Part shown: piece after piece, positions 1 to 64,000 of the stretch
Position numbering within the stretch: position 1 is the first letter of the stretch
How the letters are laid out: the number at the start of each line of letters is the position of its first letter
Assembly: GCA_963772365.1 (NCBI GenBank)
Contig: CAVYXA010000001.1
Location: forward strand, 448,001-512,000
DNA: 64,000 nucleotides
Direction of reading: 5' to 3'
From: an uncultured Verrucomicrobiae bacterium
Lineage (GTDB): Bacteria; Verrucomicrobiota; Verrucomicrobiia; Chthoniobacterales; UBA10450
Translations under genes and position numbers: made by a program
The notes under the pieces: model-generated
What the model was told of the DNA's origin: nothing
Seen by the model: the letters and a program-made list of their open reading frames with translations, nothing else
Database searches by the model: none

Positions 1-1234
1 GCAACGGAGCGGAAACTTGCAGGCTGCCTGCCAGAACATCACTCTCTCCCCACTGAACCGTTCGTTCACCTCGGAAGGCGGCAGCACGTTCATTAATGTT
101 TATCATGAGAATGGCTGTAACTTTAGTGCGACGAGCGGCGATCCGTGGATCAATATCACATCTGTAAATGTCGGCGACGATATTGGGACGGTGTATTACA
201 CGGTCGCCCCATATTCGGGCGGGGCGCCTCATACTGGAGCGATTACTGTGGGCTCCCAAAGTTTTCCGGTTTATCAAACGAACGAACCATTTCAAAAGGC
301 GCCCAGTATTGTCTGGAAGCGCAATGCTCACACCGCAAGCGTCAATGCGGTCGCTTTTTCACCCGACGGACAATTTCTTGCATCTGGAAGCAATGATCGC
401 ATCGTAAAAGTCTCGCGCATTTCTGATGGAACCCTGGTCCAAACATTCGGCGGCTTCTATGATTCCGTCACATCCGTGGCATTTTCGCATAACGGACAGA
501 TCCTCGTAGCAGGCAGCATTGACCGCCACATCCGGGCTTGGAACACTGCCAATTGGTCGTCCCTCCACAACGTTGGAACTGGTGACTTTATTTTCGGAGT
601 AGCATTTTCGCCCGACGACACCGAGCTGGCCGCAGCCGGCGGTTATTCCGGGAATTGGATTCATCTCTTCCGCACTTCCGACTGGTTGGAGACCGCATTG
701 CTTGGTTATGGGCAGCAGGAAAATCGCGCGATCGCGTATTCCCCTAACGGACAGTTTTTGGCCTGGGCAATGCTTTACCCGGGAGTTCGATTACAGAACC
801 TCGATACTGGTTCGTTCTGCATTTTCTCGGAAGATACTTACTACGGCTACATCACAAATTCTGTTGCCTTTTCACCAAATGGCCAGCAAGTCGCCAGCGG
901 CAGCGATAGCCAGGCAGTCAGCATATGGCAGGTTAACGGTTGTTGGCTGCTTCACAGCTTAAACGGGCCAGCGGGTTTCGTGAAAGGGGTTGCCTATTCA
1001 CCGGATGGCCAAACGATTTTGGCCGGTAGTGAAAACCACAGCGAAGGACGCGGCGCGCTTTTGCTATGGCGAACGAGCGATGGCGCTCTGCTCCGCGTTT
1101 ATCTTGGAGAAACCACCACTGGCGTGGAATCAGTCCAATACTCTCCTAACGGCGCTTTTTTCGCCTACGGCCAGGAAGATGGGTCCGTGGTGCTCGCGCG
1201 CAATCCGTTCTGGGCGCTACCCCCGCATCCGTGA
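1..1234 (+). CDS. BACON/Ig-like domain + WD40 beta-propeller protein (5' end probably outside the window)
   Basis: BACON-like 'CNFSATSGDPWINITS..GTVYYTVAP..TGAITVG', then repeated 'VxSVAFSPDGQxLASGSxD' WD40 units. Confidence 0.8.
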   Translation, partial: QRSGNLQAACQNITLSPLNRSFTSEGGSTFINVYHENGCNFSATSGDPWINITSVNVGDDIGTVYYTVAPYSGGAPHTGAITVGSQSFPVYQTNEPFQKAPSIVWKRNAHTASVNAVAFSPDGQFLASGSNDRIVKVSRISDGTLVQTFGGFYDSVTSVAFSHNGQILVAGSIDRHIRAWNTANWSSLHNVGTGDFIFGVAFSPDDTELAAAGGYSGNWIHLFRTSDWLETALLGYGQQENRAIAYSPNGQFLAWAMLYPGVRLQNLDTGSFCIFSEDTYYGYITNSVAFSPNGQQVASGSDSQAVSIWQVNGCWLLHSLNGPAGFVKGVAYSPDGQTILAGSENHSEGRGALLLWRTSDGALLRVYLGETTTGVESVQYSPNGAFFAYGQEDGSVVLARNPFWALPPHP

Positions 1235-1254
1235 AAGCTGCCAGGCCTGAATCT

Positions 1255-1995
1255 TTATTTTTTGATTCGATAAGTTAAAAAACACTCATCGCCCGCCACG
1301 CGCATCTTTTTCAGGGTGCAATGGACACTCGCTGGAAGGAATTCTTTGCTTAACCCGGTTAGCGTGGGGGCGTCTGCTCCGCCGAAAAGGTAGGGCGCAA
1401 TTGTGAGATTGAGTTCATCAATCAGACCAAGCTCGAGCATGGAACGAAACAAGGCTGCCCCGCCTTCGCAGGCAACTCTCCGCACGCGATATTTCGTTCG
1501 CAAGATCTGAAGCATTTTCGCAAGATCGACATGTTTCGCTCTGCCGAGGTGTAGCATCGCCTTCCCGTTTAGGGCGGCTTGAATTCTTTTCGGCATCTGG
1601 GTTGTGGAAAAAATGAGAATCGGTCCCGCTGTTGCGGGATCGGACTGAAATATCTTAAGCCGATTGTCGATCCTGCCCTTCCCGGAAACGATGATGCGAA
1701 TCGGCGCGGCAGATTGACCGAGCTTGATTCGCTCTTTTCTTAATTCGGCTGGTAACCCCAGCCGAACATTATCCCGCTTGAGAGTTGTGTGACCGACCAG
1801 CACTGCATCAGCCGCCGCGCGTTGTCGAAATAAATGCAACTTGTCCTCGCGGGACGTGAAGTCGACCGGCGAAAAATTCTTCGTCGTGATCTTGCCATCT
1901 ACGGTCATGGCGAATGTGGCAGTGACGAACGGCCGGGCCGATGCCGATCTTGGGCGATGTCGCCGCGGTCGGTTATTCTTTTTCCGCGATTTCAT
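1255..1995 (-). CDS. RibD C-terminal domain pyrimidine reductase-like protein
   Basis: 'PFVTATFAMTVDGKI', 'DAVLVGHTTLKRDN', 'VACEGGAALFRS..LIDELNLTIAP'. Confidence 0.85.
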   Translation of the reverse strand: MKSRKKNNRPRRHRPRSASARPFVTATFAMTVDGKITTKNFSPVDFTSREDKLHLFRQRAAADAVLVGHTTLKRDNVRLGLPAELRKERIKLGQSAAPIRIIVSGKGRIDNRLKIFQSDPATAGPILIFSTTQMPKRIQAALNGKAMLHLGRAKHVDLAKMLQILRTKYRVRRVACEGGAALFRSMLELGLIDELNLTIAPYLFGGADAPTLTGLSKEFLPASVHCTLKKMRVAGDECFLTYRIKK

Positions 1996-3001
1996 GCTCG
2001 AGTGTCGCCACCTCTTGCTTCATGTCGCGCAGTTTGACTCCCGGTGCGGCTACGCTGGGCTTGTAGAAAAAGTAAACGATCGCTCCCGGCGCAGAGCAAA
2101 ACAACATCACGAGGAAGCTGAGAGAACCGATCAATACCGCCACGGATTCCGGAACTCCGCACAATCCATTCAACATGATCTGGAAGATTTTTTCGCGAAG
2201 CCCGACTCCGGCAAAGCTAATCGGCAAGGCTGAGATCGTGCGCTCAATGGGCATGATCGCAAAAAAATCGATCACCGCGACCTGCGCACGCAATGCATAA
2301 GCGGCAAAGAGAAAAGTAGCGAACGTGGCCAGGTGAGCGATGATGGAAGCGCCTAACGCCACCGCCGTCGCCCGCCAATGATGCGCGTACAAGTGATAGG
2401 ACGCGGCGATTTCGATCAGTTTGTCGCGCCCGGGAAATTTTTGGGGCAACAGATGGAAAAGATTAAACCCGCTAATGACGAAGCTTGCAATCAATGCGGT
2501 AAGCGAGCTGCCCAGCAAAAATAACAAAATCCAGAGTAATCGGCGCGCCTCCGGGGTTTGGGCCAGCCAATGATATCGAAGCAATATCAGCGTCCCGGTA
2601 ATTGTGACCAGCGCGACGAGGCCGATCAATCGATCGAACGCCACGGCCAGCAGCGCGCCGGCTTTTTTGTCCGGGGTTTCTTTGAGCAGAAAATAACTTT
2701 TGATGATATCGCCGCCGGTTCCTCCAGGGAGAAATTGATTGTAAAACATTCCAATCAGGAACAGGCCGGACAAGCGGGAAAAACTTAAACGAATCCCTTG
2801 TACTTTAAGCAGGACGTACCATCGAACCGCTGCCGCGGCTTCCACAGTTATATACGACAAGATCGCGATCACGACCCAGCGATAACGCGCCGCTTGCAAA
2901 GCTTCGGCCATTTGGGCCCGTTTGTGCGGATCGTGATAGACCCAATAGAGAAGCCCGACCGTTACAGCCAGCTGAAGAAGTGTAAGCAGAACTTTTTTCA
3001 C
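1973..3001 (-). CDS. Lysylphosphatidylglycerol synthase TM / flippase-like (YbhN family) membrane protein
   Basis: 'FYNQFLPGGTGGDIIK', 'DRLIGL', 'LPISFAGVGLRE'; multiple TM segments. Confidence 0.85.
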   Translation of the reverse strand: MKKVLLTLLQLAVTVGLLYWVYHDPHKRAQMAEALQAARYRWVVIAILSYITVEAAAAVRWYVLLKVQGIRLSFSRLSGLFLIGMFYNQFLPGGTGGDIIKSYFLLKETPDKKAGALLAVAFDRLIGLVALVTITGTLILLRYHWLAQTPEARRLLWILLFLLGSSLTALIASFVISGFNLFHLLPQKFPGRDKLIEIAASYHLYAHHWRATAVALGASIIAHLATFATFLFAAYALRAQVAVIDFFAIMPIERTISALPISFAGVGLREKIFQIMLNGLCGVPESVAVLIGSLSFLVMLFCSAPGAIVYFFYKPSVAAPGVKLRDMKQEVATLEHEIAEKE

Positions 3002-3912
3002 GAACCGAAATGTTTCTTCCAGGCTTCGACCGAACGCCGGATCTCTTCGGTCTTCTTACGCGGGCTTATCTCCCAAACAAATGCGCAATTACGCGGTAGG
3101 AGCGGCACAAGCTTCGGAAGATCGACATCGCCAGCAAACGGCGGCTGATGATCGTGTGCGGGCCAGATGCAATCCTGTACGTGCGCACCAAAGGCGCGGG
3201 CGCCGATGGTTTTTAACCATTCTTCGTGATTCACAAACGAGAGATTCTCCTTGATCTGAATGTGTCCGAAATCATGCCAGTAACCTACTTGCGGAGAATT
3301 GAGCTCATCGAGCAGCGACGGCAATTCCCGCTCGCTCGGAATTTCCTCGTAACCGCGCCGACCTTCCAGTCCCAGCCTGACGTTTTTGCCGGCAGCATAA
3401 TCGAGGATGCGCCGAAGACAGTCCTTCACCCGCTCAAGATATCTCGGCGCGATCGATTCGCGCTTCTGGACGGCGTCGATTTTCTTGCGCACATACTTGC
3501 GCGAAAGGAGCTCGCCATTTCTCGCCAGAGCGATGAGGGAATCGGTAATCGGTTCCATGGAAACCTGACCGAGATGCATCACCACAAAAGGCGCGCCGAG
3601 CCGCTCAGCAAAATCGATGGTCTGAAAAGTGTGTTTGACCGCACGCTCGCGTTCCTGCGGATGCATCGAAGAAAATTTGTAACAATCCGGAGAAGCTCTC
3701 ATCACTTCTACGGGCAGGGGACAAAAGTTGTGCAAACTGCTGAATCGGATTTTCCCCGAGTCGAAAACTTTTTGAATCCCAGGCATGAGGGAAATCCGAA
3801 TGCCGTGTCCCAGCTCAACTACATCAAACCCAAGTTCACCCTGGATTTCGTGCAGCATTTCGTCGCCGGCCTTGTGGCGTCCGGAGTTCCAACACGTGGA
3901 GAAAGAAATCAT
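2998..3912 (-). CDS. Sugar phosphate isomerase/epimerase (xylose isomerase-like TIM barrel)
   Basis: 'SSLHNFCP', 'LGLEGR', 'YWHDFGHIQ', 'AHVQD', 'DHQPP..GDVD' metal-binding pattern. Confidence 0.8.
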   Translation of the reverse strand: MISFSTCWNSGRHKAGDEMLHEIQGELGFDVVELGHGIRISLMPGIQKVFDSGKIRFSSLHNFCPLPVEVMRASPDCYKFSSMHPQERERAVKHTFQTIDFAERLGAPFVVMHLGQVSMEPITDSLIALARNGELLSRKYVRKKIDAVQKRESIAPRYLERVKDCLRRILDYAAGKNVRLGLEGRRGYEEIPSERELPSLLDELNSPQVGYWHDFGHIQIKENLSFVNHEEWLKTIGARAFGAHVQDCIWPAHDHQPPFAGDVDLPKLVPLLPRNCAFVWEISPRKKTEEIRRSVEAWKKHFGS

Positions 3913-3959
3913 CAGCCTAGCAAGCGAATTATGGCACGAGCACCGGCTCCGACTCGGCT

Positions 3960-5216
3960 TCAGGGTACCTTGCCACTGGTCCCGCGAGACTCACACGCTT
4001 TGCGACCAGCTCGCCCGAGAATGATGAATGCCCCAATGCCGAAAATCACTGAGGCAATGCCAAGCGAAGTCCGCATTCCGATCAGATCAGAAAGCCCGGG
4101 GACGCCGAGACCCGCGATCGGCATTAATCCGAAAAAGCTCAATCCGAATACTGCGGAGACGCGGCCACGCAGCGGCGAGGGGGCGCGCTCCTGCACGATG
4201 GTATTGGCAAGAGCGAAATTCATCGACAAGCCAAGAGCGAGAAAACCCATGCAAGTCGCGGTGAGCAGAAACCTGTGTGAAAAGGACATTCCGAAGAGCG
4301 CGATGGCGACAGCAATAGCGTTGCCAGTCATTAGTCGGAATCGGTGTTCGCGCGCGACAGTAAGAAATCCCAGCGAACCAGCGAGCGAACCCGTCCCCGA
4401 GACAGCCATCAACACTCCAAGCTTGTCCGCGCCGAGATGGAGGAGATTGCGAACGTACAAAGGCAACATGACCGAGATCACGGGAAAAACGAAGATCGTA
4501 GTTAGAGCGATGAGCATAATCATCAAAAGCATGATCCGATCCGATTTGATGTAGCGAAGACCTTCCAGCATCCCGCTTCGGCGTTGTTCTTCTTCCTCTT
4601 TCGTCCCGACTTTTCGCGGTGGAATGGAAATAATTGCGACGGCAAGGCCGATAAACGACGTGGCATTGGCAAAGAACGCAAAAGCCGCGCCCCACTTGCT
4701 CACAATCCACCCGGCCAGGGACGGCCCAATCAGACGTGCGCCATGGAAAATGGAACGGTCCATGGCGATGGCGGCGCCGATCTGCTCATGCCGCACCAGT
4801 TCGGGAACAAACGCAGAGATGGCCGGCATCTCAAAAGCGATGCAAACCCCCAGCAAAAAGGCCATGGCCATGACATGCCAGATTTCGATGCGTTGAGTTA
4901 ACACCAGCCAACCGAGAGCCACGGCTAGAATCATCTGCCAAATTTGCGTAGCGATCAGGATCATCCGTTTGTCGTAGCGATCCGCTACCGCGCCTCCGTG
5001 CATGGTCAGCAACAGTGTGGGAATTCCGGCAAAGAGATTCACCAGGCCGAGTAAAATCGCTTTGTTCGTGAGCGTGCTCATCACCCATGCCTGCGCCATG
5101 ACTTGCATCCACGTTCCAGTGTCGGAAATCAGCGAGCCGATAATATAACGGCGGAATGGGCCGGCGCGCAGCAGTTCCAGCGCCTGTCCCCCGAATGGTG
5201 TAGTTCCCTCTCGCAT
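3960..5216 (-). CDS. MFS transporter
   Basis: 'SDTGTWMQVMAQAW', 'GGAVADRYDKR' MFS motif A, about 12 TM segments. Confidence 0.9.
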   Translation of the reverse strand: MREGTTPFGGQALELLRAGPFRRYIIGSLISDTGTWMQVMAQAWVMSTLTNKAILLGLVNLFAGIPTLLLTMHGGAVADRYDKRMILIATQIWQMILAVALGWLVLTQRIEIWHVMAMAFLLGVCIAFEMPAISAFVPELVRHEQIGAAIAMDRSIFHGARLIGPSLAGWIVSKWGAAFAFFANATSFIGLAVAIISIPPRKVGTKEEEEQRRSGMLEGLRYIKSDRIMLLMIMLIALTTIFVFPVISVMLPLYVRNLLHLGADKLGVLMAVSGTGSLAGSLGFLTVAREHRFRLMTGNAIAVAIALFGMSFSHRFLLTATCMGFLALGLSMNFALANTIVQERAPSPLRGRVSAVFGLSFFGLMPIAGLGVPGLSDLIGMRTSLGIASVIFGIGAFIILGRAGRKACESRGTSGKVP

Positions 5217-5232
5217 GGGAAAGACTCATCGT

Positions 5233-5258
5233 TGTAGAGACGGTTGTGTCAACCGCCT
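5233..5258 (+). repeat. GTAG-type REP-like palindrome
   Basis: TGTAGAGACGGTTGTGTCAACCGCCT: GTAG followed by an imperfect hairpin, intergenic. Confidence 0.45.
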
Positions 5259-5317
5259 GATCAAATCGGCGGATCTCCAGGCAATTGAATGGGACGTGGC
5301 GTTGTATAGGTTGAGGC

Positions 5318-7891
5318 ATGCGGATTGATAAGTTCACCCAGAAGATGCAGGAAGCGCTGCAGGCCGCTCAGGATCTCGCGTCCAATTCCAACCACCAGGA
5401 ACTTACAAATGAACACTTCCTGTTGGCGCTTCTCGATCAGTCTAATGGCATCACCCAGCCGTTGCTGGAGAAAATCGGCGTTCCGCCGAATCAGCTTCGG
5501 GATCGTTTGTTAACCGAATTGAATCGGAAACCGAAAGTCACCGGCTCGACTGTCGATCTCCGCCTTTCCAATGAATTGCGCACTGTGCTCGATAGCGCGG
5601 AAAAGGAGATGTCGAAGCTGAAGGACGAATTCACCAGCGCCGAACATTATCTGCTCGCGCTAACCGGTGCGAACGTCCCCGCGGGGAAGTTGCTCAAAGA
5701 TTTCGGTGTCACGCGCGAAAAGTTGATGCAAGCCTTGCAGCAGGTGCGTGGCTCGCAACGAGTGACCGATCAAAATCCAGAAGGTAAATATCAGACGCTC
5801 GAGAAATACGGACGCGATCTCACCGAACTGGCACGTCGGGGGAAAATCGATCCCGTTATCGGCCGCGACAACGAGATTCGGCGAATCATGCAAGTGCTCT
5901 CGCGTCGCACAAAAAATAATCCGGTGTTGATCGGAGATCCGGGAGTCGGCAAGACCGCAATTGTCGAAGGTCTGGCCCGGAGAATTATTTCCGGCGACGT
6001 GCCCGAGTCGTTAAAGAACAAGCTCCTGATCGCGATGGATATTGGCGCGATGGTAGCCGGTGCAAAATTTCGGGGAGAGTTTGAAGATCGGCTCAAGGCG
6101 TTTTTGAAAGAGGTAACAGATTCGCAAGGTCAGATCATTCTATTCATCGACGAGCTGCACACAATCGTCGGCGCTGGCGCGGCGGAAGGATCGGTCGATG
6201 CGTCCAGCATGTTAAAACCGATGCTCGCGCGTGGCGAGCTGCGCACAATCGGCGCGACTACGATCGATGAGTATCGCAAATACATCGAGAAGGACGCCGC
6301 TCTCGAACGGCGGTTTCAGCCCGTGATGGTGGATGAACCAACGGTCGAGGACACGATCGCGATCCTGCGCGGCTTGAAAGAACGTTACGAGGTGCATCAT
6401 GGTGTGCGGATCACTGACGCGGCACTTGTCGCGGCCGCGGTTCTCTCGCATCGCTACATCAGCGATCGTTTCTTGCCTGACAAAGCGATTGACCTTGTCG
6501 ATGAAGCGGCCTCGCGTTTGAAGATCGAGCTGGATTCGATGCCGACCGAGATCGACGTAATCGAGCGCGAGATCATGCAGCACGAGATGGAACGTCAGGC
6601 GCTCAAGAAGGAAAAAGATCCAGCCAGCGAGGAACGTTTAAAAAAGCTCGAAAGAGAATTGGCCGAGCTGAAAGAAAAATCCGGCGCGCTGAAAGCGGAA
6701 TGGCAAAAGGAGAAGGCGCTTATCGATGAACAACGAAAATGGAAAGAAGAGTTGGATCGTCTCCGTACGGAACTGGAACGCGCGCAGCGTCGCGGTGAGT
6801 TGGCTAAGGCGAGCGAAATTCAATACGGGCGAATTCCTGAACTGGAAAGAAACCTTGCCGAAGCAGCGGCGAAAGAGAAGGGTCGAAAATCAACTTTGCT
6901 GCGTGAAGAAGTCACCGAGGAGGACATTGCCGAAGTTGTTTCCAGCTGGACGCATATTCCGGTGTCGCGTTTGCAGGAGGGCGAGCGCGAGAAATTGGTA
7001 AAACTCGAGGAACATTTGCATCAGCGAGTCGTTGGGCAGGAGGAAGCCATCAAAGCCGTTTCCAATGCCGTTCGCCGTGCCCGGGCCGGTTTGCAGGATC
7101 CGAATCGTCCACTTGGCTCGTTCATTTTCCTCGGGCCGACCGGTGTTGGCAAAACTGAGCTTTCGCGCGCGCTCGCGGAATTTTTGTTCGACGACGAAAA
7201 CGCAATGATCCGGATCGACATGAGCGAATACATGGAGAAACACACCGTCGCGCGATTAATCGGTGCGCCGCCGGGTTATGTCGGATACGAAGAGGGCGGT
7301 CAGCTTTCTGAATCCGTCCGACGCAAGCCGTATTCGGTCGTGCTGTTCGACGAGATCGAAAAGGCGCACCAGGACGTGTTCAACGTGCTTTTGCAAGTCC
7401 TCGACGACGGGCGGATCACGGATGGGCAGGGGAGAACGGTCGATTTCAAAAACACGGTCATTATCATGACTTCGAATATCGGTTCGCAATTCATCACCGA
7501 GGAAACGCAATCGCGCGAAGCGCGAGAACGCCTGGTCATGGACGCGTTGCGCGGACATTTCCGACCCGAGTTTCTCAACCGTGTTGACGAGATCATCATC
7601 TTCGATCGATTGAGCGAAAATGATTTGAAGAAAATCGTGGAGATCCAATTGCGACGATTGTCGAAACGTCTCGAGCAACAAAAAATCACGCTCGATCTAT
7701 CCGATTCCGCGAAGGAACTGCTCGCTCGCGAAGGGTACGACCCCGTTTACGGTGCACGTCCGCTCCGCCGCACGATTCAAAAACAAATTCTCGACCCGCT
7801 TAGCATCGACATCCTCGAAGGCAAAGTCCGCGAAGGCCAAACCGTCAAAATCGAGGCCAGAGACGGCGCGCTCGAGTTTGAAGAGAAATGA
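5318..7891 (+). CDS. clpB: ATP-dependent chaperone ClpB
   Basis: Two AAA+ modules ([16 protein letters not shown]), long coiled-coil M domain, '[13 protein letters not shown]', 857 aa. Confidence 0.97.
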
Positions 7892-8092
7892 TTAGTGATC
7901 GTCAGTTGGTGAAGTCGCAAATCGAATTGCGCTTGCGGCGTTTTGCTTAACAAACTCGCTTGTAGCTCGCGTTCCATCACGTCCTGGCTTGTTTCAGTGC
8001 GATCAGGAAGGACGCCATTCCAGAGCGTTTTAGAAAGGCGGTTGCTTCCGCAGCCAGTTGCAGCTCCGTACGAGTTGAGTCACATTTTGCCG

Positions 8093-8353
8093 ATGGTTAA
8101 ACCGACAAATGTAGAGCCACTGAGTGGTTATCGATTGCGCCTGACCTACGCGGACGGTGTCCAGGGAATAATCGATCTTTCCGATCAAGTGGGGCGCGGT
8201 GTTTTTAAGCCACTAAAGAACGAGAACGAATTTCGAAAAGTGCGGATCGGAGATTACGGTCAGATTGCATGGTCGGATGACTTAGATATTTGCTCGGACG
8301 CCGCTTATCTTGAAATAACCGGTAAGATTCCAGCTCGCAGCAAGAATGGCTGA
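8093..8353 (+). CDS. DUF2442 family protein (putative antitoxin)
   Basis: 'VEPLSGYRLRLTYADGVQGIIDL..GVFKPLK..F..V..G.IAW..DLDI.SD..Y'. Confidence 0.75.
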   Translation: MVKPTNVEPLSGYRLRLTYADGVQGIIDLSDQVGRGVFKPLKNENEFRKVRIGDYGQIAWSDDLDICSDAAYLEITGKIPARSKNG

Positions 8354-8601
8354 GGTTTGCCGTTTCTACGGCATCATCATTCGGTTTTATTACCGTGAGC
8401 ATCCGCCGAGGCATTTCCATGCAATCTATGGCGAGCACGAAGCGCTGATTGAAATCGAAACGAGATCTACGAAGGGTGGCTTCCGCGTACCGCATACGAC
8501 CTCGTCAACACTTGGCGGCTAATTCATCTGCAAGAACTTCGCGCGAATTGGGACCGCGCGCGTCAACAAGAGCCAGTTTTGCCATCGACCCGTTGGAATA
8601 A
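8346..8601 (+). CDS. DUF4160 family protein (putative toxin), frameshifted, absent from the ORF track
   Basis: Hand translation MAEVCRFYGIIIRFYYREHPPRHFHAIYGEHEALIEIE / EIYEGWLPRTAYDLVNTWRLIHLQELRANWDRARQQEP / AIDPLE*; shifts near 8460 and 8580. Confidence 0.75.
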
Positions 8602-8603
8602 GG

Positions 8604-9725
8604 TCAAGCCATCGCTTGCTTGAACGCGGAAACAAATGCTTCCATTTCCGACTTCTTGCCGATGGTGAGCCGCATGTGATTTGGCATGGCGGGGAATAAG
8701 CGGCCGACGGCCACATTTTTGTCTTTCATCGCTTTGATGATCGGCACGACCGGTTTCTTGCAATCGAACATGATGAAATTGGCTTGCGATGGGATCGTGT
8801 CGTAGCGGAGTTTCTCGAGTTCCGTAACTGTGAACTTTTTCGCTTCGTTGTTCAGCTTTCGACCATTGGAAACTTGATCGACATCATCCAGGCTCGCGCT
8901 CGCTGCGGCGAGCGCCATCACATTGACGCTGTCCCACATTTGGAATGGCCGCATACGCTTGATCGTTTCCGGTTGGGCGACTCCGTAACCGCAGCGCAAG
9001 CCGGCCATGCCATAAACTTTCGAGAACGTTCGGGCCACGATCAGGTTCGGATGATCTTTCACCAGCGGGATCACACTCTCGTAATCCGGACTGTCGGCGT
9101 AATGGAAATACGCTTCGTCCACCAGGATCATCGTTTCGGGGGACGTTTTTTCGAGGAAGGCGCGCAGATCATTTTTCGGTGTAACGCTTGCGGTCGGATT
9201 GTTTGGATTACAAACGTAAATCAACCCTTTCTGAGCCGCGGCGCTCATTTTCTCGAGATCGTGAGCGTAATTGCTGGTAAGCGGAATCTTCACCACATCG
9301 GCACCGCAGCCCTTCGAATATTCGAGCAGCGCTTCGAACGTCGGATCGGCCGCAATGAGTTTGCGTTGTGTCGGGCCGGTAAATGCTTCGGCGCAGAGTT
9401 TCAAGATTTCGCTGGAACCGTCACCGAGAACAATTTGGTCATGACTGACGCCATTCAGCTTGGCCAGTTTGTCGATCAAGACGTCGTTTGCTTCATCGGG
9501 ATAACGGCAACAAAGATCGAAGGAGCTCGTCATCGCTTTGTGCGCCATTGGGGAAGGACCGTACGGATTCTCGTTCGCACTCAAACGCACCACTCCCGTT
9601 GCAGCGCTTTTGGAAACGGACGCTACCTGTTTGGCCAGCGAAATTGTGGGCTTAAGAGCGCCAAGCGCTGCGCCGGCACCGAGTAATTGAGCAAATTTCC
9701 GTCGCGAAATGGCAGTCGTATTCAT
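8604..9725 (-). CDS. PLP-dependent aminotransferase, HisC-like, with Tat signal peptide
   Basis: 'RLSANENPYGPS', 'CNPNNPT', 'VDEAY', 'RTFSKVYGMAGLRCGY'; N-terminal 'SRRKFAQLL' plus hydrophobic stretch. Confidence 0.85.
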   Translation of the reverse strand: MNTTAISRRKFAQLLGAGAALGALKPTISLAKQVASVSKSAATGVVRLSANENPYGPSPMAHKAMTSSFDLCCRYPDEANDVLIDKLAKLNGVSHDQIVLGDGSSEILKLCAEAFTGPTQRKLIAADPTFEALLEYSKGCGADVVKIPLTSNYAHDLEKMSAAAQKGLIYVCNPNNPTASVTPKNDLRAFLEKTSPETMILVDEAYFHYADSPDYESVIPLVKDHPNLIVARTFSKVYGMAGLRCGYGVAQPETIKRMRPFQMWDSVNVMALAAASASLDDVDQVSNGRKLNNEAKKFTVTELEKLRYDTIPSQANFIMFDCKKPVVPIIKAMKDKNVAVGRLFPAMPNHMRLTIGKKSEMEAFVSAFKQAMA

Positions 9726-9799
9726 GGTGCTGTGATACGCCGTTTCCGTCGCGAAGGCGAGATTGAATATTCAACTGAAGTCAGGCAGCCTGGCGATTC

Positions 9800-10801
9800 T
9801 CAGCAGGCTGGAAGCCTGTCAGCCGAGTCAGGCAGACTGCTGACTTCCAGAATGGCGCCGCCGCAGCTTGAACCGGCACCGGCGGTGCAGCCGAAACAAT
9901 GATCGCCGGTCATGATCGCGCGATTGTCGATCTTGTCCGGGTCGATGTCCCACAGAAACAGGCGTCGGCCATTTTCCCATTGCATCCCGAGCTGCTGATT
10001 GAAATCGCAATCATAAACTTCGCCGCGCCAACCGACGCTAATCGTATTTCGGCACATCAACCCATCGATTGTCGCCGGATTAAAATTATCGATCAACAAC
10101 TGCATGTATTCGTCGAGCTTGTTGTTGCGCCGCAAATACGCCGCGAATCGGGCAATCGGCAGGTTCGTGATGCTGTAGAGCTTGTTGAATACAATTCCAA
10201 AATGCGTCTTGAGCTCGCGCTTGTAATCGGCTTCGAGTTCGGCTTGTGGACCGGGTAAGAATGCGCCCACCGGGTTGTAAACGAGATGCAATGGAAGATC
10301 GACATCGATTCCGTAGCCCAGCGAATTCAGAAGCTGTAGAGCTTCGATGCTACCGTCGAACACTCCTTCGCCCCGCTGCGCGTTGACATTTTCCGCCGTG
10401 TAACAAGGCATTGAAGCGATGATCTCGACTTCGTTTCGGGCGAGAAACTCGGCCAGATCTTCGTAGTCCGGCTCCAGCAAAATCGTCAGGTTGCACCGAT
10501 CGATAATGTGCCGCTTGGGAGTGAGTCCTCGGATGCGTTCGATGAAATATCGAAAATCAGGAATCATCTCCGGCGCGCCGCCGGTAAGATCGACAGTCGG
10601 AATTTTGGTCGTGGCCAGCGAATCGATCACGCGGTCGATTGTGTCCCGCGACATAATCTCTTTGCGCTTCGGCCCGGCATTCACGTGGCAATGATTGCAG
10701 GTGAGATTGCAGAGTTTCCCCACATTGACCTGAAGAATCTCGGGTCGGCCGCGGCGCAGAGAAACCGAATGCTCTTCGAGCTTTTGGGCGAATCGGTTCA
10801 T
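9800..10801 (-). CDS. arsS: Radical SAM / Cys-rich protein, arsenosugar biosynthesis ArsS family
   Basis: 'LQVNVGKLCNLTCNHCHVNAGPKR', 'ASMPCY', 'MCRNTISVGW..YDCDFNQ', 'HCFGCTAGAGSSCGG'. Confidence 0.85.
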   Translation of the reverse strand: MNRFAQKLEEHSVSLRRGRPEILQVNVGKLCNLTCNHCHVNAGPKRKEIMSRDTIDRVIDSLATTKIPTVDLTGGAPEMIPDFRYFIERIRGLTPKRHIIDRCNLTILLEPDYEDLAEFLARNEVEIIASMPCYTAENVNAQRGEGVFDGSIEALQLLNSLGYGIDVDLPLHLVYNPVGAFLPGPQAELEADYKRELKTHFGIVFNKLYSITNLPIARFAAYLRRNNKLDEYMQLLIDNFNPATIDGLMCRNTISVGWRGEVYDCDFNQQLGMQWENGRRLFLWDIDPDKIDNRAIMTGDHCFGCTAGAGSSCGGAILEVSSLPDSADRLPAC

Positions 10802-10890
10802 GTTTGTTCCATCCGGATGCTGCGCCGAATCCGTTAATCAAGCATGGCCGATCTATTCTCGTCAGGCAACCGGCGATCGTTGGTGATTCT

Positions 10891-11346
10891 ATGAACTGGC
10901 TGCAATCTTTGTTCCTTTATCTGCGCGAGTGGGAATGGATTGGAATTCTAATAGCTCGGGTTGCGGTCGGGTTGCTGTTTTTCCTTTCCGGTCGCGGCAA
11001 GCTTTTTGTTGCCGAACGGCGTGAGCAAATGCGGCAAACACTCGTGGAGGCGCATGTTCCGGTTCCGGCTTTCAATGCGATTTTTGTTTCGACGGTCGAG
11101 TTCGTGTTCGGCTTCTGTCTCCTTATCGGATTCCTGACGCCGCTCGCCTCCGCGATGCTTTGCGGCGTGATGGTTGTCGCCATCCTCACGACCGCGATCA
11201 AAAGGATCGAAACCAGCTCGCCCCTCGCGTGGATTGCCGAATTTCTTTATCTGCCCGAGGTGCTTTATCTCGTGATTCTCTGCTGGCTCTTTCTTTCCGG
11301 TCCTGGATGGGTCAGCGTGGATCGTTGGACACTTTCCCGCGCATGA
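10891..11346 (+). CDS. DoxX family membrane protein
   Basis: 'RVAVGLLFFLSGRGKL', 'VEFVFGFCLLIGFLTPLA', 'GPGWVSVD'. Confidence 0.85.
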   Translation: MNWLQSLFLYLREWEWIGILIARVAVGLLFFLSGRGKLFVAERREQMRQTLVEAHVPVPAFNAIFVSTVEFVFGFCLLIGFLTPLASAMLCGVMVVAILTTAIKRIETSSPLAWIAEFLYLPEVLYLVILCWLFLSGPGWVSVDRWTLSRA

Positions 11347-11846
11347 ATCCGGAGCAACTCAGTCGCGAGCTCCGCCATGGCAGCGGCAATTTTCTAGAAG
11401 AACGTCGCGGAATCATCGGGGCATCTCTGGTCGCAATCGGTTGCATGGGTTTGATCGTGCTTTATCAAATGGGCATCATCAAACATCTGCCTGAACCGGA
11501 CCTGCCTGGATTTGATGCTGAGAAGGTGGATGGTTCCGGGCAGGCCTACAGCTATTTCGAAACGCCCGACGCGGCGATCGGCATTGGCAATTATGCCGTT
11601 ACCCTCGGACTCGCAGCCATGGGCGGAAGGAACCGAGCGAAGACGCAGCCATGGACTCCGTTGGCACTGGCCGCGAAAACGACTGTCGATGCTGCCCAGG
11701 CTTCGAAGCTCACTTACGACCAATTTGCCCGACATAAAGCTGCTTGCGTGTGGTGCTTGCTCGCCGCGGTGGCGACATTCGTTAGCGCCGCGCTCGCGAT
11801 TCCCGAAGCCAAGACCGCATTACGCGAATTACAGAGACACATTTAG
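11343..11846 (+). CDS. Vitamin K epoxide reductase (VKOR) family protein
   Basis: 'YQMGIIKHLPEP..FDAEKVDGS..AY..PDA..G', C-terminal 'CVWC'; ATG overlaps the upstream stop. Confidence 0.75.
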   Translation: MNPEQLSRELRHGSGNFLEERRGIIGASLVAIGCMGLIVLYQMGIIKHLPEPDLPGFDAEKVDGSGQAYSYFETPDAAIGIGNYAVTLGLAAMGGRNRAKTQPWTPLALAAKTTVDAAQASKLTYDQFARHKAACVWCLLAAVATFVSAALAIPEAKTALRELQRHI

Positions 11847-11872
11847 GTTTAGGGAAAGCCGGGTAGGAGGTC

Positions 11873-12202
11873 GTGAACGAACTAAGAGGAAAGGGCGGTG
11901 TAGAATTAAACAGAATGTCGGGCCCGCAGGGACAAGTGTTCCGGATTGCCATCGGCTGTGCTGCTGTGACCGGTGCCGCGCTGCTGCCCAAGCTGGGCGG
12001 ATGGCGTTGGGTGCTGGGCGCATGGGGCATGGCGAACATTCTCACAGCGGCAACGCGCTACTGCCCGAGCAATCAGTTGACGGGCATCGACAATACCCGA
12101 GGCAATAAATTCGTCCACTTGGATGAATCGTTGCACGACATCCGCGGTCGCGTCGGGCACCGGCTCAACGAATTTCAGCAGCGGATCGGCACCACGAAGT
12201 GA
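11873..12202 (+). CDS. DUF2892/YgaP-like small membrane protein
   Basis: Two short TM segments then 'TAATRYCPSNQLTGIDNT'. Confidence 0.6.
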   Translation: MNELRGKGGVELNRMSGPQGQVFRIAIGCAAVTGAALLPKLGGWRWVLGAWGMANILTAATRYCPSNQLTGIDNTRGNKFVHLDESLHDIRGRVGHRLNEFQQRIGTTK

Positions 12203-12255
12203 CGTCCGATTAGCGGTGGCCTTGCCGAGGAGTTGGGATCCCGGATCGCCGGCGT

Positions 12256-12640
12256 TTATTTCGGGCTCAGTTTGCCCAGTGCAAACGCTCCCAACGCCAG
12301 GCCGAGATCGCGCAAAGCTATGTCATAGTAGCCGGGAATGGTGAGTAGATTAATGATAATCAGCAACAGCCAGATCGCGACGATGTAGGCAAAAATCCGT
12401 GGCTTAACAAAGACACCGATGCCGGCGACAATCTCCACAATGCCGACGAACATCATAAACTGGTGGCCGTGACCGGCGAGCACATTGTTCGCGACCGGGG
12501 AGAGGTATTGGTCCCAATCCACTAGAATGATGAAAAAACTTATCGAGGCCGGCAAGAATCGGCGCCACGGTAAATCCGAAGCGCAGAATCTGAAATGCCT
12601 GATTTCCTGCAGGGGCTGAATTTTCAATTGAGTTTGTCAT
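12256..12640 (-). CDS. DoxX-like membrane protein, frameshifted near 12530
   Basis: 'AFQILRFGFTVAPILAGLDKFF' joins 'LVDWDQYLSP..FMMFVGIVEIVAG..YYDIALRDLGLALGA' across frames. Confidence 0.7.
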
Positions 12641-12719
12641 ATAAATAAGAGTTTGTTTGGTTGGCTGTCATATCCACACAAATATCGTTCCCGGAATGGG
12701 TAATGGTTTGGCCTGGAAT

Positions 12720-13585
12720 TGCTAACGAGACGACCGTCCCTATTCGGCAAGCTCTTTCGCCGGCTCGCGGAGTTCGTTCCGGTCGCTCGCCATTTGGCAG
12801 TTGCCAGTAACTAGGTTGTTCGCGAAATGGCAGCAGCCAGAGCTGGCCGAACGTGAGATCGTTCTCCTCGCGATACGCCGGGACACCGATCGTGATCGCA
12901 TCCTGGGGAATATCACGCCGCAAAGTGCGATGGAGTTTGTCCCACCAGCAAAAGATCGTGCCCCAATTGGAGTTCGTCTCGCGTTCGACGATCGAATGGT
13001 GAATCCCATGCATCCGCGACGTAACTATGACGTGATTGAGAATCCGCTCAAACCAGATCGGCAACCGCCAGTTGGAATGGTGAAACACAACGGCCGCCTC
13101 AAACACGATAAAGAAGACGACAACCGCCATTGGCCCGACGCCGAAAAGAAACACAGTGAGCGAAAAAAATGCGACGGAGAAAAGCATCTCGCCGGAGTGA
13201 AATCGCGACGCGGTGCTCACGTCCATGTCCAGATCAGTATGATGCACGTTATGGAATCGCCAGAAAAACGGAACCATGTGATTGGCCCAATGCCACCACC
13301 AATAGGCATAATCAAGCGAACAAATCCGGCCACGACTCGTAACAAGCCTGGAACGGAATCCAATTGAGCGAAGCCAAATTGCCTCGTGTCTGCGCCCAGA
13401 ATAGCGATCGCAAGCGGACCTGGCAGCAGTGCCCACCGGAAAATCGCCTGCGCTGGAATGAAAAGATCAAATTCCGAATCATTCGGCGGATCAATTGAAG
13501 TGCTGTCGCCGTAACGGAAAACGCCATTGCAACAAAGGAAGCGCGCTAAAAAGACAAAAAACGAGAGGGACACCGACATAATCAA
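12720..13585 (-). CDS. Sterol desaturase / fatty acid hydroxylase family protein, multiply frameshifted (ends approximate)
   Basis: His boxes 'YWWWHWANH', 'FWRFHNVHHTD', 'FHHSN', 'MHGIHHS', 'NWGTIFCWWD'. Confidence 0.8.
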
Positions 13586-13665
13586 AGAGCGAATTTATTT
13601 CCACAATCTGTTATAGACAAGTCGATGCTATCACCGGCAATCGAAGTCAGCAACGCGCGATTGGC

Positions 13666-14366
13666 ATGCATTCGCTCCACGGTTTCGATCGTTGTGCCCG
13701 TCTGGAATGAAGTGACCTGATTCGTCCGTTCCTGGTTCATACGCGAAAATATGCGCCGGAGCAGAGATCATTATTGCCGATGGCGGAAGCACCGATGGCA
13801 CTGTCGATCTTGCAAAGGGTTTGTGCGATCAAGTGGTGACCTCATCTCGAGGACGCGCGTCCCAGATGAATGCGGGCGCGGGCGCAGCTAGCGGCGACGT
13901 TCTCTGGTTTCTTCATGTCGATGTAAAAGTTCCGCCGGATTGCCTGATCGAGATCGGCGGTGCTTTATCGCATGATCACGTTGCTGGCGGATTTTTTCGA
14001 ATTCGCATGCAGGATTCGCGATTCATATATCGACTTCACGGATACATTCGCGCATTACGCCGGGCTTCTATTGCGACTCCGATATAGCGACCATGGACTT
14101 TTTCTGTCGTCGCGGCATTTTCGAAAGCATCGGCGGTTTTCCTGATGTGCCGTTGATGGAGGATGCAGATTTCTTTCGAAACCTTCGACATGGCAGGCCG
14201 GATGCGAGTGGTTCCGCGCCGGATCGAGGTCGATCCACGACGGTATGAATTGATTGGCCCCGCCCGGCTTACGTTCGTGTATGGATTGATCAGCGCGTTG
14301 TATTTTGCGGGAGTGCCCAGAAACTGGCTCGCCTCCATTTATCGGCGCATGTGTTGTCAATCTTAG
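13666..14366 (+). CDS. GT2 glycosyltransferase, TIGR04283-like (ArsS-associated), multiply frameshifted (start approximate)
   Basis: Pieces 'SIVVPVWNE', 'IIADGGSTDGT', 'RGRASQMNAGA..GDVLWFLHVD', 'YSDHGLF', 'IGGFPDVPLMED'. Confidence 0.7.
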
Positions 14367-14411
14367 CGAACTTGCTTGCTCTTATGAAAGAGCTGCGCCC
14401 TATTTCGCGCA

Positions 14412-15172
14412 GTGATGAGCAATCTGCGGCTCGGCGTGAATATCGATCACGTAGCCACATTGCGGCAGGCGCGTTACGCGACCATGCCGGAATCGAAAAA
14501 TGCCGAGCCGGACATCATCGCCGCCGCGGCGATTTGCGAGCGCGCCGGCGCGACCGGCATCGTAGCGCATCTGCGGACCGATCGCCGGCACATGCAGGAC
14601 CGCGATATCGAGCGGCTGCGGGAAAACATCATGACGAAGTTGAACCTGGAAATGGGCAACACGCCCGAGATTGTCGATGTTGCGCTGCGCATCTTGCCCG
14701 ATGAAGTCTGCCTCGTTCCGGAAAAGCGCGAAGAAGTCACAACGGAAGGCGGCCTCGACGTGGTCGGGCAATCGCAAGGAACTCGAGACCACAATCAAAC
14801 GCCTTCAGATCTGCCGGCATTCGCGTCAGTCTGTTTATCGATCCGACTTTGGAACAAGTGGACGCTGCGGGAGAACTTGGCGTCGAAATGGTCGAGCTTC
14901 ACACCGGCAAACTGGCAAATGCTTTTGCCGAAAAGATTGCAGAACGAAGAACTCGAGAACCTGCAGGCGGCGGCAAAAGTGCGCTAAAGAGAACTAAAGC
15001 TCAGGTGAACGCCGGGCATGGAATCAACTACACGAACATTGCGCTGATTCACAAAATTCCGCATCTGACGGAGTTAAACATTGGCCATTCGATTATTTCA
15101 CGCGCGATGTTCGTTGGACTGGAAAATGCCGTTCGGGACATGCTCGCCGCCATGAAGGATTACAGCAGGATG
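14412..15172 (+). CDS. pdxJ: Pyridoxine 5'-phosphate synthase, frameshifted
   Basis: '[15 protein letters not shown]', '[18 protein letters not shown]', 'VELHTG', 'VNAGHGINY', '[12 protein letters not shown]'. Confidence 0.93.
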
Positions 15173-15320
15173 AAACAATGCGATGGCCGCATCGCACTCA
15201 AGATTGTCGCGCGAAAGACCGATCAAGCGTTTGCCTGTTTCGCGAAGCTTTAGGAGGCGAGCGCCTTGGCGCCGCTTTTCAACCGGTCGCGTCGTCACAA
15301 TGTCGAGGCATCGGCCGACT

Positions 15321-15707
15321 ATGAGCGTCATTGGGATTGGCATCGATCTGGTCGAATGCGCGCGGATCGAGCATTCGATCGAACGCTTCGGCGAAAAATT
15401 TCTGCATCGAGTTTTCACCGAAGGCGAAATTGCTTATTCGATGTCGATGAAATTTCCGGCCCGACATCTGGCCGCGCGTTTCGCAGCTAAGGAAGCGGTC
15501 TCGAAAGCGTTCGGCACCGGCATTGGAAAATCGATGGGCTGGCGAGACATCGACGTGCGCAAAAAACCAAGCGGCGAACCGTTTCTGGTTTTCGGCGGCG
15601 GAGCGGATGCATTGGCGAAAGAGCGTAAGGTCACATGCGCATCCATCACACTCAGTCACACCGATCATCACGCCATGGCGATGATTGTGCTCGAAACGCA
15701 GGGATGA
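15321..15707 (+). CDS. acpS: Holo-[acyl-carrier-protein] synthase
   Basis: 'IGIGIDLVECARI', 'LAARFAAKEAVSKAFGTGIG', 'ITLSHT'. Confidence 0.95.
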   Translation: MSVIGIGIDLVECARIEHSIERFGEKFLHRVFTEGEIAYSMSMKFPARHLAARFAAKEAVSKAFGTGIGKSMGWRDIDVRKKPSGEPFLVFGGGADALAKERKVTCASITLSHTDHHAMAMIVLETQG

Positions 15708-15712
15708 AGTTT

Positions 15713-15736
15713 GCCCCGAAAGCTTTCGGGGCTACA
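15713..15736 (-). repeat. GTAG-type REP-like palindrome between acpS and metG
   Basis: Minus strand TGTAGCCCCGAAAGCTTTCGGGGC, perfect palindrome after TGTA. Confidence 0.55.
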
Positions 15737-15747
15737 GATAGTCGCGA

Positions 15748-17391
15748 ATGGCGAAAACTTTCTACATCACCACGGCGATTGATTACACCAATTCGCCGCC
15801 GCACATCGGGCACGCCTACGAAAAAGTGCTGGCCGATGTGATCGCCCGGTATCATCGGCTGAAGGGTGAGAAGAAGACATTTTTTTTGACCGGTGTCGAT
15901 CAACATGGCCAAAAAGTCCAGCAATCGGCCGAGAAAGCGGGCGTTTCGCCGAAAGAGTTCGTCGATGAGATCACGGCGAAATTCGCGGCGCTTTGGGAAA
16001 AGCTCGAGGTGAAATATGACGGCTGGGCCGCGACGACCGATCCAGTTCATCAGAAAGTCGTGCAGGGAATATTGCAGCGGCTTTGGCAGGACGTCGATCC
16101 TACGATAGGAAAAAGCCGATCGATCTACAAGGCGAAACAGGCCGGCTACTACTCGATTCGACAGGAACAATTTCTCACCGACAAAGAGCGGGGCCCGGAC
16201 GGCGAATTCGGATCGGAGTGGGGCCAGGTCGAATTTCGCGAGGAAGAAAATTATTACTTCAGACTGAGCCAGCACAAAGAATGGCTGTTGCGGTACCTCG
16301 ACAATCGCAAGGACGCGGTCATTCCCGATTTTCGGCAGACGGAGTTACGCAATGCGGTCGAGAAAATCAGCGGGGACTTGTGCATTTCGCGTCCGAAATC
16401 GCGCCTCGATTGGGGGATCGAGCTGCCGTTCGACAAGGATTACGTCACCTACGTCTGGTTCGACGCGCTGACCAGTTACATCAGCTTCATCGGCTACGAT
16501 CCTGGGGAAGCTGTCAGCTTCCCCTACAGTAAACAGCCGGCCGAGTTTCTGGAGAAATGGCCTGCGCTCCACGTCATCGGGAAAGACATCCTCGTTCCCG
16601 CACACGGCATTTACTGGTTGATCATGCTGCACGCGCTTGGTTTCCCTGACGAAGCCATGCCGCAATTGCTGGTCCACGGCTGGTGGAACCTGGGCGGCGC
16701 CAAGATGAGCAAAAGCGCCGGCAACATTGTCGATCCTTTCGCGCTAATCGAGAAATACGGCGCGCAAGCGGTTCGCTATTATTTAATGAGCGATATCGCT
16801 ACGGGAAAAGACGCCGATTTTTCGGAGGAACGATTGGTGGAACGATACAACGCTGACTTGGCTAATACATTGGGTAACTTATTGAATCGGACACTGAACA
16901 TGGTGTTGCGATACTGGCATGGCTCGGTCAGGAACGTTCTTGGCAACCATCACGCTATTGCATTTATGGATTCGGGCGATTCGTCGCGCGCTTTCTTGAC
17001 AGACTTACTTACCGGTTGCCGAATCGCTCTTGGTCATTACGGCCGCGACGCCATGGACTTATGTGCTGTTAGCGATGGACTAATCGCCGCGCTAGGTATC
17101 GCTCACGAAGGCAACTTTCTTATCGAAAACTGGGCGTTATGGAAGCTTGCCAAGGAGCCTACCGAAAAAAGAAAGCTTGATGCGGCTCTCTACACTCTTC
17201 TCGAATCGCTACGTATCATCGCGATTTTGATTTCGCCGGTCTTGCCGAACGCAGCGCATGCAATTTTCGATCAGCTTGACCCACAGAAAAAGTTAAGCCG
17301 TGATTTTCACCTTGAGAATGCGGAGTGGGGCGGTTTGCCGGATGGGCATGTCGTCGGGAAGCCGGTACCGTTGTTCCCGCGGATCGAATAG
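15748..17391 (+). CDS. metG: Methionine--tRNA ligase (short form, Cys-free knuckle)
   Basis: 'FYITTAIDYTNSPPHIGHAYE' (HIGH), 'YVWFDAL', 'HVIGKDI', 'KMSKS', 'LANTLGNLLNR'. Confidence 0.96.
   Translation: MAKTFYITTAIDYTNSPPHIGHAYEKVLADVIARYHRLKGEKKTFFLTGVDQHGQKVQQSAEKAGVSPKEFVDEITAKFAALWEKLEVKYDGWAATTDPVHQKVVQGILQRLWQDVDPTIGKSRSIYKAKQAGYYSIRQEQFLTDKERGPDGEFGSEWGQVEFREEENYYFRLSQHKEWLLRYLDNRKDAVIPDFRQTELRNAVEKISGDLCISRPKSRLDWGIELPFDKDYVTYVWFDALTSYISFIGYDPGEAVSFPYSKQPAEFLEKWPALHVIGKDILVPAHGIYWLIMLHALGFPDEAMPQLLVHGWWNLGGAKMSKSAGNIVDPFALIEKYGAQAVRYYLMSDIATGKDADFSEERLVERYNADLANTLGNLLNRTLNMVLRYWHGSVRNVLGNHHAIAFMDSGDSSRAFLTDLLTGCRIALGHYGRDAMDLCAVSDGLIAALGIAHEGNFLIENWALWKLAKEPTEKRKLDAALYTLLESLRIIAILISPVLPNAAHAIFDQLDPQKKLSRDFHLENAEWGGLPDGHVVGKPVPLFPRIE
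16504..16528 (-). repeat. REP-like palindrome inside metG
   Basis: Plus strand GGGGAAGCTGTCAGCTTCCCCTACA; near-identical copies at 31481-31505 and 31663-31687. Confidence 0.7.
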
Positions 17392-17449
17392 GTGGAACGG
17401 GATCTCCGAGCGCGTTGGTAAATTCGGGCGGCGAAGCCGCAATTGCGCG

Positions 17450-17650
17450 CTAACCATTTAATTCGTTTCCGAGCTCGCGCTTCAAATTCTGGCGCATCGA
17501 TTTCTTAATCGCGCGCCGTTCGTCGGCGATGGCTTGTTTTTCCGCGCGACGTTCGTTTCTGGTACGCTGATCTATCGCGCGCGGGAGATGTGAAATCCTC
17601 GGCCGTCTCTCGCCGATCTTTCGCTCCTTTGGCTTGGCGTAAGGATCCAC
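17450..17650 (-). CDS. Small basic hypothetical protein
   Basis: 66-aa Arg/Lys-rich ORF filling an intergenic gap; no family recognised. Confidence 0.5.
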   Translation of the reverse strand: MDPYAKPKERKIGERRPRISHLPRAIDQRTRNERRAEKQAIADERRAIKKSMRQNLKRELGNELNG

Positions 17651-17680
17651 GGCTGATTTTACACTGATATCGAGCCACTC

Positions 17681-17795
17681 AAAAGCGGTGCGAGTACGTC
17701 CCGCACTCCCAAAGGACTGCGTCCGAAATGTCTATGACGCGCTCTTTCATTGTGCGACAGCTTTCGGAGTGCGATGCGCCCCCGCGTCGCTTTTT
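17681..17795. repeat. Inverted pair of GGAGTGCG..CGCTTT REP-like repeats
   Basis: AAAAGCGGTGCGAGTACGTCCCGCACTCC and CTTTCGGAGTGCGATGCGCCCCCGCGTCGCTTTT; related copies at 48331-48365 and 48446-48480. Confidence 0.6.
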
Positions 17796-17819
17796 TGTTA
17801 TCATGGGGCAGAATGCAGT

Positions 17820-18770
17820 ATGGCTGTCGATCTTCTGACCATCCGCGCGGCGCACGAGCGGATTCGGCCATACATTCAACGAACGCCGGTGTTGAGGAGC
17901 TCACGGTTGAATGAAGCGAGCGTCGCGTCGCTGCTTTTTAAGTGTGAAAATTTTCAGAAGATTGGCGCGTTCAAAGCGCGCGGCGCGACGAATGCAGTTT
18001 TTGCGCTGGACGACGCGATCGCGAAGCGCGGTGTGGCAACTCATTCGTCGGGAAACCACGGAACCGCTTTGGCACGCGCGGCGAAGCTACGCGGGATTCC
18101 GGCGCACATCGTGATGCCGTCAAATTCGGCCAAAGTGAAAGTGCGCGCGGTCGAAGGTTTCGGCGCGCAGATCATCTTTTGCGAACCGAGTGATGCATCA
18201 CGCGAAGCAGCCTGCGCTGATGTGATCGCGAAAACCGGTGCGACGTTGATCCATTCATTCGAAAACGAAAATGTGATGGCGGGACAGGGGACAGCCGCGG
18301 TCGAACTGCTCGAGGATGTTCCCGATCTCGATCTTATCATCTGTCCTGTGGGCGGCGGTGGTTTGCTTTCGGGAACTGCCGTGGCGGCCAAATCGATGTG
18401 GCCGCAGATTAAGATAATTGCAGTCGAGCCGGCGAATGCCGACGATACCGCTCAATCTTTTCACGCGGGGAAACGCATCGTAACCGAAAAGAAATTCACA
18501 ATTGCCGACGGTCTCCGGACGAACGTGGGCGATCTAACGTTTCCAATCATTCAACGTTACGTCGATGATGTCGTTACCGTGAGCGAGAATGCGATCGTGT
18601 CAGCGATGCGAACGATCTGGGAGACAATGAAGATCGTGATCGAGCCATCGGCCGCGGTCCCGTACGCGGCTGTTCTCGAAAACAAGATCGACATCGGCGG
18701 CAAACGCGCCGCCATTATTCTCACTGGTGGCAACGTCGATCTCGACGCACTACCTTGGAGCAAATCGTAG
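17820..18770 (+). CDS. PLP-dependent threonine/serine dehydratase or serine racemase-like enzyme
   Basis: 'FKCENFQKIGAFKARGA', 'THSSGNHG', 'PVGGGGL', 'TIADGLRT', 'IEPSAAVP', 'LTGGNVDL'. Confidence 0.9.
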   Translation: MAVDLLTIRAAHERIRPYIQRTPVLRSSRLNEASVASLLFKCENFQKIGAFKARGATNAVFALDDAIAKRGVATHSSGNHGTALARAAKLRGIPAHIVMPSNSAKVKVRAVEGFGAQIIFCEPSDASREAACADVIAKTGATLIHSFENENVMAGQGTAAVELLEDVPDLDLIICPVGGGGLLSGTAVAAKSMWPQIKIIAVEPANADDTAQSFHAGKRIVTEKKFTIADGLRTNVGDLTFPIIQRYVDDVVTVSENAIVSAMRTIWETMKIVIEPSAAVPYAAVLENKIDIGGKRAAIILTGGNVDLDALPWSKS

Positions 18771-18775
18771 CGCTG

Positions 18776-19237
18776 TTATTTGCACGGACCGGGGACTGGA
18801 ATAACGAACTTTCCGTCTTTCTCGGCTATGAAATTCTCGCTTGTACTGTTTGAGCTGCCGTTCGCGTCCTTCTTCTCAACGGTAATCATTAATTTCTTCG
18901 TTGGCTTCATAGTGAGGCAGACTTTGGAACCGTTCGGTGAATCCATCGGAGCATTCGCTTTTGCCGCATCTTCCGCAGTAAGATCGACAAGTTCGATCTT
19001 GGAAATCTTGCCGCCGGCTTCGGCTGATTGCATCATTTTATAAAATTCCGTGATCCCCGGATCGGCACCGGTGGTGTAGAGGAAGGATTGCAACGTAGGC
19101 GTATCCTTCGCCTCGAAGGCGGTCTTGTATTTGTCCATGAACTCCTTTTCTTTCGGAGAACTGCCCGCTTGCAGAGAAAGCGGAATCAGTGCGACGAGTG
19201 CGAAGCTTAAAAGAGTGGCTCTGAGATGTTTGTTCAT
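18776..19237 (-). CDS. Secreted hypothetical protein
   Basis: Signal peptide MNKHLRATLLSFALVALIPLSLQA then a soluble domain. Confidence 0.7.
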   Translation of the reverse strand: MNKHLRATLLSFALVALIPLSLQAGSSPKEKEFMDKYKTAFEAKDTPTLQSFLYTTGADPGITEFYKMMQSAEAGGKISKIELVDLTAEDAAKANAPMDSPNGSKVCLTMKPTKKLMITVEKKDANGSSNSTSENFIAEKDGKFVIPVPGPCK

Positions 19238-19341
19238 GCCGCCGAGGTTAAAAAGCCGTTTGAGAAAAGCAATCCAATTCAATCGAGTGAAAATAATTGA
19301 TGGCTGGCGATTTCGAGGCTTAGTGCTGAGCGGACCTCGCA

Positions 19342-20532
19342 ATGAACATTCACGAGTATCAAGCCAAAGAGCTGTTGCAAAAATTCGGCGTCGCCACGAC
19401 GCGCGGTAAAGTCGCGGCATCGCCGGAAGAGGCTGAGGAGATCGCACGCGAGTTGGGCAATGTACCGGTTGTGGTCAAAGCGCAGATCCACGCCGGTGGG
19501 CGAGGGAAGGGGACATTCGCGAATGGATTCAAGGGCGGCGTCCACGTTGTAAAATCGCCCGAGGAAGCGCGCGAGGTGGCTGCGAAGATGCTCGGGCAAA
19601 CTCTGGTGACGCACCAGACCGGGACAGCCGGGCGGGTGGTCAACAAAGTGTTGGTCGCAGAAGCCGCCGAAATCGCGCGGGAAATTTACTTTGCGATTGT
19701 GCGCGATCGGCCGAGCGCGTCGGCAGTGATCGTGGCCAGCATGGAAGGCGGAGTTGAGATCGAGGCTGTGGCGGCGAAGTCGCCGGAGAAAATCATTCGG
19801 GAGCTTGTCGATCCGCTTGCCGGGCTGCAACCTTTTCAGACACGCAAGCTTGCCAAAAAGCTGGGATTTGAATCATCGCAATTGAAAGCCACGTCGAAGC
19901 TGTTCGACGGACTTTATCGCGCATTTGTGGGGTGTGATTGTTCGTTAGCGGAGATTAATCCGCTGGTTGTGACGCCGAAAGGCGAAGTTCTCGCTCTCGA
20001 CGCGAAATTCGATTTCGATGATAACGCCCTCTTTCGGCATCCAGAGATCGCAGCGTTGCGCGACATCGCCGAGGAAGATCCGCGCGAAGTCGAGGCTTCC
20101 AAGCACGGGCTCAATTACATCGGGCTGGACGGAAATATCGCGTGTCTGGTGAACGGAGCCGGCCTGGCAATGGCTACGATGGATATCATCAAGTTCTACG
20201 GTGGCAACCCGGCCAATTTCCTGGACGTCGGCGGAAGCGCGACCGAGGAGCAGGTAACTGAAGCGTTCAAGATCTTAATCTCCGACAAACATGTAGAGAC
20301 AATCCTGGTAAACATTTTCGGCGGAATCATGAGATGCGATGTGATCGCGCAAGGGATCATCAGTGCCGCGAAAGCGGTCAGACTGAACGTGCCGTTGGTG
20401 GTGCGATTGGAAGGAACCAATGTCGATGCTGGAAAAAAATTGCTAAGCGAAAGTGGTCTCGCCGTGATCGCCGCCGATGATTTGGCCGATGCCGCGCAAA
20501 AAGCAGTGAAAGCCTCCGGAGAGAAAAAATGA
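19342..20532 (+). CDS. sucC: Succinyl-CoA synthetase beta subunit
   Basis: '[12 protein letters not shown]', '[12 protein letters not shown]', '[11 protein letters not shown]', 'PANFLDVGG'. Confidence 0.97.
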
Positions 20533-20912
20533 AAGCAACGAACATCGCGTTTACCGGAATTCCCGTCACAGACATCAAACGGGCGCGAGCGTTTTACGAA
20601 GGCGTTCTTGGGTTGAAGTTATCCGAAGAAATGGGGAAGGGCCATTGGCTCGAATACGCAATCGGCGACGGCACTCTGGCCCTGGCAAATTTTCCTGGCC
20701 AGTGGAAGCCGTCAGAAGGCGGAACAAGCGTGGCGCTGGAAGTGGAGAATTTCGAGGAAGCGATTCGGCAATTGAAAGATCGACAAGTCCCCTTCGATGC
20801 CGAGGCGTTTGAAAGTCCATGTTGTCGCATGGCAGTGGTCCAAGATCCGGACGGCAACAAGATCATCATCCACAAACTCAAACCGGAAAACGAAAAGGAA
20901 CCCTGTCTATGA
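20529..20912 (+). CDS. VOC/glyoxalase family protein
   Basis: '[19 protein letters not shown]', '[11 protein letters not shown]'. Confidence 0.88.
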
Positions 20913-21269
20913 TTACAAACGAAGTGGCTTTTATTGCGATCGCGGTTTCCGACAAAGAGCGTGCACGAAAGTTTTATCAGGAAATGCTGGAACTAAAACC
21001 AGCGCGCACTCAAATGGATGGTGCCTGGGTCGAGGACCGATCTTGGCCCGGTCACGATCGGCGTAGGTTGTCATCCGGCCTGGCAACCGTCGCGAGACGG
21101 AACCACGGTCGCCTTCGAGGTCCAAAATATCGACGAGGCGTTCAACAAATTGAAAGATCGCGGCGTGACGTTCGACATCGACAAAACTGAGACGCCGGTT
21201 TGCTGGATGGCGCAATTTCGTGATCCGGATGGAAACAAGCTGGTCATTCACACGAGAAAGCAAATATGA
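20909..21269 (+). CDS. Second VOC/glyoxalase family protein, frameshifted near 21035
   Basis: 'IAVSDKERARKFYQEMLEL' joins 'TVAFEVQNIDEA..FRDPDGNKLVIH'. Confidence 0.82.
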
Positions 21270-21343
21270 AATCAAGAAAGCAGGAAAACAGGAATGGTTG
21301 AAGTCCTCTGCATTTTTCCTGTGTTCCTGCGTTCCTAATTCTT

Positions 21344-22228
21344 ATGTCTGTTTTGGTCGACGAAAGCACGCGTCTGGTAGTGCAGGGAATTACCGGCAGC
21401 GCCGGCGCATTCCATGCGCGGCAATGCATGGAGTATGGCACCAATGTCGTGGCCGGCGTTACGCCGGGAAAGGGCGGACAAATGTTCGACGGCAAAGTGC
21501 CGGTATTCGATACGGTTTGGGAAGCGAAACAAAAAACCAATTGCAATGTGTCGGTGATTTTCGTGCCGGCGCCCGCGGCTGCCGATTCAATTCTGGAGGC
21601 CGTGGATGCCGATCTCGATCTTGTAGTTTGCATCACGGAGGGGATTCCCGTGATGGACATGATGCGAGCAAAAGCGCAAATGCGCGGAAAGAAAACGCGC
21701 CTGATCGGGCCGAACTGCCCCGGAATCATCACTCCCGGCGCGTGCAAAATTGGGATCATGCCGGGGTACATTCACAAGCCGGGGAAGGTGGCGGTGATTT
21801 CGCGCTCGGGAACGTTGACTTACGAAGCCGTTTGGCAATTGACCGAGCGCGGCTATGGACAATCGACCTGCATCGGAATCGGCGGCGATCCGATCAATGG
21901 CATGTCGCATTTGGATGCCGTGAAACTTTTCAATGAAGATCCCGGCACCGATGCGATGGTGCTGATCGGCGAAATCGGTGGGTCAGCCGAGGAAGAAGCG
22001 GCTGAATGGATCAAGACGAATTGCAAGAAACCAATCGCTGCCTTTATCGCCGGCATGACCGCACCACCGGGTCGAAGAATGGGCCATGCTGGAGCGATTG
22101 TTTCCGGAGGAAAAGGAACGGCCGCGGGGAAAATTGAAGCGCTGAAGGCAGCTGGAATTGCTATTGCCGAGACTCCGGCGACAATGGCGGATACGTTAAT
22201 TCGCAGCATGAAAGGCAAGAAAAGATGA
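21344..22228 (+). CDS. sucD: Succinyl-CoA synthetase alpha subunit
   Basis: 'VQGITG', 'GVTPGKGG', 'GPNCPGII', '[10 protein letters not shown]', 'RRMGHAGA'. Confidence 0.97.
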
Positions 22229-23346
22229 TCTCACGCGGACTCGAAGGCGTTGTGGCAAACACCACGCGATTAAGCGCCGTGATCGGCGATAAGGGACAAC
22301 TTGTTTATTGCGGTTACGACATCAACGAATTGGCTGGCAAAGTCAGCTACGAAGAAGTGGTTTACCTGCTTTGGAATAACAAGCTGCCGAATCGGGCTGA
22401 GCTCGACCGGTGCGCAAATCAGTTGCGCGCGCAAAGGCAATTGCCGGACGGGTTGATCGATTTCATCAAAAAAGCACCAAAGAACGCGGCGCCGATGGAT
22501 GTAATGCGGACCGCGATCTCGATGCTCGGGCTCTACGATCCGAATATTCACGAAGCAACATTTGAAAAAGGAAAAGAACGAGCCCGCAGCATCACGGCCA
22601 AGATTGGTGTGATCGCGGCTTATTTTCATCGGGCACGCAATGGCCAGCCGTTGCCGCCAGTGCGCGAGGATCTTGGGGAAGCGGCGCATTTTCTTTATTT
22701 AATAAACGGCGAAGAGCCGCCAAAGGAGGCGGCAGATACCCTGGATGTGGCGTTTGTTCTGCATGCCGATCACGGAACGAATGCGTCCACGTTTAGCGCC
22801 CGGGTAACAATTTCGACCTTGAGCGACATGTACTCAGCGATCACCTCGGCAATCGGAACATTGAAGGGCCCGCTCCACGGTGGCGCGAACGAGGGAGTCA
22901 TTCGCATGCTGGAGGAAATCGGCAGCGAGGAGAATGTCGATGCTTACGTCGAGAAGAAGCTCGCCGCGCATGAAAAGATCATGGGAATTGGCCATCGCGT
23001 TTATAAAGCGCTCGATCCGCGCGCGCCGCATCTTCGAGCGATGGCGATCAAGTTAAGCGAAAAAATTGGCGAACCGAAATGGATCCGGATGAGCGAGCGG
23101 ATTGCTAAATTAATGAAGGAAAAGAAAAACTTGAACGCAAATGTCGATTTTTATTCGGCCACGGTTTATCACTCGCTGGGCATTCCCACGGATCTGTTTA
23201 CCCCGATCTTTGCCATTGCTCGCTGTTCCGGATGGTGTGCGCACGTTCTGGAACAGCTCGAAGATAATCGTCTTTACCGGCCGCTCTCCCAATATGTGGG
23301 CGAGCCGGTTGGGAAGAAAGTTATCCCCATCGACAAACGTCCCTGA
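22225..23346 (+). CDS. gltA: Citrate synthase (short type; 2-methylcitrate synthase not excluded)
   Basis: '[12 protein letters not shown]', '[11 protein letters not shown]', 'MGIGHRVYK', 'ANVDFYS'. Confidence 0.88.
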
Positions 23347-23422
23347 GACTCGCGGGTTCGCCGATCTGATTATGTTCGGCCCGAGCTGGACTGGCGTTCT
23401 GAAGATCACGATCGGCTGCTAC

Positions 23423-23450
23423 GGGATTCCTCGACTTCGCTCGGAATGAC
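23423..23450. repeat. Half copy of the GTCATTCCGAGC..GCTCGGAATGAC dispersed palindromic element
   Basis: GGGATTCCTCGACTTCGCTCGGAATGAC; near reverse complement at 27538-27567; two-armed copy at 47263-47357. Confidence 0.7.
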
Positions 23451-23471
23451 GGCTTCAATTACATCGCTTCT

Positions 23472-23840
23472 ATGAACATGCTTTCACTTATCGCTATCAC
23501 TTGGTTCGGCGAGGAACATCGCTTTCTCGGGTTGGACTGGAGTTATCTCATGATCCTCGGCTTCATCGGGAACGCATTATTTTCGATGCGATTTCTCGTT
23601 CAATGGCTCGCTTCCGAACGCCAGGGCGAAAGCATCATTCCGGTTTCCTTCTGGTATTGGAGCATCGCCGGCAGCGTCCTGATGTGTTTCTATTTTGTTT
23701 TCCGGCGCGATCCCGTTGGAATTCTCGCCTATCTGCCGAATTCGCTCATTTACATCCGCAATCTAATGCTGATCCGGAAACGCAAATTCGCTTACACCGC
23801 CGCTGCACCCTCGCAAAATCCGCAGGAACAGAATCGTTAG
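23472..23840 (+). CDS. Lipid A biosynthesis N-terminal (LAB_N) domain membrane protein
   Basis: 'GFIGNALFSMRFLVQWLASERQGESIIPVSFWYWS..RRDPV..IYIRNL'. Confidence 0.88.
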   Translation: MNMLSLIAITWFGEEHRFLGLDWSYLMILGFIGNALFSMRFLVQWLASERQGESIIPVSFWYWSIAGSVLMCFYFVFRRDPVGILAYLPNSLIYIRNLMLIRKRKFAYTAAAPSQNPQEQNR

Positions 23841-23866
23841 GGATAAACAAGACGAAGCACCGATTC

Positions 23867-24991
23867 TTATTTCAGGGCTTGTTCAAGCAGATCGGCCAGG
23901 CGCCAACCCGCTTTGTGTAATTCCTCACGCACGACATTGTCGGCCCAGGCCCGATACTTTAGATGATTTGGGTCAGGTTTTTCCACCGCTTCTCCCGCAG
24001 CCACAACGCGGTTCTCTTCCTGGAGCGCACTTACTTTGCGGAAGGAAAGCCGCTCGTGAGCCTCACGGGCGATTGGCAACATTTCATTCGCCCAAGCCTC
24101 CGCGTAATTGTCGATGCTAATGCCTTGTGAAACGCGCCAGTTCTTCGGCTCACTCACGGTCATTTCGCGAACCAGCCTCCGCTTCAATGGCTCAATTTGG
24201 TCCTGCCGTTCATTCTTTGGGAGCCTCTCTGGAACCGTTGGAAACAGATCGTTTACTGCGTCGTAATCCCAGAAGCCGTGAAACGTCTTCCTGCGGGCAC
24301 CCCTGCCGCTTCGGGCTTCCTTGATTAGTTTCAGCGTAAAAGTGTTCCCGCCTTCATCTACCAGAGCCGATTTGTCCTTTTCCGGATCGGTCACCTGACC
24401 CCTCGCATCGAAATACGCCGCGCCCACGTGCAGCGGTTGATGAATGTCGCCTACATAATGGGCGAGCAGAATGATGGCGATCGGTTTCGTAATTTTTCGA
24501 TCGTTATTCTCCGGCACCCGGCCTTTCAACACATCCACGCAATAAGGGATCATATGGACGATGTCCCACTTGCTGCGTCCAACCCGTCCGGCGTTGTATT
24601 GCTGAAGGGGAACAATCGGGACGTCGGTGTAGTGAAACCAATGATGCGAAGGAGTCGCGGAATTCCGGTCCTGCGTAGGCTGGTTTGCCTTCCAAAACTC
24701 TATTAGTTGCGAATCAATTTCGGGCCAGATGGAATAATGAAAGCTTCCGATGTCATTCGGCCCATTCGTGTCCCAGCCCTTGATCACATCTGCGATTACT
24801 GCCGCTCGCTCGAGAGAAGGGACACCATCGAGCAGGGCATGTACTTTTTGGCCGGTCCCGGTATTGGCGAGAAGCTCATCGGCTATTGCGCCCACGATCT
24901 CGTGTCCGAGTGGCCCATAGGCGAGCAGCGAATGGCTGAATCCGATCGCAATCAGAATCGCTGCCGCGACATGGCAAAATGGTGACTTCAT
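23867..24991 (-). CDS. Secreted S1/P1 nuclease
   Basis: Signal peptide then 'YGPLGHEIVG', 'WFHYTD', 'HYVGDIHQPLH', 'GGN', 'FHGFWD'. Confidence 0.88.
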   Translation of the reverse strand: MKSPFCHVAAAILIAIGFSHSLLAYGPLGHEIVGAIADELLANTGTGQKVHALLDGVPSLERAAVIADVIKGWDTNGPNDIGSFHYSIWPEIDSQLIEFWKANQPTQDRNSATPSHHWFHYTDVPIVPLQQYNAGRVGRSKWDIVHMIPYCVDVLKGRVPENNDRKITKPIAIILLAHYVGDIHQPLHVGAAYFDARGQVTDPEKDKSALVDEGGNTFTLKLIKEARSGRGARRKTFHGFWDYDAVNDLFPTVPERLPKNERQDQIEPLKRRLVREMTVSEPKNWRVSQGISIDNYAEAWANEMLPIAREAHERLSFRKVSALQEENRVVAAGEAVEKPDPNHLKYRAWADNVVREELHKAGWRLADLLEQALK

Positions 24992-25044
24992 TTTCTTGCG
25001 AAACCGCGACATTACGTTTGCTGAAAACAAATGTCAGGTCGATT

Positions 25045-25794
25045 TCACGGCAGAAAAGCAGCCCGGATTTCAGCAATTCGTTTCTCCAACTTTGAAAAAT
25101 GCGAGCCGGCCCAGTAGATATGACCGCACCCGGTGCATCGGCGAAATTGCTGATAGTAAAGCTTCGTTAGCGCCTCGAGTTTTTCGATAACGCTGCTTTT
25201 CTCGACTTTCTCCAGCAGAGCATTGCATCTCAGGCAGCGGATGAACGGATTAATGGCAGTAGAGAGGTCGAATCGAGTTATCACTTCGACGGTCTGCTTG
25301 ATTGGGTTCTGCGACCGCAAATAGTAGCCATGCTGCACAATTGCATGCATCAACAACCGACGGTCGCGGGTGAGCAGCGCTCTTTGTTGAGTCGTCGCCA
25401 GGTCGAGCAATTGTCGATCCTCGGCAGCTCGATCGTAAAGAACGTCGAATCCGAGCAAACGCAGATTGCGCACGAGTTTTCCGAGATGATTATCGGCAAC
25501 AAATCGCCTGAGATCACTCACTTGCAGCCGTTTGTCCGCAAATAATGTGGGGCCTGATTTTACCGGATAAATGTCGATGTCCGCGTCAGACTCAATCGTT
25601 GTGGCGAAATTAACCGGAGATCCGTTCACAAGAATCAAATCCACCTCTGGATGCGGTACGCCGCACGATTCAATCACGTCCTTTACTGAACTCTTTTCCT
25701 TCAGCCTACGCTGCACAGTTCCATTGCTGCCGATGGAGTTAAGAAAGAACGTCAGGTTGCCGTGAAATTTCAGTCGAGCGGTAAAGAGGCTCAC
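25045..25794 (-). CDS. Mut7-C RNase with N-terminal ubiquitin-like domain
   Basis: 'SVKDVIESCGVPHPEVDLILVNG', 'RFVADNHLGKLVRNLRLLGFD', 'RCLRCN..RRCTGCGHIYWAGSH'. Confidence 0.88.
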   Translation of the reverse strand: MSLFTARLKFHGNLTFFLNSIGSNGTVQRRLKEKSSVKDVIESCGVPHPEVDLILVNGSPVNFATTIESDADIDIYPVKSGPTLFADKRLQVSDLRRFVADNHLGKLVRNLRLLGFDVLYDRAAEDRQLLDLATTQQRALLTRDRRLLMHAIVQHGYYLRSQNPIKQTVEVITRFDLSTAINPFIRCLRCNALLEKVEKSSVIEKLEALTKLYYQQFRRCTGCGHIYWAGSHFSKLEKRIAEIRAAFLP

Positions 25795-25795
25795 G

Positions 25796-26460
25796 TCAAT
25801 CGACAATTCGCGCCGTCGAATAGGCGTATTCGAATGTGGTCCCGCGCGGGCGGGCCATGAATTTTCCAGGCCCGAACGGTTCATCTTCGCCGTAGTAACA
25901 ATCGATCTGCCATCGGTGCAGGCCACCGCCAGTATCGACAATTTTCCAGCGGTTGCTGCCAAAGATTTGTTTCACTGTGGTAGAAGATGTTTCGATGATC
26001 ACTCCGCGCCGCAAACTTGCCTGACCCAATTTCGCTGCAGTGGAATAGCGCGGGACCAAAACGCCGCCGCCGCCGGCCGGATGATGGCTGAACCCGTAGG
26101 AATTTCCGCCGACGTAGTGGACGTAATGCCGGCCGTTTACTGGCGTCATTATTCGGCCGGAGCCCTCCTTTTTGACTGAGCGCAAGAAATCGCGCGGATA
26201 CTTTCGCCCGTGTAAGCCTGGTTTTGTCACAGGGGTGGCATCAAAGCCGCGTTCAAAAGTGAACCCGGATTCCTTCGGCGTGTAATAAAGCGTGCAGACG
26301 ACAAAGTATTCGCCGGCATGCCCACTCGGGCGCCGCGCGAGTTTTTCGTTTTCAATTCTGAGCCGCTGCACAACTTCCGGCCACGGAATGTCCGCCAAAA
26401 TTTGCGGCAGGATCGACAGCCAAAATGCTGCGATTAGCTGCCAAAGAAGTCGCCGAGCGG
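25796..26460 (-). CDS. Secreted protein with 3D (Asp-Asp-Asp)-like motif; start uncertain
   Basis: Hydrophobic N-region; 'WKIVDTGGGLHRWQIDCYYG' resembles the 3D-domain DTG..ID.Y motif. Confidence 0.55.
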
Positions 26461-27522
26461 CCGGCCGAGCAAAACTTCGATCGGCAGCTTTTTGGTCTCG
26501 TATTCGTAAGGAGGCGGTTTCCACGAGAATTTCTCCGGATACAACTTTCGGATGCAGCGGATGATTGCAACGCCTGTTTCAAACGGGCGAAAGATATTAC
26601 GATCGAGGACGTGGAGTTGCGCGCCTCCGCAAAGTTCGCCAGCGAACTTGTGAAATGTCGGCTGGAAATAGTTCTCCCGAAAGTAAACGCCGGGCAGTCG
26701 TGGATCATTCAGCTCGCGGCAAAGTTCCTCGGCGTCGATAAAGGGCGCGCCGAAGATTTCGAAGGGGCGCGTCGTCCCGCGCCCTTCCGAGATGTTTGTC
26801 CCTTCCAAGAGACACATTCCCGGATAAACCGTGGCAGTATCGAGTGTAGACATGTTGGGAGATGGCATTACCCAGGGCAGACCGGTTTGATCGAACCACA
26901 TCGCGCGTTCCCAATTTTTCATCGGCAGGATCGACAATCGGCATTTTGGAAATGCTTCCTCTTGAAATTGTCGGGCGAGTTCGCCGATCGTTTTGCCATG
27001 CCGAACGGGGATCGGATGCATACCAACAAACGATTTGTAATTCGGGTCCAGCACCGGTCCTTCCGTCATGGCACCACTGATGGGGTTTGGACGATCGAGC
27101 ACCACGACGCCGACGTCGTGTCTCTCGCAGGCGCGCATGCAGAGGTAAAGCGTCCAGATAAAAGTGTAATAGCGGGACCCGACGTCCTGAAGATCGACAA
27201 CGAGCGCGTCGAGGTCACGCAGCATCGCTGCAGTCGGTTCTCGATCTTCGCCGTAAAGGCTGTAAACCGGAATCCCGAGTCGGGGATATTTGTAACTATT
27301 CCACTCGACCATGTTGTCCTGTGTCTGCCCAAGAAATCCATGCTGCGGGCCGAAAAAGGCAGCCAGCCGAAAAAGATCACCGTTATGCTGCTCGAGGATT
27401 CGCGATGTGTGCTCCAGTTTGGATAAGACCGAAGCCGGATGCAGGAGAGCGCCGATTTTAGCGCCGCGAAGTTTCTGCGGCCAAACCTCGGTCAGATGAT
27501 CAATTGGAAGCAGAACCGGCAT
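26434..27522 (-). CDS. DUF1343 exo-beta-N-acetylmuramidase NamZ family
   Basis: 'FGPQHGF', 'PVYSLYG', 'DLQDVGSRYYTF', 'LDRPNP', 'EGRGTTRPFE'. Confidence 0.9.
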   Translation of the reverse strand: MPVLLPIDHLTEVWPQKLRGAKIGALLHPASVLSKLEHTSRILEQHNGDLFRLAAFFGPQHGFLGQTQDNMVEWNSYKYPRLGIPVYSLYGEDREPTAAMLRDLDALVVDLQDVGSRYYTFIWTLYLCMRACERHDVGVVVLDRPNPISGAMTEGPVLDPNYKSFVGMHPIPVRHGKTIGELARQFQEEAFPKCRLSILPMKNWERAMWFDQTGLPWVMPSPNMSTLDTATVYPGMCLLEGTNISEGRGTTRPFEIFGAPFIDAEELCRELNDPRLPGVYFRENYFQPTFHKFAGELCGGAQLHVLDRNIFRPFETGVAIIRCIRKLYPEKFSWKPPPYEYETKKLPIEVLLGRPLGDFFGS

Positions 27523-27577
27523 GAACACAATCATCCGGTCATTCCGAGCGAAGTCGAGGATTCCCGTCGAACTGCAT

Positions 27578-29209
27578 TCACCGAGGTGACGATCCAGGCC
27601 GCCGTCGCGCGGAAGCCCTCCAGAGCAGTACCATGATCGCGATCAAGCTGACGCCGGTACAAACTTCCGCAAACACTTCCCCGTGACGAACGTAAAACGT
27701 GAGCGTATGACTCGTCGGAACATTCACGGTCCCATTGAGGACTCCTTCGGCGAAAGTGTTTCCCGTTTCATCCTGCAAGATTTGAGTGACCCGGCCAAAT
27801 TGGTTTACGAAACAGGTCACACCCGTGTTTGCGGCGCGAACCATTGGCCGCCGCGTCTCGACGCATCGAAAAATCGCGTTCTGAAGATGTTGCCGCGACC
27901 CAGCCGACCGCAGGAACCATGCGTCGTTGGTTACGTTTGCCAGCAAATCCGCGCCATTTAAAACAAACCGGCGAGTCAGATCCCCGATGGTGTCCTCGAA
28001 ACAAATGAGCGGTGCTACCCCGATGTTGCTCTTGCTCAAATGAAAAACCGTGTGCTTGGTGCCCACGTCGAAATCGCCGGGAACCCATCTCCCTGCGACA
28101 GCGGCGAAAAGCGGAAACGAACGACGCAGCGGAATGTATTCACCAAATGGAACCAGATGCACTTTGCGATAAATCTGTATCTGCTGAGTCGCGCCTGAAA
28201 TTAACGCTGCGGCATTGTAATCATGTCGATCCTGCACATCGAGTGTGCCGAGCAGCAAATCAGTTCCAGTGGCTGCGGAAAGCTCGGACACGAAGCGATA
28301 ACTGGCGGTACCCAGAAAAGTCACCGGCTCCGGCATAGCGCTTTCGGGCCAAACCAGAAGATTGGGTGGGGGGCTCGAATGAACTGCAATTTCGGTCAAA
28401 CGCTGGAAACGATCGAAGATTTGCGCGACGAACTGAGGATCGAACTTCTGCTCCTGCGGCACATTGGCTTCAATCGCAGACACGTGAAGCGGTCTGGTCG
28501 GCGATGGATTCTGCACACGATAAAGACCGAACGTCAGCAGGCCAACAATTCCGGCCAGCGTCAGCGTGAGGTCGAAGTGCGGCAGCATGCGATGGGTTCG
28601 CGCTTCGAGAAACAACCGAACCGGCGTCGCGACCAGGATGATGTTTGTAAACACGACCACGAAGGAAAGTCCGATGGCACCGGTAAATTCCGCGACTTGG
28701 ATCAATGCCCAGTTGTCATGCAATGCGATGCCGATTCCGTTCCAACCAAATCCGGTGAAGAGCCAGCCACGAATCCATTCCTGCGCGACCCAGGCAGACG
28801 CGGCCAAGAGCGCCGCTAAAAGATTCTGTCCGGAACTAAGAAAATTACGAGGCTTGATCAGCCCGATAAACCACGACCAAAAGGCAAAGTAGAGCGCGAG
28901 ATAGATCGAGAGCAGCAGGGAAAGCCCGCGCAGCCAGAAATTTTCAAACAAAGTTCCCAGCGCGCCGAGCCAACTGAATGCGCAGGTGAAGAAAACGATC
29001 CCCGCGACGTATCCAATCAGCGCGTTGCGCAACCAGCGGCGTTTTGAATTCTCGCCGAAAAACCAAACAGCCATCGTAACCGGAGTCAGTGCGATCCAGC
29101 AGAGCCAGCTTTGATTGAATGGGGCGAAGCAAACCGCGTAGAGCAGCCCTGTCAGGATCGACAATAGCCACGGGACGATCGCAGTTAGTTTGCCCGGTAA
29201 GCGAGACAC
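27578..29209 (-). CDS. lnt: Apolipoprotein N-acyltransferase
   Basis: 'VWPESA', 'YRKVHLVPFGEYIP', 'PLICFED', 'NVTNDAWF', 'VRAANTG'. Confidence 0.95.
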   Translation of the reverse strand: MSRLPGKLTAIVPWLLSILTGLLYAVCFAPFNQSWLCWIALTPVTMAVWFFGENSKRRWLRNALIGYVAGIVFFTCAFSWLGALGTLFENFWLRGLSLLLSIYLALYFAFWSWFIGLIKPRNFLSSGQNLLAALLAASAWVAQEWIRGWLFTGFGWNGIGIALHDNWALIQVAEFTGAIGLSFVVVFTNIILVATPVRLFLEARTHRMLPHFDLTLTLAGIVGLLTFGLYRVQNPSPTRPLHVSAIEANVPQEQKFDPQFVAQIFDRFQRLTEIAVHSSPPPNLLVWPESAMPEPVTFLGTASYRFVSELSAATGTDLLLGTLDVQDRHDYNAAALISGATQQIQIYRKVHLVPFGEYIPLRRSFPLFAAVAGRWVPGDFDVGTKHTVFHLSKSNIGVAPLICFEDTIGDLTRRFVLNGADLLANVTNDAWFLRSAGSRQHLQNAIFRCVETRRPMVRAANTGVTCFVNQFGRVTQILQDETGNTFAEGVLNGTVNVPTSHTLTFYVRHGEVFAEVCTGVSLIAIMVLLWRASARRRPGSSPR

Positions 29210-29288
29210 AACCGGGACATTAAACAGCCAAACTCAAACATCCAAGCTCGGGCGGTAAACCCGATTTGACCAGAGATGCGAAAACGAC

Positions 29289-29603
29289 TTAACCGCGGCG
29301 ACGGCGACGACGTTCGGGCTTTTGGTGACGGCCCGGGCTGATCGATTCGCGCAGATCACGCGTGTAATTCGCGTTCACGTGAAAGCTGCAATGCTCCACG
29401 TCTTCGAGACTTCGAACTTGCGACTTCTCGGTGACAACATAACCGAGCATGATCAGCCCGTTTAGATCGTCCAAAAGCTCGGCCGATTCCATTTCGCCAA
29501 TTTGTTGGAGCAATTGTCTGCCGTGAACAGCGGCGCCGGTCAGACCGATCGCTTTCAGAATCGTCGTCTCGCCGCCGCTTAGCTGAATTTCCCGGGCCAA
29601 CAT
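29289..29603 (-). CDS. Small hypothetical protein
   Basis: 104-aa ORF tightly packed and co-directional between the phosphohexomutase gene and lnt. Confidence 0.65.
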   Translation of the reverse strand: MLAREIQLSGGETTILKAIGLTGAAVHGRQLLQQIGEMESAELLDDLNGLIMLGYVVTEKSQVRSLEDVEHCSFHVNANYTRDLRESISPGRHQKPERRRRRRG

Positions 29604-29621
29604 GCAGCCGCTTTTAAGCAG

Positions 29622-31619
29622 CTATCGAGCCAATCGTTTCCGCGCGTCAGCTTGCAGCCAGTCCCATAAATTCGATAGCCATTGCGATGTTTTCTTTTTG
29701 ATTTGATCCAATCCTGCCGATTCAAACTGTTTGTCGTCGGGGCGTCGCTCGGCAAAAAGGTAATATTTTATTTTCGGCTCTGTCCCGGAAGCGCGGACTG
29801 CGATTCGGGTCCGATCCGATAATTCGAAGATCGACATCTTTTCCTTCGGAATTTCGTCACCTTCGACATCGCGAATTGTTTCCTTTTCGAAATTGCGTAT
29901 CCGCACAACTTTCGCTCCGGCAATCTCTGATGGCGGATTCTTGGCGTAAGATTCCACCAATCTTGCGATTTTTGCCGCGCCCTCGGCGCCTTCGAAGAAA
30001 ATGGAGCCATTCTTTTCCTCGAAGTATCCGAACTGGGAAAAGATATTGTCGAGCAGTTGTTCGACCGTGAGTTGTTTTGATTTCGCGTAAGCGGCCACTT
30101 CGCAAAACATGAGCGCCGCGCCATTGCCATCTTTGTCTCGGATAAAATCAGCGCCGCTAAACCCGTAACTTTCCTCGCCACCGAAAATGTAATAGGAAGA
30201 ATGCTCGAGCCGCGCGGCGCGAGTTTCCAGTTCAGACATTTGCCGATATTTTCTACGAAGATCGACAGGCAAAGCGCGCTCGTATTTGTCGAGCTTAGCA
30301 CCAATATATTTGAAGCCGGTGAGTGTTTCGACGCACCGCACGCCATAATGCTCTGCGATCGCCTTGATGAGATCGGTTGTGACAAAAGTTTTGATGATCA
30401 CCGCTCGCGATGCGTTTTTCGAATCGAGCACGCCCTGGTCGAACAAAGTTTTGACACGATACCAGGCGATAATCGATGCGATCTGATTACCTGTGAGCAG
30501 TTTCATTTCGCCGCCGCTCGTGCGGACCGCAACGCCAACGCGGTCGCAGTCCGGATCCGTCGCGATCACGATGTCGGCATCGATCTTTTCTGCCAGAGCG
30601 ATGCCCATACTCAACGCCTCGGGATTTTCCGGGTTGGGCGACTTCACAGTGGGAAAGCGGCCGTCGAAGCGATCCTGTTCTGGAACGATGTCGAACTGGA
30701 AGCCGAGCCGATGAAGCATCGGTTTGAGAATGACGCTGCCGGTTCCGTGTAGCGGAGTGAAGACGATTCGCAGCGATTCAGGCCCTCGGATCACGGCCGG
30801 ATCGAGAATGAGTGTTTCCAGTCGGTCCATGTAAGCGTCGTCGATCTCTGTGCCCAACATTGCCACAGTTCCTTGTCGATCCTGGGGAAGTGGAATAAAA
30901 CTCTCGCCTTGGATCGCGTTTACTCTCGCGATGATCCCGCTGGCATGTGGCTCAACGACCTGGCCGCCGTCGCTGAAATAAACTTTATAACCATTGTCAT
31001 GCGGTGGATTATGGCTGGCTGTGATGACGATGCCGGCGCTGGCGTTCAGATGCCGCACAGCAAAGGAAAGCTCCGGAGTCGAGCGCGGCCCATCGAACAT
31101 ATGCGCGTCGCAGCCGTTTTGGGCAGCGACTTTCGCGGCGAGATCGGCAAACTCTTTCGAGAAAAAGCGCGTGTCGTGTGCGATGACAATAGACATTCTG
31201 TTTCCGTTTCGTTGTCGATCTGTCCATTCGCGAATGTAGGCAACAAGGCCGCGGGTTGCGCGATTCACGTTATAAAAGTTCATCGCGTTTGTGCCGACGC
31301 ATGGAAATTGCGGGTGTGCATGCTTCTCCGCGTTTCCGCGCTCGGCTGCCGTAACAATCTTGCCGATTGTGCGCCCGCGCAGGCCGCCCGTGCCGAAAGC
31401 GAGAGTTTTGTAAAAACGATCGTTGAGTTCGCTCCAGGCCGCGCTCTCAACGAGCTCACACACACTGTCGATGTAGAGGCTGTGGGGCAAGCAGACAGCT
31501 TCCCCTGATTTTCCAGCGACTAACAGCAATCGAATATTCTGTCCGGCTGACGGCAGCAGTTTGCCTTCGGCCACGGCCTGATCGGTCGCGGCGAGAATCG
31601 CCTCAATACTTTTCGCCAT
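29622..31619 (-). CDS. Phosphoglucomutase/phosphomannomutase
   Basis: 'FGTGGLRG', 'ITASHNP', 'DPDCDR', 'GEESYG', 'RASGTEPKIKYY'. Confidence 0.93.
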   Translation of the reverse strand: MAKSIEAILAATDQAVAEGKLLPSAGQNIRLLLVAGKSGEAVCLPHSLYIDSVCELVESAAWSELNDRFYKTLAFGTGGLRGRTIGKIVTAAERGNAEKHAHPQFPCVGTNAMNFYNVNRATRGLVAYIREWTDRQRNGNRMSIVIAHDTRFFSKEFADLAAKVAAQNGCDAHMFDGPRSTPELSFAVRHLNASAGIVITASHNPPHDNGYKVYFSDGGQVVEPHASGIIARVNAIQGESFIPLPQDRQGTVAMLGTEIDDAYMDRLETLILDPAVIRGPESLRIVFTPLHGTGSVILKPMLHRLGFQFDIVPEQDRFDGRFPTVKSPNPENPEALSMGIALAEKIDADIVIATDPDCDRVGVAVRTSGGEMKLLTGNQIASIIAWYRVKTLFDQGVLDSKNASRAVIIKTFVTTDLIKAIAEHYGVRCVETLTGFKYIGAKLDKYERALPVDLRRKYRQMSELETRAARLEHSSYYIFGGEESYGFSGADFIRDKDGNGAALMFCEVAAYAKSKQLTVEQLLDNIFSQFGYFEEKNGSIFFEGAEGAAKIARLVESYAKNPPSEIAGAKVVRIRNFEKETIRDVEGDEIPKEKMSIFELSDRTRIAVRASGTEPKIKYYLFAERRPDDKQFESAGLDQIKKKTSQWLSNLWDWLQADARKRLAR

Positions 31620-31701
31620 CGCCGAACTGTTGCGGCGAAGGCGCTCTTTGCAAGCCGGGGGCGGGGAAGCTGTCAGTTTCCCCAACAGCACTATGGCGCT
31701 T

Positions 31702-34065
31702 TTACGGCACGGAGTGGCCGATATTGACCTTCACCTGAATGACATCGGTGGCATTGATGTCTCCACTGGCGTTGATGTCACTGCGGAAATTGCTCGAGTC
31801 GACCGCGACGCCCACCTGCGCCTTGGTCTGCGCTACATCTGAGGCGTTCACGGTTGCATTGGCGCTGCTGTCGCCGATTAGCATGACTGCATTCACCGCA
31901 GTATCTGGCAATGTTTGACCAAAACTGTCCATTACATTGCTCGCCGTCACGGTGATCTGTTGCTGGTCAGTCACTCCGGTCAGGTTCACCGTCATCGTGC
32001 TGCCGGAGAAGATCGGACTACCGGCGACAGTTCCTGTCCCGCTGGTAACAGCGGCGTTGCCGCTAACAACTGGGTTCGAGAAAGTGAAGACAAGTGTGTG
32101 ATTACCTCCGCTGCTGCGACATTCCACTCCAGGCGACCCGGAAAGCGGAAGATCGACATCGAATGTGCCCGCGGGGCCGTGCGTCTTGCGCGAGACGACA
32201 CTCGCCAGCTGCAGTGGATTACACGCCGCCGGTGCCATGATCGGCACAGTGATTGGGCTTCCGGTTTTAAGGAAGCCAACCGTCGCATCGGCATTCTGCG
32301 GTGGTTGATTGGAGTCAAAGCGGAAATTGTACAACGTGCCAAATCGGATCGCATTAGCGTTCGGACTTTGCGCTAACGTTTCACAGTTCCAGGTGAGTGC
32401 GTTAGGCGTTTGATTCGATGCCCAGGGAGCATTGCTGAATCCGGCATCTCCCGCTGTTCCGTCGTTGGGGAATCCGGGATGATTGGGCGGAGCGTGAAAT
32501 CCGACATTGCTTATTGTCGCTCCACAACCCAACGGCACACTGAACGATTGGATGGATCGGTCGAGATTCTGATTGTGAATAGCGTATTCGTAATGCCAGA
32601 CGCCAGATGACGGATTGCTGACTTTGTAAACAACGAATGCGCGGCCATCGACTCCGGGATCGGGTTCGATAACGGCGGTGAACGAACCGATCCACGCGTC
32701 GGTGGCAGGTTTCATCCGCACGGCTGGGCCAGCAGGAGTGAAGGTGAAAGTGGACGTGCCGCTGACGTTGTAAGGTCGATAGGACGCGTTGTTATACATG
32801 TTGCATTCGCCGGGGTGCGACTGGCACCAGGCGTACTCCTGAGGAGTATCGTATTGCGCTTCGGCATAGTAAGTAGCGCCTGTGTTCAAAGTTGTATTCA
32901 GATCGCTCATTGCGACCAAAACTCGATGAGATGTCCCGGTGTGAACGTGACCGCTATGATTCCTGGCATTAGAAGGAAAGATCCCGGTGAAAGGGTTTAC
33001 CCAAGCTCGTGAGCCGAGCAGACTCTGAGTCGCATTTTCGCTGGCACTGTAAGGATCCGAACAGCCGACGCCAAGCTTGGTGAAATCGGGGTAGGGTGTG
33101 CAGCCGTAGCTGCAGTCGTCAAATTGATCGGCCCCGAATGTGTGTTTCACCCAGGATTGACCGATTTGCTCAAATCGGTCGTTGTTGTTCGAGCCGCCGC
33201 TCATACGATAAATGTTTTGTGATACAACGGAGTGATCGGTATTTGGCAGCTGGAAAAAATCGACTGGCTGGTCACCGTTGTTGCAAGAAATTGTTCCAAT
33301 TCCCAAACCTACTTGTGTTCCAGCGCTTCCCGATTGGACGATTGCCGGCATATCTCCCACGACAATGTCCGGTCCGTGAACCGAGGCCGGAATACCTGGA
33401 ATCGGGCCGCTTCGTGCGGGTAATATCGACGATTTAATCGCACCATTAGCGACGGTAATGACAGCGATTGGGCTAAGGATGGCATTTACAGTGATATGCC
33501 CTGCAATCGTTCCAGCGGCTGCTGGTTGCCCAAGTGTCTGGGCAAGCTGTTGCGAAATGAGAAGTTTTCCAGGTGTGATGCTGAATGAACGGTCATCAGC
33601 GTTGTAAGAATAGCTTTGTCCGTCGATGTTAAACAGAATCAAACCAGTTTGGGCGTCGCGCAGAACCAGATCGAACTGATCTGCCGGAGGGACTCTGTCG
33701 ATGGTAAGTCGGTGAAGCGAACTGTTCAGTGGTTCCGGGATGTCTCGGGTGTTCTCCCAGACCAAAATTAGAGTGCCGGTCTCCGGGCCGCGGAGGATAT
33801 GATTGAAAACTCGAAGAGTGAAGAACGAGTTCGCGCCGATTCTGAAACGGAGATTCTCTAATTGCGATTGCTCAGGGTGGCCGGGCGCCAGCCGATTCCG
33901 ATCGAGATCCAGAAAGACGGTGCCGTTTGTGACGAGCATTCGTTCGAGAGTGCCCGTCTGCCCTTCCGTTTTTTGATGTTCCATCTCTACTCCGAAATTT
34001 TGTCTGCTGGCGGTCGACAACAATATTATCGAAAGCGCAATGCGAGTAAGGGTTGTCTGTCTCAT
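31702..34065 (-). CDS. Secreted Cys/His-rich protein (lysyl oxidase-like core inferred) + 'SRKTHG' Ig-like + dockerin-like domain, paralog 1
   Basis: Signal-like N-terminus; 'FEQIGQSWVKHTF..CSYGC..LGVGCSDPY'; C-terminal 'GDSSANATVNASD..SDINASGDINATD'. Confidence 0.8.
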   Translation of the reverse strand: MRQTTLTRIALSIILLSTASRQNFGVEMEHQKTEGQTGTLERMLVTNGTVFLDLDRNRLAPGHPEQSQLENLRFRIGANSFFTLRVFNHILRGPETGTLILVWENTRDIPEPLNSSLHRLTIDRVPPADQFDLVLRDAQTGLILFNIDGQSYSYNADDRSFSITPGKLLISQQLAQTLGQPAAAGTIAGHITVNAILSPIAVITVANGAIKSSILPARSGPIPGIPASVHGPDIVVGDMPAIVQSGSAGTQVGLGIGTISCNNGDQPVDFFQLPNTDHSVVSQNIYRMSGGSNNNDRFEQIGQSWVKHTFGADQFDDCSYGCTPYPDFTKLGVGCSDPYSASENATQSLLGSRAWVNPFTGIFPSNARNHSGHVHTGTSHRVLVAMSDLNTTLNTGATYYAEAQYDTPQEYAWCQSHPGECNMYNNASYRPYNVSGTSTFTFTPAGPAVRMKPATDAWIGSFTAVIEPDPGVDGRAFVVYKVSNPSSGVWHYEYAIHNQNLDRSIQSFSVPLGCGATISNVGFHAPPNHPGFPNDGTAGDAGFSNAPWASNQTPNALTWNCETLAQSPNANAIRFGTLYNFRFDSNQPPQNADATVGFLKTGSPITVPIMAPAACNPLQLASVVSRKTHGPAGTFDVDLPLSGSPGVECRSSGGNHTLVFTFSNPVVSGNAAVTSGTGTVAGSPIFSGSTMTVNLTGVTDQQQITVTASNVMDSFGQTLPDTAVNAVMLIGDSSANATVNASDVAQTKAQVGVAVDSSNFRSDINASGDINATDVIQVKVNIGHSVP

Positions 34066-34166
34066 TCTGTTCTCTTTCCTATGTTTTAAGTTGCGGCAAC
34101 GGTCCAAAGGTAAGGCCGTGAATTGTTTACCAGGGCTAATTGGAAAAGAGGAGTTTTTTTTCACGC

Positions 34167-34203
34167 AAAAAAAAGCGGAGCGCTTTCACAAGCGCCCCGC
34201 TTC
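34167..34203 (-). terminator. Intrinsic terminator after paralog 2
   Basis: Minus strand GCGGGGCGCT-TGTGAA-AGCGCTCCGC followed by T8. Confidence 0.75.
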
Positions 34204-34251
34204 GCGACAGCCGTTCTTTTGGCGTGCCTGAACCAGATAGATCAAATGCAG

Positions 34252-36591
34252 TTATGGCACAGAATGACCGATGTTGACTTTTACCTGAGTGACATCGGTG
34301 GAATTGATATCTCCGCTGACGTTGATGTCGTTGCGGAAATTGCTCGAAGAAACCGCGGCGCCCACCTGCCCTTTTGTCTGGGCTACGTCTGTTGAATTGA
34401 CACTTTGATTGGCGCTGGTATCAGCGATCAGCATGACTGCGTTCACCGCGGTATCGGGCAATGTTTGACCAAATGTATCCATGACGTTGCTGGCTGTGAC
34501 TGTGATCTCTTGCTGGTCAGTAACCCCTGTCAGATTCACCGTCATCGTGTTGCCGGAAATAACGGGACTACCCGAGACGGTCCCCGTGCCAGCAGTGACG
34601 CTGGCGTCGCCACTGACGATCGGGTTACTGAAAGTGAACACAAGGGTGTGATTGCCACTGCTGCTGCGGCATTCCACTCCGGTTGATCCGGACAGCGGAA
34701 GATCGACATCGAACACGCCCGCAGCGCCGTGGGTCTTGCGCGAAACCACACTGGCCAGTTGCAATGGGTTGCATGCCAGCGGCGCCATGATTGGCACAGT
34801 AATTGGATCTCCATTCTTGAAGAAACCGATGGTCGCATTGGCCTCGTGTGGTGGTTGATCGGAGTCAAACCGGAAGTTGTAGAGTGTGCCCCAGCGGATT
34901 GCATTGGCATTTTGGTTTTGGGCAAATGTTTCGCAACTCCAGGTTACATCACTCGACGTCTGGGCAGGCGTCCATGGCGTACTGCTAAATCCCGCATTGT
35001 TTTGGGTTCCATCGTTTGTCCAGCCGGGGTGCTGTGGCGGAGCATGAAAGCCGAGATTGCTCACTGCGGCGCAAACCGTCGGCACGCTGAAGGACTGGAT
35101 CGCGCGATCGAGATTCTCGTTGTAAAGGGCATACTCGTAATGCCAGGTGCCAGCGGACGGATTGCTCACCTTGTAGGCAAGCATGCCGATTCCGTCATTA
35201 CCAGGGTCCGGCTCGAACGTATTAAAGTTCGCACCGGTCCAGGCGTTAATACCAGGACGCTGCCGCACCGTCGCGGCTACGGGATTAAACGTGAAGAACG
35301 TAGTTCCCACCGGGGTAAACTGCCGATAAGAAACGTTGTTATACATATTGCATTGGCCGGGATGGGCCTGACACCATGCGAATTCGTGTGGGGTGACGTA
35401 CTGACCTTCGGCAAAGTAGGTTGCGCCCGGATTCTGCGCGGGATCCAGATCGGAGATGGCAACAATCACCCGGTGCGATAAGCCGTTATGTGAGTGACCG
35501 GAATGGTTTGCCGGGCTGGGCGAACCTGGGAATGCACCGGTAAATGGATTGACCCACGCGCGAGAGCCAAGACCGCCCTGGCTGTAATTCAGACTCGCCA
35601 CATACGGATCGGAGCAGCCGGAACCGAGATGAGTTCCGCCCACACCGTTGCATCCGTAGCCGCAGACGTTTTGCGTGAGAGCGGTAAACGCGTGCTTGAG
35701 CCACGATTCACCGATCTGCTCAAAGCGCTCTGTGTTATCCGCCCCGCCGCTCATTCGATAAAGGTTTTGCGGAATCACCGGGTGATCATTGTTTGGCAAT
35801 TGGAACCAATCCAAATTCTCCGTCCCCGCATTACACGAAGTCGTGCCCACCCCCAATCCAACGAAACTGCCGACAGTTCCGTTGCTAGGCTCTTCGACCC
35901 CAGAAATATCCCCGACGATCACATCCGGCCCTGGAACATTACCGACCGCAGGCTGGCGCAAGGCCGGCATTCGTGCTGACTGCACGACGCCGTTCACGAC
36001 GCGATCAACTTCAATCGGATACACAGTTGCTCTAATCGAAATGTTACCCGCAACTGCGCCAGCAACAGAAGCGCGACCCAGCTGTTGAGCAAGCTCATGC
36101 GAAACCACGAGTCGGCCACCGGTAATGCTAAGCAGGTGTTGACCGGCATCGTATTTATAGTCGTGTCCCTCGATATTAAACAGCGTCGAACCATTTCGGC
36201 TATCGCGAATGGCAAGATCGAAATCATCGGATGGACCCATCTTCTGAATCGCCAGATGACTGAATGAGTCGGCCAAGGCTGTGGGAAGTGCCTTGGAATT
36301 TTGCGGCGTCAGGTTCATTGCACTCGGCTCCGGGCCGCGCAATTGATTGTTGGTGACCAGCAGAGTGAAGAATGAATCAGGCGAGACGGTAAAGCCCACG
36401 GCTTTGGTCGAAACGCCGAGCGCCTTTGAATCGAGATGCATTTCCACGGTTCCATTGCCGACGATCATTCGCTCGATGGTGACGGTTCCGTTGCCGGTTT
36501 TCTGGTTTGATTCAGCTTTTGAAGCCTCCGTGCTGTTACAGAAAAGCAGCAGCAGTGGAAGTGTGAAGTAGGTGGACAGTTTCTTTGACAT
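34252..36591 (-). CDS. Secreted LOX-like core + 'SRKTHG'/dockerin protein, paralog 2
   Basis: Signal peptide MSKKLSTYFTLPLLLLFC; 'SWLKHAF..CGYGC..LGSGCSDPY'; RBS (GGAGG) upstream. Confidence 0.85.
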   Translation of the reverse strand: MSKKLSTYFTLPLLLLFCNSTEASKAESNQKTGNGTVTIERMIVGNGTVEMHLDSKALGVSTKAVGFTVSPDSFFTLLVTNNQLRGPEPSAMNLTPQNSKALPTALADSFSHLAIQKMGPSDDFDLAIRDSRNGSTLFNIEGHDYKYDAGQHLLSITGGRLVVSHELAQQLGRASVAGAVAGNISIRATVYPIEVDRVVNGVVQSARMPALRQPAVGNVPGPDVIVGDISGVEEPSNGTVGSFVGLGVGTTSCNAGTENLDWFQLPNNDHPVIPQNLYRMSGGADNTERFEQIGESWLKHAFTALTQNVCGYGCNGVGGTHLGSGCSDPYVASLNYSQGGLGSRAWVNPFTGAFPGSPSPANHSGHSHNGLSHRVIVAISDLDPAQNPGATYFAEGQYVTPHEFAWCQAHPGQCNMYNNVSYRQFTPVGTTFFTFNPVAATVRQRPGINAWTGANFNTFEPDPGNDGIGMLAYKVSNPSAGTWHYEYALYNENLDRAIQSFSVPTVCAAVSNLGFHAPPQHPGWTNDGTQNNAGFSSTPWTPAQTSSDVTWSCETFAQNQNANAIRWGTLYNFRFDSDQPPHEANATIGFFKNGDPITVPIMAPLACNPLQLASVVSRKTHGAAGVFDVDLPLSGSTGVECRSSSGNHTLVFTFSNPIVSGDASVTAGTGTVSGSPVISGNTMTVNLTGVTDQQEITVTASNVMDTFGQTLPDTAVNAVMLIADTSANQSVNSTDVAQTKGQVGAAVSSSNFRNDINVSGDINSTDVTQVKVNIGHSVP

Positions 36592-36827
36592 TGTGATTTT
36601 GGTTCCTCCGAGTTTTTTAGCCTCAGCCCAAGGACGCCTTGCGTTGAGACCGAGGATTTATAAACACATTTTGTAAAAAAAGAGAGCTTTTTTTGGAATT
36701 ATTTTGGCCTGCAAGTTCAAACATTGAGGCTTCGGGGTCGAAATCCTCAGTGCGCGAAGCGACCGCCGCCGCACCAATAAAGCGGGGACAACGTTGGCCG
36801 TTTTTTAAATCGTGCGTCGGGAAGCGG

Positions 36828-39210
36828 TCACGGGACAAAGTGACCGATACTCACTTTCACCTGCGTGACATCGGTGGAATTGATATCTCCGCTGGTATTG
36901 ATGTCATTGCGGAAATTGCTCGAGTCGACCCCGGCGCCTACCTGACCTTTCACTTGCGCTACGTCTGAAGAATTGACTGTTCGATTGGCGCTGGTGTCCC
37001 CGATCAACATCACTGCATTCACAGTTGTGTTAGCCAGAGTTTGACCAAATGCGTCCATCACATTGCTGACCGTCACCGCGATCTGTTGCTGATCGATGAC
37101 GCCGGTCAGGTTCACCGTCATTGTGTTGCCAGAAAAAACCGGACTGCCTGAAAGGTTGCCGATGCCGCTGGTCACGGCGGCATTGCCACTCACGACGGGA
37201 TTGCTGAAAGTGAAGACGAAACTGTGATTGCCGCTGCTGCTGCGACATTCCACGCCCGTCGATCCAGATAGCGGAAGATCGACATCGAATGAACCAGCCG
37301 CGCCATGCGTCTTTCGCGAAACTACGCTGGTCAATTCCAGCGGATTACACGGATCATCCGGTGTCGGCACTTGCACCTGGACCATGATGTGCGAACCGGT
37401 TTTGAAAAAACCAATCGTCGCGTTCGCACTCGTGGGCGGCTTATTGCAATCAAACCGGAAATTGTACATCGTCCCGAAACGAATCGCATTCGCGTTCGGG
37501 TTCTGCGCGATTGTCTCGGTGCTCCAGGTTAGTGCTCCGCCTGCCTGGCTCGGTAGCCAGGGGAAGCTGCTATACCCCTGGTTGTTGAATGTTCCATCAT
37601 TTGCAAAGCCGGGATGCTGAGGCGGACAGTGAAACGCCACATTGCTCAGCGTCACACCGCAGCCTAACGGGATGCTCAAGGACTGGATCGCTCGATCTAG
37701 ATTTTCGTTATAGACCACATACTCGTAATGCCATGTTCCAGCCGAAGGATTACTCACTTTGAAGCCGACCACTCCGATCCCATCCGCGCCCGGCGCCGGT
37801 TCGAAAGTCCGCAATGTCGCTCCCGTCCAGGCTGCGATTGCGGGCTGCTCTCGCACGGTGGGACCGGCATTCGTAAAACTGAATGGCTGGTTGATCCCAA
37901 CTACATTATAACGGCGGTACGAAACATTGTCTGTACATATTGCACTGGCCGGGATGCGACTGGCACCAGGTGTATTCATGTGGAACGACGTATTGCGCTT
38001 CAGCGAAATATGTCGCTCCGGGATTCATCGACGCGTTCAAGTCGTTAACGTCAACCAGAATCCGGTGAGACGTGACGTCATGAACATGACCGCTGTGGTT
38101 GTTCGCTGTCGATCCGTTGAAATTGCCCGTGAACGGATTCACCCAGGCGCGTGACCCGATACCGGTTTGGCTGCCGTTCAAACCGCTGCCGTAGGCATCC
38201 GAGCAGCCGGAGCCAAGCTGACCGCCGCCCACGCCGTTGCATCCAAAACCGCATGTGTTTGAAGATGCTGCAGCAAATGCATGCTTGCCCCACGATTGGC
38301 CGATTTGCTCGAACTGCTGAGTGTTATCTGCGCCGCCACTCATTCGATAAAGATTCTGTGGAATAAAAGGATGGTCGTTGTTTGGCAGGGCGAACCAATC
38401 CGCATTCTCGGTTCCTTTGTTGCAGGCGTCGGTTCCCAGAGCGAGTCCGACACGACCGCCGACGGAACCCGTCTCAGATTGGTCCAACCCAATCAGCTCG
38501 CCAACGATGACGTCCGGACCGGGGACAGTGCCGACCGCAGGGTCATTCACCGGTGGCAGCGTAGCGGATTCCAGATGGCCATTCTCGTCAAGCTGCGCGA
38601 TCTCTGTGGTGTGCATGGTTCCGCTGACGGAGATCGTTCCAACTACCGTACCGGCATCCGCCGAACTGCCCAATTCGTCAGCAAATTGTGGCGAAAGCAG
38701 AAGCGTCGCACCACTGATGGTGAACAACTTTGCGTTGGCATCATAATCGTAATGCCCTCCTTCAATGGAAAAAAAGACGATTCCCGTTCCGCCATCGCGC
38801 ACTGTGAAATTTAACGATTCACTTGAATCAAGTTTTTCAATCATCAGATGGCTGAATGATTCGCTCAACAGAGAGGGAAAGCCTCGAAGGTTTCGTGATT
38901 GGGGGATGAGCGTCATCGAGCCGGGCTCAACACCGCGTAACAGGTCGTTAAAAACGAAAATTGGGAAGAAAGAATTGGCTCCTACTGCGAATCGCAGTGA
39001 TACGGTTCTCGGCGGGATCAAGCTAGATCCATTGAGCCGGTTCAAATCAAGTTCCATCGCAACGCTTCCGGTCGCGACGATCATTTTCTGCAATGTGCCG
39101 GATTTGCTATTCGCAGCTTTAGGTTCGGGACCTGCGACAGAGGTTGCCGAGCTATTGCAGAACAGCAAAACCAGTGGGAGCGCGAGATAAGTGAGCAGTT
39201 TGTTCGACAT
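36828..39210 (-). CDS. Secreted LOX-like core + 'SRKTHG'/dockerin protein, paralog 3 (frameshift near 37930)
   Basis: ORFs 37906-39210 and 36828-37979 join at 'CNMY/NVSYR', collinear with paralogs 1 and 2. Confidence 0.82.
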
Positions 39211-39378
39211 TGTTTTCTAATCCTCCGATTCGTTGAACTTCAACAAAAGCTTGTGAAAAGCTGATCTCGTTTGTTACAGCCTCACCAAAAAAAGTAGAGC
39301 CCTTTTTTTATCGGTTTTTTGTGCGATATGTTTCGCCCCCCACAATGGGCCGTCGCGCCCCCGAAAGCAGGGGATCTC

Positions 39379-41271
39379 GTGAAAAGTGGTTGCATCAGCC
39401 CCGAACTAAAGCGCTCGCCATCGAAACCGCGCTCCATCGTGAAAGGTAGTTTCGTTCCGAACACGATTCGTAAATCGAAAACGAGCCGCTGGCGGGCCGC
39501 TGCCCTGATTGCTCTGAACCTGTTGATGATTGGCCACTTCATCCAGTGGTACTTCGCGGGCAAGACAATCTCGCCGATCGAGCCATCCGAAACGATGCAG
39601 ACGCTGCAGCATGGCTTCGTCAATGCCGGGTTCATCTTCTTTACTCTCGCAATTCTCGCCACGCTGATTTTTGGGCGCTTCGTCTGCGGCTGGGGTTGTC
39701 ACATTCTGGCGCTGCAGGATCTTTGCGGCTGGCTCCTCAAAAAAATGGGCATGACGCCTAAACCGTTTCGCTCGCGGCTGCTGGTTTATGTTCCGTTGAT
39801 CGGCGCCTTATACATGTTTGTCTGGCCGACAGCTTATAGATTCTTCGCTGGGACAGAGGCTGGCCCGCTCATTCCAAAGTTCACCAATCATCTCGTCACC
39901 ACGAATTATTGGGAGACGTTTGCTACGGTCTCCGTCGCGATTCCTTTTCTGTTCGTTTGCGGATTCATGACGGTCAATTTTTTGGGGCAGAAAGGATTTT
40001 GCACTTACGCCTGTCCCTATGGCGGTTTCTTTGGGCTGGCCGATAAATTTTCGCCTGGAAAAATCCGTGTAACCGACGCCTGCAATCAATGCGGCCATTG
40101 CACTGCCACCTGCACATCGAACGTTCTTGTTCACGCTGAGGTGAAGCAGTTCAAGATGGTTGTCGATCCTGGCTGCATGAAATGTATGGATTGCGTCAGC
40201 GTTTGTCCAAATGACGCGTTGTACTTCGGTTTTGGGAAACCGAGTTTGCTGGCGCCAAAATCGAGCTCATTCAAACGATCCTATTCGTTAACCTGGCCGG
40301 AAGAAATCGTAGGCGCAGTCGTTTTCTTCGGAAGTTTTCTATCAGTTCGCGGCGTCTATTCTCTGGTTCCTTTTTTGATGGCGCTGGGCTGCGCCTCGGT
40401 CACGACCTTTCTCACTCTGAAGACGTGGCGGTTGATTCGAGACCGCGAGGTTTCGTTTTATCGATTCTGTTTGAAATCTTCCCGTGGAATCCAAAAAGCA
40501 GGATGGGGGTTTTCTGCTTTTGCGGTGGTCTGGATCGGATTGAACGTCCACAGCGGCTGGATCCGGTACAACGAGCATGAGGGCGACCGCGCATTTCGGC
40601 AGTTAAAAATTCCTGATGAGCTGGCGCTGGCGCAGCTAAATCCCAGCCGTTGGCTCGCTCCATCCGATCGCGAGAATATCCAGCAAGGAACACGATATCT
40701 GGAAACGGCGTTGAATTTTGGTCTGTTTAAGAACAGCGAAGGGCTTTCGAAACTTGCCTGGTTCCAATATCTTTCCGGCGACCCGGAACGCTGTTTGCAG
40801 TTGCTGGATCAAGCAGCGGGGCGCCAGCGAAGTCAGGGCAAAGCGTTGAGTCTGTATTATAGCGGGGCAATTCTCAATCGGCTGGGCCGCTACCAAGAAG
40901 CACTGACAAAACTCGATCAAGCTCTGGTTGCACGGGACGATCTCATCCTCGCACGCCAGGAAAAAGGCGAATCGCTATGGCAACTTGGGCGTAAACAAGA
41001 GGCCATTGCAGCTTGGGAAAATGCTCTGAAACAGAATTCCACGTTGCCCTTGGCCAATAACGAACTGGCCGGCGCTGAGCAGGCCCTTGGCAGATTTGAG
41101 GAAGCCGCCGTGCATGAACAACAGGCAGATCAGTTCACGCCTAATGATCCATACTTCCACTGGATGCTTGGTCAACGCCTTCGCGCTCTCGATATGACGG
41201 AGCTGGCCGAAAAACATTTTCAGCGGACTCGTCAGCTCGATCCTGGCTTGCAAAAAGGATCTAGTGAGTAG
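39379..41271 (+). CDS. Membrane polyferredoxin (NapH/MauN-like 4Fe-4S binding) with C-terminal TPR domain; start uncertain
   Basis: 'FGRFVCGWGCH', 'FCTYACPYG', 'CNQCGHCTATC', 'CMKCMDCVSVCP'; TM helices; TPR-like 'LGRYQEAL', 'LGRKQEAI', 'LGRFEEAA'. Confidence 0.85.
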   Translation: MKSGCISPELKRSPSKPRSIVKGSFVPNTIRKSKTSRWRAAALIALNLLMIGHFIQWYFAGKTISPIEPSETMQTLQHGFVNAGFIFFTLAILATLIFGRFVCGWGCHILALQDLCGWLLKKMGMTPKPFRSRLLVYVPLIGALYMFVWPTAYRFFAGTEAGPLIPKFTNHLVTTNYWETFATVSVAIPFLFVCGFMTVNFLGQKGFCTYACPYGGFFGLADKFSPGKIRVTDACNQCGHCTATCTSNVLVHAEVKQFKMVVDPGCMKCMDCVSVCPNDALYFGFGKPSLLAPKSSSFKRSYSLTWPEEIVGAVVFFGSFLSVRGVYSLVPFLMALGCASVTTFLTLKTWRLIRDREVSFYRFCLKSSRGIQKAGWGFSAFAVVWIGLNVHSGWIRYNEHEGDRAFRQLKIPDELALAQLNPSRWLAPSDRENIQQGTRYLETALNFGLFKNSEGLSKLAWFQYLSGDPERCLQLLDQAAGRQRSQGKALSLYYSGAILNRLGRYQEALTKLDQALVARDDLILARQEKGESLWQLGRKQEAIAAWENALKQNSTLPLANNELAGAEQALGRFEEAAVHEQQADQFTPNDPYFHWMLGQRLRALDMTELAEKHFQRTRQLDPGLQKGSSE

Positions 41272-42271
41272 TGGAAAGCAGCAGACGCGAAAGGGTAACG
41301 CGCCCGCCGAATTCGGTATAAGCGAAAACACCTGGTTGCGGTGAAAACGCAATCGAATGGACATCGTTGTCCTTGGGGAACAAGGCCAGGCTGTGGCCGT
41401 CCCGGGCGCTCCAGAATTGAAGCGCGCCTAATCCATTCCCACGACCATATCCGGCGGCAATAACGGAGCCATCGCGCGAGAAGGCGACTGTCGGGTATTC
41501 GAAGCTTGTCTGAATATTCAGGAATATGAGCAATTCTCCATCGGCGACCCGCCAGACCTTCACCGCATTTTCCGACTGTACCGTGCCGGCAATCAAATTG
41601 CCGTTGGGCGAAAATGCGATCGAATTAACTTCGGCGTTTGGAATTCTCAGTAATAGCACGCCATCCGCAGCACGTCGCAGTTTTACTCCGTAGATGTCGC
41701 CCGACCCAATCAATTGGCCATCCGGCGAGAAGGCGGAATCTTTTACACGCGGCGGGAGTCCGGGACTCTGCGGATCGTCATTCGGAATGGTCCTGATCAG
41801 CGCCAGATCCGGCACATGCCACAATTTGATCTCCCTCGAGTATCTGCCCGATGTAACCAAATACTGGCCATCGGATGAAAGGCTCACGCTGTTGGTCCCA
41901 TTCGTATGCGCGGCGAGTCTCAGAAGACGGACGCCATCCGATACTCGCCACAAATTCAAACTGTATGTCGATCCTCCGCCGCCGGTGCCGTTGATCAAGT
42001 ATTGATCGTCCAGGGTAAAAACCAGATCGTTGGTCGTGTTATGACTCGCGGTGAAGGAGCGGATCAAGCTGCCGTCAATAGCGCGTAGAAAATCCGACGT
42101 ATTACTGTCTTCTCTGCCCAGGGCAAGGATCGATCCATCGCTTGAGAACGCGACGTTGAGCAATGGATCGGCATCCTGCTTCGACCAGATCACTCTTTCG
42201 CTTTGCGCCTGGACCGTGCCGGCAGCAACAATCCACGCCAATACAACCAAATGACTAATATTCCTTTTCAT
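41261..42271 (-). CDS. Secreted WD40 beta-propeller protein
   Basis: Signal peptide ending 'VQA'; repeated 'xAFSxDG..LWRVxDG' units. Confidence 0.85.
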   Translation of the reverse strand: MKRNISHLVVLAWIVAAGTVQAQSERVIWSKQDADPLLNVAFSSDGSILALGREDSNTSDFLRAIDGSLIRSFTASHNTTNDLVFTLDDQYLINGTGGGGSTYSLNLWRVSDGVRLLRLAAHTNGTNSVSLSSDGQYLVTSGRYSREIKLWHVPDLALIRTIPNDDPQSPGLPPRVKDSAFSPDGQLIGSGDIYGVKLRRAADGVLLLRIPNAEVNSIAFSPNGNLIAGTVQSENAVKVWRVADGELLIFLNIQTSFEYPTVAFSRDGSVIAAGYGRGNGLGALQFWSARDGHSLALFPKDNDVHSIAFSPQPGVFAYTEFGGRVTLSRLLLSTTH

Positions 42272-42294
42272 AATCACATCTCCTCCGTCACAAT

Positions 42295-44166
42295 TTAGGG
42301 CAGTCCGTGGCCCCCATTGGCTTTAACCATGGAACTGTCGGTGGCGTTGATCGTGCCGTTGACATTCACGTCCGACCGAAAATTCGTGGTATCCAGCGTT
42401 TGACCAATTCGAGCTTTGGTCTGGCTGACGTCGCTCGCGTTTACCGCGCCATTTCCATTTGTATCGCCCAGTAGAATACTGACGTTCACTGTCGTGTCGG
42501 GCAAAACCCGAGAAGCGGAATCTGTGACATTGCTAAGCAGCAGCGTAACCGTCTGCGCATCCGTCACCCCGGTTAAGTTTACCGTCATCGTCTGACCCTG
42601 GTAAGCGGGAGGGCCGGAGATAGTGGCCGTTCCACTCGTTACGCTCACATTGCCGCTCACGACATCACTATTAAAGGTAAAGACGAGCGTATGATTGCCT
42701 CCGCTGCTCCGGCATTCCACCCCAGGCTGACCGCTGAGCGGCAGGTTAATGTCGAACGTGCCTGCGCTGCCGTGCGTTTTTCGCGAGGCCGCAGCTGTAA
42801 GTTGGAAGCCGTCGAGGTATCGCGCCAGCGCGAAATCGCTGTTCTGATAATACTGATCGCTGGAGGTATAACCACCCGCGACGAGTTTGCCATCGGGTTG
42901 AAATGCAAGGGCCACGCCTGTGGTCGACTGGCCGAAGGATGTCGTGACTATACCACCGTTGCCAAAAGTCGAATCGAGGGAGCCGTTTATGTCGAAGCGC
43001 AACAAGTGAAATGCAGAGTCCGATGTAAAATTGCCACTTCCGAGAGCGATTAGCTTGCCATCGCTTTGAAGCGCTACCGCATTGAGACCCCCTTGGTCCT
43101 GCATGAGCACCTTTCCGCCGTTGCCGAAGCTCTGATCGAACGAACCGTCTGGATTGAACCGCGCCAGGGCGAAACTATCGTAGGGGCTATTAACCTCGGC
43201 CCATCCTACCAGAACGATTTTGCCGTCAGTTTGAAGGACGGCATCGTTGGCAGCGTCCCAGTTACTACTAAAATTGGCTAACGCATGGCCGTCGCCCGAA
43301 AATGTTGTGTCGAGCGTGCCGTTGGGGTTATAACGGGCGACCAGGAATTGGTAGGTGGACCCACCGGCGATAACGAGTTTGCCATCCGGTTGGATCATTA
43401 GCGCAACGGCGTAACTCTCCGTGCCTTGCCCGAAATCATTGGTCACTATGCCGCCGTTGCCAAAGGTCGTGTCAAGCGAGCCATCGGGATTGTACCGAGC
43501 CAGGGCCACATTCCCTTTTCTCTGGTCGGCTGGATAAAAAAAGATGCCTTTGCGTCCAGCGGCTACTATTTTCCCATCAGACTGAAGCGCGAGCGCATAG
43601 GCCTGGTCATCGTCGGGCCCGACATTGGTTGTTACTATTCCACCGTTGCCGAAAGTGGGATCGACCGACCCGTTCGAGTTGAAGCGTAGCAGAACAAATG
43701 AACTATCACTTTGGGAAGGCAGATCGATGCTTCCACTGATCATAATCTTGCCATCCGGCAGAATGAGCAACCCAGCTGCGCTTTCCCGGACCGAGGCCAC
43801 GGTTATCACTTTGCCGCCATTGCCAAATGTCGGGTCGAGTGTGCCATCCGGATTGTAGCGAGCAAGCGCGCCCTTGTGGCTCGGGTGGGTATCACCAATG
43901 GCGATGATTTTGCCGTCGGGCTGGACCGCAATGCGGTTCAAATAGTCAACGCTATTGTTAAAGTCGGTCACGACCTTGCCACCGTTGCCAAATGTCGGGT
44001 CAAGTTCGCCATCCGTCGCTCGCGCAGTGTGTTCGCTGGTGAAAAACGCCACCATCATTGTCGCTGCGAAAACAAAGCCGCGCCAAATTGCTTTCCAGTT
44101 TTTTGTGGAAAGGAATTGTGCGGACTGTTGCCTGATTTCAATTTTGGTAAAAAATAACATGGTCAT
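42295..44166 (-). CDS. Secreted delta-60 repeat beta-propeller + 'SRKTHG'/dockerin module
   Basis: Seven 'DG.LD.TFG.GG' units with 'QPDGKI'; C-terminal 'ASRKTHGSAGTFDINLPL..GDTNGNGAVNASD..SDVNVNGTINATD'. Confidence 0.88.
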   Translation of the reverse strand: MTMLFFTKIEIRQQSAQFLSTKNWKAIWRGFVFAATMMVAFFTSEHTARATDGELDPTFGNGGKVVTDFNNSVDYLNRIAVQPDGKIIAIGDTHPSHKGALARYNPDGTLDPTFGNGGKVITVASVRESAAGLLILPDGKIMISGSIDLPSQSDSSFVLLRFNSNGSVDPTFGNGGIVTTNVGPDDDQAYALALQSDGKIVAAGRKGIFFYPADQRKGNVALARYNPDGSLDTTFGNGGIVTNDFGQGTESYAVALMIQPDGKLVIAGGSTYQFLVARYNPNGTLDTTFSGDGHALANFSSNWDAANDAVLQTDGKIVLVGWAEVNSPYDSFALARFNPDGSFDQSFGNGGKVLMQDQGGLNAVALQSDGKLIALGSGNFTSDSAFHLLRFDINGSLDSTFGNGGIVTTSFGQSTTGVALAFQPDGKLVAGGYTSSDQYYQNSDFALARYLDGFQLTAAASRKTHGSAGTFDINLPLSGQPGVECRSSGGNHTLVFTFNSDVVSGNVSVTSGTATISGPPAYQGQTMTVNLTGVTDAQTVTLLLSNVTDSASRVLPDTTVNVSILLGDTNGNGAVNASDVSQTKARIGQTLDTTNFRSDVNVNGTINATDSSMVKANGGHGLP

Positions 44167-44350
44167 TCCTCCAGTTGATAATTGAGAATATTTGATTGAA
44201 GTATCGTTCCCTCAGGCCACGGTCGGCCGGATCGGAGAAGTAACAGACTTGTTACCTTTGGAGTTCGCCGGCGCGCTAAGATGACGCCGGGGCGGGTTCA
44301 GCGGCTGAAGCGACTGGATCTCCGCTTCGACACTCGCCCAAAATTCGTCA

Positions 44351-45679
44351 TCATTGCGCGCATTCTTCGAATGCGGCGGGTCTGCCTTCCAGAAGCGCCA
44401 GAGCTTCGCCGGCGAAATGGAGCGAACCGGTGATCAGAATGCGATTCGGCTGGGTACGTGCGCGGTCCATTGCATCGACAATGGACGCGGTGACCGAAAT
44501 TGTAGGGCAACCGCTCCGGTTGCCGGCAGGCGATGCGCCTGCCCTACAAACATCCTGAAAAATTCTCGCAATCTTGTCCGGCGCGGCGGCGCGTTCGCTG
44601 CGAATTTGCGGAAGCAAAACGAATTCCGCGATCGGGGCTAGCGTTCTGCATATGCCGGCCAGGTCTTTGTCCTCCAGGATTGCCAGAATGATCGTCGCCC
44701 GTTCGCCGGGAAAAATTTCCTGCCAGGTGTCTGCAAGAATTTGGGCCGCCGCAGGATTATGAGCGCCATCAATGATTGTGCGCTTGTCCCAGACTTGAAA
44801 TCTTGCCGGCCAATGCACCGAGCTCAGCCCACGCGCAATCGCTGAATCGTTGATGTCGATCCTGCCGGCGCGCAGCGCAGCGATTGCCAGACCGGCATTC
44901 AACTTCTGATATCGCCCGCGTAACGCGATCGGGCTTTGTTCATAGGCGTCGTTCACAAACTGGAGCGGCGCTTCACATTCTTTGGCCCGTCGCTCAATTA
45001 CCTCTCTTGCGTCTGGTAATTGCTCAGCGGAAACCACGGGAGTTTTTGCTTTGATAATACCAGCTTTTTCGGCGGCGATTTCGGCGACTGTTTTGCCAAG
45101 CCATTTCTGATGATCGAGCGCGATCGGCGTAATCACCGCCATATCAGATTGCACCGCGTTGGTCGCATCGAGTCTTCCGCCCAATCCTGTTTCGAGCACA
45201 GCGATGTCGATCTCCTGATCTTGAAAATATTTCAATGCCAGCGCGGTTGTGACTTCGAAAAATGTCGGGTGCGGATTCCATTCACAAATCAATGAGCGAA
45301 TCGCGCTTAGCCCGGCGGCTGCCGTCGTTTCAAAAATCGGTTTCCCATCAACACAAATCCGTTCGCGAAAAGTGATGAGGTGAGGGGAAGTAAAAAGACC
45401 GGTGCGACAACCTTGCGCGCGCAGGATGGAATCGATCATCGCCGAGACCGATCCTTTGCCGTTTGTGCCGGCGATATGAATGACACGGAACTGTCGATCT
45501 TGCACGCCGAGCGCGCGAAACAAACGGCGGCTGTTTTCCAACCCAAGCTTGATACCAAAACGCTGAAGGCTATAGAGCCAGGCCAGCGTCTCGCGATAGT
45601 GGATCGGCGCCTCTCCCGAGACGTTAACTCTCGCGGGCGGGCGCGCCCATCTCGCTCGGCTCCCGCCAACTCGATTCAC
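44351..45679 (-). CDS. folC: Dihydrofolate/folylpolyglutamate synthase
   Basis: 'IHIAGTNGKGS', 'FTSPHL', 'ETGLGGRLDATN', 'IDGAHNP', 'ITGSLHFAG'. Confidence 0.95.
   Translation of the reverse strand: MNRVGGSRARWARPPARVNVSGEAPIHYRETLAWLYSLQRFGIKLGLENSRRLFRALGVQDRQFRVIHIAGTNGKGSVSAMIDSILRAQGCRTGLFTSPHLITFRERICVDGKPIFETTAAAGLSAIRSLICEWNPHPTFFEVTTALALKYFQDQEIDIAVLETGLGGRLDATNAVQSDMAVITPIALDHQKWLGKTVAEIAAEKAGIIKAKTPVVSAEQLPDAREVIERRAKECEAPLQFVNDAYEQSPIALRGRYQKLNAGLAIAALRAGRIDINDSAIARGLSSVHWPARFQVWDKRTIIDGAHNPAAAQILADTWQEIFPGERATIILAILEDKDLAGICRTLAPIAEFVLLPQIRSERAAAPDKIARIFQDVCRAGASPAGNRSGCPTISVTASIVDAMDRARTQPNRILITGSLHFAGEALALLEGRPAAFEECAQ
44501..44548. repeat. GTAG-type REP doublet inside folC
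   Basis: TGTAGGGCA-accgctccggttgccggcaggcgatgcgcc-TGCCCTACA, 48 bp, in frame. Confidence 0.75.
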
Positions 45680-46521
45680 GATGGGATTGACAAGTAACCG
45701 AGCAATCGGCTGATCTGCTCTCGCATTTTCTTGCGATGCACAATCATGTCGATCAACCCGTGATCGAGAAGAAATTCGGCCGTCTGAAATCCTTCCGGCA
45801 AATCTTGATGCGTGGTTTCCTTGATCACTCGGGGACCGGCGAAACCGATCATGCTTTTGGGCTCGGCCATAATTACGTCGCCCAACGAAGCGAAACTCGC
45901 CATGACACCGGCCGTCGTCGGATTGGTTAGGACAGAAATGTAAGGAAGATGTTGTTGAGCATGCCGGGCGAGCGCGCCGCTGGTCTTGGCCATTTGCATC
46001 AGGCTCAACATTCCTTCGTACATTCGCGCGCCACCCGAAGCGGCGATAATGATCACTGCCGAACGTTCTGCCGTCCCGTATTCGATCGCGCGAGTAATTC
46101 GTTCGCCTACGACCGATCCCATGGTGGCGGCGAGAAAAGTGAAATCCATGACCGCGATCGCGACCTTGTAGCCGTCGAGCATTCCATGTCCACTAATTAC
46201 GGCGTCGATCAACCCCGTGCTTTCCTGGTATTTTTTCAGCCGGTCCTTGTAACTGGCCATTCCTTGAAAACGGAGCGTGTCGATCGATTTCAAACCGGCA
46301 TCCATTTCGACAAAACTTTTGGAATCGAGCAGATTGTCGATCCTCTCCTTGGCCGATTGGGCGAAATGATGATCGCAGTGGGGACAGACGCGCTGGTTAT
46401 CGGCCAGCTGAATCTCGGTCACCACTTCGCCGCAACTGGGACACTTTTGAAAAACACCCTGCGGAAAATCGCGTTTCTTTTCACCTTCTCTTCCGAATCG
46501 AGGTTTTTTGAAGATGGCCAT
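45676..46521 (-). CDS. accD: Acetyl-CoA carboxylase carboxyltransferase beta subunit
   Basis: 'KCPSC..VCPHC' zinc finger, 'MGSVVGE', 'SGGARMYEG..SLMQMAK', 'GFAGPRVI'. Confidence 0.95.
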   Translation of the reverse strand: MAIFKKPRFGREGEKKRDFPQGVFQKCPSCGEVVTEIQLADNQRVCPHCDHHFAQSAKERIDNLLDSKSFVEMDAGLKSIDTLRFQGMASYKDRLKKYQESTGLIDAVISGHGMLDGYKVAIAVMDFTFLAATMGSVVGERITRAIEYGTAERSAVIIIAASGGARMYEGMLSLMQMAKTSGALARHAQQHLPYISVLTNPTTAGVMASFASLGDVIMAEPKSMIGFAGPRVIKETTHQDLPEGFQTAEFLLDHGLIDMIVHRKKMREQISRLLGYLSIPS

Positions 46522-46527
46522 CGGAAA

Positions 46528-47240
46528 TTATGCCCGTGCCGCGACGGCCGCATGGACTGAGAACGCCCCGCCTTTCTTTAGAACGCGGGCGCACTCGCTC
46601 AAAGTCGAGCCGGTTGTCAAAACGTCGTCGATCAAAAGCACCCGCAAACCTTGCACGTCCGCGGTTTTTCGTAAACGAAAGGCATTATGTAAATTTTCCA
46701 TCCGCTCGGCCCGATCAAATGCCGTCTGAGTGGTGGTATAACGGACGCGTTCCAGAACGGGCTTGCTCGGCACACCAACCCGCGCACTCAACAATTCCGC
46801 CAGAAGTGCCGCTTGATTAAATCCGCGTTCCCGTTCCCGCGTGGGATGTAACGGGACCGGAACAACGATATCGAAACGGCGATCGCGGAGCCGCACATCC
46901 TCCAGCGCTTCACAGAGCCAGCCGGCGATGAGATTCCGAAGATGGGTTTGCCGTCTGTATTTGTAATCATGGATCACCCGACGAACGATCCCGCGGCTGC
47001 GATAGACTGCTACGGCTGTTTCAAAATGAAGCACTCGATGCGCGCAGTTTGCGCAGGTGAATGAATCGTTAATCGCACCAGCAAATGGCTCCGAGCACCG
47101 CTCGCAAAACGGCGGGACGATCCGCATCGTTTTACTGTCGCAAGTGAGACAGAGATAGTCACCGGCATCGACGGCTAGTCCGCAAATTGTGCAAACCGGC
47201 GGGTAAAGGAGCGAAGTGATCGCGCCCAGCGCTCCAAACC
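46528..47240 (-). CDS. comF: ComF family amidophosphoribosyltransferase-like protein (start uncertain)
   Basis: Double zinc ribbon, 'VPVPLH..ERGFNQ', 'LLIDDVLTTGSTL'. Confidence 0.88.
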
Positions 47241-47262
47241 CAGATTTTGCTTTAGCTATCTT

Positions 47263-47357
47263 GTCATGTTGAGCAAAGTGAAACATCTCTAACCTTTTTA
47301 ATCTTGGCCGGCGTCGCTTGGAAGAGATTTGAGATTCTTCGCTCCGCTCAGAATGAC
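47263..47357. repeat. Two-armed dispersed palindromic element
   Basis: GTCATGTTGAGCAAAGTGAAACATCTC ... GAGATTCTTCGCTCCGCTCAGAATGAC. Confidence 0.7.
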
Positions 47358-47373
47358 AGCGCAGATTCTGGGT

Positions 47374-48255
47374 TCAAAGATGGCGAGCGCGCTCATGTTT
47401 TAGCCAGAGAACCAATATCAGCCACGTCAGCAAAGCGACAACCAGCGGCACAATTCCGACCAGTAAATTTTTCCCGATCCATGGGAGCAGAATTGTTTGC
47501 CGGCGCGCTGCGGCCTTGAAGAGCCCGCTGGCAAAAATCCAGCCGGCATGCAGGCCGATCGGCAACCAAAGCGACCGCGTTCGAATCCGCGCATCAGCTA
47601 GAATCCAGCCGATCAGGAACAGGGTCGTGAATGCGGCGAGGACAAACATCGGATCGGCGAATTGTCCGAACGACTGAGCAATGGAATGGAAGCCGGACGA
47701 CCACGTAACGATTGTCGCTGTTCGCGCGGGCGCTTTTAGGAAATGGACAACGGCGAACAACGCGGACGTCGCCAGGATCGACAGGTCCTTGTGACCCGTT
47801 CGCAGTAAAATGCCCAGGATCAAACCGCGAAAAAATGTTTCTTCAATCAATGGCACCGCGATCGATGCCGCGATTATCTTGCCGAATGAATGCACGGCGA
47901 AATGGTGGCGCCATCCGTAAACCCCAAGGGAGAGAAAGAGAGCGCCGCAACAGAGCAGGGGAATGGCGGACAAAATAAAGCCGCCAAACACGTGACGCCC
48001 CGCCCGCGGATTTCGTTCCAGTTGAAGATCGCGCAGCGTTCGCACGTTGCTCCAGAGCAGAAACGGCCAGAGCAAAACCAGAGCTGCGATTAGAAGCGCT
48101 CGGTGAAAAAACGTTTCAAACTCAAACCTTGCCAAATCGGGTGCCCACGCTTGGGCTGCCCAGAAAAGAAATGGGGCGATCAACGAGCCCACGAGAATCG
48201 TGGCTGCGAAATAAACTGCCAATCTGAGCGCATCTTTCAATCTCGCAAGAGCCAT
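47374..48255 (-). CDS. CPBP (Abi/CAAX) intramembrane glutamic protease
   Basis: 'EETFFRG', 'FAVVHF', 'SLWLPIGLHAGW'. Confidence 0.88.
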   Translation of the reverse strand: MALARLKDALRLAVYFAATILVGSLIAPFLFWAAQAWAPDLARFEFETFFHRALLIAALVLLWPFLLWSNVRTLRDLQLERNPRAGRHVFGGFILSAIPLLCCGALFLSLGVYGWRHHFAVHSFGKIIAASIAVPLIEETFFRGLILGILLRTGHKDLSILATSALFAVVHFLKAPARTATIVTWSSGFHSIAQSFGQFADPMFVLAAFTTLFLIGWILADARIRTRSLWLPIGLHAGWIFASGLFKAAARRQTILLPWIGKNLLVGIVPLVVALLTWLILVLWLKHERARHL

Positions 48256-48547
48256 CGCATAAACAGGTCTGCCATGTCCAGCGAAGTCGAAGCGCTCCGA
48301 AGGGCGTGTGAGATGCTTTCGCACGAAGTGCTTTCGGAGTGCGGGGCGTCTTCGCACCGCTTTTTCATAAATCGCAGACAGTTAGCGCGCTATCGAGAAA
48401 AACAGGAGGTGAATTGGAGTCCGATGCAAATCCTTGGCCCGTCCCAAAGCGACGCGAGGACGTGGTCGCACTCCGAAAGCTTCGCGAAAAGATTTGCGCG
48501 TGTTCAAAGCTTTTGCGGATGGCGAATCAAGGCGAGAGTTTTAGATA

Positions 48548-48808
48548 ATGCGAGCTCAGCACGTTTGGACAGAAAAAGACTCCGAGGGGCGTAAGCGCGA
48601 GGTGCGAGCGACGAAGTTTGGTGGAAGCTGGCGGCTCCAATCCAAAACAGCCGGCGATCTGGAATGGACCTATTACGACCGACCGCAACTGGAGGACTTG
48701 CTGGCGTTAAAAGAGATCCTGTTTCGGAAATATCAGCGGCGACGCGCCTCAGCGGAAGACGTTGCCTCGATCGAGAAGCTGATCCAAGAGCAGACTACAG
48801 AGGAATGA
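48548..48808 (+). CDS. Small hypothetical protein
   Basis: 86-aa ATG ORF in an intergenic gap, co-directional with tlyA. Confidence 0.65.
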   Translation: MRAQHVWTEKDSEGRKREVRATKFGGSWRLQSKTAGDLEWTYYDRPQLEDLLALKEILFRKYQRRRASAEDVASIEKLIQEQTTEE

Positions 48809-48875
48809 GTCAGGATTGCAATAAGCTTCTAGTTAACAGGGACCTTCGAAATCTAATACGGTAATCTCCGAGACA

Positions 48876-49622
48876 ATGTTAAAGCTGAAAAAACTCCGGC
48901 TTGATCAGTTGCTGGTGACCAAAGGCCTCTTTCCCAGCCGGGAAAAAGCCCAGCGCGCTGTCATGGCCGGGGAAATCAAGATCGGAACGCAGGTCGCGGC
49001 CAAGCCATCCCAGCTTGTCCAACCGGATGTGGAGATCAGCGTGAAATCGCCGGAAAAATTTGTCGGTCGCGGCGGCCTGAAATTGGAAGGGGCGCTCAAT
49101 GATTTCAAGATCGACGTCGAGAACAAGATCGCCCTCGACATCGGCGCTTCGACAGGCGGATTCACCGATTGTCTGCTCCAGAGGGGCGCGGCCAGGGTTT
49201 ACGCCGTCGATGTTGGCCACGGTCAATTGGATTGGAAAATTCGGAACGATCCGCTTGTGATCGTGCTGGAAAAGCTGAATGGGCGGTTTCTGTCCCGTGA
49301 GCAGATTCCTGAGTCTGTCGATCTTTGCGTGATCGATGTCTCATTTATCTCGCTGACTTTGATCTTGCCCAATGCCTTTGAGTTGCTAACTGCAAATGGC
49401 GTGATCCTGGCTTTGATCAAGCCACAGTTCGAGCTCCAGGCGGCCGATGTCGGAAGCGGGGGAATCGTTCGTAAACCGGAGTTGCATCGAAAGGCACAAG
49501 ACAAGATCGTTCAGTTCGTGACTCAGCTCGGCCATAGCGTTTCCGAAATTGTTCCTTCCAGCATCACTGGCGCCGACGGCAATCAGGAATTTTTTGCATG
49601 CATACGAAAACGATCGGCCTGA
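48876..49622 (+). CDS. tlyA: TlyA family rRNA methyltransferase
   Basis: S4 'RLDQLLV', 'RGGLKL', 'LDIGASTGGFTD', 'DVSFISL', 'LIKPQFE'. Confidence 0.93.
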   Translation: MLKLKKLRLDQLLVTKGLFPSREKAQRAVMAGEIKIGTQVAAKPSQLVQPDVEISVKSPEKFVGRGGLKLEGALNDFKIDVENKIALDIGASTGGFTDCLLQRGAARVYAVDVGHGQLDWKIRNDPLVIVLEKLNGRFLSREQIPESVDLCVIDVSFISLTLILPNAFELLTANGVILALIKPQFELQAADVGSGGIVRKPELHRKAQDKIVQFVTQLGHSVSEIVPSSITGADGNQEFFACIRKRSA

Positions 49623-50464
49623 TTGCGCATACCGGAAAACCCGGCGTGGCCGATCTGGTCAACGCCGTGGCGGACGAGTTTCGCCGGTATTCGATGTCGA
49701 TCCTGCTGGAAAAGGAAACGGCCGCGATTGCCGGGAAAAAATCAGACAGCACCATAGCGCAGCTTGGCGCCGCCACGGATCTCTTAGTGGTCGTCGGCGG
49801 AGACGGGACCATCCTGCGCGTGGTTGGACAACTGGGTGAGGCGATCAAGCCGGTCTTCGGGATCAATGTGGGATCGCTCGGCTTTTTGACCTGCGCAAAT
49901 TCCAGCGCTTATCGCGAAGCGGTCGAATGCATCGCGAAAGACCGCATCAACTTCAGTCAAAGGACGCTGTTGGAAGCACGGGTCACGTTAGGCGAAAAAC
50001 GCACCGGGAAAATGATCGCCCTCAACGACGCAGTCCTGAGCCGGGGCGAGCTTTCCCGGTTGGTCTTATTGCAAGCACGAGTGAACGGCGAAGTGCTCAC
50101 GGAATTTAATGCCGATGGATTAGTCGTGGCCACGCCGACCGGGTCGACCGCCTATTCGCTCTCGGCGGGCGGGCCGATTCTCGACCCGGAATCGGGCGTC
50201 CTCGTGATTACCCCGATTTGTCCGCACGTCCTGACCAATCGGTCCATCATTGTGGCCTCAACCTCGGTCATCGAAATTGAAGCGAGCGATCCTGAGTATC
50301 CGGTCTTTCTCACGCTCGACGGCCGGCCACCAATTCACATCGAGCGAGGATCTACAATCACCATCCGCAAAGCGAAAAAGACTCTGCCTTTGGCCGCGTT
50401 GCCCGATGTCTCATTCTTCAGCGTGGTGCGACAAAAGCTGAAATGGAGCGGCAGCAACGTCTAA
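49598..50464 (+). CDS. nadK: NAD kinase
   Basis: 'VGGDGTIL', 'GINVGSLGFL', 'DGLVVATPTGSTAYSLSAGGP'. Confidence 0.95.
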   Translation: MHTKTIGLIAHTGKPGVADLVNAVADEFRRYSMSILLEKETAAIAGKKSDSTIAQLGAATDLLVVVGGDGTILRVVGQLGEAIKPVFGINVGSLGFLTCANSSAYREAVECIAKDRINFSQRTLLEARVTLGEKRTGKMIALNDAVLSRGELSRLVLLQARVNGEVLTEFNADGLVVATPTGSTAYSLSAGGPILDPESGVLVITPICPHVLTNRSIIVASTSVIEIEASDPEYPVFLTLDGRPPIHIERGSTITIRKAKKTLPLAALPDVSFFSVVRQKLKWSGSNV

Positions 50465-50480
50465 GAGCCATCTCGTAAAT

Positions 50481-50508
50481 GGTAGGGACGGATCGCCGAG
50501 CCGTCCGC
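50481..50508 (+). repeat. GTAG-type REP-like palindrome between convergent genes
   Basis: GGTAGGGACGGATCGCCGAGCCGTCCGC; a related copy follows metG near 17391-17416. Confidence 0.55.
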
Positions 50509-50550
50509 AACGCGCGCCCCACCACAACACGGCGCCCGACCATTCGCAGT

Positions 50551-51210
50551 CTAGATTCGTTCGATTGTTGCCAGCCAGCCCGGTGCACCGTGGTCGTGGA
50601 ATCTCGTCTCAATCCGCTCCGGTTCGATTGTGACGATATTCCAGCCGGTGCTGGGGTTGAACGCAGATCTCAGGTCTCTCTGACTGATCGGGTGCGGGCC
50701 AATATCGACACCTTCGTCACTGAAGCACAGCACGTACAGAGTCCCACCGTGTTTGGTCACCGATGCCAGACTCGCCGCGTATCGGGGTTGCTCGTCGTTG
50801 TCGAAAGTGTGGAATAGTCCGCAGTCCATCACAGTTTCGAACTTGCGCCCCAACCGATCGAGTTGGAGCGCGTCAGCTAAGGCGAATTCAACGTCGATCT
50901 TACGGTCGTCGGCTTTCTGTCGCGCGATCGCCAGTGCCGTTTCAGCTACATCAACACCGACAACGGCGAGTCCGAGCCAAGCGACCTGAAGAGCGTTCTC
51001 GCCGGTCCCGCATCCCGCATCGAGCACCGCTCCGGCAAATCCGCCTTTGGATGCCAGGCGCACGAGTGCTGGCTGCGGCCGGCCAATATCCCAGGGCGCA
51101 GGCCCATCGTGATACGACGCATCCCAGGGCAATCCTGATTGCCGTTCGTGGCTGGTTGGCCGCCGACCACCAAACGGATCGCCACCGAAGGTTCGTGGTT
51201 GCTCCGACAA
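50551..51210 (-). CDS. Class I SAM-dependent methyltransferase
   Basis: 'PWDIGRPQP', 'VLDAGCGTGEN', 'DCGLFH'. Confidence 0.88.
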   Translation of the reverse strand: MSEQPRTFGGDPFGGRRPTSHERQSGLPWDASYHDGPAPWDIGRPQPALVRLASKGGFAGAVLDAGCGTGENALQVAWLGLAVVGVDVAETALAIARQKADDRKIDVEFALADALQLDRLGRKFETVMDCGLFHTFDNDEQPRYAASLASVTKHGGTLYVLCFSDEGVDIGPHPISQRDLRSAFNPSTGWNIVTIEPERIETRFHDHGAPGWLATIERI

Positions 51211-51333
51211 TTTCTTCCTCCAGCGGATTTTGCCAGGTGATCGTGGCAGGTCAATTCGCCAGCTCGCCGCCGTAGTCCTCCGATGGCGACGAAGGCGAAT
51301 CCGTGGTTCTCAGATTGCCGAAGGATCCACTTG

Positions 51334-51960
51334 TCAGGCCAACTGGCGAGAGCGGAAACGAGTTACACCGAACAAAGCGACCAAGCCTACGAACAGTAAT
51401 CCAAAAGTTGAACCCGAGTCGGGCACTATACGGACGGTGAAGTTCTGGTTTACTCCAGTTCCCCAGGTCCACTCATAGATGCCAGGCGTTAAGCCGAGGC
51501 TGGCGAAACTCGCGCTGTCGTAGGTCGCGGTGTCCGACAGGGGGGAACCGGATACATAGCCTAGTGGCACAAACAGCAAATGACCGAGGCCGAAGATTCC
51601 GACTAGATCCCCGCTGCCACTATCGGCCAAGGTGCCAAAGCCGCTTCCAAAACTTGTCGGACCACTGATACCACCGCCGCCATACGGCTGGACAGGGTTA
51701 GACCCAGTTGGGCCAGTAAAGATGTATGCACCGAATGGGACCACTTGAGATGTCCCTGTTGTTGGGAAAAGAGTATCGAGGCCAGTTAAATCGATAGGTC
51801 CGCTTCCGGTGGCGACAACGTCGGGACCGACTTGCCGGAACGTTACGATGTAACCGGCTTGAGCGGATGGAGCGGAGGAAACGATTGCGAACGCCAGAGC
51901 AGCTAGCGTGGGTTGAAAGAATTTGCGGAAGAAGCTAGCTGTTTTCAGAGGATTTAGCAC
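51334..51960 (-). CDS. VPDSG-CTERM (PEP-CTERM-like) exosortase-sorted surface protein
   Basis: Signal ending 'AQA'; C-terminal 'VPDSGSTFGLLFVGLVALFGVTRFR'. Confidence 0.88.
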   Translation of the reverse strand: MLNPLKTASFFRKFFQPTLAALAFAIVSSAPSAQAGYIVTFRQVGPDVVATGSGPIDLTGLDTLFPTTGTSQVVPFGAYIFTGPTGSNPVQPYGGGGISGPTSFGSGFGTLADSGSGDLVGIFGLGHLLFVPLGYVSGSPLSDTATYDSASFASLGLTPGIYEWTWGTGVNQNFTVRIVPDSGSTFGLLFVGLVALFGVTRFRSRQLA

Positions 51961-52157
51961 GGGCGTGAGAATGAGAAAAAACGAGCGCAAAGTCAAGCTT
52001 AATTCGTTAACTGCGTAGGAAAATTGCTGCCAGTGCCTACTAAATCCGCTGCCGATTTAGCGACATTTGGCAATCGGCAAAGTGCTCACACCGATTCCTG
52101 CGGCGAAAAGAGGGCGCGGAGTTTGAGAAAGCTTTCGCCGCAATTTGAATACTGTCG

Positions 52158-52583
52158 TCAGTTTTGCCTAAGAAACTTAATCAATTCGTTAAGCGTAGTG
52201 TTCAATTGTGCCTTACCTTTGTCACTCATGTGCCCTGGGGCCATATTGATTATCTTAGTGACCAAAGCTTTGTATTGTTCTTGCCTAGATCGAGGGTAGT
52301 CCAATTCGACAACGGTCGCCTTTGCAATCAGTTCAATCCTGAAATCATCAAAAAGTTCAAACACGTTGCGAGACAAGTTGGCTTCAGGGACGTATTTCGG
52401 GCGATTAGCTTCGAAGTCAGATTTCCAAGCATTTAGAAAGGCGAGCAACTCAACTTTGCGTCGACGTTGATCACGACGACTAGCAAAATAGTTGGCGACA
52501 AAAGCGCCCGAAATTGCTCCACCAATGCTCCCAAAAGCGATAATAACAAACACTTCCTCAATTGTGTCCCAGTTCATCGACAT
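52158..52583 (-). CDS. Hypothetical single-TM protein, AT-richer than flanks (possible cargo of an older element)
   Basis: ATG with AGGAGG RBS upstream; one N-terminal TM helix. Confidence 0.6.
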   Translation of the reverse strand: MSMNWDTIEEVFVIIAFGSIGGAISGAFVANYFASRRDQRRRKVELLAFLNAWKSDFEANRPKYVPEANLSRNVFELFDDFRIELIAKATVVELDYPRSRQEQYKALVTKIINMAPGHMSDKGKAQLNTTLNELIKFLRQN

Positions 52584-52798
52584 TTACCTCCTGCTCGCGG
52601 TGTTGGGTTTTATTGGAGGACTCATCGGCGGGCCTTTGCGGGTCGTAGTCTATGTCGGAACGCAATCAGCGGTCGACTTCCTAAAAGCGACGATGGAAAA
52701 GGCTCAACTCCGAATTAGGAGCAGACTAGAAAAACCATACCCAACCAACCCCAACGCCTAGCGATTGGTGCTGGTAGGGTTTGATTATGGAAATTCTA

Positions 52799-53371
52799 TT
52801 ATTCCGATCTAGCTCGATGAAGCCAGCGCGCGGTTCCGTCAGCTTGGTAAGCCAAGGTGAATCGAAAACCTTGCATCTTTTTCGTCCTGATGAATGTCGA
52901 ATAGTAGACGTTTACATTAATATCTCCCAGTCTGTACTGCATCTCGTTTCGGTAAAAAGGCATCCGGACTGTCACTGTGGCTGTTTCCTTTGCGTCCAAA
53001 TTCGGTATTTCCGGTGCCGAATCGTCAAACTGCATTCCCTCGATTCTGCCGCCGTAAATATTTTCAACTTTGCTGACACCGACCATTCGACGTACGTGAT
53101 AAATTGGCAGCCACCCTTCGTTTGTAATCTTGAAGATCGCGGGGAACGGATGTTGAGGATCGAGCGGCCTCTCGATCTCTACGGAAACACTTGATTGAAA
53201 TGAAAAGTAGGTCGTCGCGATTGTCATCAAAGCCAATAGCCAAAAGATTGGGCCGACAGGAGAAAATATCAGACCAAATAATCTTCTTACTTTGTTCCTT
53301 CGGTTTCGCTGCCGCTGTTTTTGCCATTTCAGTCTTCGTAGGTCTCTTGCTCGCTTGCCTCTTTTAGACAT
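52799..53371 (-). CDS. Passenger: basic N-terminus, one TM helix, small beta-rich domain
   Basis: 190-aa ORF ending just inside the left TIR. Confidence 0.6.
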   Translation of the reverse strand: MSKRGKRARDLRRLKWQKQRQRNRRNKVRRLFGLIFSPVGPIFWLLALMTIATTYFSFQSSVSVEIERPLDPQHPFPAIFKITNEGWLPIYHVRRMVGVSKVENIYGGRIEGMQFDDSAPEIPNLDAKETATVTVRMPFYRNEMQYRLGDINVNVYYSTFIRTKKMQGFRFTLAYQADGTARWLHRARSE

Positions 53372-53388
53372 TGACTGTATTAAGCTTT

Positions 53389-53577
53389 GTGCCTAAACGC
53401 GACACAAGCCAAGAAGCCTTGCGGCAAGTCGAGCAGATCACCGGCAGCAAGCCGGTCCGAGGAGAAACCTTGCTCCGGTCGCGGAAGTTAAAGCAACAGC
53501 TTAGAGAAGCTAGAAAGCGCGAAAAAGACCGTCATGTAAAGGCTAGCAGGCCGCCGAAGACAAGACGCTCGGACTAA
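53389..53577 (+). CDS. Passenger: small basic protein
   Basis: GTG start, 'PKRDTSQEALRQVEQITG' followed by a Lys/Arg-rich tail. Confidence 0.5.
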   Translation: MPKRDTSQEALRQVEQITGSKPVRGETLLRSRKLKQQLREARKREKDRHVKASRPPKTRRSD

Positions 53578-53624
53578 TTCTTTGTCCTTGCATTTGTATT
53601 GCATCTGCTCCAAGGTTCCTGACT

Positions 53625-54041
53625 ATGACCGGGGATGACATTCGGAGCATCGAAGAACGCGAGGCGCTTCTTGATAAAGAAATTACTGAAAGGCAGAAGC
53701 TAAAAGACGCCTATCGCCTTGTTCGAGAGGACTTGGCGCGGAGCCACGGACAAAACGGAAGCGCCAGCCAGGATGATGCGGTTGGGCTATGGCCGGAGCT
53801 ATCTGGGCAGGGCGACAAGGAGTACGGGCGCAATACGAAGCTCGTGCGACTGGCTATCTCCAAAATGACAGACGATTACCACATTCGTGATATTTATGCG
53901 TTTCTGCGCGGTCACGGTTACCAGATCGGAATGAGCGCGATCGGAATAGTTCTCAATCGCTTGAAGAAAACCGGCGAAATCAAAGAGCGTGTGCCGGGAA
54001 GCGGGCGCAGACCGGCTTTGTACAGAAAACGAAGATTATGA
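53625..54041 (+). CDS. Passenger: coiled-coil + winged-helix DNA-binding-like protein
   Basis: 'YHIRDIYAFLRGHGYQIGMSAIGIVLNRLKKTGEIKER..GRRPALY'. Confidence 0.65.
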   Translation: MTGDDIRSIEEREALLDKEITERQKLKDAYRLVREDLARSHGQNGSASQDDAVGLWPELSGQGDKEYGRNTKLVRLAISKMTDDYHIRDIYAFLRGHGYQIGMSAIGIVLNRLKKTGEIKERVPGSGRRPALYRKRRL

Positions 54042-54160
54042 AGTTAGACCGACAGCGCAAGGCGACATCAGCCCGGTCGTAACCTAGCGCAATGATACAA
54101 AAGGCACCGGGCCGCGTGGTTGAATCCTACTAAGACTGCCACGCGGCCCGGAAGGGCAAT

Positions 54161-54230
54161 GGGGATACCGGGTAGGCGGGCACGCCCTATAAGCAACGCC
54201 CGGTGGGTTCAACTCCCACTATCTCCACCA
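54161..54230 (+). ncRNA. tRNA-like RNA (70 nt) with Ala-type acceptor stem, canonical T-arm and encoded CCA, lacking a normal anticodon arm
   Basis: GGGGATA pairs with TATCTCC (G3-U70); T-arm GTGGG-TTCAACT-CCCAC; ends ACCA. Confidence 0.6.
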
Positions 54231-54240
54231 CTTTCTTGTA

Positions 54241-54417
54241 TTACGGAATATCACGAGTTGACCGTTCTATCAAGCAATTTCTGGCCCACTCTCTAACCTT
54301 CTGGCCAGCGCGTTTGGCAGCGCGAGTCATTGCGGTGAGTTCATCCTGAGAGAAACGCAGAGAGAAAACGCTTTTCGTCTTTCGCTTTGGCAATTTAGGT
54401 CTTCCCCGTTTTGGCAT
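54241..54417 (-). CDS. Small AT-hook + ribbon-helix-helix regulator (58 aa, below the ORF-track cutoff)
   Basis: Hand translation MPKRGRPKLPKRKTKSVFSLRFSQDELTAMTRAAKRAGQKVREWARNCLIERSTRDIP*. Confidence 0.7.
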   Translation of the reverse strand: MPKRGRPKLPKRKTKSVFSLRFSQDELTAMTRAAKRAGQKVREWARNCLIERSTRDIP

Positions 54418-54423
54418 AATTAT

Positions 54424-54476
54424 TTTTCGTAATACGAAAATTAGTGTTGACGGTAGTTTAATTTTTGTATTACATT
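54424..54476 (+). promoter_or_regulatory. Transposase promoter with operator-like repeats
   Basis: TTGACG (54447-54452), 18-bp spacer, TACATT (54471-54476); palindrome TTTTCGTA-A-TACGAAAA at 54424-54440. Confidence 0.55.
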
Positions 54477-54496
54477 AAATCAAGCTAAAAATTTGT

Positions 54497-55423
54497 ATGA
54501 ATAAACGATTGAGCAAAGAACGGCAGTCTTTAGTTTTGGCGGCGCTCTGTGAAGGAGCACCAATCAACGCAGTTTGCCGGATGTTCCGCGCTGATAAAGC
54601 GGCGGTGCTGCGCATCGTTCGTGAGACCGGCGAAGCATTTATCGACTACATGGACAAAGAATTTCGCGACTTGCCGTGTGTTCGCATCGAAATGGACGAG
54701 CAATGGCAGTATGTTGGCTGTCACGCGGGCCGGATGCCAAAGCCGACGACCGTTTATGGGAAGCGCGACAATACGCGCGGCGACTTTTGGTTGTGGGCCT
54801 GCATCGACGCGGACACGAAGTTGATTTTCTCGCATCGTGTCGGCAAGCGTGATCGCTGGACAGGCCGCGAGTTTGTTGCTGATGTGCGCCAGCGCGTGAA
54901 AGGGCCGGTGCAGATCGCCACAGATAATTTCAAGCAATACCCGTGGCACATCCGCGAGGCTTTCGGTTACGAGGGTTTCAGCTACGGAATGGAAACAAAG
55001 GTATTCGGCGAGCCGGAAATGCTTGACGGCACGCTGGCGCGTCTTGGAAAGAACGAGGGCGTTCGCAAGATGATGACAGCGGAGCGGAAAGCACTAGTAG
55101 GCTCGCCGGACTTAGGCAGCCTCACCACTTCGCACATTGAGCGGGCTTTCTTGACCGTTCGCCAAGAATTGAAGCGATTCCAGCGCAAGGGGCTTGGCTA
55201 CAGCAAAACAGTCGAAATGCACAAGGCGGCGGTCGCAATGTTCCTTGGCGTTTACAATTTCGTCCGTCGTCACGAGACACTGAAAACAACGCCAGCGGTC
55301 GCAGCAGGCGTGGAATTGAAAGCGTGGCGTTTAGAAGACGTGGTTGAAATGAAAGACGCCTACGTGCGCCGGACAGAGGACGCGAAATTTGAAGCAGCAT
55401 TCGCCAAGCTTGAAAAACCATAA
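54497..55423 (+). CDS. IS1-like DDE transposase with N-terminal HTH
   Basis: 'LCEGAPINAVCR', 'IEMDEQWQYVG', 'WLWACIDADTKLI', 'QIATDN', 'TSHIER', 'YNFVRRHETL.TTPAVAAGV'. Confidence 0.9.
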   Translation: MNKRLSKERQSLVLAALCEGAPINAVCRMFRADKAAVLRIVRETGEAFIDYMDKEFRDLPCVRIEMDEQWQYVGCHAGRMPKPTTVYGKRDNTRGDFWLWACIDADTKLIFSHRVGKRDRWTGREFVADVRQRVKGPVQIATDNFKQYPWHIREAFGYEGFSYGMETKVFGEPEMLDGTLARLGKNEGVRKMMTAERKALVGSPDLGSLTTSHIERAFLTVRQELKRFQRKGLGYSKTVEMHKAAVAMFLGVYNFVRRHETLKTTPAVAAGVELKAWRLEDVVEMKDAYVRRTEDAKFEAAFAKLEKP

Positions 55424-55446
55424 CCAAAGCCTACCAACACCTAGCG

Positions 55447-55474
55447 ATTTTATATGACATATATTGTCTGATGT
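55447..55474 (-). other. dif/xrs-like XerCD site (degenerate)
   Basis: Minus strand ACATCAGACAA-TATATG-TCATATAAAAT; 11-6-11 layout, 20/28 to the B. subtilis dif recalled as ACTTCCTAGAA-TATATA-TTATGTAAACT. Confidence 0.45.
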
Positions 55475-55553
55475 TGTTAAAGCATAGGTTAGATTTTGCG
55501 CGCCTTTACTTCCCGGCTCCCTACGCTGGGGATTCCGTTCGAAGATCGCCCGC

Positions 55554-56513
55554 CTACGTTTGCAATGGCGGAGGTTCGGGCGGCGGCGAAGTCGTAGGCG
55601 GCGCTGGCGGCGAAATTCCCTGCCAGACATCGTAATCGGGGCCGAATTGGCGGAGAAACATCAGTGTGAATCCGTAAAGAGTGACCGGAATCGGCAAGAG
55701 AATCACCGTGCCGATGTATGGAATCGCCGCAATGCAGCAGGTCACACAAACCACGGCGCAACCAACGATGGCCGCACAAATCGCGATCAGGATAAAAAAC
55801 AGCAGGAAAAGAAGAATTGGCCCAGGATGCGCGTTGATCAGCCCAATGCTTTCCACAAACGCCTGACGCGCCCGGCAACGCTGGCGATACATGATCGGCA
55901 CCATGAAATGCGAGATGACGGTCCACGCGATGGAAATCGCCACGACAAAAAGGAGGAAGAACCCAAGCGCGATCCAAAACCAGAAGGTCGGTTTTGGATG
56001 AGGGCCGTGGAGAACCAAAGGCGCGATGACCGGCAGAATGGCGAGGATGACGAGGGTGAAGATCGCCAGAGCAATCACGAGCGAAAACAGAAAAAAACTG
56101 TTCCCCTCTGTCCGGAATTCGTTCCATGGCCCGACGATCGCGCCGCGGTTATGCATGATGCAATCGGTGAACATGAAGCGGCCACGCGCGCCGATCCATT
56201 TGAGAACAATGACGATCGCAAGAAGAATCAAAGCGCCGATAACGATCAACGCGATGATCGGCCAATCCACATTTCCGATCGGTCCGATCTCATGAAATTT
56301 CCTTGCGATCTCGCGCCGGTCGTCACGCGAGGACCAGGCCGAGAAGGGATTCCCGTGAATTCCAAAGCCGCCGGCAAAATTCGCTAGGAAAGCGGCGAAA
56401 CCGATGACGAACCATTTCTTAATGTCGAATGGTTGAAAAAGGATTTTCTTCATCAGGTCGAAGGCTTCGCCGAAAGGCTTGAAGATCTCGATTCTGGGTT
56501 CAGGGCCGTTCAT
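55554..56513 (-). CDS. Multi-pass membrane protein with Pro-rich tail
   Basis: 'KILFQPFDIKKWFVIGFAAFLA', several TM helices, 'VCVTCCIAAIPYIG'. Confidence 0.75.
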   Translation of the reverse strand: MNGPEPRIEIFKPFGEAFDLMKKILFQPFDIKKWFVIGFAAFLANFAGGFGIHGNPFSAWSSRDDRREIARKFHEIGPIGNVDWPIIALIVIGALILLAIVIVLKWIGARGRFMFTDCIMHNRGAIVGPWNEFRTEGNSFFLFSLVIALAIFTLVILAILPVIAPLVLHGPHPKPTFWFWIALGFFLLFVVAISIAWTVISHFMVPIMYRQRCRARQAFVESIGLINAHPGPILLFLLFFILIAICAAIVGCAVVCVTCCIAAIPYIGTVILLPIPVTLYGFTLMFLRQFGPDYDVWQGISPPAPPTTSPPPEPPPLQT

Positions 56514-56849
56514 GCGTGCGATTCCAATCCGTCTCGTTAAGAGAAGCAAGCTTTCCGCGCGCTGGAGGGATGCGCTTCCGCGCGTCCGGGACATGCGGAA
56601 GCATGTCTCTCCGAAGTCTTCAGTCTTTTATTCGCCTGATTTGCGTGATCCGCGGGCTCAATCAGTTCCGAAATAACGATCGCCGGCATCCCCAGCCCGG
56701 GCACGATATAGCCGGAGCGATTCAGTTGTCGCGAGAGCGCAAGATCGACAATTTGGCCGCCACCAGCGAATGCTCGACGACTGTAACCGCTGAGTTTCGT
56801 TCCACCGCTGTTGGGTTTACCGTAAGAGAACGCAAAACACAGGGAAAAG

Positions 56850-58844
56850 GTGTCGATGTTGCATTCAGAAAAAGCTCACAGCCGCAAAACAGCCGATCAA
56901 CGAAGGAAAGGCGTGGTCACAATCGAACGCCGATACCCGATCGGCGCAGAAATCATTAGCCCGACCGAGGCGCATTTTCGGGTTTGGGCGCCAAAAGCGC
57001 AGAGGGTTGATGTCGTTCTGGAAAAAAGCGCGGCAAAAAATGCGCAGCGAATATTTCAGCCGCTGCAACGCGAAGATGATGGATACCATTCCGGAGTTGC
57101 TGAGGCTGGGCCAGGCGCGCTTTACCGATTCCGGGTGAACGAGGCCGAACATTTTCATCCCGATCCGGCGTCGCGATTTCAGCCAGATGGACCGCACGGA
57201 TCCTCTTGCATTGTCGATCCAACCCAATTTCGCTGGACCGATTCGGACTGGCTCGGATGCAAACTCAAGGGTCAGATCATTTATGAAATGCACATCGGCA
57301 CGTTCACGAAAGAAGGAACCTGGTCCGCTGCTGCCGAGCAATTGGCAGAACTCAAGCGCATCGGGATCACAGCGATCGAGATGATGCCAATCGCGGATTT
57401 CCCCGGAAAATTCGGCTGGGGCTATGATGGAGTCGATCTTTTCGCGCCGGCGCATCAATACGGCATGCCGGATGATTTGCGTGCATTCGTCAATCACGCT
57501 CATGAGCTGGGTTTATCGGTGATTCTCGACGTCGTTTACAATCATCTCGGGCCCGACGGAAATTATCTTCGCGTCTATTCCGACGATTATTTCACCAGAC
57601 GTTACGAGAACGACTGGGGCGATTCGCTCAATTTCGATGGACCGAATTCCGGGCCGGTCCGTGAATTTTTCATCACCAACGCTCGCTACTGGGTCGACGA
57701 ATTCCATTTCGACGGCTTTCGCTTTGATGCGACGCAGGATATCAAAGACAAATCCGATAACTACATTTTGGGCGAGATTGCCCAGATGGCCCGGGAAACC
57801 GCGGCGCCGCGATCGATTATTCTCGTGGCCGAGAATGAGCCACAGGAAACCAAATTGATTCAACCGCGTGCTGCCGGAGGAGACGATCTCGACGGACTCT
57901 GGAATGACGATTTTCATCACGCGGCATTGGTGGCATCTGACCGGTCGGGCGGAAGCTTATTACACAGATTACCGTGGCAGCCCGCAGGAATTTATTTCAG
58001 CTGCGAAATACGGTTACCTTTACCAAGGACAACCTTACATGTGGCAGGAGGCGCCGCGCGGCACGCCAGCCTACGGGACGCCGCCGGAAGCGTTCGTCTG
58101 CTTCATCGAAAACCACGATCAGATCTCGAATACTTCGACCGGCGACCGGCTTCGATTCCAAACCTCGCCCGGGCGTTATCGGGCGATGACGGCTTTGCTC
58201 TTGCTTGGGCCGTGGACGCCAATGCTGTTTCAAGGCGAAGAATTTGGATCGTCGAGTCCATTTATCTATTTCACCGATGTCGGCGATGAGACTTTGCAGG
58301 AAGCGATCCGGAAAGGTCGCTTCGAATTTCTGGCGCAATTTCCATCGATTGCCCATAAGGAAACGCAACGGCGCCTGGCGGACCCGTTCGATCCTGAAAT
58401 GGTCGCGCGCTGCCAGCTCGATTTTTCCGAGCGCGAAAAAAATCACGAGTTCTATGAGCTGCATGTCGATCTTATCCGATTGCGCCATCAGGATTCGCGT
58501 TTCCGCGAACAAATTGCCGGCGGCGTTGATGGCGCTGTGTTAAACCGGGAAAGTTTTGTTCTGCGCTATTTTGCCAAAAACAACGACGATCGCTTATTGG
58601 TTGTGAATCTGGGGCGCCAACAGCGCATGGAACCTGCGCCGGAGCCCCTGCTCGCCCCCCCGCTCGGCTTCGAATGGGAACGCGTTTGGTCGAGCGAGCT
58701 GCCTGAGATACGGCGGCCCCGGCGAAGTAGCGGTTGTCAACCCAGGAGAGTTGGATTTTGCCGGCGGAAGCGACGGTAGCATTGCGGCTGGTGCCCGAAA
58801 AAGCTCCGCCGCAAAAAACCGAAACGCCGCCGAATCAATGGATA
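56850..58844 (+). CDS. treZ: Malto-oligosyltrehalose trehalohydrolase (GH13), frameshifted
   Basis: 'FRVWAP', 'PDPASRFQPDGPHG', 'WGYDGV', 'DVVYNHLGPDG', 'DGFRFDA', 'WNDDFHH', 'ENHDQ', 'PMLFQGEE'. Confidence 0.9.
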
Positions 58845-60895
58845 GGGATTATCAACCGGCCGTCGTTCGTTCGATGCGCTGGAGCCAGCGAAAGTTCGCG
58901 CGAAATCCTTCTAACTCGCGAATGGCTCGTCACAAATGGGCTGGGCGGTTACGCGTCAGGGACGGTTTCCGGCGCGGTAACGCGTCGATATCACGGGCTT
59001 TTGATCGCGGCTTTGCCAATACCGCTTGGCCGCGTTCTGATGTGGAGTCATGTATCGGAATTTCTCCGCTTCGGTGAGGACGACGTTGTTTCGCTGGGCG
59101 GAGAAGAACGAGCCGGCGGCCAGCTCGAATTACACGGCGCGGATTTTTTGCACGAGTTTCGGCTGGAAGATGGTCTTCCGATTTGGATTTATCATGTCCG
59201 CGATGTGGTGTTGGAAAAGCGCATCATCCTTCCCCATCAACAAAACAGGTTTACCTCATCTATCGTATTCTCGAAGGCGATACCCGGCCGCGACTGGAAT
59301 TGCATCCGGCTTTTCACTTTCGGCATCACGAGACTGCCGTGAACGAAGGAGAGCCGGGCCCCTACGAGCTAAGCGCCGCTACGGCGACGATACGAGATCT
59401 CAGCCGCCGCGGCGGCAAATTTCCGTCCATTCGAATGACGCTATGCGGATACCAGTCTCCTTTCACCATCGCGCGAAAAACAATTCACCAGGTGGTCTAT
59501 CGCATCGAGCAAGGCGCGGCTATGCCCATGAAGGCGACCTATGGAGTCCTGGTTTTTTCCATGTCGATCTTGAGAAAGACGGAATCGGCGACGTTGGTTG
59601 GCTCGACGGAAAGGTGGGACATCGTTGAGCTTCTCGCACCAGCGGAAGCTCAGGCCGCCGAACAGGAACGACGAACGCGCCTGCTTCCGCAGAGCAGACC
59701 CGGACGCGCGCAGGCGGTCTTCCGGCGGAATTAGTTTTCGCCGCGGATCAATTTGTGATCACTCCGGGGGGACGAGCCGAAGAAGCGGCGCGTGCACACG
59801 CTTCAGGCGACGAAGCGCGCACCATCATCGCCGGATATCATTGGTTTACCGATTGGGGCCGCGACACCATGATCAGCCTGGAAGGTTTGACGCTTTTGAC
59901 CGGTCGCTGGTTGGAAGCTTGTTACATCCTGCACACTTTCGCCCATTATGTCCGGGACGGTTTGATTCCGAACATGTTTCCCGATGTCGCGAAGGAAGGT
60001 CGATATAATACCGCAGATGCGACCCTTTGGTTTTTCCACGCTCTCAATCGGTATGTAGAACAAACCAACGATCACAACACACTCAAACTCTTGCTCCCGA
60101 CTCTGGTCGACATCGTTGAACACCATTTGCGCGGAACCCGATTCAATATCCATGTCGATCCCAGCAGATGGTTTGCTTTGCCAGGGGCAGGAGGGATATC
60201 AGCTCACCTGGATGGATGCAAAAATGGGTGATTGGGTCGTGACGCCGCGTCGAGGGAAAGCCGTCGAGATAAATGCATTGTGGTATAACGCGCTCTGTCT
60301 TTTGATGAATGGTTGCGGAAATCTGGCGAGAAAGATCCGACGAACGTTACGAGAAATGGGCCGAACAAGCTCGTGCTTCGTTCAACGATCGCTTCTGGTT
60401 CGAAGAGGGCGGTTATCTTTACGACGTTGTCGATGTTAACAACGGAACCGAAGACGATTCTTCCCTACGGCCAAATCAATTTTTGCCATCTCGCTAGAGC
60501 ATCCAATCCTCGATCGCAAACATTGGAAATCCGTCATTGAAGTAGTCGAAGAAAAATTGGTAACGCCGCTCGGATTACGTTCGCTCTCGCCGGATCATCC
60601 CGATTACAAACCGATTTACGGCGGCGATCTGCATTCGCGCGATGGCGCTTATCACCAAGGTACAGTCTGGGCATGGTTAATTGGGCCATTTATCGATGCG
60701 TGGTTGAAAGTTCACCCGCATGAGCGCCATGGCGCGCGCAAATTCCTGGAGCGATTTCCCAAACATTTGAATGAAGCAGGCATCGGAACGATCAGCGAAG
60801 TGTTCGATGCCCGCGCGCCGCACAATCCCGGCGGTTGCATCGCTCAAGCCTGGAGCGTGGCGGAAGTGTTGCGCTGTTGGCTGAAGACGGCGTAA
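58838..60895 (+). CDS. Amylo-alpha-1,6-glucosidase (glycogen debranching enzyme), multiply frameshifted
   Basis: '[22 protein letters not shown]', '[18 protein letters not shown]', 'LTWMDAK', '[10 protein letters not shown]', 'AQAWSVAE'. Confidence 0.9.
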
Positions 60896-61107
60896 CAAAG
60901 GTGGCCGGGCGTGCTCGCCGCGAGTTCCCCTGATACATGGTCGCTGTGGACGATTTGTCGGTAATTTTTACAGAATCATGCTTGGCTCTTCTGCTCATCA
61001 CGCTAGCTTAATAAAAACATAACGTTATGAACATGAAGGAAATAGCTTTGGAAATATAACGCAAATTCGAGATGCGGGCCCGGGACTTGCTAGGAAAATC
61101 TTCCATT

Positions 61108-61865
61108 ATGAAACCGCTACTCAGTATAACAAGTTGGATATTTGCTCTTGCATTTTTCGCTGTTGTGCCGCTCAGCGGCGCCACGGAGATTCATCGTTAC
61201 GATCTCAACGGAACCTATACCGATTTTTATGGTGGGCCTTCGCTTTCGCCAAATGGAGGAACATTACACGCAACAAATTATACTTTTGGCCCAAACCAAG
61301 GTCTCTCGCTGAGCAATGCGCTCACCAACACTGGCAACTATTCGATCTTGATCGATTTCAGTTTCACAGACTTGACCGGTTATAGAAGGATCCTCGATTT
61401 TAAGGATCGTACTAGCGACACCGGCCTGTATAATCTGGATACGGCGCTGAACTTCTATAACCACATAACGGGCCCTCCCGGTGCTTTTGCCACTAATGTG
61501 TTGGCGCGGATGGTTATCACCCGAGACTCAACGACAGACGTTGTCAGCGGGTATGTCAACGGTTTGCCGCAGTTTTCGTTTGTGGACAGCGGCGGTGACG
61601 GGATATTCAGTGGGACGAACGGAATTATGAACTTTTTCATTGATGATTTGGCTGTTGGGAATGAAGCCTCTGCTGGCTTAGTTGACCGAATTTCTATTTA
61701 CGACACCCCGTTAACAGCAGCCGAGGTTCTTGCACTGGGCGGTCCGGGGACTCCCGGGTACCAGAAAGCGGATCCACGATTGCTTTGCTGGGTCTCGGTC
61801 TGGCCGGCGTAATCTTCGCCCGCCGATTGTTGTCTTTCAATGTCAGGCGGATCGCCGACATCTGA
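61108..61865 (+). CDS. LamG-like secreted protein with VPESG-CTERM (PEP-CTERM-like) tail, frameshift near 61757
   Basis: Signal peptide; 'YVNG', 'ISIYDTPLTAAEV'; shifted frame reads VPESGSTIALLGLGLAGVIFARR. Confidence 0.78.
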
Positions 61866-62056
61866 TTCTAACGGCGTTATTCCAAACTCTGTTCCGCACA
61901 TCCTCGCACTAACGTTTACGCGTCGCGATTTCGAGGTGCGAGTTCTGCGCGCCTGGCCTAGAGGCACGTAACGAATTGGCTTGGGCGACATCCCGCTTTG
62001 CGTAGCATAAAATCTGGCAGCAACGCTCAGAATCTCGACCACTTCCGATTTACTGT

Positions 62057-63109
62057 TTGATGGCAGAAACAGTAGAAGAGCTTTGCCGGCAACCGGAGGT
62101 GCGAGAGGAGCTTGCCCGCACCAGTGGCGAGAAATCAGGCGAGACTGTCCGGGCAAAAGCCAAGGACAAGTTCTGGTTTGTAACCCACTTGCTCATGCTC
62201 GGCGGGTGCGCGGTTCTTTATTATGCCGTCGGAACGAAATTAATTCCCCTCCCCGCGCACGATGTCGATCTTGCCCGGCGCGGACTGCGCGGCGTCGCGT
62301 TGATTGTTGTCGTTCTGGCCATCGCCAAAGCAATTTCCGTTTACCTGATTGGAAGAATCAAGGATCCCACGCTCCGCTTCACCCTCAGACGCATCGAGCA
62401 TCTGCTTGCCGCCATTGCCATCGCTGTAGTCGTCATTTCGGCAATTTTTGTGAATTGGTATGCCGGTCTGACCGCGCTCGGCATCGGGTCCATTATTGTT
62501 GGTCTCGCGGTCCAGACTCCGATGAAGAGTTTCATAGCCTGGATCTACATTCTGGTGCGGCGTCCGTTCCAGGTAGGCGACCGAATCAAGATCGGAGATG
62601 CCACTGGCGATGTTATCGATGTCGGCTATCTCGATACCACACTGTGGGAATTCGGCGGGCAATATATTTCCGGCGATCATCCCAGCGGCCGAGTCATTCG
62701 TTTCCCGAACGAAAAAGTTCTCGACGAAATCGTCTGGAACTATTCCTGGCCGCTATTCCCTTACATTTGGAATGAGATCAGGTTTCAAATTGCGTATCAA
62801 AGCGATCTGAAATTTGTGTCCGAGACGATGCAGCGAATCGTGGAGGAAGAGTTGGGCCGGGAAATGATGGAGCGGGTTGAACTGTTTCGCGAACTTCTCG
62901 CTCGCACGCCGGTCGATGAGCTGGAAGTGCGGGCACATCCACGCGTCATTTTTCGCGTTGATGAAGTGACTTGGATCGATGCCATCGTTCGCTACGTCGT
63001 GTCGCCCCGCGAAGCCGGCGCGGTCAAGACACGCCTGATTCCCAAACTCCTCGCCGCATTGAATGCCGAGCCAGACAAGGTCATGTTTCCAAAAGGAGAC
63101 GCGCGATAG
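62057..63109 (+). CDS. mscS: Small-conductance mechanosensitive channel
   Basis: 'RPFQVGDRIKIG..GDVIDVG..TTL', 'RFPN'. Confidence 0.88.
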   Translation: MMAETVEELCRQPEVREELARTSGEKSGETVRAKAKDKFWFVTHLLMLGGCAVLYYAVGTKLIPLPAHDVDLARRGLRGVALIVVVLAIAKAISVYLIGRIKDPTLRFTLRRIEHLLAAIAIAVVVISAIFVNWYAGLTALGIGSIIVGLAVQTPMKSFIAWIYILVRRPFQVGDRIKIGDATGDVIDVGYLDTTLWEFGGQYISGDHPSGRVIRFPNEKVLDEIVWNYSWPLFPYIWNEIRFQIAYQSDLKFVSETMQRIVEEELGREMMERVELFRELLARTPVDELEVRAHPRVIFRVDEVTWIDAIVRYVVSPREAGAVKTRLIPKLLAALNAEPDKVMFPKGDAR

Positions 63110-63167
63110 TTCAGTCGCGATTCACAATCGAATTTGCAACTTCGCCCGGCCCCACATTATCTGTCTG

Positions 63168-64000
63168 ATGCAACGTAGCGCTCTGCTTGGTTTGATTTTG
63201 TGGTTAGCCATTGCCGCCAGAATCGCCGCCCAAACTGAATCGCCCCAGCCGTCGCCGGCAGGAACTCCGCGGCCCAAACCGAAACATATGCCGGAGATCA
63301 TCGCGGCCTTGCCGAATTTTGATGAGGAGACCGCCACCAAACTACAAATTTTTTTGGACAATAACGACTTTGGGCCGGGCAAGATCGACGGCCGAATGGG
63401 CGAATTTTTTCGCAAGGCACTGATTTCTTACAAGCACGCCCATGCCATTCGCGAAACCGGCGCAGTCGATCAATGGATGCTGCAGCAGGTCCCGCAAACG
63501 TTTACCAGCTACACGATCACCCAGGATGATTTGAAATTCATCGGATCGGTTCCGAGCAGTCATGACGAGCAGGCGAAACTAAAATGGCTCCCCTACACTT
63601 CCCTGCTTGAGTTTGTGGCCGAACGCTATCATTCGGCGGAGGCTTACATTCAAAAGCTCAATCCCGACAAAAACTGTGAGCGCTTGAAACCGGGCGATGT
63701 CCTCAAGGTTCCGAACGTGTTGCCGTTTGATGTTGCAAAATTGACTGAGGGAAAAATTGCCGAAAATCCAGCCCTGGCCGCGCGCAAGATTTACGTCGAT
63801 ACCAAGGAACGATTGCTGGAAGTCTTCGATGGCGATCGGCTCGTGTGCGTTTTTCCGATCACACCTGGATCAACAACCCTGCCCGCTCCGATCGGCACTT
63901 GGAAAATCTCGGCGCGACGGTCTGGCCGTGGTTTCGCTATGATGAAGCGATGCTGAACTACGGAGTTCGCAGCGAAAATTATGTTCAATCTGCCACCCGG
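63168..64000 (+). CDS. L,D-transpeptidase (YkuD-like) with peptidoglycan-binding and LysM-like segments; runs off the window
   Basis: 'LQIFLD..FGPGKIDG', 'LNP..LKPGDVLKVPN', 'FPITPGS..PAPIGTWKI'. Confidence 0.8.

Follow-up and report, generated by a model that had tools for sequence, protein, structure and literature searches.

In the sections of a 2025 review that deal with it, the Lys-Tyr quinone (LTQ) is listed for lysyl oxidase only, where its formation is described as autocatalytic and dependent on copper and oxygen; the same sections record no solved structure of the mature cofactor as of 2025 (PMC11951088). Three copper histidines are held to be essential in lysyl oxidase (PMC4448552). 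In human LOXL2, Ala654 adjoins the cofactor tyrosine Tyr689 (PMC9659206), the calcium ligands are Asp549, Glu722, Asp724, Asn727 and Asn728, and Cys663 is paired with Cys685 (PMC5899467). Among bacterial redox systems, the membrane modules NosR and NapH serve exported metalloenzymes by activating them or supplying them with electrons (PMC5928378), and CcoG reduces Cu(II) (PMC7558416).

Here we describe three tandem paralogs and an adjacent membrane protein gene in a 64,000-nt stretch of DNA, hereafter the window, from an uncultured Verrucomicrobiae bacterium (GCA_963772365.1 CAVYXA010000001.1:448001-512000). A sequence-only reading of this DNA had proposed that the paralogs are secreted proteins with a lysyl-oxidase-like core, a candidate LTQ and a rewired metal site.

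Results

Three tandem paralogs of an unnamed bacterial family

The genes and the features between them are as follows.

31702..34065, minus strand: paralog 1, Lys-Tyr spacing 32
34172..34203, minus strand: terminator-like hairpin of 14 pairs plus a T run, between paralogs 2 and 1
34252..36591, minus strand: paralog 2 (P0002, 779 aa), Lys-Tyr spacing 31
36828..39210, minus strand: paralog 3, broken into two ORFs (37906-39210 and 36828-37979), Lys-Tyr spacing 31
39319..41271, plus strand: divergent partner gene, encoding a membrane protein with CX3CH, CX3CP, two 4Fe-4S motifs and C-terminal TPRs

The three paralogs are likely to be secreted. From N to C terminus, paralog 1 consists of a signal-peptide-like N-terminus, an N-domain, the LOX-fold domain, an Ig-like second domain (D2) and an Ig plus dockerin-like module; its start was set at the ATG preceding RQTT, whereas the ORF call uses an upstream GTG at 34164. 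Residue numbers below are those of paralog 2. Recomputing the Lys-Tyr spacings gave the values reported earlier. The set of motifs said to be shared, in one order, by all three paralogs is present as described in paralogs 1 and 2, but paralog 3 is not a single ORF. DNA alignments with relatives place a single extra base at 37931, which is either an assembly error or a recent lesion: ORF 37906-39210 contains the motifs through GATYFAE and stops after N-M-Y, and the remainder (NVSY, the second domain, the C-terminal module) is encoded in another frame by ORF 36828-37979. The sequence-only reading overlooked this frameshift, as well as the iron-sulfur partner gene just beyond the segment it covered. 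Hairpin sites over the whole region were not enriched relative to shuffles (12 versus 12.1), and a promoter scan of the region was at or below chance.

The family to which the paralogs belong is bacterial and unnamed and comprises about 2,000 clusters at 50% identity. A sample of 200 other genomes from the host phylum did not reveal it, and it turned up only on sampling the host family; in a plasmid collection, neither the core nor the partner gene was matched. The literature searched, which included few subscription journals and main texts only, contained no prior description of it.

The core is predicted to adopt a lysyl oxidase fold

Paralog 2 divides into four parts.

35962..36504, minus strand: N-domain, about residues 30-210, optional in the family
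35227..35940, minus strand: predicted LOX-fold domain, residues 218-455, AlphaFold pLDDT 95.3
34771..35226, minus strand: D2, about residues 456-607, an Ig-like beta sandwich
34255..34764, minus strand: C-terminal Ig plus dockerin-like module, which recurs in the genome, at 41 places in all

Structure and sequence gave different answers on the proposed kinship with lysyl oxidase. When the isolated domain model was compared with 48,161 chains, the top match was human LOXL2 (5ZE3; Z 9.4), with model residues 3-236 superposed on chain residues 546-763 (166 aligned, rmsd 3.8); the runner-up chain reached Z 7.3 over 111 aligned residues. Foldseek likewise placed LOXL2 at ranks 1-2 for the isolated domain (probability 0.90-0.96), although the E-values of 6-7e-3 lie above the 0.001 mark and the TM-scores are 0.35-0.38; for the two-domain model it listed generic beta-rich proteins only, LOXL2 not among them. 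Since structure search matches LOXL2, we consider a LOX-like fold of the core in all three paralogs to be supported as a prediction.

Searches by sequence did not recover this relationship. A match to the Pfam family Lysyl_oxidase (PF01186), which the sequence-only reading had suggested looking for, was found neither in four window ORFs (E up to 1), nor anywhere in the genome (E up to 10; control genomes likewise had none), nor in the family listings of 47 relatives. Pfam and NCBIfam searches gave no LOX link for family proteins, sequence and profile searches of the PDB did not match LOXL2, and the ESM Atlas returned only unnamed clusters for the core, all below 0.9. HHalign gave no LOX link against one LOX-like protein, and a probability of about 1% (E 0.05) against 75 bacterial LOX; Lys and Tyr were out of register both in the forced HHalign alignment and in the Smith-Waterman path. 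When motif blocks were instead placed without gaps on a profile of the 75 bacterial LOX domains, five of seven had their best placement at the expected position, with Lys on Lys (z 4.2) and Tyr on Tyr (z 4.3), and the collinear block score was 48.1, versus 30.3 +/- 3.7 for 30 block shuffles.

A conserved Lys-Tyr pair and a reduced set of histidines

Conservation, which is well beyond chance expectation, was scored over 351 family domains after dereplication at 90% identity, with denominators that vary by column. The positions of interest in paralog 2 are these.

35782..35784, minus strand: His270, the sole histidine left in the copper-motif segment, a putative metal ligand
35692..35697, minus strand: Lys299, the candidate cofactor lysine (LOXL2 Lys653 position), and His300
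35602..35604, minus strand: Tyr330, the candidate cofactor tyrosine (LOXL2 Tyr689 position)
35488..35508, minus strand: NHSGHSH motif, clade-limited and predicted to lie at the interface with D2

Loss of the Lys-Tyr pair from the wider family had been named as grounds for abandoning the LTQ proposal. Instead, Lys299 is kept in 344/351 domains and Tyr330 in 341/350, and conservation holds among domains down to about 40% identity. In the 349 domains scored for both, 340 have both residues, seven have neither, two have Lys only and none has Tyr only. The seven double losses fall at three places in the tree and represent two or three independent events; one Tyr-less copy is present in this genome. 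The spacing is mostly 30-35 (31 in 221/341), and Asp328, two residues ahead of the tyrosine, is kept in 343/351. Because conservation, joint loss and motif register agree in supporting the pair as the cofactor candidate, Lys299 and Tyr330 are likely to build an LTQ.

The reported absence of the LOX HxHxH copper motif from its usual position was confirmed throughout the family: it occurs in 0/351 domains, and not even HxH ending at His270 is found. By motif register, His270 is the equivalent of LOXL2 His630 or His628, and His300 occupies the position of Ala654. His270 (346/350) and His300 (348/351) are lost together in two sister sequences, a single event, and predicted secondary structure puts them at opposite ends of one hairpin. 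His300 may be a replacement ligand, and the two histidines are likely to hold a metal, probably copper. They are the only conserved histidines near the site, and no third ligand was found. The rewired metal site proposed earlier is compatible with these two residues, which are about 99% conserved. The NHSGHxH motif, hinted at earlier as a replacement copper site, was rejected as a family-wide one because about 40% of domains lack it, its histidines being retained in just 212-215 of 339-349. Copper-handling genes do not recur beside family loci.

Other LOXL2 features have apparent counterparts. Judged by motif, the calcium site seems to be matched (D223, 338/340; E/D403, 339/340; N415, 318/335; N418, 330/333; N419, 328/333), except that the Asp724 position is Asn in the family. 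Cys310 and Cys326, the counterparts of the Cys663-Cys685 pair, are each kept in 350/351 domains.

A single-copy membrane iron-sulfur protein accompanies the family

The product of the divergent gene resembles the NapH/NosR/CcoG module, with a TIGR02163 score of 69.6 bits that lies below the cut-off of 213.05. Each 4Fe-4S motif, like the second CX3C motif (CX3CP), is conserved in 95% or more of 49 sequences; the first CX3C motif reads CX3CH rather than CX3CP. On a hydropathy reading, the 4Fe-4S motifs appear to face the cytoplasm.

The partner adjoins a core gene in 52/68 genome loci. In counts drawn from related genomes, and hence from non-independent samples, 101 genomes of the host family include 29 with both genes, two with the core only, three with the partner only and 67 with neither, so that the partner is present in 29/31 core-positive genomes; among 251 Acidobacteriota genomes, 16 have both and 235 neither. 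In 15 of these 16 the genes share a contig, and both divergent and co-oriented layouts are seen. The partner is single-copy, versus up to 19 core matches per genome. At distant metagenome loci, many of them on short contigs, it is adjacent in only 10/74. Neither a NapG/MauM-like gene nor a flavin domain was found among recurring neighbors or Pfam hits. The partner is likely to mature or activate the LOX-fold proteins.

The flanking domains

Most full-length members carry D2 as a fusion to the LOX-fold domain. Its top fold matches are the YcnI/DUF1775 structures 7ME6 and 3ESM (Z 9.8 and 9.5, 104-109 residues aligned, rmsd 2.7), tied with AP2 mu at Z 9.2 in a search with the two-domain model. 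His516 and His521 of D2 are kept in 80% and 89% of sequences (n = 96), and the model predicts that they touch Glu291 and the NHSGH region. His270, Lys299, His300 and Tyr330 are absent from the predicted interface residues listed for D2, residues outside the list being uncertain. We considered His516 or His521 as a third metal ligand and found the idea unsupported, since the predicted interface sets His516 against Glu291, nine strand residues from His300.

The N-domain contains no His or Tyr above 82% conservation (126 sequences). A weak lead comes from the ESM Atlas, in which its feature score was 0.81 for a cluster where HtaA (PF04213) makes up 11% of members; the N-domain had neither a Pfam nor a PDB match. 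The C-terminal module, whose Dockerin_1 score in paralog 2 (19.2) falls under the 22.9 cut-off, is likely to serve surface display or sorting.

Discussion

How might these proteins work? Our leading reading, which we hold tentatively, is that they are secreted LTQ-type quinoproteins with a metal, likely copper, on His270 and His300, matured by the adjacent membrane iron-sulfur/TPR protein. Such proteins would function like lysyl oxidase yet stand outside PF01186. After export, the core would carry Lys299 and Tyr330 beside the metal; the partner's TPRs could hold the enzyme outside the membrane while its CX3C/4Fe-4S module supplies reduced copper or electrons, making good what the reduced ligand set cannot organize alone. 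Once mature, the enzyme might carry out oxidative deamination of primary amines at the cell surface, and the variable C-terminal domains would pick the target. The surface primary-amine substrate is the weakest step of this proposal.

It is also conceivable, if somewhat unlikely, that the same Lys-Tyr quinone serves a periplasmic amine dehydrogenase, for which the partner would be the catalytic electron acceptor leading to the quinone pool and the D2 histidines perhaps a relay. NapH-type modules trade electrons with the quinol pool (PMC5928378), CxxCH motifs occur in 18/350 family proteins, with weak Pfam cytochrome c matches in three, and a site that has lost two copper histidines would be in keeping with an enzyme by which O2 is not reduced. 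The conserved D2 histidines and the match of D2 to copper-binding YcnI would also fit, but that match is tied with AP2 mu. A catalytic acceptor is harder to reconcile with a single partner copy for as many as 19 core matches, or with 4Fe-4S motifs that appear to be cytoplasmic. Moreover, many family members are 1,000-2,400 residues long and carry Calx-beta, PKD, TSP3, HYR or kelch domains; because of this size and these adhesin-type domains, they are suggested to act beyond the reach of an inner-membrane protein.

Alternatively, the LOX fold may have been re-used, with Lys and Tyr forming an unmodified catalytic pair or a non-quinone crosslink next to a non-copper site, for example iron, manganese or zinc bound by His270, His300 and Asp328, and with the partner reducing the metal. 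We regard this as rather unlikely. The universal absence of HxHxH, the lack of recurring copper genes nearby and a divergence from LOX past HHalign detection are all in its favor. The conservation of Asp328 would be as well, but LOXL2 and Streptomyces LOX also carry an aspartate two residues before the tyrosine. Since precisely the two precursors are kept, and are lost together, the same cofactor is the simplest account. That the proteins are instead non-catalytic surface adhesins or scaffolds, with structural conserved residues and a regulatory or historical link to the partner, is improbable: paralog arrays, variable adhesin-type C-terminal domains and Tyr-less copies would suit such a role, but Lys, Tyr and two His are 97-99% conserved in highly divergent domains, and both genes occur in the same 16/251 Acidobacteriota genomes in several gene orders.

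Returning to the matured quinoprotein, a wider version of the proposal, which we consider doubtful, is that the family forms a second, very large LTQ class, in which the cofactor is built or recycled by a membrane iron-sulfur/TPR protein rather than self-assembled at a three-histidine copper site. One partner would then activate an arsenal of surface amine-oxidizing enzymes in abundant soil Verrucomicrobiota and Acidobacteriota, and in some members the electrons would go to a fused haem c rather than to oxygen. With the precursors kept, two copper ligands dropped and a membrane redox partner added, the family makes it possible to test directly what is required for LTQ formation; natural variants without Lys/Tyr or without the histidines serve as controls. 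If true, the proposal would further assign a role to a gene family that is expanded and unannotated in common soil bacteria, and it could provide soluble bacterial amine oxidases for structural work.

Comparison with known systems

Lysyl oxidase (PF01186; LOXL2, 5ZE3; prokaryotic LOX, PMC4448552 and PMC6452851) resembles the family in predicted whole-domain fold and in secretion, and its LTQ Lys and Tyr, calcium ligands, Cys663-Cys685 pair and one copper histidine have counterparts there. The family differs in that HxHxH is gone and its segment shortened, a new histidine follows the lysine, and the Lys-Tyr spacing is mostly 30-35 rather than 35-36. It also has a fused second domain, escapes PF01186 detection and is tied to a membrane iron-sulfur protein.

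The partner shares membrane segments, two CX3C motifs, two 4Fe-4S motifs and a position beside the gene of an exported redox protein with NapH, MauN, NosR and CcoG (PF12801; TIGR02163), and is set apart by its CX3CH first motif, extra membrane segments and C-terminal TPR domain. For D2, the fold match to YcnI/DUF1775 (7ME6, 3ESM) is tied with unrelated Ig-like folds; in the portions of the YcnI study on which we draw (PMC8424229), copper is held at an N-terminal monohistidine brace, a site that D2 cannot have because it is internal in the proteins examined.

Finally, MADH/MauG, QHNDH/QhpD-G and LodA/LodB, as covered in the relevant sections of PMC11951088, offer a precedent for a protein-derived quinone, here a putative one, with an accessory redox protein encoded by a companion gene, and the haem c fusions of some family members are a further likeness to the tryptophylquinone enzymes. 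Their folds are unrelated to that of this family and their maturases are dihaem, radical-SAM or flavin enzymes, whereas the cofactor of this family would be tyrosine-based and its accessory is a membrane iron-sulfur protein.

Results

Three paralogs and a divergent membrane protein gene

Family genes and the divergent partner gene in the window

31702-34065, minus strand: family gene, paralog 1
34252-36591, minus strand: family gene, paralog 2 (P0002, 779 aa), the reference for residue numbering
36828-39210, minus strand: family gene, paralog 3, split by a frameshift
39319-41271, plus strand: partner gene, divergent to the paralogs, with membrane segments, CX3CH and CX3CP motifs, two 4Fe-4S motifs and TPR repeats

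Each paralog begins with a signal-peptide-like N-terminus (judged by inspection) and an N-domain of ~180 residues; the core (~240 residues) and a second domain (D2, ~150) follow, and an Ig plus dockerin-like module closes the C-terminus. The motifs listed in the sequence-only reading are present in all three, and its Lys-Tyr spacings of 32, 31 and 31 are borne out for paralogs 1, 2 and 3. The three tandem proteins it described do correspond to three related minus-strand genes, but paralog 3 is not intact, as a single extra base at 37931 places NVSY and everything downstream in a different frame. Since its two halves share 86% and 72% identity with the same-genus counterpart, matching the best-match level of the intact paralogs, and since further copies of the C-terminal module are split in this assembly (3/41), the split likely reflects misassembly or else a very recent lesion. 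The module, found at 41 places in the genome, one of them the end of a delta-60 repeat protein at 42295-44166, is likely specific to this lineage and used for surface display or sorting. The labels of close relatives (Chthoniobacterales or Candidatus Udaeobacter) point to a soil verrucomicrobium as the probable host.

The core is predicted to resemble lysyl oxidase in fold

AlphaFold models were confident (mean pLDDT 96.0 for core plus D2, 95.3 for the core alone). In a structure search of 48,161 chains with the core-alone model, human LOXL2 (5ZE3) was the best match (Z 9.4, rmsd 3.8), aligning over 166 residues (model 3-236, chain 546-763); the runner-up had Z 7.3 with 111 residues. Foldseek also placed both 5ZE3 chains on top (E 6-7e-3, TM 0.35-0.38), short of the 0.001 mark. 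With the two-domain model, LOXL2 scored Z 8.8 by VIA and was not among the matches listed by Foldseek. Although predicted structure thus backs the proposal of a lysyl oxidase (LOX)-like core, sequence searches do not: the Pfam LOX profile PF01186 did not match the core in window ORFs or the host genome, a sequence-based PDB search returned no LOX, and the probability from HHalign was 1% (E 0.05) against a set of 75 bacterial LOX domains. Common ancestry of the core with LOX is very likely.

As fold tools give no residue pairs, the register was derived from seven motif blocks of our choosing, placed ungapped in a bacterial LOX profile, with LOXL2 numbering taken from Streptomyces lysyl oxidase aligned to 5ZE3. 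Five of the seven were best-placed at the expected position; for one the expected placement ranked second, and one fell elsewhere. The blocks put Lys299 on the lysine (z 4.2) and Tyr330 on the tyrosine (z 4.3) of the Lys-Tyr quinone (LTQ) cofactor. A local profile alignment scored 48.1, versus 30.3 +/- 3.7 (maximum 37.9) for 30 block shuffles, although its path left Lys and Tyr out of register. His270 corresponds to His630 via the downstream strand or His628 via the upstream tryptophan, and His300 occupies, in the motif register, the position of Ala654, described in PMC9659206 as part of a patch beside Tyr689. The LOXL2 calcium ligands and Cys663-Cys685 pair, as given in PMC5899467, have conserved counterparts in the family.

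Lys and Tyr are kept and lost together

H270, K299, H300, D328 and Y330 each show 97-99% conservation across 351 domains (439 before 90% dereplication). Conservation of other histidines, as had been proposed, holds for H270 and H300, but those of NHSGHxH are kept in only about 60%. The reported absence of the LOX copper motif HxHxH extends to the whole set, in which no domain has even HxH ending at His270. Conservation of Lys and Tyr also reaches the wider family: of the 349 domains that have a residue at every tested column, 340 have both, 7 neither, 2 Lys only (one apparently frameshifted) and 0 Tyr only. On a FastTree tree built without these columns, double losses fall in three places, counting as two or three independent events. 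His270 and His300 were lost jointly once, in a pair of sister sequences.

Two proteins, P0179 and P0235, have two core domains each; Lys and Tyr are gone, and His270 and His300 retained, in both P0179 domains and in the first P0235 domain. A fourth copy in the host genome (L075:1402-3192; G000:C1, about 1142300-1144090), without the N-domain, retains Lys, both His and NHxGHxH and has Glu at the cofactor-tyrosine position, a substitution with which it would lack the cofactor. A PF01186-positive secreted protein from the same host family (L001:1045-3033; G048:C12) lacks HxHxH and keeps the Lys and Tyr motifs. In a set of 75 domains assembled from its relatives only 28 have HxHxH, so proteins already labeled lysyl oxidase have often lost the copper motif.

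At E up to 0.001, a search with the core matched 2,027 clusters at 50% identity, and neither Pfam nor NCBIfam has a model that covers it. D2 accompanies it in 109 of the best 150 clusters, the remainder being largely short fragments. The domains added at either terminus differ between members and, among 47 proteins scanned, include Calx-beta, PKD, kelch, TSP3, HYR, glucose/sorbosone dehydrogenase and cytochrome c. Tandem arrays reach six copies (L013, L016, L021 and G288:C1 are among the expansions), one genome has 19 family matches (G288:C1, with several arrays), and frameshifts split several copies in these assemblies.

A second domain is predicted to contact the core

D2 is predicted to be an Ig-like sandwich. 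Its top fold matches, at Z 9.8 and 9.5, are the YcnI/DUF1775 copper proteins, tied with AP2 mu (Z 9.2). His516 is kept in 80% and His521 in 89% of 96 sequences. Folded as separate chains, core and D2 scored 0.96 (best control 0.00), with at least 96% contact agreement between runs and partner-chain pLDDT of at least 94. The mark was reached by 116/157 solved and 2/215 mismatched pairs, counts only roughly applicable here, and two domains of one chain would be expected to pass anyway. The predicted interface pairs His516 with Glu291 and includes His521, Trp297 and the NHSGH stretch; His270, Lys299, His300 and Tyr330 are not named in it, residues left unnamed being uncertain. There may be a separate site at this interface. 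His373 (35473-35475) and Asp517 (35041-35043) are mutually exclusive: of the 96 two-domain sequences, 42 have just the His, 42 just the Asp and 12 neither. This exclusion tracks the clade split and may reflect two versions of a domain-interface site.

An iron-sulfur partner travels with the family

In 52 of 68 genome loci (Verrucomicrobiota and Acidobacteriota) the partner lies next to a family gene, and any other real gene recurs in at most 8. Across 101 host-family genomes, 29 have both, 2 core only, 3 partner only and 67 neither; both core-only genomes are fragmented assemblies, and one partner-only gene is cut at a contig start. The two are divergent neighbors in 27 of the 29. An Acidobacteriota sample of 251 genomes, centered on one picked for having the family, has an identical 16 carrying core and partner (cut-offs E 1e-8 and 1e-40), and in 15 of these both genes share a contig (10 divergent, 5 co-oriented). 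These counts include kin genomes and are not independent samples, so a Fisher test value for the association is an overstatement. In distant metagenome loci, many on short contigs, the partner neighbors the core in 10/74. A WD40 beta-propeller gene with a signal-peptide-like start (41261-42277) converges on the partner, their ends overlapping by 11 bases; it is no conserved neighbor of the family.

Discussion

A Lys-Tyr quinone in this family is reasonably probable, and copper is marginally the better bet as its metal. What might the partner contribute? According to PMC5928378, NapH and NosR, which share its module, feed electrons to or activate exported metalloenzymes, and CcoG is described in PMC7558416 as reducing Cu(II) with two iron-sulfur clusters. 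One possibility, which we prefer less, is that the family are dehydrogenases and the partner takes part in catalytic electron transfer; CxxCH motifs in 18 of 350 family proteins keep this alive, but a single-copy partner would have to serve up to 19 core matches in one genome, and many paralogs are large and adhesin-like. Because one partner serves so many such proteins, we prefer maturation, in which it would mature the Lys-Tyr quinoprotein during export. The whole chain, in which an LTQ-type quinoprotein has its metal at a two-histidine site and is matured in this way, is our favored reading, held tentatively and at somewhat less than even odds. Surface cross-linking is a possible use of the candidate enzyme; an archaeal LOX accepts a broad range of amines, according to PMC6452851.

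Among the papers listed by literature searches, none dealt with this family. LTQ is listed in PMC11951088 for lysyl oxidase only and as autocatalytic. According to PMC4448552, LOX is active only with Lys, Tyr and its three core histidines, a requirement of which just half is seen here. We propose that the family works like lysyl oxidase (PF01186) but, since the profile and HxHxH tests of membership both failed, do not file it there.

Follow-up and report, generated by a model that had tools for sequence, protein, structure and literature searches.

The window analysed here, i.e., the whole 64,000-nucleotide stretch of DNA from an uncultured Verrucomicrobiae bacterium, includes a series of genes and short sequence elements that starts with the NAD kinase gene and ends at a predicted chromosomal dif site (Table 1). 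Next to this site is a transposon of 2,675 bp (52767-55441), framed by 24-bp terminal inverted repeats, in which 21 of 24 positions are complementary, and, on both sides, by a perfect 8-bp direct duplication, TAGCGATT. The left inverted repeat, GGTGCTGGTAGGGTTTGATTATGG, directly follows the first copy of the octamer, and the right one, which is the reverse complement of GGTGTTGGTAGGCTTTGGTTATGG, directly precedes the second. This anatomy can be read directly from the DNA: a 24-nt pattern derived from both ends matches only these two places in the 64-kb window and has no matches in 100 shuffled versions. The element is present in one copy in its own genome.

Table 1. Features between the NAD kinase gene and the predicted dif site, in window coordinates
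Feature	Position	Strand	Basis and remarks
NAD kinase gene, conserved anchor in the chromosome, XerD side of dif	49598-50464	+	tblastn
Methyltransferase gene	50551-51210	-	Pfam; in variable NAD kinase-dif interval
VPDSG-CTERM protein gene	51334-51996	-	Pfam; in variable NAD kinase-dif interval
Older transposase gene, 3'-end remnant (17 codons and stop)	52095-52148	+	blastn, tblastn
Orphan 141-aa gene, N-terminal hydrophobic stretch	52158-52583	-	ORF; read as cargo of the older element, between transposase remnant and right end
Right inverted repeat (terminus) of older, truncated element	52735-52758	-	PWM 27.5 bits; right-end-type flank; repeat D1
Distal copy of 8-bp target duplication TAGCGATT, spacer between old and new ends	52759-52766	.	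Sequence; 8-bp spacing as in all 16 junctions
Left inverted repeat, present element	52767-52790	+	21/24 complementary to 55418-55441; pattern unique, 0/100 shuffles
Cargo, orphan 190-aa protein	52799-53371	-	ORF
Conserved small partner gene, 68 aa, core module	53371-53577	+	tblastn matches upstream of transposase gene in 10 loci; alignment, translations
Cargo, orphan 138-aa protein	53625-54041	+	ORF
70-nt tRNA-like piece within cargo	54161-54230	+	7-bp acceptor stem with G3:U70, T arm, ACCA end
Small ribbon-helix-helix (NikA-like) gene, predicted regulator	54241-54417	-	Pfam PF21983, 27.5 bits vs cut-off 27; divergent from transposase gene
DDE transposase, IS1 family, 308 aa, uninterrupted	54497-55423	+	Pfam PF03400, NCBIfam, plasmid homologues
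Right inverted repeat, present element	55418-55441	-	Contains transposase stop codon
dif-proximal copy of 8-bp duplication TAGCGATT	55442-55449	.	Final 3 nt coincide with the three outermost positions of the XerD arm; 28-bp dif alignment register
Predicted chromosomal dif	55447-55474	-	On + strand: XerD arm 55447-55457, central region 55458-55463, XerC arm 55464-55474

Three of the genes in the element form a core module that recurs in relatives: the gene for a small acidic/basic protein (68 aa here), the divergent ribbon-helix-helix gene and the transposase gene. At least 10 relatives have a gene for a small basic protein at the same place and on the same strand as the ribbon-helix-helix gene. 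A 123-aa open reading frame upstream of the transposase gene in two relatives (L004, L008) turned out to be a wrong-frame reading across the genes of the 68-aa-type partner and the ribbon-helix-helix protein. The two cargo proteins of 190 and 138 aa have no family match in Pfam, NCBIfam or PADLOC, and the first has no homologue in related loci. The tRNA-like piece scores 29.6 bits with the Rfam tmRNA model, under the gathering score of 47, and its fold z-score is -1.47; ARAGORN reports no such gene there, no counterpart is found in 200 relatives, and the piece is no copy of the host tmRNA.

On sequence grounds, the transposon is a distant member of the IS1 family. Pfam model PF03400 (DDE_Tnp_IS1) matches the transposase with 48.2 bits (cut-off 24.1) over residues 209-254 only, and the best NCBIfam model is NF033558, IS1 family, at 66.4 bits, under its equivalog cut-off of 100. 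A tblastn search against plasmids gave 10 records, six of them annotated as "IS1 family transposase", and the full-length homologues among them are 23-36% identical to the transposase across more than 90% of its length. In the alignment of 18 sequences, D67, D104, D143 and E215 are invariant. The ends of the element start with GGTGCTG and GGTGTTG; those of IS1-family elements start with GGnnnTG. IS1 itself is described as having imperfect inverted repeats of about 30 bp and as typically making an 8- or 9-bp target duplication (PMC12428005). Thus, the type of transposase, inverted repeats in the range of approximately 20-30 bp and the 8-bp duplication are all present, and the insA/insB -1 frameshift and the size of about 0.77 kb are absent. 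Both single-ORF and cargo-bearing subgroups of IS1 exist, according to ISfinder reviews. The best-known member of the family, IS1 of E. coli, shares with our element the transposase family (PF03400; NCBIfam IS1), terminal inverted repeats and a duplication of 8 or 9 bp, but in the account of PMC12428005 it is 768 bp long, makes use of the insA/insB frameshift, is free of cargo and is scattered over many sites in several copies, whereas here we see a single 308-aa ORF in 2.7 kb with cargo, and one dif-adjacent locus per genome.

To the left of this transposon is the trace of an older one. The preliminary description had singled out a 38-nt match between 52729-52766 and 55412-55449, and the match is real: a base-by-base count gives 30 identical positions of 38, and a repeat search (family D1) extends it to 41 nt, 52726-52766 versus 55409-55449, at 78% identity. 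The final 8 nt of both copies are TAGCGATT, with no mismatch. A position weight matrix (PWM) built from the ends of related elements, which yields only three scores of at least 11 bits in 355,528 shuffled bases, assigns 27.5 bits to 52735-52758; given this score and the uniqueness of the end pattern in the window and its absence from the shuffles, the match is not due to chance. The inner flank of the old end, tttttctag, is of the right-end type, and many related right ends have tttttc or tttttag at this place. The layout that had been proposed, namely old right end, 8 bp, new element and the same 8 bp again, is therefore borne out. The tetrapeptide LEKP, which had been noted in both copies, is indeed readable in both, but it does not constitute evidence for a gene at 52492-52761, because it is part of a conserved sequence just inside the right ends of this group.

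The older element also appears to have left a trace of its transposase, contrary to the earlier statement that there is none upstream. Codons 52095-52145, about 600 bp to the left of the old end, read FLRRKEGAEFEKAFAAI and are followed by a stop; in blastn, this remnant matches the transposase genes of L005, L008, L012 and L016 at their 3' ends, and the peptide aligns with the C-termini of nine transposases, eight from relatives and the window's own (tblastn E-values of 4e-4 to 0.06 in a 2.4-kb database). The 141-aa orphan between the remnant and the old right end has no match in Pfam, NCBIfam or PADLOC; its position is that of the cargo between transposase gene and right end in L004, L005 and L008. 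Neither of the two places that had been put forward as the old left end is convincing, and both are rejected on their PWM scores (-1.1 bits, with no matching flank, at 52599, and -18.5 bits at 52058-52070). The PWM scan found no left end for the older element, which is therefore truncated on its left, and for the same reason its history is inferred from the solo right end, the orphan gene and the 17-codon remnant.

The motif to the right of the new element, read on the other strand of 55447-55474 as ACATCAGACAATATATGTCATATAAAAT and with the core TATGACATATATTGTCTGATG, follows the 11-6-11, 28-bp arrangement of dif. It matches the predicted dif of Methylacidiphilum infernorum at 23 of 28 positions, including all 6 in the central region and 9 of 11 in the XerD arm, and those of Akkermansia muciniphila and Bacillus subtilis at 20 of 28 positions each, as these sites are given by Kono et al. 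2011 (PMC3025954). Identity with the E. coli dif is 16/28. The call rests on likeness to sites that are themselves computational predictions. With up to 3 mismatches allowed, there is one copy in the own genome; across the order, the motif is found exactly once in each of 51 genomes out of 201 and twice in none (reversed control pattern, 0), and 18 of the 21 genomes of the own family have it. Conservation among related loci covers the 37 bases that follow the element on its right and does not continue further out.

Chromosomal position was compared with replication signals. Along the 1.8-Mb contig, cumulative GC skew reaches its maximum at 517,500; the motif, at 503,453, is 14 kb away. In G141, from another genus of the same family, sampled skew is +0.008 before the motif (7 of 12 samples positive) and -0.019 after it (1 of 8 positive; Mann-Whitney p=0.007), and dnaA is 1.52 Mb from the motif on the same contig. 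The distance between dnaA and the motif is about half of the genome in two of five genomes (G153 and G141) and 12-27% of genome size in the other three (G034, G130, G006), with 12% in the single-contig G034, where sampled skew (20 samples of 20 kb) has no clear switch. The host encodes a XerD with 330.8 bits (cut-off 329.6), and a second Xer-like gene scores 275.9 bits. A further argument for dif is that, in relatives, hybrid half-dif sites frame segments that lack a recombinase. We have high, though not full, confidence in the prediction that this conserved single-copy motif is the chromosomal dif. The end of the element is 5 bp outside the XerD arm, and the 8-bp duplication takes in the outer 3 bp of the arm.

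Other kinds of target at this place were considered and rejected. ARAGORN finds no tRNA or tmRNA gene in 48-60 kb, and Rfam gives nothing at gathering score in 45-64 kb; the 70-nt tRNA-like piece, as a target, is sub-threshold, not conserved, and no copy of the host tmRNA; and an Rfam search of 10 empty-site loci at E ≤0.1 gave nothing that would make the motif a promoter or an RNA gene.

Around the predicted dif site, the NAD kinase gene serves as a conserved anchor, and the interval between it and dif is variable. By tblastn, NAD kinase adjoins the array in L003, L004, L005, L008, L009, L011 and L023. In L101, from the own family, the NAD kinase stop codon is followed by 52 bp and then dif, and the interval ranges from these 52 bp through 0.9 kb in L092 up to several kb. 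Because the interval in L101 is only 52 bp, the stretch of approximately 5 kb that separates NAD kinase from dif in the window represents added material. The methyltransferase and VPDSG-CTERM genes, which have no homologues in 31 related loci, and across which (50551-51996) no IS ends are detected, may be older cargo. In L008, NAD kinase is on the opposite side of dif, yet the element adjoins dif there as well.

How regular this placement is can be judged from two collections, one of 31 loci gathered via the transposase and one of dif sites selected via the motif alone. The motif is held by 23 of the 31 transposase-selected loci. In 17 of these 23, an end of at least 5 bits precedes it, by 11 nt in 15 loci and by 12 nt in two, and a weaker end of the ..CAACACC type is found at 11 nt in five more, so that 22 of the 23 have end-like sequence 11-12 nt before the motif; in the remaining one, L007, the end abuts a hybrid dif. 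Some loci depart from this spacing: L010 and L020 have 12 nt, and the best-scoring end register in L094 and L095 is 13 nt instead of 11. The element is next to dif in either orientation, 15 versus 9 by hand tally. Dif sites selected by the motif alone tell the complementary story, in that an end is present at 7 of 17 in the own family and at none of 32 in other families, where no transposase gene is found within 1.5 kb either. A comparison with empty sites, which the preliminary description had called for, thus comes out in its favor, with the 32 other-family sites devoid of ends and the near-empty 52-bp interval of L101; and where insertion at random would have spoken against it, ends keep a constant distance to a conserved motif that is present in single copy. 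Both this fixed position and the empty dif sites elsewhere are direct observations. In the eight genomes examined, all transposase copies with at least 54% identity are within 5 kb of dif, at one locus each. A transposase lineage at 35% identity is situated elsewhere, and L032, at 48% identity, has a perfect 8-bp duplication and no dif nearby.

The arrangement of several ends at one locus is equally regular. In 49 scanned sequences there are 112 ends of at least 8 bits, and facing ends within 40 nt of each other are exactly 8 bp apart in all 13 independent junctions, which come from 12 of the 49 loci; three more junctions in two further loci, also at 8 bp, bring the total to 16. The preliminary description had suggested looking for head-to-tail ends that share one duplication, and this exclusive 8-bp spacing of head-to-tail or facing ends, which is directly observed, together with the sharing of one 8-mer by all junctions and flanks in ten loci (the window, L004, L007, L008, L011, L014, L029, L086, L131 and L134), agrees with that expectation. 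Serial insertion into one regenerated target predicts both the constant spacing and the shared 8-mer. The junction 8-mers differ from genome to genome. Like the present element, those of L004, L007, L008, L011, L014, L029, L032 and L131 have perfect duplications of 8 bp. The 8-mers are unequal in L005 (6/8), L015 (5/8), L022 (5/8), L010 (3/8) and L100, and reverse-complementary in L003 and L027; for these loci, later rearrangement has to be invoked.

These junctions might also be explained if the new element homed to the end of a resident relative, the nearness of dif being incidental or relevant to the first insertion only. Some insertion sequences target their own inverted repeats, facing ends 8 bp apart are frequent, and the junctions in L003, L012/L021 and L134 have no dif in the examined DNA. 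However, the distance between end and dif stays the same in loci that lack a second end (for example, L009, L014, L017, L020, L023 and L029), the junction 8-mer is the same as the dif-flank 8-mer in 8 of the 9 junction loci with dif or hybrid dif in view, and high-identity copies are found at only one locus per genome. Moreover, insertion guided by dif is enough to predict the junctions, since the 8-mer on the dif side has the resident end as its neighbor. We consider homing to resident ends improbable.

Still less probable, in our opinion, is a single ancient array that was formed once, in the ancestor of the family, and has been inherited vertically, with the ends as its relics. The syntenic position beside NAD kinase in several genomes and the single copy per genome would agree with such a history, but the transposases do not follow their hosts: transposase identity and NAD kinase identity are uncorrelated (Spearman -0.15, 15 pairs, six genomes), and L004 and L005 have transposases with 85% identity and NAD kinases with 66%. 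Vertical inheritance is also hard to reconcile with the two orientations, with cargo that differs and 8-mers that are genome-specific, with the empty and near-empty sites in the same family (L101 and L092), and with dif-adjacent elements where NAD kinase is across dif, as in L008.

We give little credence to entry by XerC/XerD recombination at dif, in the manner of the integrative mobile elements exploiting Xer recombination (IMEX), in which case the inverted repeats would be irrelevant. Relatives do have, at the same place, recombinase-less segments bounded by hybrid half-dif sites (L007, L086, L088, L090, L010, L014 and L020). Against this, there is only one dif-like site in the window (no second one when 2 mismatches are tolerated in XerD arm plus central region), and the element, which encodes a DDE transposase, has inverted repeats and an exact duplication of 8 bp at its borders instead of dif halves. 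Finally, the idea that the 38-nt match is left over from a local tandem duplication or from an IS dimer of one element, suggested by the order of right end, 8 bp and left end, which resembles the right end, spacer and left end of dimer or circle junctions, can practically be discounted, as the old right end departs from the new one at 8 of 30 positions but has an identical 8-mer, and the DNA to the left, with its orphan gene and a remnant C-terminus ..FAAI in place of ..FAKLEKP, is no copy of the new element.

It is highly probable, in our view, that 52767-55441 is an IS1-family cargo transposon whose end is separated by 5 bp from the XerD arm of the predicted dif, and that the repeat at 52729-52766 is the right end, with 8 bp, of an older, truncated relative, which was likely pushed away from dif by insertion into the same 8-bp target. 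As far as sequence comparison can tell, this IS1-type group is likely to target the dif flank repeatedly and to pile up cargo genes there. The earlier proposal of repeated site-specific insertion by a DDE enzyme, which builds a cargo array, gains support from the fixed distance to dif, the 8-bp junctions, the empty sites and the mismatch between transposase and host identities; it is also sharpened, since its "one site" is the predicted dif, a point that was absent from the preliminary description and is new here.

A plausible mechanism would start with the transposase, either alone or with the two small conserved partners (the 68-aa and ribbon-helix-helix proteins), making cuts that are staggered by 8 bp and placed at a constant distance from dif, one of them 5 bp beyond the XerD arm and the second 3 bp within it. 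Repair would duplicate the 8 bp and leave the 28-bp dif intact, so that the dif-side octamer would stay a competent target, and the next arrival would enter between the resident element and dif. The newest element is accordingly expected next to dif, and older ones would decay to cargo and a solo end. The arrangement in L005 runs counter to this simple rule, as the dif-proximal copy of the transposase is frameshifted there and the distal one is intact. The enzyme might read dif by direct recognition of DNA or by way of dif bound and bent by XerD; because elements occur in both orientations, we lean slightly towards a protein-bound or structural cue. The predicted complex of host XerD with the transposase, at a score of 0.16 against a mark of 0.32, speaks neither for nor against a contact between the two. 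One could go further and see the dif flank in Chthoniobacterales as a gene-capture pad with two unrelated routes of entry, one for IS1-family transposons, at exactly 5 bp from the XerD arm on its outer side, and one for cassettes that lack a recombinase and have hybrid dif sites as borders, with the transposase guided by XerD-bound dif; this broader picture is conceivable but doubtful. If guidance by XerD-bound dif were true, transposition would be tied to the machinery of chromosome-dimer resolution.

Several known systems resemble parts of this arrangement. Integrons consist of the IntI integrase, the attI site and attC cassettes, and the newest cassette is next to the fixed site. The growth of an array of diverse, mostly orphan genes at one site, with the newest expected to be the nearest, makes the earlier label of "integron-like in outcome" a fair analogy for the outcome. 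It does not extend further: each unit here brings its own transposase and inverted-repeat ends, a Pfam scan of the 10 ORFs in 50.5-56.6 kb detects neither an IntI-type integrase nor any other tyrosine recombinase, and the window has no second dif-like site of the kind that could bound a cassette.

IMEX such as the CTX and TLC phages use the host XerCD recombinases, are flanked by dif or hybrid dif, and form tandem arrays beside dif. The likeness is in dif as a landing site and in tandem arrays of successive arrivals; the difference is in the own DDE enzyme, the inverted repeats, the 8-bp duplication and the single dif-like site in the window. IMEX-like segments and IS1-type transposons coexist in related loci.

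Tn7 requires TnsA, TnsB and TnsC together with the target selector TnsD, and its target immunity prevents stacking, whereas here there is one transposase with two small proteins, and stacking is the rule. What Tn7 at attTn7 has in common with the present elements is that a DDE transposon is placed at a set distance from a conserved essential feature, which is spared (discussed in PMC10132070).

The closest parallel is the ISAjo2/ISAba71 group of the IS1202 family, the "dif site hunters" (Harmer, Pong & Hall 2023, PMC10132070; Siguier et al. bioRxiv 10.1101/2022.12.17.520857). In both cases, a DDE insertion sequence sits 5 bp from a Xer-binding arm of a dif or dif-like site and leaves dif intact, with no accessory machinery of the Tn7 type, as far as the published description of the IS1202 group goes (PMC10132070). 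According to that description, however, the IS1202 group has a TnsB-like transposase of 441-457 aa, inserts on the XerC side in one fixed orientation with a 5-bp duplication, has ends of the form 5'-TGT..ACA-3', measures 1.5 kb with no cargo, and is found in Acinetobacter plasmids and chromosomes (PMC10132070). Here, the transposase is unrelated, of IS1 type and 308 aa, the insertions are on the XerD side and in both orientations (15:9), the duplication is 8 bp and reaches 3 bp into the arm, the ends are GGTG..CACC, the element is 2.7 kb with passengers and stacked decayed copies, and the hosts are soil Verrucomicrobiota, with insertion in their chromosomes. The present elements thus share the behavior of the IS1202 group, a fixed distance from dif, but fail its every family-defining feature. 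The authors of that work suggest a possible interaction with the bound Xer protein (PMC10132070).

In the literature that we searched, IS1202/ISAjo2 is the only dif-hunting family of insertion sequences in print, and there is no report of an IS1-family element at dif. The present group would be a second, unrelated transposase family that converges on dif, approaching it from the opposite side, cutting with another geometry and bringing cargo. Site-specific DDE transposition is rare and practically valuable, as in Tn7 and its relatives, and dif is a near-universal, single-copy and essential site; the two groups offer a natural comparison for how a simple one-protein transposase reads a Xer site. 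The group would also account for the hypervariable island, rich in orphan genes, that adjoins dif throughout an order of abundant soil bacteria, and the rule by which such islands could grow is simple, as each insertion would regenerate its own target. Cargo in this island varies by locus and is mostly devoid of family assignment. PADLOC, applied to 15 cargo proteins, gives partial matches only, for the Schlafen-type ATPase of L100 and, weakly, for L028, so that the notion of a defence island is not supported. The cargo that is recognised in relatives includes P63C, DUF3800, PIN and SNase proteins and Schlafen-type ATPases.

Several of the loci compared here, chosen by a related transposase or by a dif motif, contain extra hybrid half-dif sites in addition to a true dif. 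Each consists of the XerD arm and central region of dif followed by a foreign arm, and these arms belong to a small recurring set (TAGCAATC.., TATCAATC.., TAGTTTTT..). The sites form tandem series along the XerD side of dif, spaced by 0.7-3 kb, and in L007 and L086 they stand between the IS array and the working dif. We read the hybrid half-dif segments as putative Xer-dependent cassettes stacked at dif. Pfam searches detected no recombinase gene in the 5.4-kb stretch of L086.

The interval between dif and the conserved NAD kinase gene is hypervariable. Its length is 52 bp in L101 and 0.9 kb in L092, and 4-8 kb in other genomes. Some genomes have genes there that recur but show no recognisable IS ends: the NAD kinase gene is adjoined by one for a sulfotransferase in L004 and L088, and VPDSG-CTERM proteins are encoded within the interval in both the window and L088. 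The window, L004, L005, L011, L023 and L101 have NAD kinase on the XerD side of dif, whereas in L008, L041, L060, L096 and L097 it is on the XerC side, convergent and 0.05-1 kb off; dif therefore appears inverted relative to the neighbouring genes between lineages.

Coordinates of features in the window (whose own genome is G000) and in the comparison loci (L numbers)
Feature	Location	Coordinates	Orientation	Remarks
Hybrid half-dif	L086	7429, 6670, 5725, 4011 (raw)		true dif at 2027
Hybrid half-dif	L007	3953
Hybrid half-dif	L088	8746
Hybrid half-dif	L090	5952, 4425
Hybrid half-dif	L010	1690, 2718
Hybrid half-dif	L014	57, 733
Hybrid half-dif	L020	450, 905, 1509
NAD kinase-dif interval, stretch compared	window	50465-52094
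NAD kinase-dif interval, stretch compared	L004	1805-3689
NAD kinase-dif interval, stretch compared	L088	4436-11828
Second IS1-family transposase gene	L002	G000:C1:1019863-1020678		window's own genome
tRNA-like piece, 70 nt	window	54161-54230	+	within cargo of present element
TTGTATTAC-type motif, three copies	window	54233-54253, 54422-54440, 54462-54482	two direct, one inverted

The second, 35% identical IS1-family transposase of the window's genome is sited away from dif, as is its lineage in other genomes of the family.

In L003 (2013-2022 and 3116-3125) and L027 (2223 and 4478), the 8-mers flanking one element are reverse complements rather than direct repeats (AATCGTAG / CTACGATT; AGTAGAGG / CCTCTACT); the 8-bp spacer may have flipped between two inverted repeats that face one another. 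A 37-bp unit in L010 (3304-3340), in which a left-type end is immediately followed by a terminus (..CAACACC), precedes the next element by 8 bp and may be a fully collapsed element. Two contigs of a single assembly (L012, 35-90, and L021, 2251-2306) each break at the same older end, which is adjoined, with the same 8-mer, by different transposase-bearing elements; the two elements may occupy one site alternatively within the population sampled, or the pattern may reflect a repeat.

The tRNA-like piece within the cargo of the present element comprises an acceptor stem of 7 bp, which includes G3:U70, and a T arm, and it ends in ACCA. It scores 29.6 bits against the tmRNA model, level with the genome's own tRNAs; it was not called by ARAGORN and showed no conservation among 200 relatives. 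Derivation from the host tmRNA was ruled out. Three TTGTATTAC-type motifs (repeat families D12 and I15), which are candidate operator sites, border the ribbon-helix-helix gene and the promoter region of the transposase gene.

Follow-up and report, generated by a model that had tools for sequence, protein, structure and literature searches.

An IS1-family transposon that ends beside an 11-6-11 sequence resembling a XerC/XerD recombination site, at a position that seems to have been hit more than once, raises the question of whether the Xer site itself determines where the transposon inserts. The window, i.e. the whole stretch of 64,000 nucleotides that was analysed, corresponds to 448-512 kb of a 1.8-Mb contig in a genome of 3.35 Mb. 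The initial annotation of the locus described the 11-6-11 sequence as dif-like, with its XerD-like arm facing the element, and proposed that Xer-site-guided targeting explained repeated insertion at exactly this position.

Structure of the transposon and its surroundings

The transposon was found at 52767-55441 and has a size of 2,675 bp, with 24-bp inverted repeats and a perfect 8-bp target-site duplication, TAGCGATT. Its extent was deduced from the fact that both inverted-repeat ends carry the same 8-mer, TAGCGATT, on the outside, at 52759-52766 and at 55442-55449. The tips of the inverted repeats (IRL and IRR) are GGTGCTG and GGTGTTG. The features of the locus are listed here by position in the window.

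49598..50464, + strand: NAD kinase gene (nadK), conserved neighbour on the XerD side; Pfam NAD_kinase_C 108 bits, NAD_kinase 54.7 bits
52731..52758, + strand: older element-end remnant, IRR-like, AAAAACCATACCCAACCAACCCCAACGCC; best end-motif matrix hit in the genome (29.5), followed by TAGCGATT
52759..52766: left target-site duplication TAGCGATT, identical to 55442-55449
52767..52790, + strand: IRL GGTGCTGGTAGGGTTTGATTATGG; 21/24 matching with the reverse complement of IRR, aligned to the upstream DNA; second-best matrix hit genome-wide
52799..53371, - strand: cargo ORF of 190 aa, from the ORF list; no match in Pfam or NCBIfam
53371..53577, + strand: small ORF of 68 aa, which accompanies the transposase in relatives
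53625..54041, + strand: cargo ORF of 138 aa, without a family match
54161..54230, + strand: candidate tRNA-like RNA gene of 70 nt with an encoded 3' CCA, part of the cargo; Rfam tmRNA model
54241..54417, - strand: ribbon-helix-helix (RHH) protein of 58 aa, divergent from the transposase; Pfam NikA-like 27.5 bits, cut-off 27
54497..55423, + strand: IS1-family DDE transposase of 308 aa, intact, with its stop codon within IRR; Pfam DDE_Tnp_IS1
55418..55441, + strand: IRR CCATAACCAAAGCCTACCAACACC, from the inverted-repeat alignment and the end-motif matrix
55442..55449: right target-site duplication TAGCGATT; its last 3 bp (ATT) are the first 3 of the XerD arm
55447..55474, - strand: most likely the chromosomal dif; XerD arm 55447-55457, centre 55458-55463, XerC arm 55464-55474, the C-to-D reading being on the minus strand
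55554..56594, - strand: DUF7544 membrane-protein gene, conserved neighbour on the XerC side; Pfam DUF7544 102.7 bits

The right duplication does run into the 11-6-11 sequence, as the initial annotation had it: TAGCGATT at 55442-55449 overlaps the arm of the site (55447-55474) by 3 bp (ATT). Repeated insertion at the position is likewise borne out by the older end remnant at 52731-52758, which is followed by the left copy of TAGCGATT. Two other candidates were discarded in delimiting the element. A weak inverted repeat at 54443, considered as the left end, is instead the -35 promoter region (TTGAC) conserved in relatives, and a ACCTAGCG repeat at 54082 was rejected as the duplication, the true left end being 52767.

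An nhmmer profile of the 35-nt end missed even known copies, and a position weight matrix was used instead, built from ends in other genomes with the right end of the window left out. When both strands of the whole genome were scanned (6.7 million positions), the top three end hits all fell at the dif locus. The transposase DNA is single-copy in this genome.

As to the genes carried, the 190-aa ORF was found in none of the other fetched loci, while the 68-aa ORF adjoins dif or the transposase in 12 other loci (40-62% identity, tblastn); in L003, L005 and L006 its position is upstream of the RHH gene. The tRNA-like candidate scored 29.6 bits with the Rfam tmRNA model (E 1.5e-9), as a tRNA would and below the gathering score of 47, and was not called by ARAGORN; its predicted fold comprises an acceptor stem (7 bp), one long arm and a T arm (-27.1 kcal/mol). 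A perfect 13-bp hairpin (54107-54119 / 54139-54151) precedes it inside the transposon, and CCA is encoded neither in the true tmRNA of the genome nor in the two tRNA-like genes that were printed. In relatives, a small minus-strand gene occupies the position of the RHH gene and a TTGAC promoter box is common to them; the RHH protein is most likely a regulator of the divergent promoter rather than a targeting factor. Three GTATTAC/GTAATAC boxes (54233-54251, 54422-54443 and 54459-54480) surround the divergent RHH/transposase promoter and are plausible candidate operators for this protein.

Elsewhere in the window, a unit of ~2.55 kb is present in three tandem copies at 31702-38973 (66-81% identity; repeat families D1-D4 and D8), probably three paralogous genes in a row, and a 51-nt motif occurs seven times at 42939-44015, spaced by 162-189 nt, in a gene for a repeat-domain protein.

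Assignment of the transposase

The transposase matched Pfam DDE_Tnp_IS1 (PF03400) with 48.2 bits (cut-off 24.1), and the same family was matched by all 22 aligned sequences, i.e. the window protein and 21 relatives. No match to IS1595 occurred among these 22, and resolvase-type helix-turn-helix hits were obtained for nine of them. With the NCBIfam model transpos_IS1 (NF033558) the score was 66.4 bits against a cut-off of 100, so that the IS1 equivalog model was not passed. Members of the IS1 family have GGnnnTG end tips and duplicate 8-9 bp of the target, and the GGTGCTG/GGTGTTG tips and perfect 8-bp duplication seen here display both traits. Judged by its protein sequence, the transposase clade is a divergent branch of IS1.

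The same genome also carries, outside the window and away from dif, a member of a second IS1-like group with about 35% identity (G000:C1:1019863-1020678). This group is mostly not at dif, the exceptions being L025 and L071 (G054 and G070), where it ends 150-160 nt from dif.

Identification of the 28-mer as the probable dif

The sequence at the site is TAGCG-ATTTTATATGA-CATATA-TTGTCTGATGT, in which ATTTTATATGA is the element-side arm. Even when 8/28 mismatches are allowed, the 3.35-Mb genome contains no other copy of the 28-mer. In a survey of 121 genomes of the same family with a 27-nt degenerate pattern and up to 2 mismatches, the pattern was present in 94 (76 of the 82 high-quality ones), occurring once per genome in 90 of the 94 and in two or three copies in G075, G088, G094 and G114; the reversed control pattern was found in none of the 121. 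The genomes counted include three flagged as unpublished.

Cumulative GC skew along the 1.8-Mb contig culminates at 500-520 kb, and dif, at 503,447, is no more than about 14 kb from this global maximum. Over 50-400 kb the curve climbs on the left-hand side of dif, with slopes of +0.009 to +0.016, and declines on the right-hand side, with slopes of -0.011 to -0.014. In the closed chromosome of a relative (G145, 4.02 Mb) the dif motif occurs once, at 2,357,226. Its GC skew, sampled in 40 stretches of 20 kb, stays positive as far as 2.30 Mb and is negative in the samples taken from 2.40 Mb onwards, with dif in between at 2.357 Mb. The skew minimum of this chromosome is roughly opposite dif, and dnaA, at 3.68 Mb, is not opposite dif (1.32 versus 2.70 Mb).

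The arms were assigned by comparison with the dif sites of three Verrucomicrobia given in the available part of Kono et al. 2011 (PMC3025954, supplement file 2), which are predictions and not experimentally proven sites. The reverse complement of the 28-mer agrees with the predicted Methylacidiphilum dif at 23 of 28 positions (C arm 8/11, centre 6/6, D arm 9/11) and the forward strand at only 15 of 28; agreement with the predicted Akkermansia dif is 20/28. As it is the reverse complement and not the forward strand that matches the Methylacidiphilum prediction, the arm ATTTTATATGA beside the element was taken as the XerD arm, which upholds the orientation read by the initial annotation.

The genome encodes XerD (TIGR02225, 331.2 bits, cut-off 329.6) and a second Xer-type gene with XerC as its best match (301, below the cut-off of 335); among 41 genomes of the family, XerD was identified in 39. 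A search for skewed 8-mers of the FtsK-guide kind converging on dif gave nothing significant: polar 8-mers picked at 100-450 kb from dif had a best z of at most 4.4, and in the nearest 100 kb on each side the same 8-mers pointed 89 times towards dif and 100 times away. In all likelihood the 11-6-11 sequence (55447-55474) is the host's own chromosomal dif. The dif architecture described in the initial annotation is retained, and the label dif-like is too weak for a single-copy sequence at the skew peak.

A fixed insertion position beside dif

The flanks of dif were compared at 98 distinct sites from the genome itself and from family loci, of which one was too near a contig end, leaving 97 evaluable; the family dif sites of G010, G084 and G065 are absent from this set. 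At 56 of the 97 sites the element end CAACACC (at most 1 mismatch) precedes TTYATATGA with exactly 7 nt in between, which places the end 5 nt outside the 11-bp XerD arm, and any other offset within 60 nt occurred no more than three times. On the XerC side of the 97 sites there was no enrichment of the end motif on either strand. Counted per genome, dif is occupied in 52 of 90, and counted by genus in 23 of 29, with 11 genera holding both occupied and empty sites. The flanks of homologues therefore bear out the proposal that insertion is positioned relative to the Xer site.

The consensus of the 56 ends reaches about 30 nt inward (aatt.CCATAC.cAA...cCAACACC), and the 39 sites without an end motif have nothing in common leftward beyond the last few spacer bases. 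Forty-nine different 8-mers adjoin the 56 occupied sites; the duplicated bases vary freely save for a weak CGAT preference, which is also seen at empty sites. When the left flanks were scanned with the matrix, nine loci proved to have a complete pair of element ends and an 8/8 identical duplication:

L001: duplication TAGCGATT, 8/8 identical
L005: duplication GACGCATT, 8/8 identical
L051: duplication AGTCTATT, 8/8 identical
L067: duplication TCTCGATT, 8/8 identical; 34-bp element
L068: duplication TCACGACT, 8/8 identical; 34-bp element
L074: duplication ACCGTATT, 8/8 identical
L079: duplication CAACCACT, 8/8 identical
L106: duplication TAGCGACT, 8/8 identical
L115: duplication ATTGTATT, 8/8 identical

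Each of these duplications copies the spacer of its own genome, and the nine are separate events. Further 8/8 duplications were found in loci reached from the transposase (L134, L142, L146 and L158), which may partly cover the same genomes as the nine loci reached from dif. The 34-bp elements of L067 and L068 consist of two ends only, with duplications, and L060 is alike by eye. Stacks occur in six of the nine loci, an older end and the same 8-mer standing just before the new left end. Since related genomes are not independent, weight is placed on the distinct duplications and not on the counts; nearly all genomes are metagenome bins, in which repeats near dif could be misassembled.

In one genome, G075, dif-like sites were found on three contigs, one on each, and all three have an element end at the standard distance. 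In its locus L097 / L156 the left end is preceded by the 8-mer AGTAGAGG and the right end is followed by the reverse complement of this 8-mer, CCTCTACT, as would result from inversion of a segment between element copies.

Search starting from the transposase

The converse search, in which one genome per species was scanned for the transposase, gave 32 loci with relatives at 49-78% identity, all from metagenome bins labelled Chthoniobacterales, Spartobacteria or Verrucomicrobiota. A dif motif was present within 4 kb of the transposase in 23 of the 32, always with its XerD side towards it, so that this reverse test also agrees with a reference to the Xer site. The transposase reads towards dif in 13 of the 23 and away from it in 10, and either element end can therefore face dif. 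Two of the other nine, L135 and L145, abut a site that has the XerD arm and centre with a foreign other arm. Stops or frameshifts were detected by a crude test in 10 of the 32 transposase genes.

Of the nine remaining relatives, four are cut off by contig ends. Three others, L147 (1772-4962), L161 (2214-4919) and L155, which is the same as L008 (G043:C6), are complete elements with 8-bp duplications (CTTCTTTA, GACCAGCG and CATTTTCC, respectively) in targets that do not resemble dif. Targeting is thus not absolute, three of the 32 relatives being complete at non-dif sites. L155 adjoins an array of TTCCCCAG..CTGGGAA-like palindromes.

A junction pattern made of the element end and the XerD half was searched for in 201 genomes, 200 across the order and the genome of the window, and was found in 10 of 21 genomes of this family, in 2 of 22 of one other family and in 0 of 157 of the remainder, where the dif of other families may differ. 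In G016 (C2:64277-64308) and G034 (C16:15563-15594) junctions of an end with a XerD arm were seen whose far side departs from dif, the former lying 3.9 kb from the true dif of that genome.

Gene order and accumulation between nadK and dif

The XerC-side flanks, with the DUF7544 gene, cross-match among many family genomes at similar offsets, and the XerD side is variable. The genome of the same genus, G001, has only 46 bp of DNA in common with the 18 kb around the site and gives no direct alignment to an empty site, for which reason nadK orthologues were compared to define the empty state. In L077 (G112), which has no element end at dif, about 70 nt at most separate dif from the nadK orthologue (64.5% aa identity), while the distance is 0.17-2.9 kb in seven occupied loci and about 4.98 kb in the window. 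As nadK is near dif where no element end is present, about 5 kb appear to have accumulated in the window. The intact element makes up the youngest 2.7 kb of this DNA, and the other 2.3 kb contain a methyltransferase gene, a gene for a VPDSG-CTERM protein, a 141-aa ORF and weak end remnants. Homing to dif would explain such a growing stack of foreign genes in the nadK-dif spacer.

Alternative explanations

Integrative mobile elements exploiting Xer (IMEX), such as CTX-phi, TLC and the gonococcal island, integrate through Xer strand exchange within dif and form tandem arrays there, and the present elements could have entered in this way with the transposase as mere cargo. They pile up beside dif as IMEX arrays do, and in L105, L056 and L090 unrelated segments of ~1.3 kb are flanked by a hybrid site on one side and a full dif on the other, which is the IMEX signature and indicates that Xer-mediated integration has probably taken place at the dif of these relatives. 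The hybrid sites, composed of the XerD arm, CATATA and a foreign arm, are about 1357 nt (L105), 1324 nt (L056) and 1287 nt (L090) left of dif, and an old transposon end stands 5 nt outside each; Xer-type integration could have split a dif that was already occupied. The window element, however, has neither the two dif-like flanks nor the central junction of an IMEX: it is bounded by the 24-bp inverted repeats and the 8-bp direct duplication, no second dif-like sequence occurs in its genome at up to 8/28 mismatches, and its junction falls 5 bp beyond the arm, away from the central region in which Xer strand exchange occurs. The 34-bp mini-elements made of two ends, with their duplications, fit transposition only, and entry of the element through Xer recombination is regarded as very improbable. 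It was also considered that the 28-mer belongs to the mobile element, as its outer end or its own resolution site, and not to the host. In several distant relatives it directly follows the transposase gene, in one case at 42-44% protein identity. Against this, the 28-mer is outside the inverted repeats and beyond the duplication, it occurs once per genome and at the skew switch in two genomes, and at 39 of the 97 sites it is present without an element end and with host genes (nadK) adjoining, which makes ownership by the element the least probable of these explanations.

The pattern at dif might alternatively require no targeting. If one ancient insertion had been inherited vertically, the element end would be a matter of conserved synteny, and the occupied genomes do all come from a single order, most of them from a single family, and kin are not independent. 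Vertical descent is nevertheless highly unlikely, as the nine loci with flanking duplications each duplicate a different local 8-mer, 49 distinct 8-mers were seen at 56 sites with 11 genera in both states, the stacks in six loci imply that the same base was hit twice or more in succession, and elements occur in both orientations and in sizes from 34 bp to 3.7 kb. Random insertion followed by selection, which would spare only the copies in the gene-poor spacer at the terminus, agrees with the fact that the spot disrupts no gene and that three relatives are located elsewhere. Selection would not go as far as single-base precision (56 ends at one offset, at most three at any other) and one-sidedness, and the end motif was found nowhere else in the genome of the window; this explanation, too, has very little probability. 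It is very likely, instead, that this group of transposons aims at dif.

Proposed mechanism of target choice

The explanation favoured, with high confidence, is that the 28-mer, which has every computable hallmark of dif, serves as the reference for an IS1-family element placed 5 bp outside its XerD arm, the transposase being predicted to recognise the XerD half. The DDE transposase would choose the spot via this half, either through bound XerD or through the DNA, and insertion itself would be ordinary cut-or-copy DDE transposition with an 8-bp staggered cut of the target. The target signal would thus reside in dif and not in the duplicated bases. Since the last 3 bp of the duplication belong to the XerD arm, dif is intact after insertion. 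Each new element would enter between the previous one and dif, so that elements and their cargo would become stacked in the interval from nadK to dif, and the older end remnant in the window would have been displaced from dif by a later insertion.

Contact with arm-bound XerD and direct readout of the DNA appear about equally probable as the way in which the target is read. XerD is a candidate guide by analogy with the contact to XerC that Harmer, Pong & Hall 2023 proposed, in the available text of PMC10132070, for IS1202-family elements, and the N-terminal helix-turn-helix of the transposase could read the arm directly. Half-sites next to element ends in which the XerD arm is paired with a foreign arm (L135, L141/L145, L105 and L056) were considered as proof that the XerD half suffices and were rejected as such, because later Xer-type integration into dif gives the same picture. 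A broader picture is put forward tentatively, as somewhat less likely than not: in the IS1 clade of the Chthoniobacterales, dif-bound XerD would act as a landing beacon for base-exact insertion outside the arm, with stacked cargo and the terminus as a platform for gene capture.

Comparison with known systems

With the IS1 family, i.e. IS1 of E. coli and single-ORF elements of the ISMhu11 type, the present clade has in common the DDE_Tnp_IS1 domain, the GGnnnTG tips, the 8-9 bp duplication and an N-terminal helix-turn-helix. Classical IS1 has only a loose AT-rich insertion preference, whereas the present clade is site-specific. It also differs from classical IS1 in having one ORF in place of the InsA/InsB' frameshift pair, in the additional small companion genes (RHH and the 68-aa ORF) and in its NCBIfam IS1 score below the cut-off.

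Tn7, through TnsD at attTn7, and the 'res hunters' Tn5053/Tn402 land at a fixed place beside a conserved protein-bound site, in a chromosome or a plasmid, that is left intact, and the res hunters require a resolution site bound by its recombinase. Fixed landing beside an intact conserved site is thus common to these elements and the present clade. Tn7 and Tn5053/Tn402 use dedicated targeting proteins, TnsD/TniQ with TnsC/TniB, and Pfam and NCBIfam profile searches detected no genes of the TnsD/TniQ or TnsC/TniB type here. Tandem build-up at dif is seen with IMEX as well, which are flanked by dif-like sites, in contrast to the inverted repeats and duplication found here.

Were its targeting to hold as proposed, the clade would offer a compact, single-protein system in which to ask how a site bound by a recombinase is recognised by a DDE transposase, with dozens of natural insertion events available for comparison. 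Homing to Xer sites looks like a recurrent strategy, such a site being a safe harbour in every chromosome.

The closest parallel is the ISAjo2/ISAba32 subgroup of the IS1202 family, called 'dif site hunters', which according to the available text of PMC10132070 inserts 5 bp from the XerC arm, including that of chromosomal dif. For the IS1202 subgroup the same text gives a TnsB-like transposase of 441-457 aa, TGT/ACA ends, a 5-bp duplication and a fixed orientation, and dif targeting by the family also appears in the part available of a preprint by Siguier et al. 2022 (10.1101/2022.12.17.520857). The text available of PMC11014353 deals with the Xer system carried by Tn6022 and not with targeting. 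In a literature search with most subscription journals outside it, dif targeting was found only for the IS1202 family and none for IS1-type elements, in accordance with the initial annotation, which had named some of the former as known cases and knew no report on the latter. For homing to dif, only this one other, unrelated family was thus found in print, as far as the sources were available. Its Xer-site elements have been studied, in the accessible literature, for moving resistance modules among Acinetobacter plasmids.

As far as ISAjo2/ISAba32 are described in the available sources, they resemble the present clade in the fixed distance of 5 bp from the outer edge of a Xer site that remains intact, and for both guidance by a bound recombinase is only a proposal. 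The transposase here is of the IS1 type with 308 aa as opposed to a TnsB-like protein of 441-457 aa, the ends are GGTG... as opposed to TGT/ACA, and the duplication is 8 bp with an overlap of 3 bp with the arm, whereas that of ISAjo2/ISAba32 is 5 bp and abuts it. The side is that of XerD here and of XerC there, either end faces dif here whereas ISAjo2/ISAba32 have a single orientation, and the hosts are soil Verrucomicrobiota chromosomes as opposed to Acinetobacter plasmids. Cargo and stacks are common in the present clade, unlike in ISAjo2/ISAba32. By these traits, within what the sources available describe, the clade works in a similar manner and is not a member of the IS1202 subgroup. A much smaller enzyme of the IS1 type, unrelated to theirs, would then reach a target of this kind on its XerD side across a family of uncultured soil bacteria and, if this is true, would represent a second, independent invention of Xer-site homing that uses the opposite recombinase from the IS1202 family.
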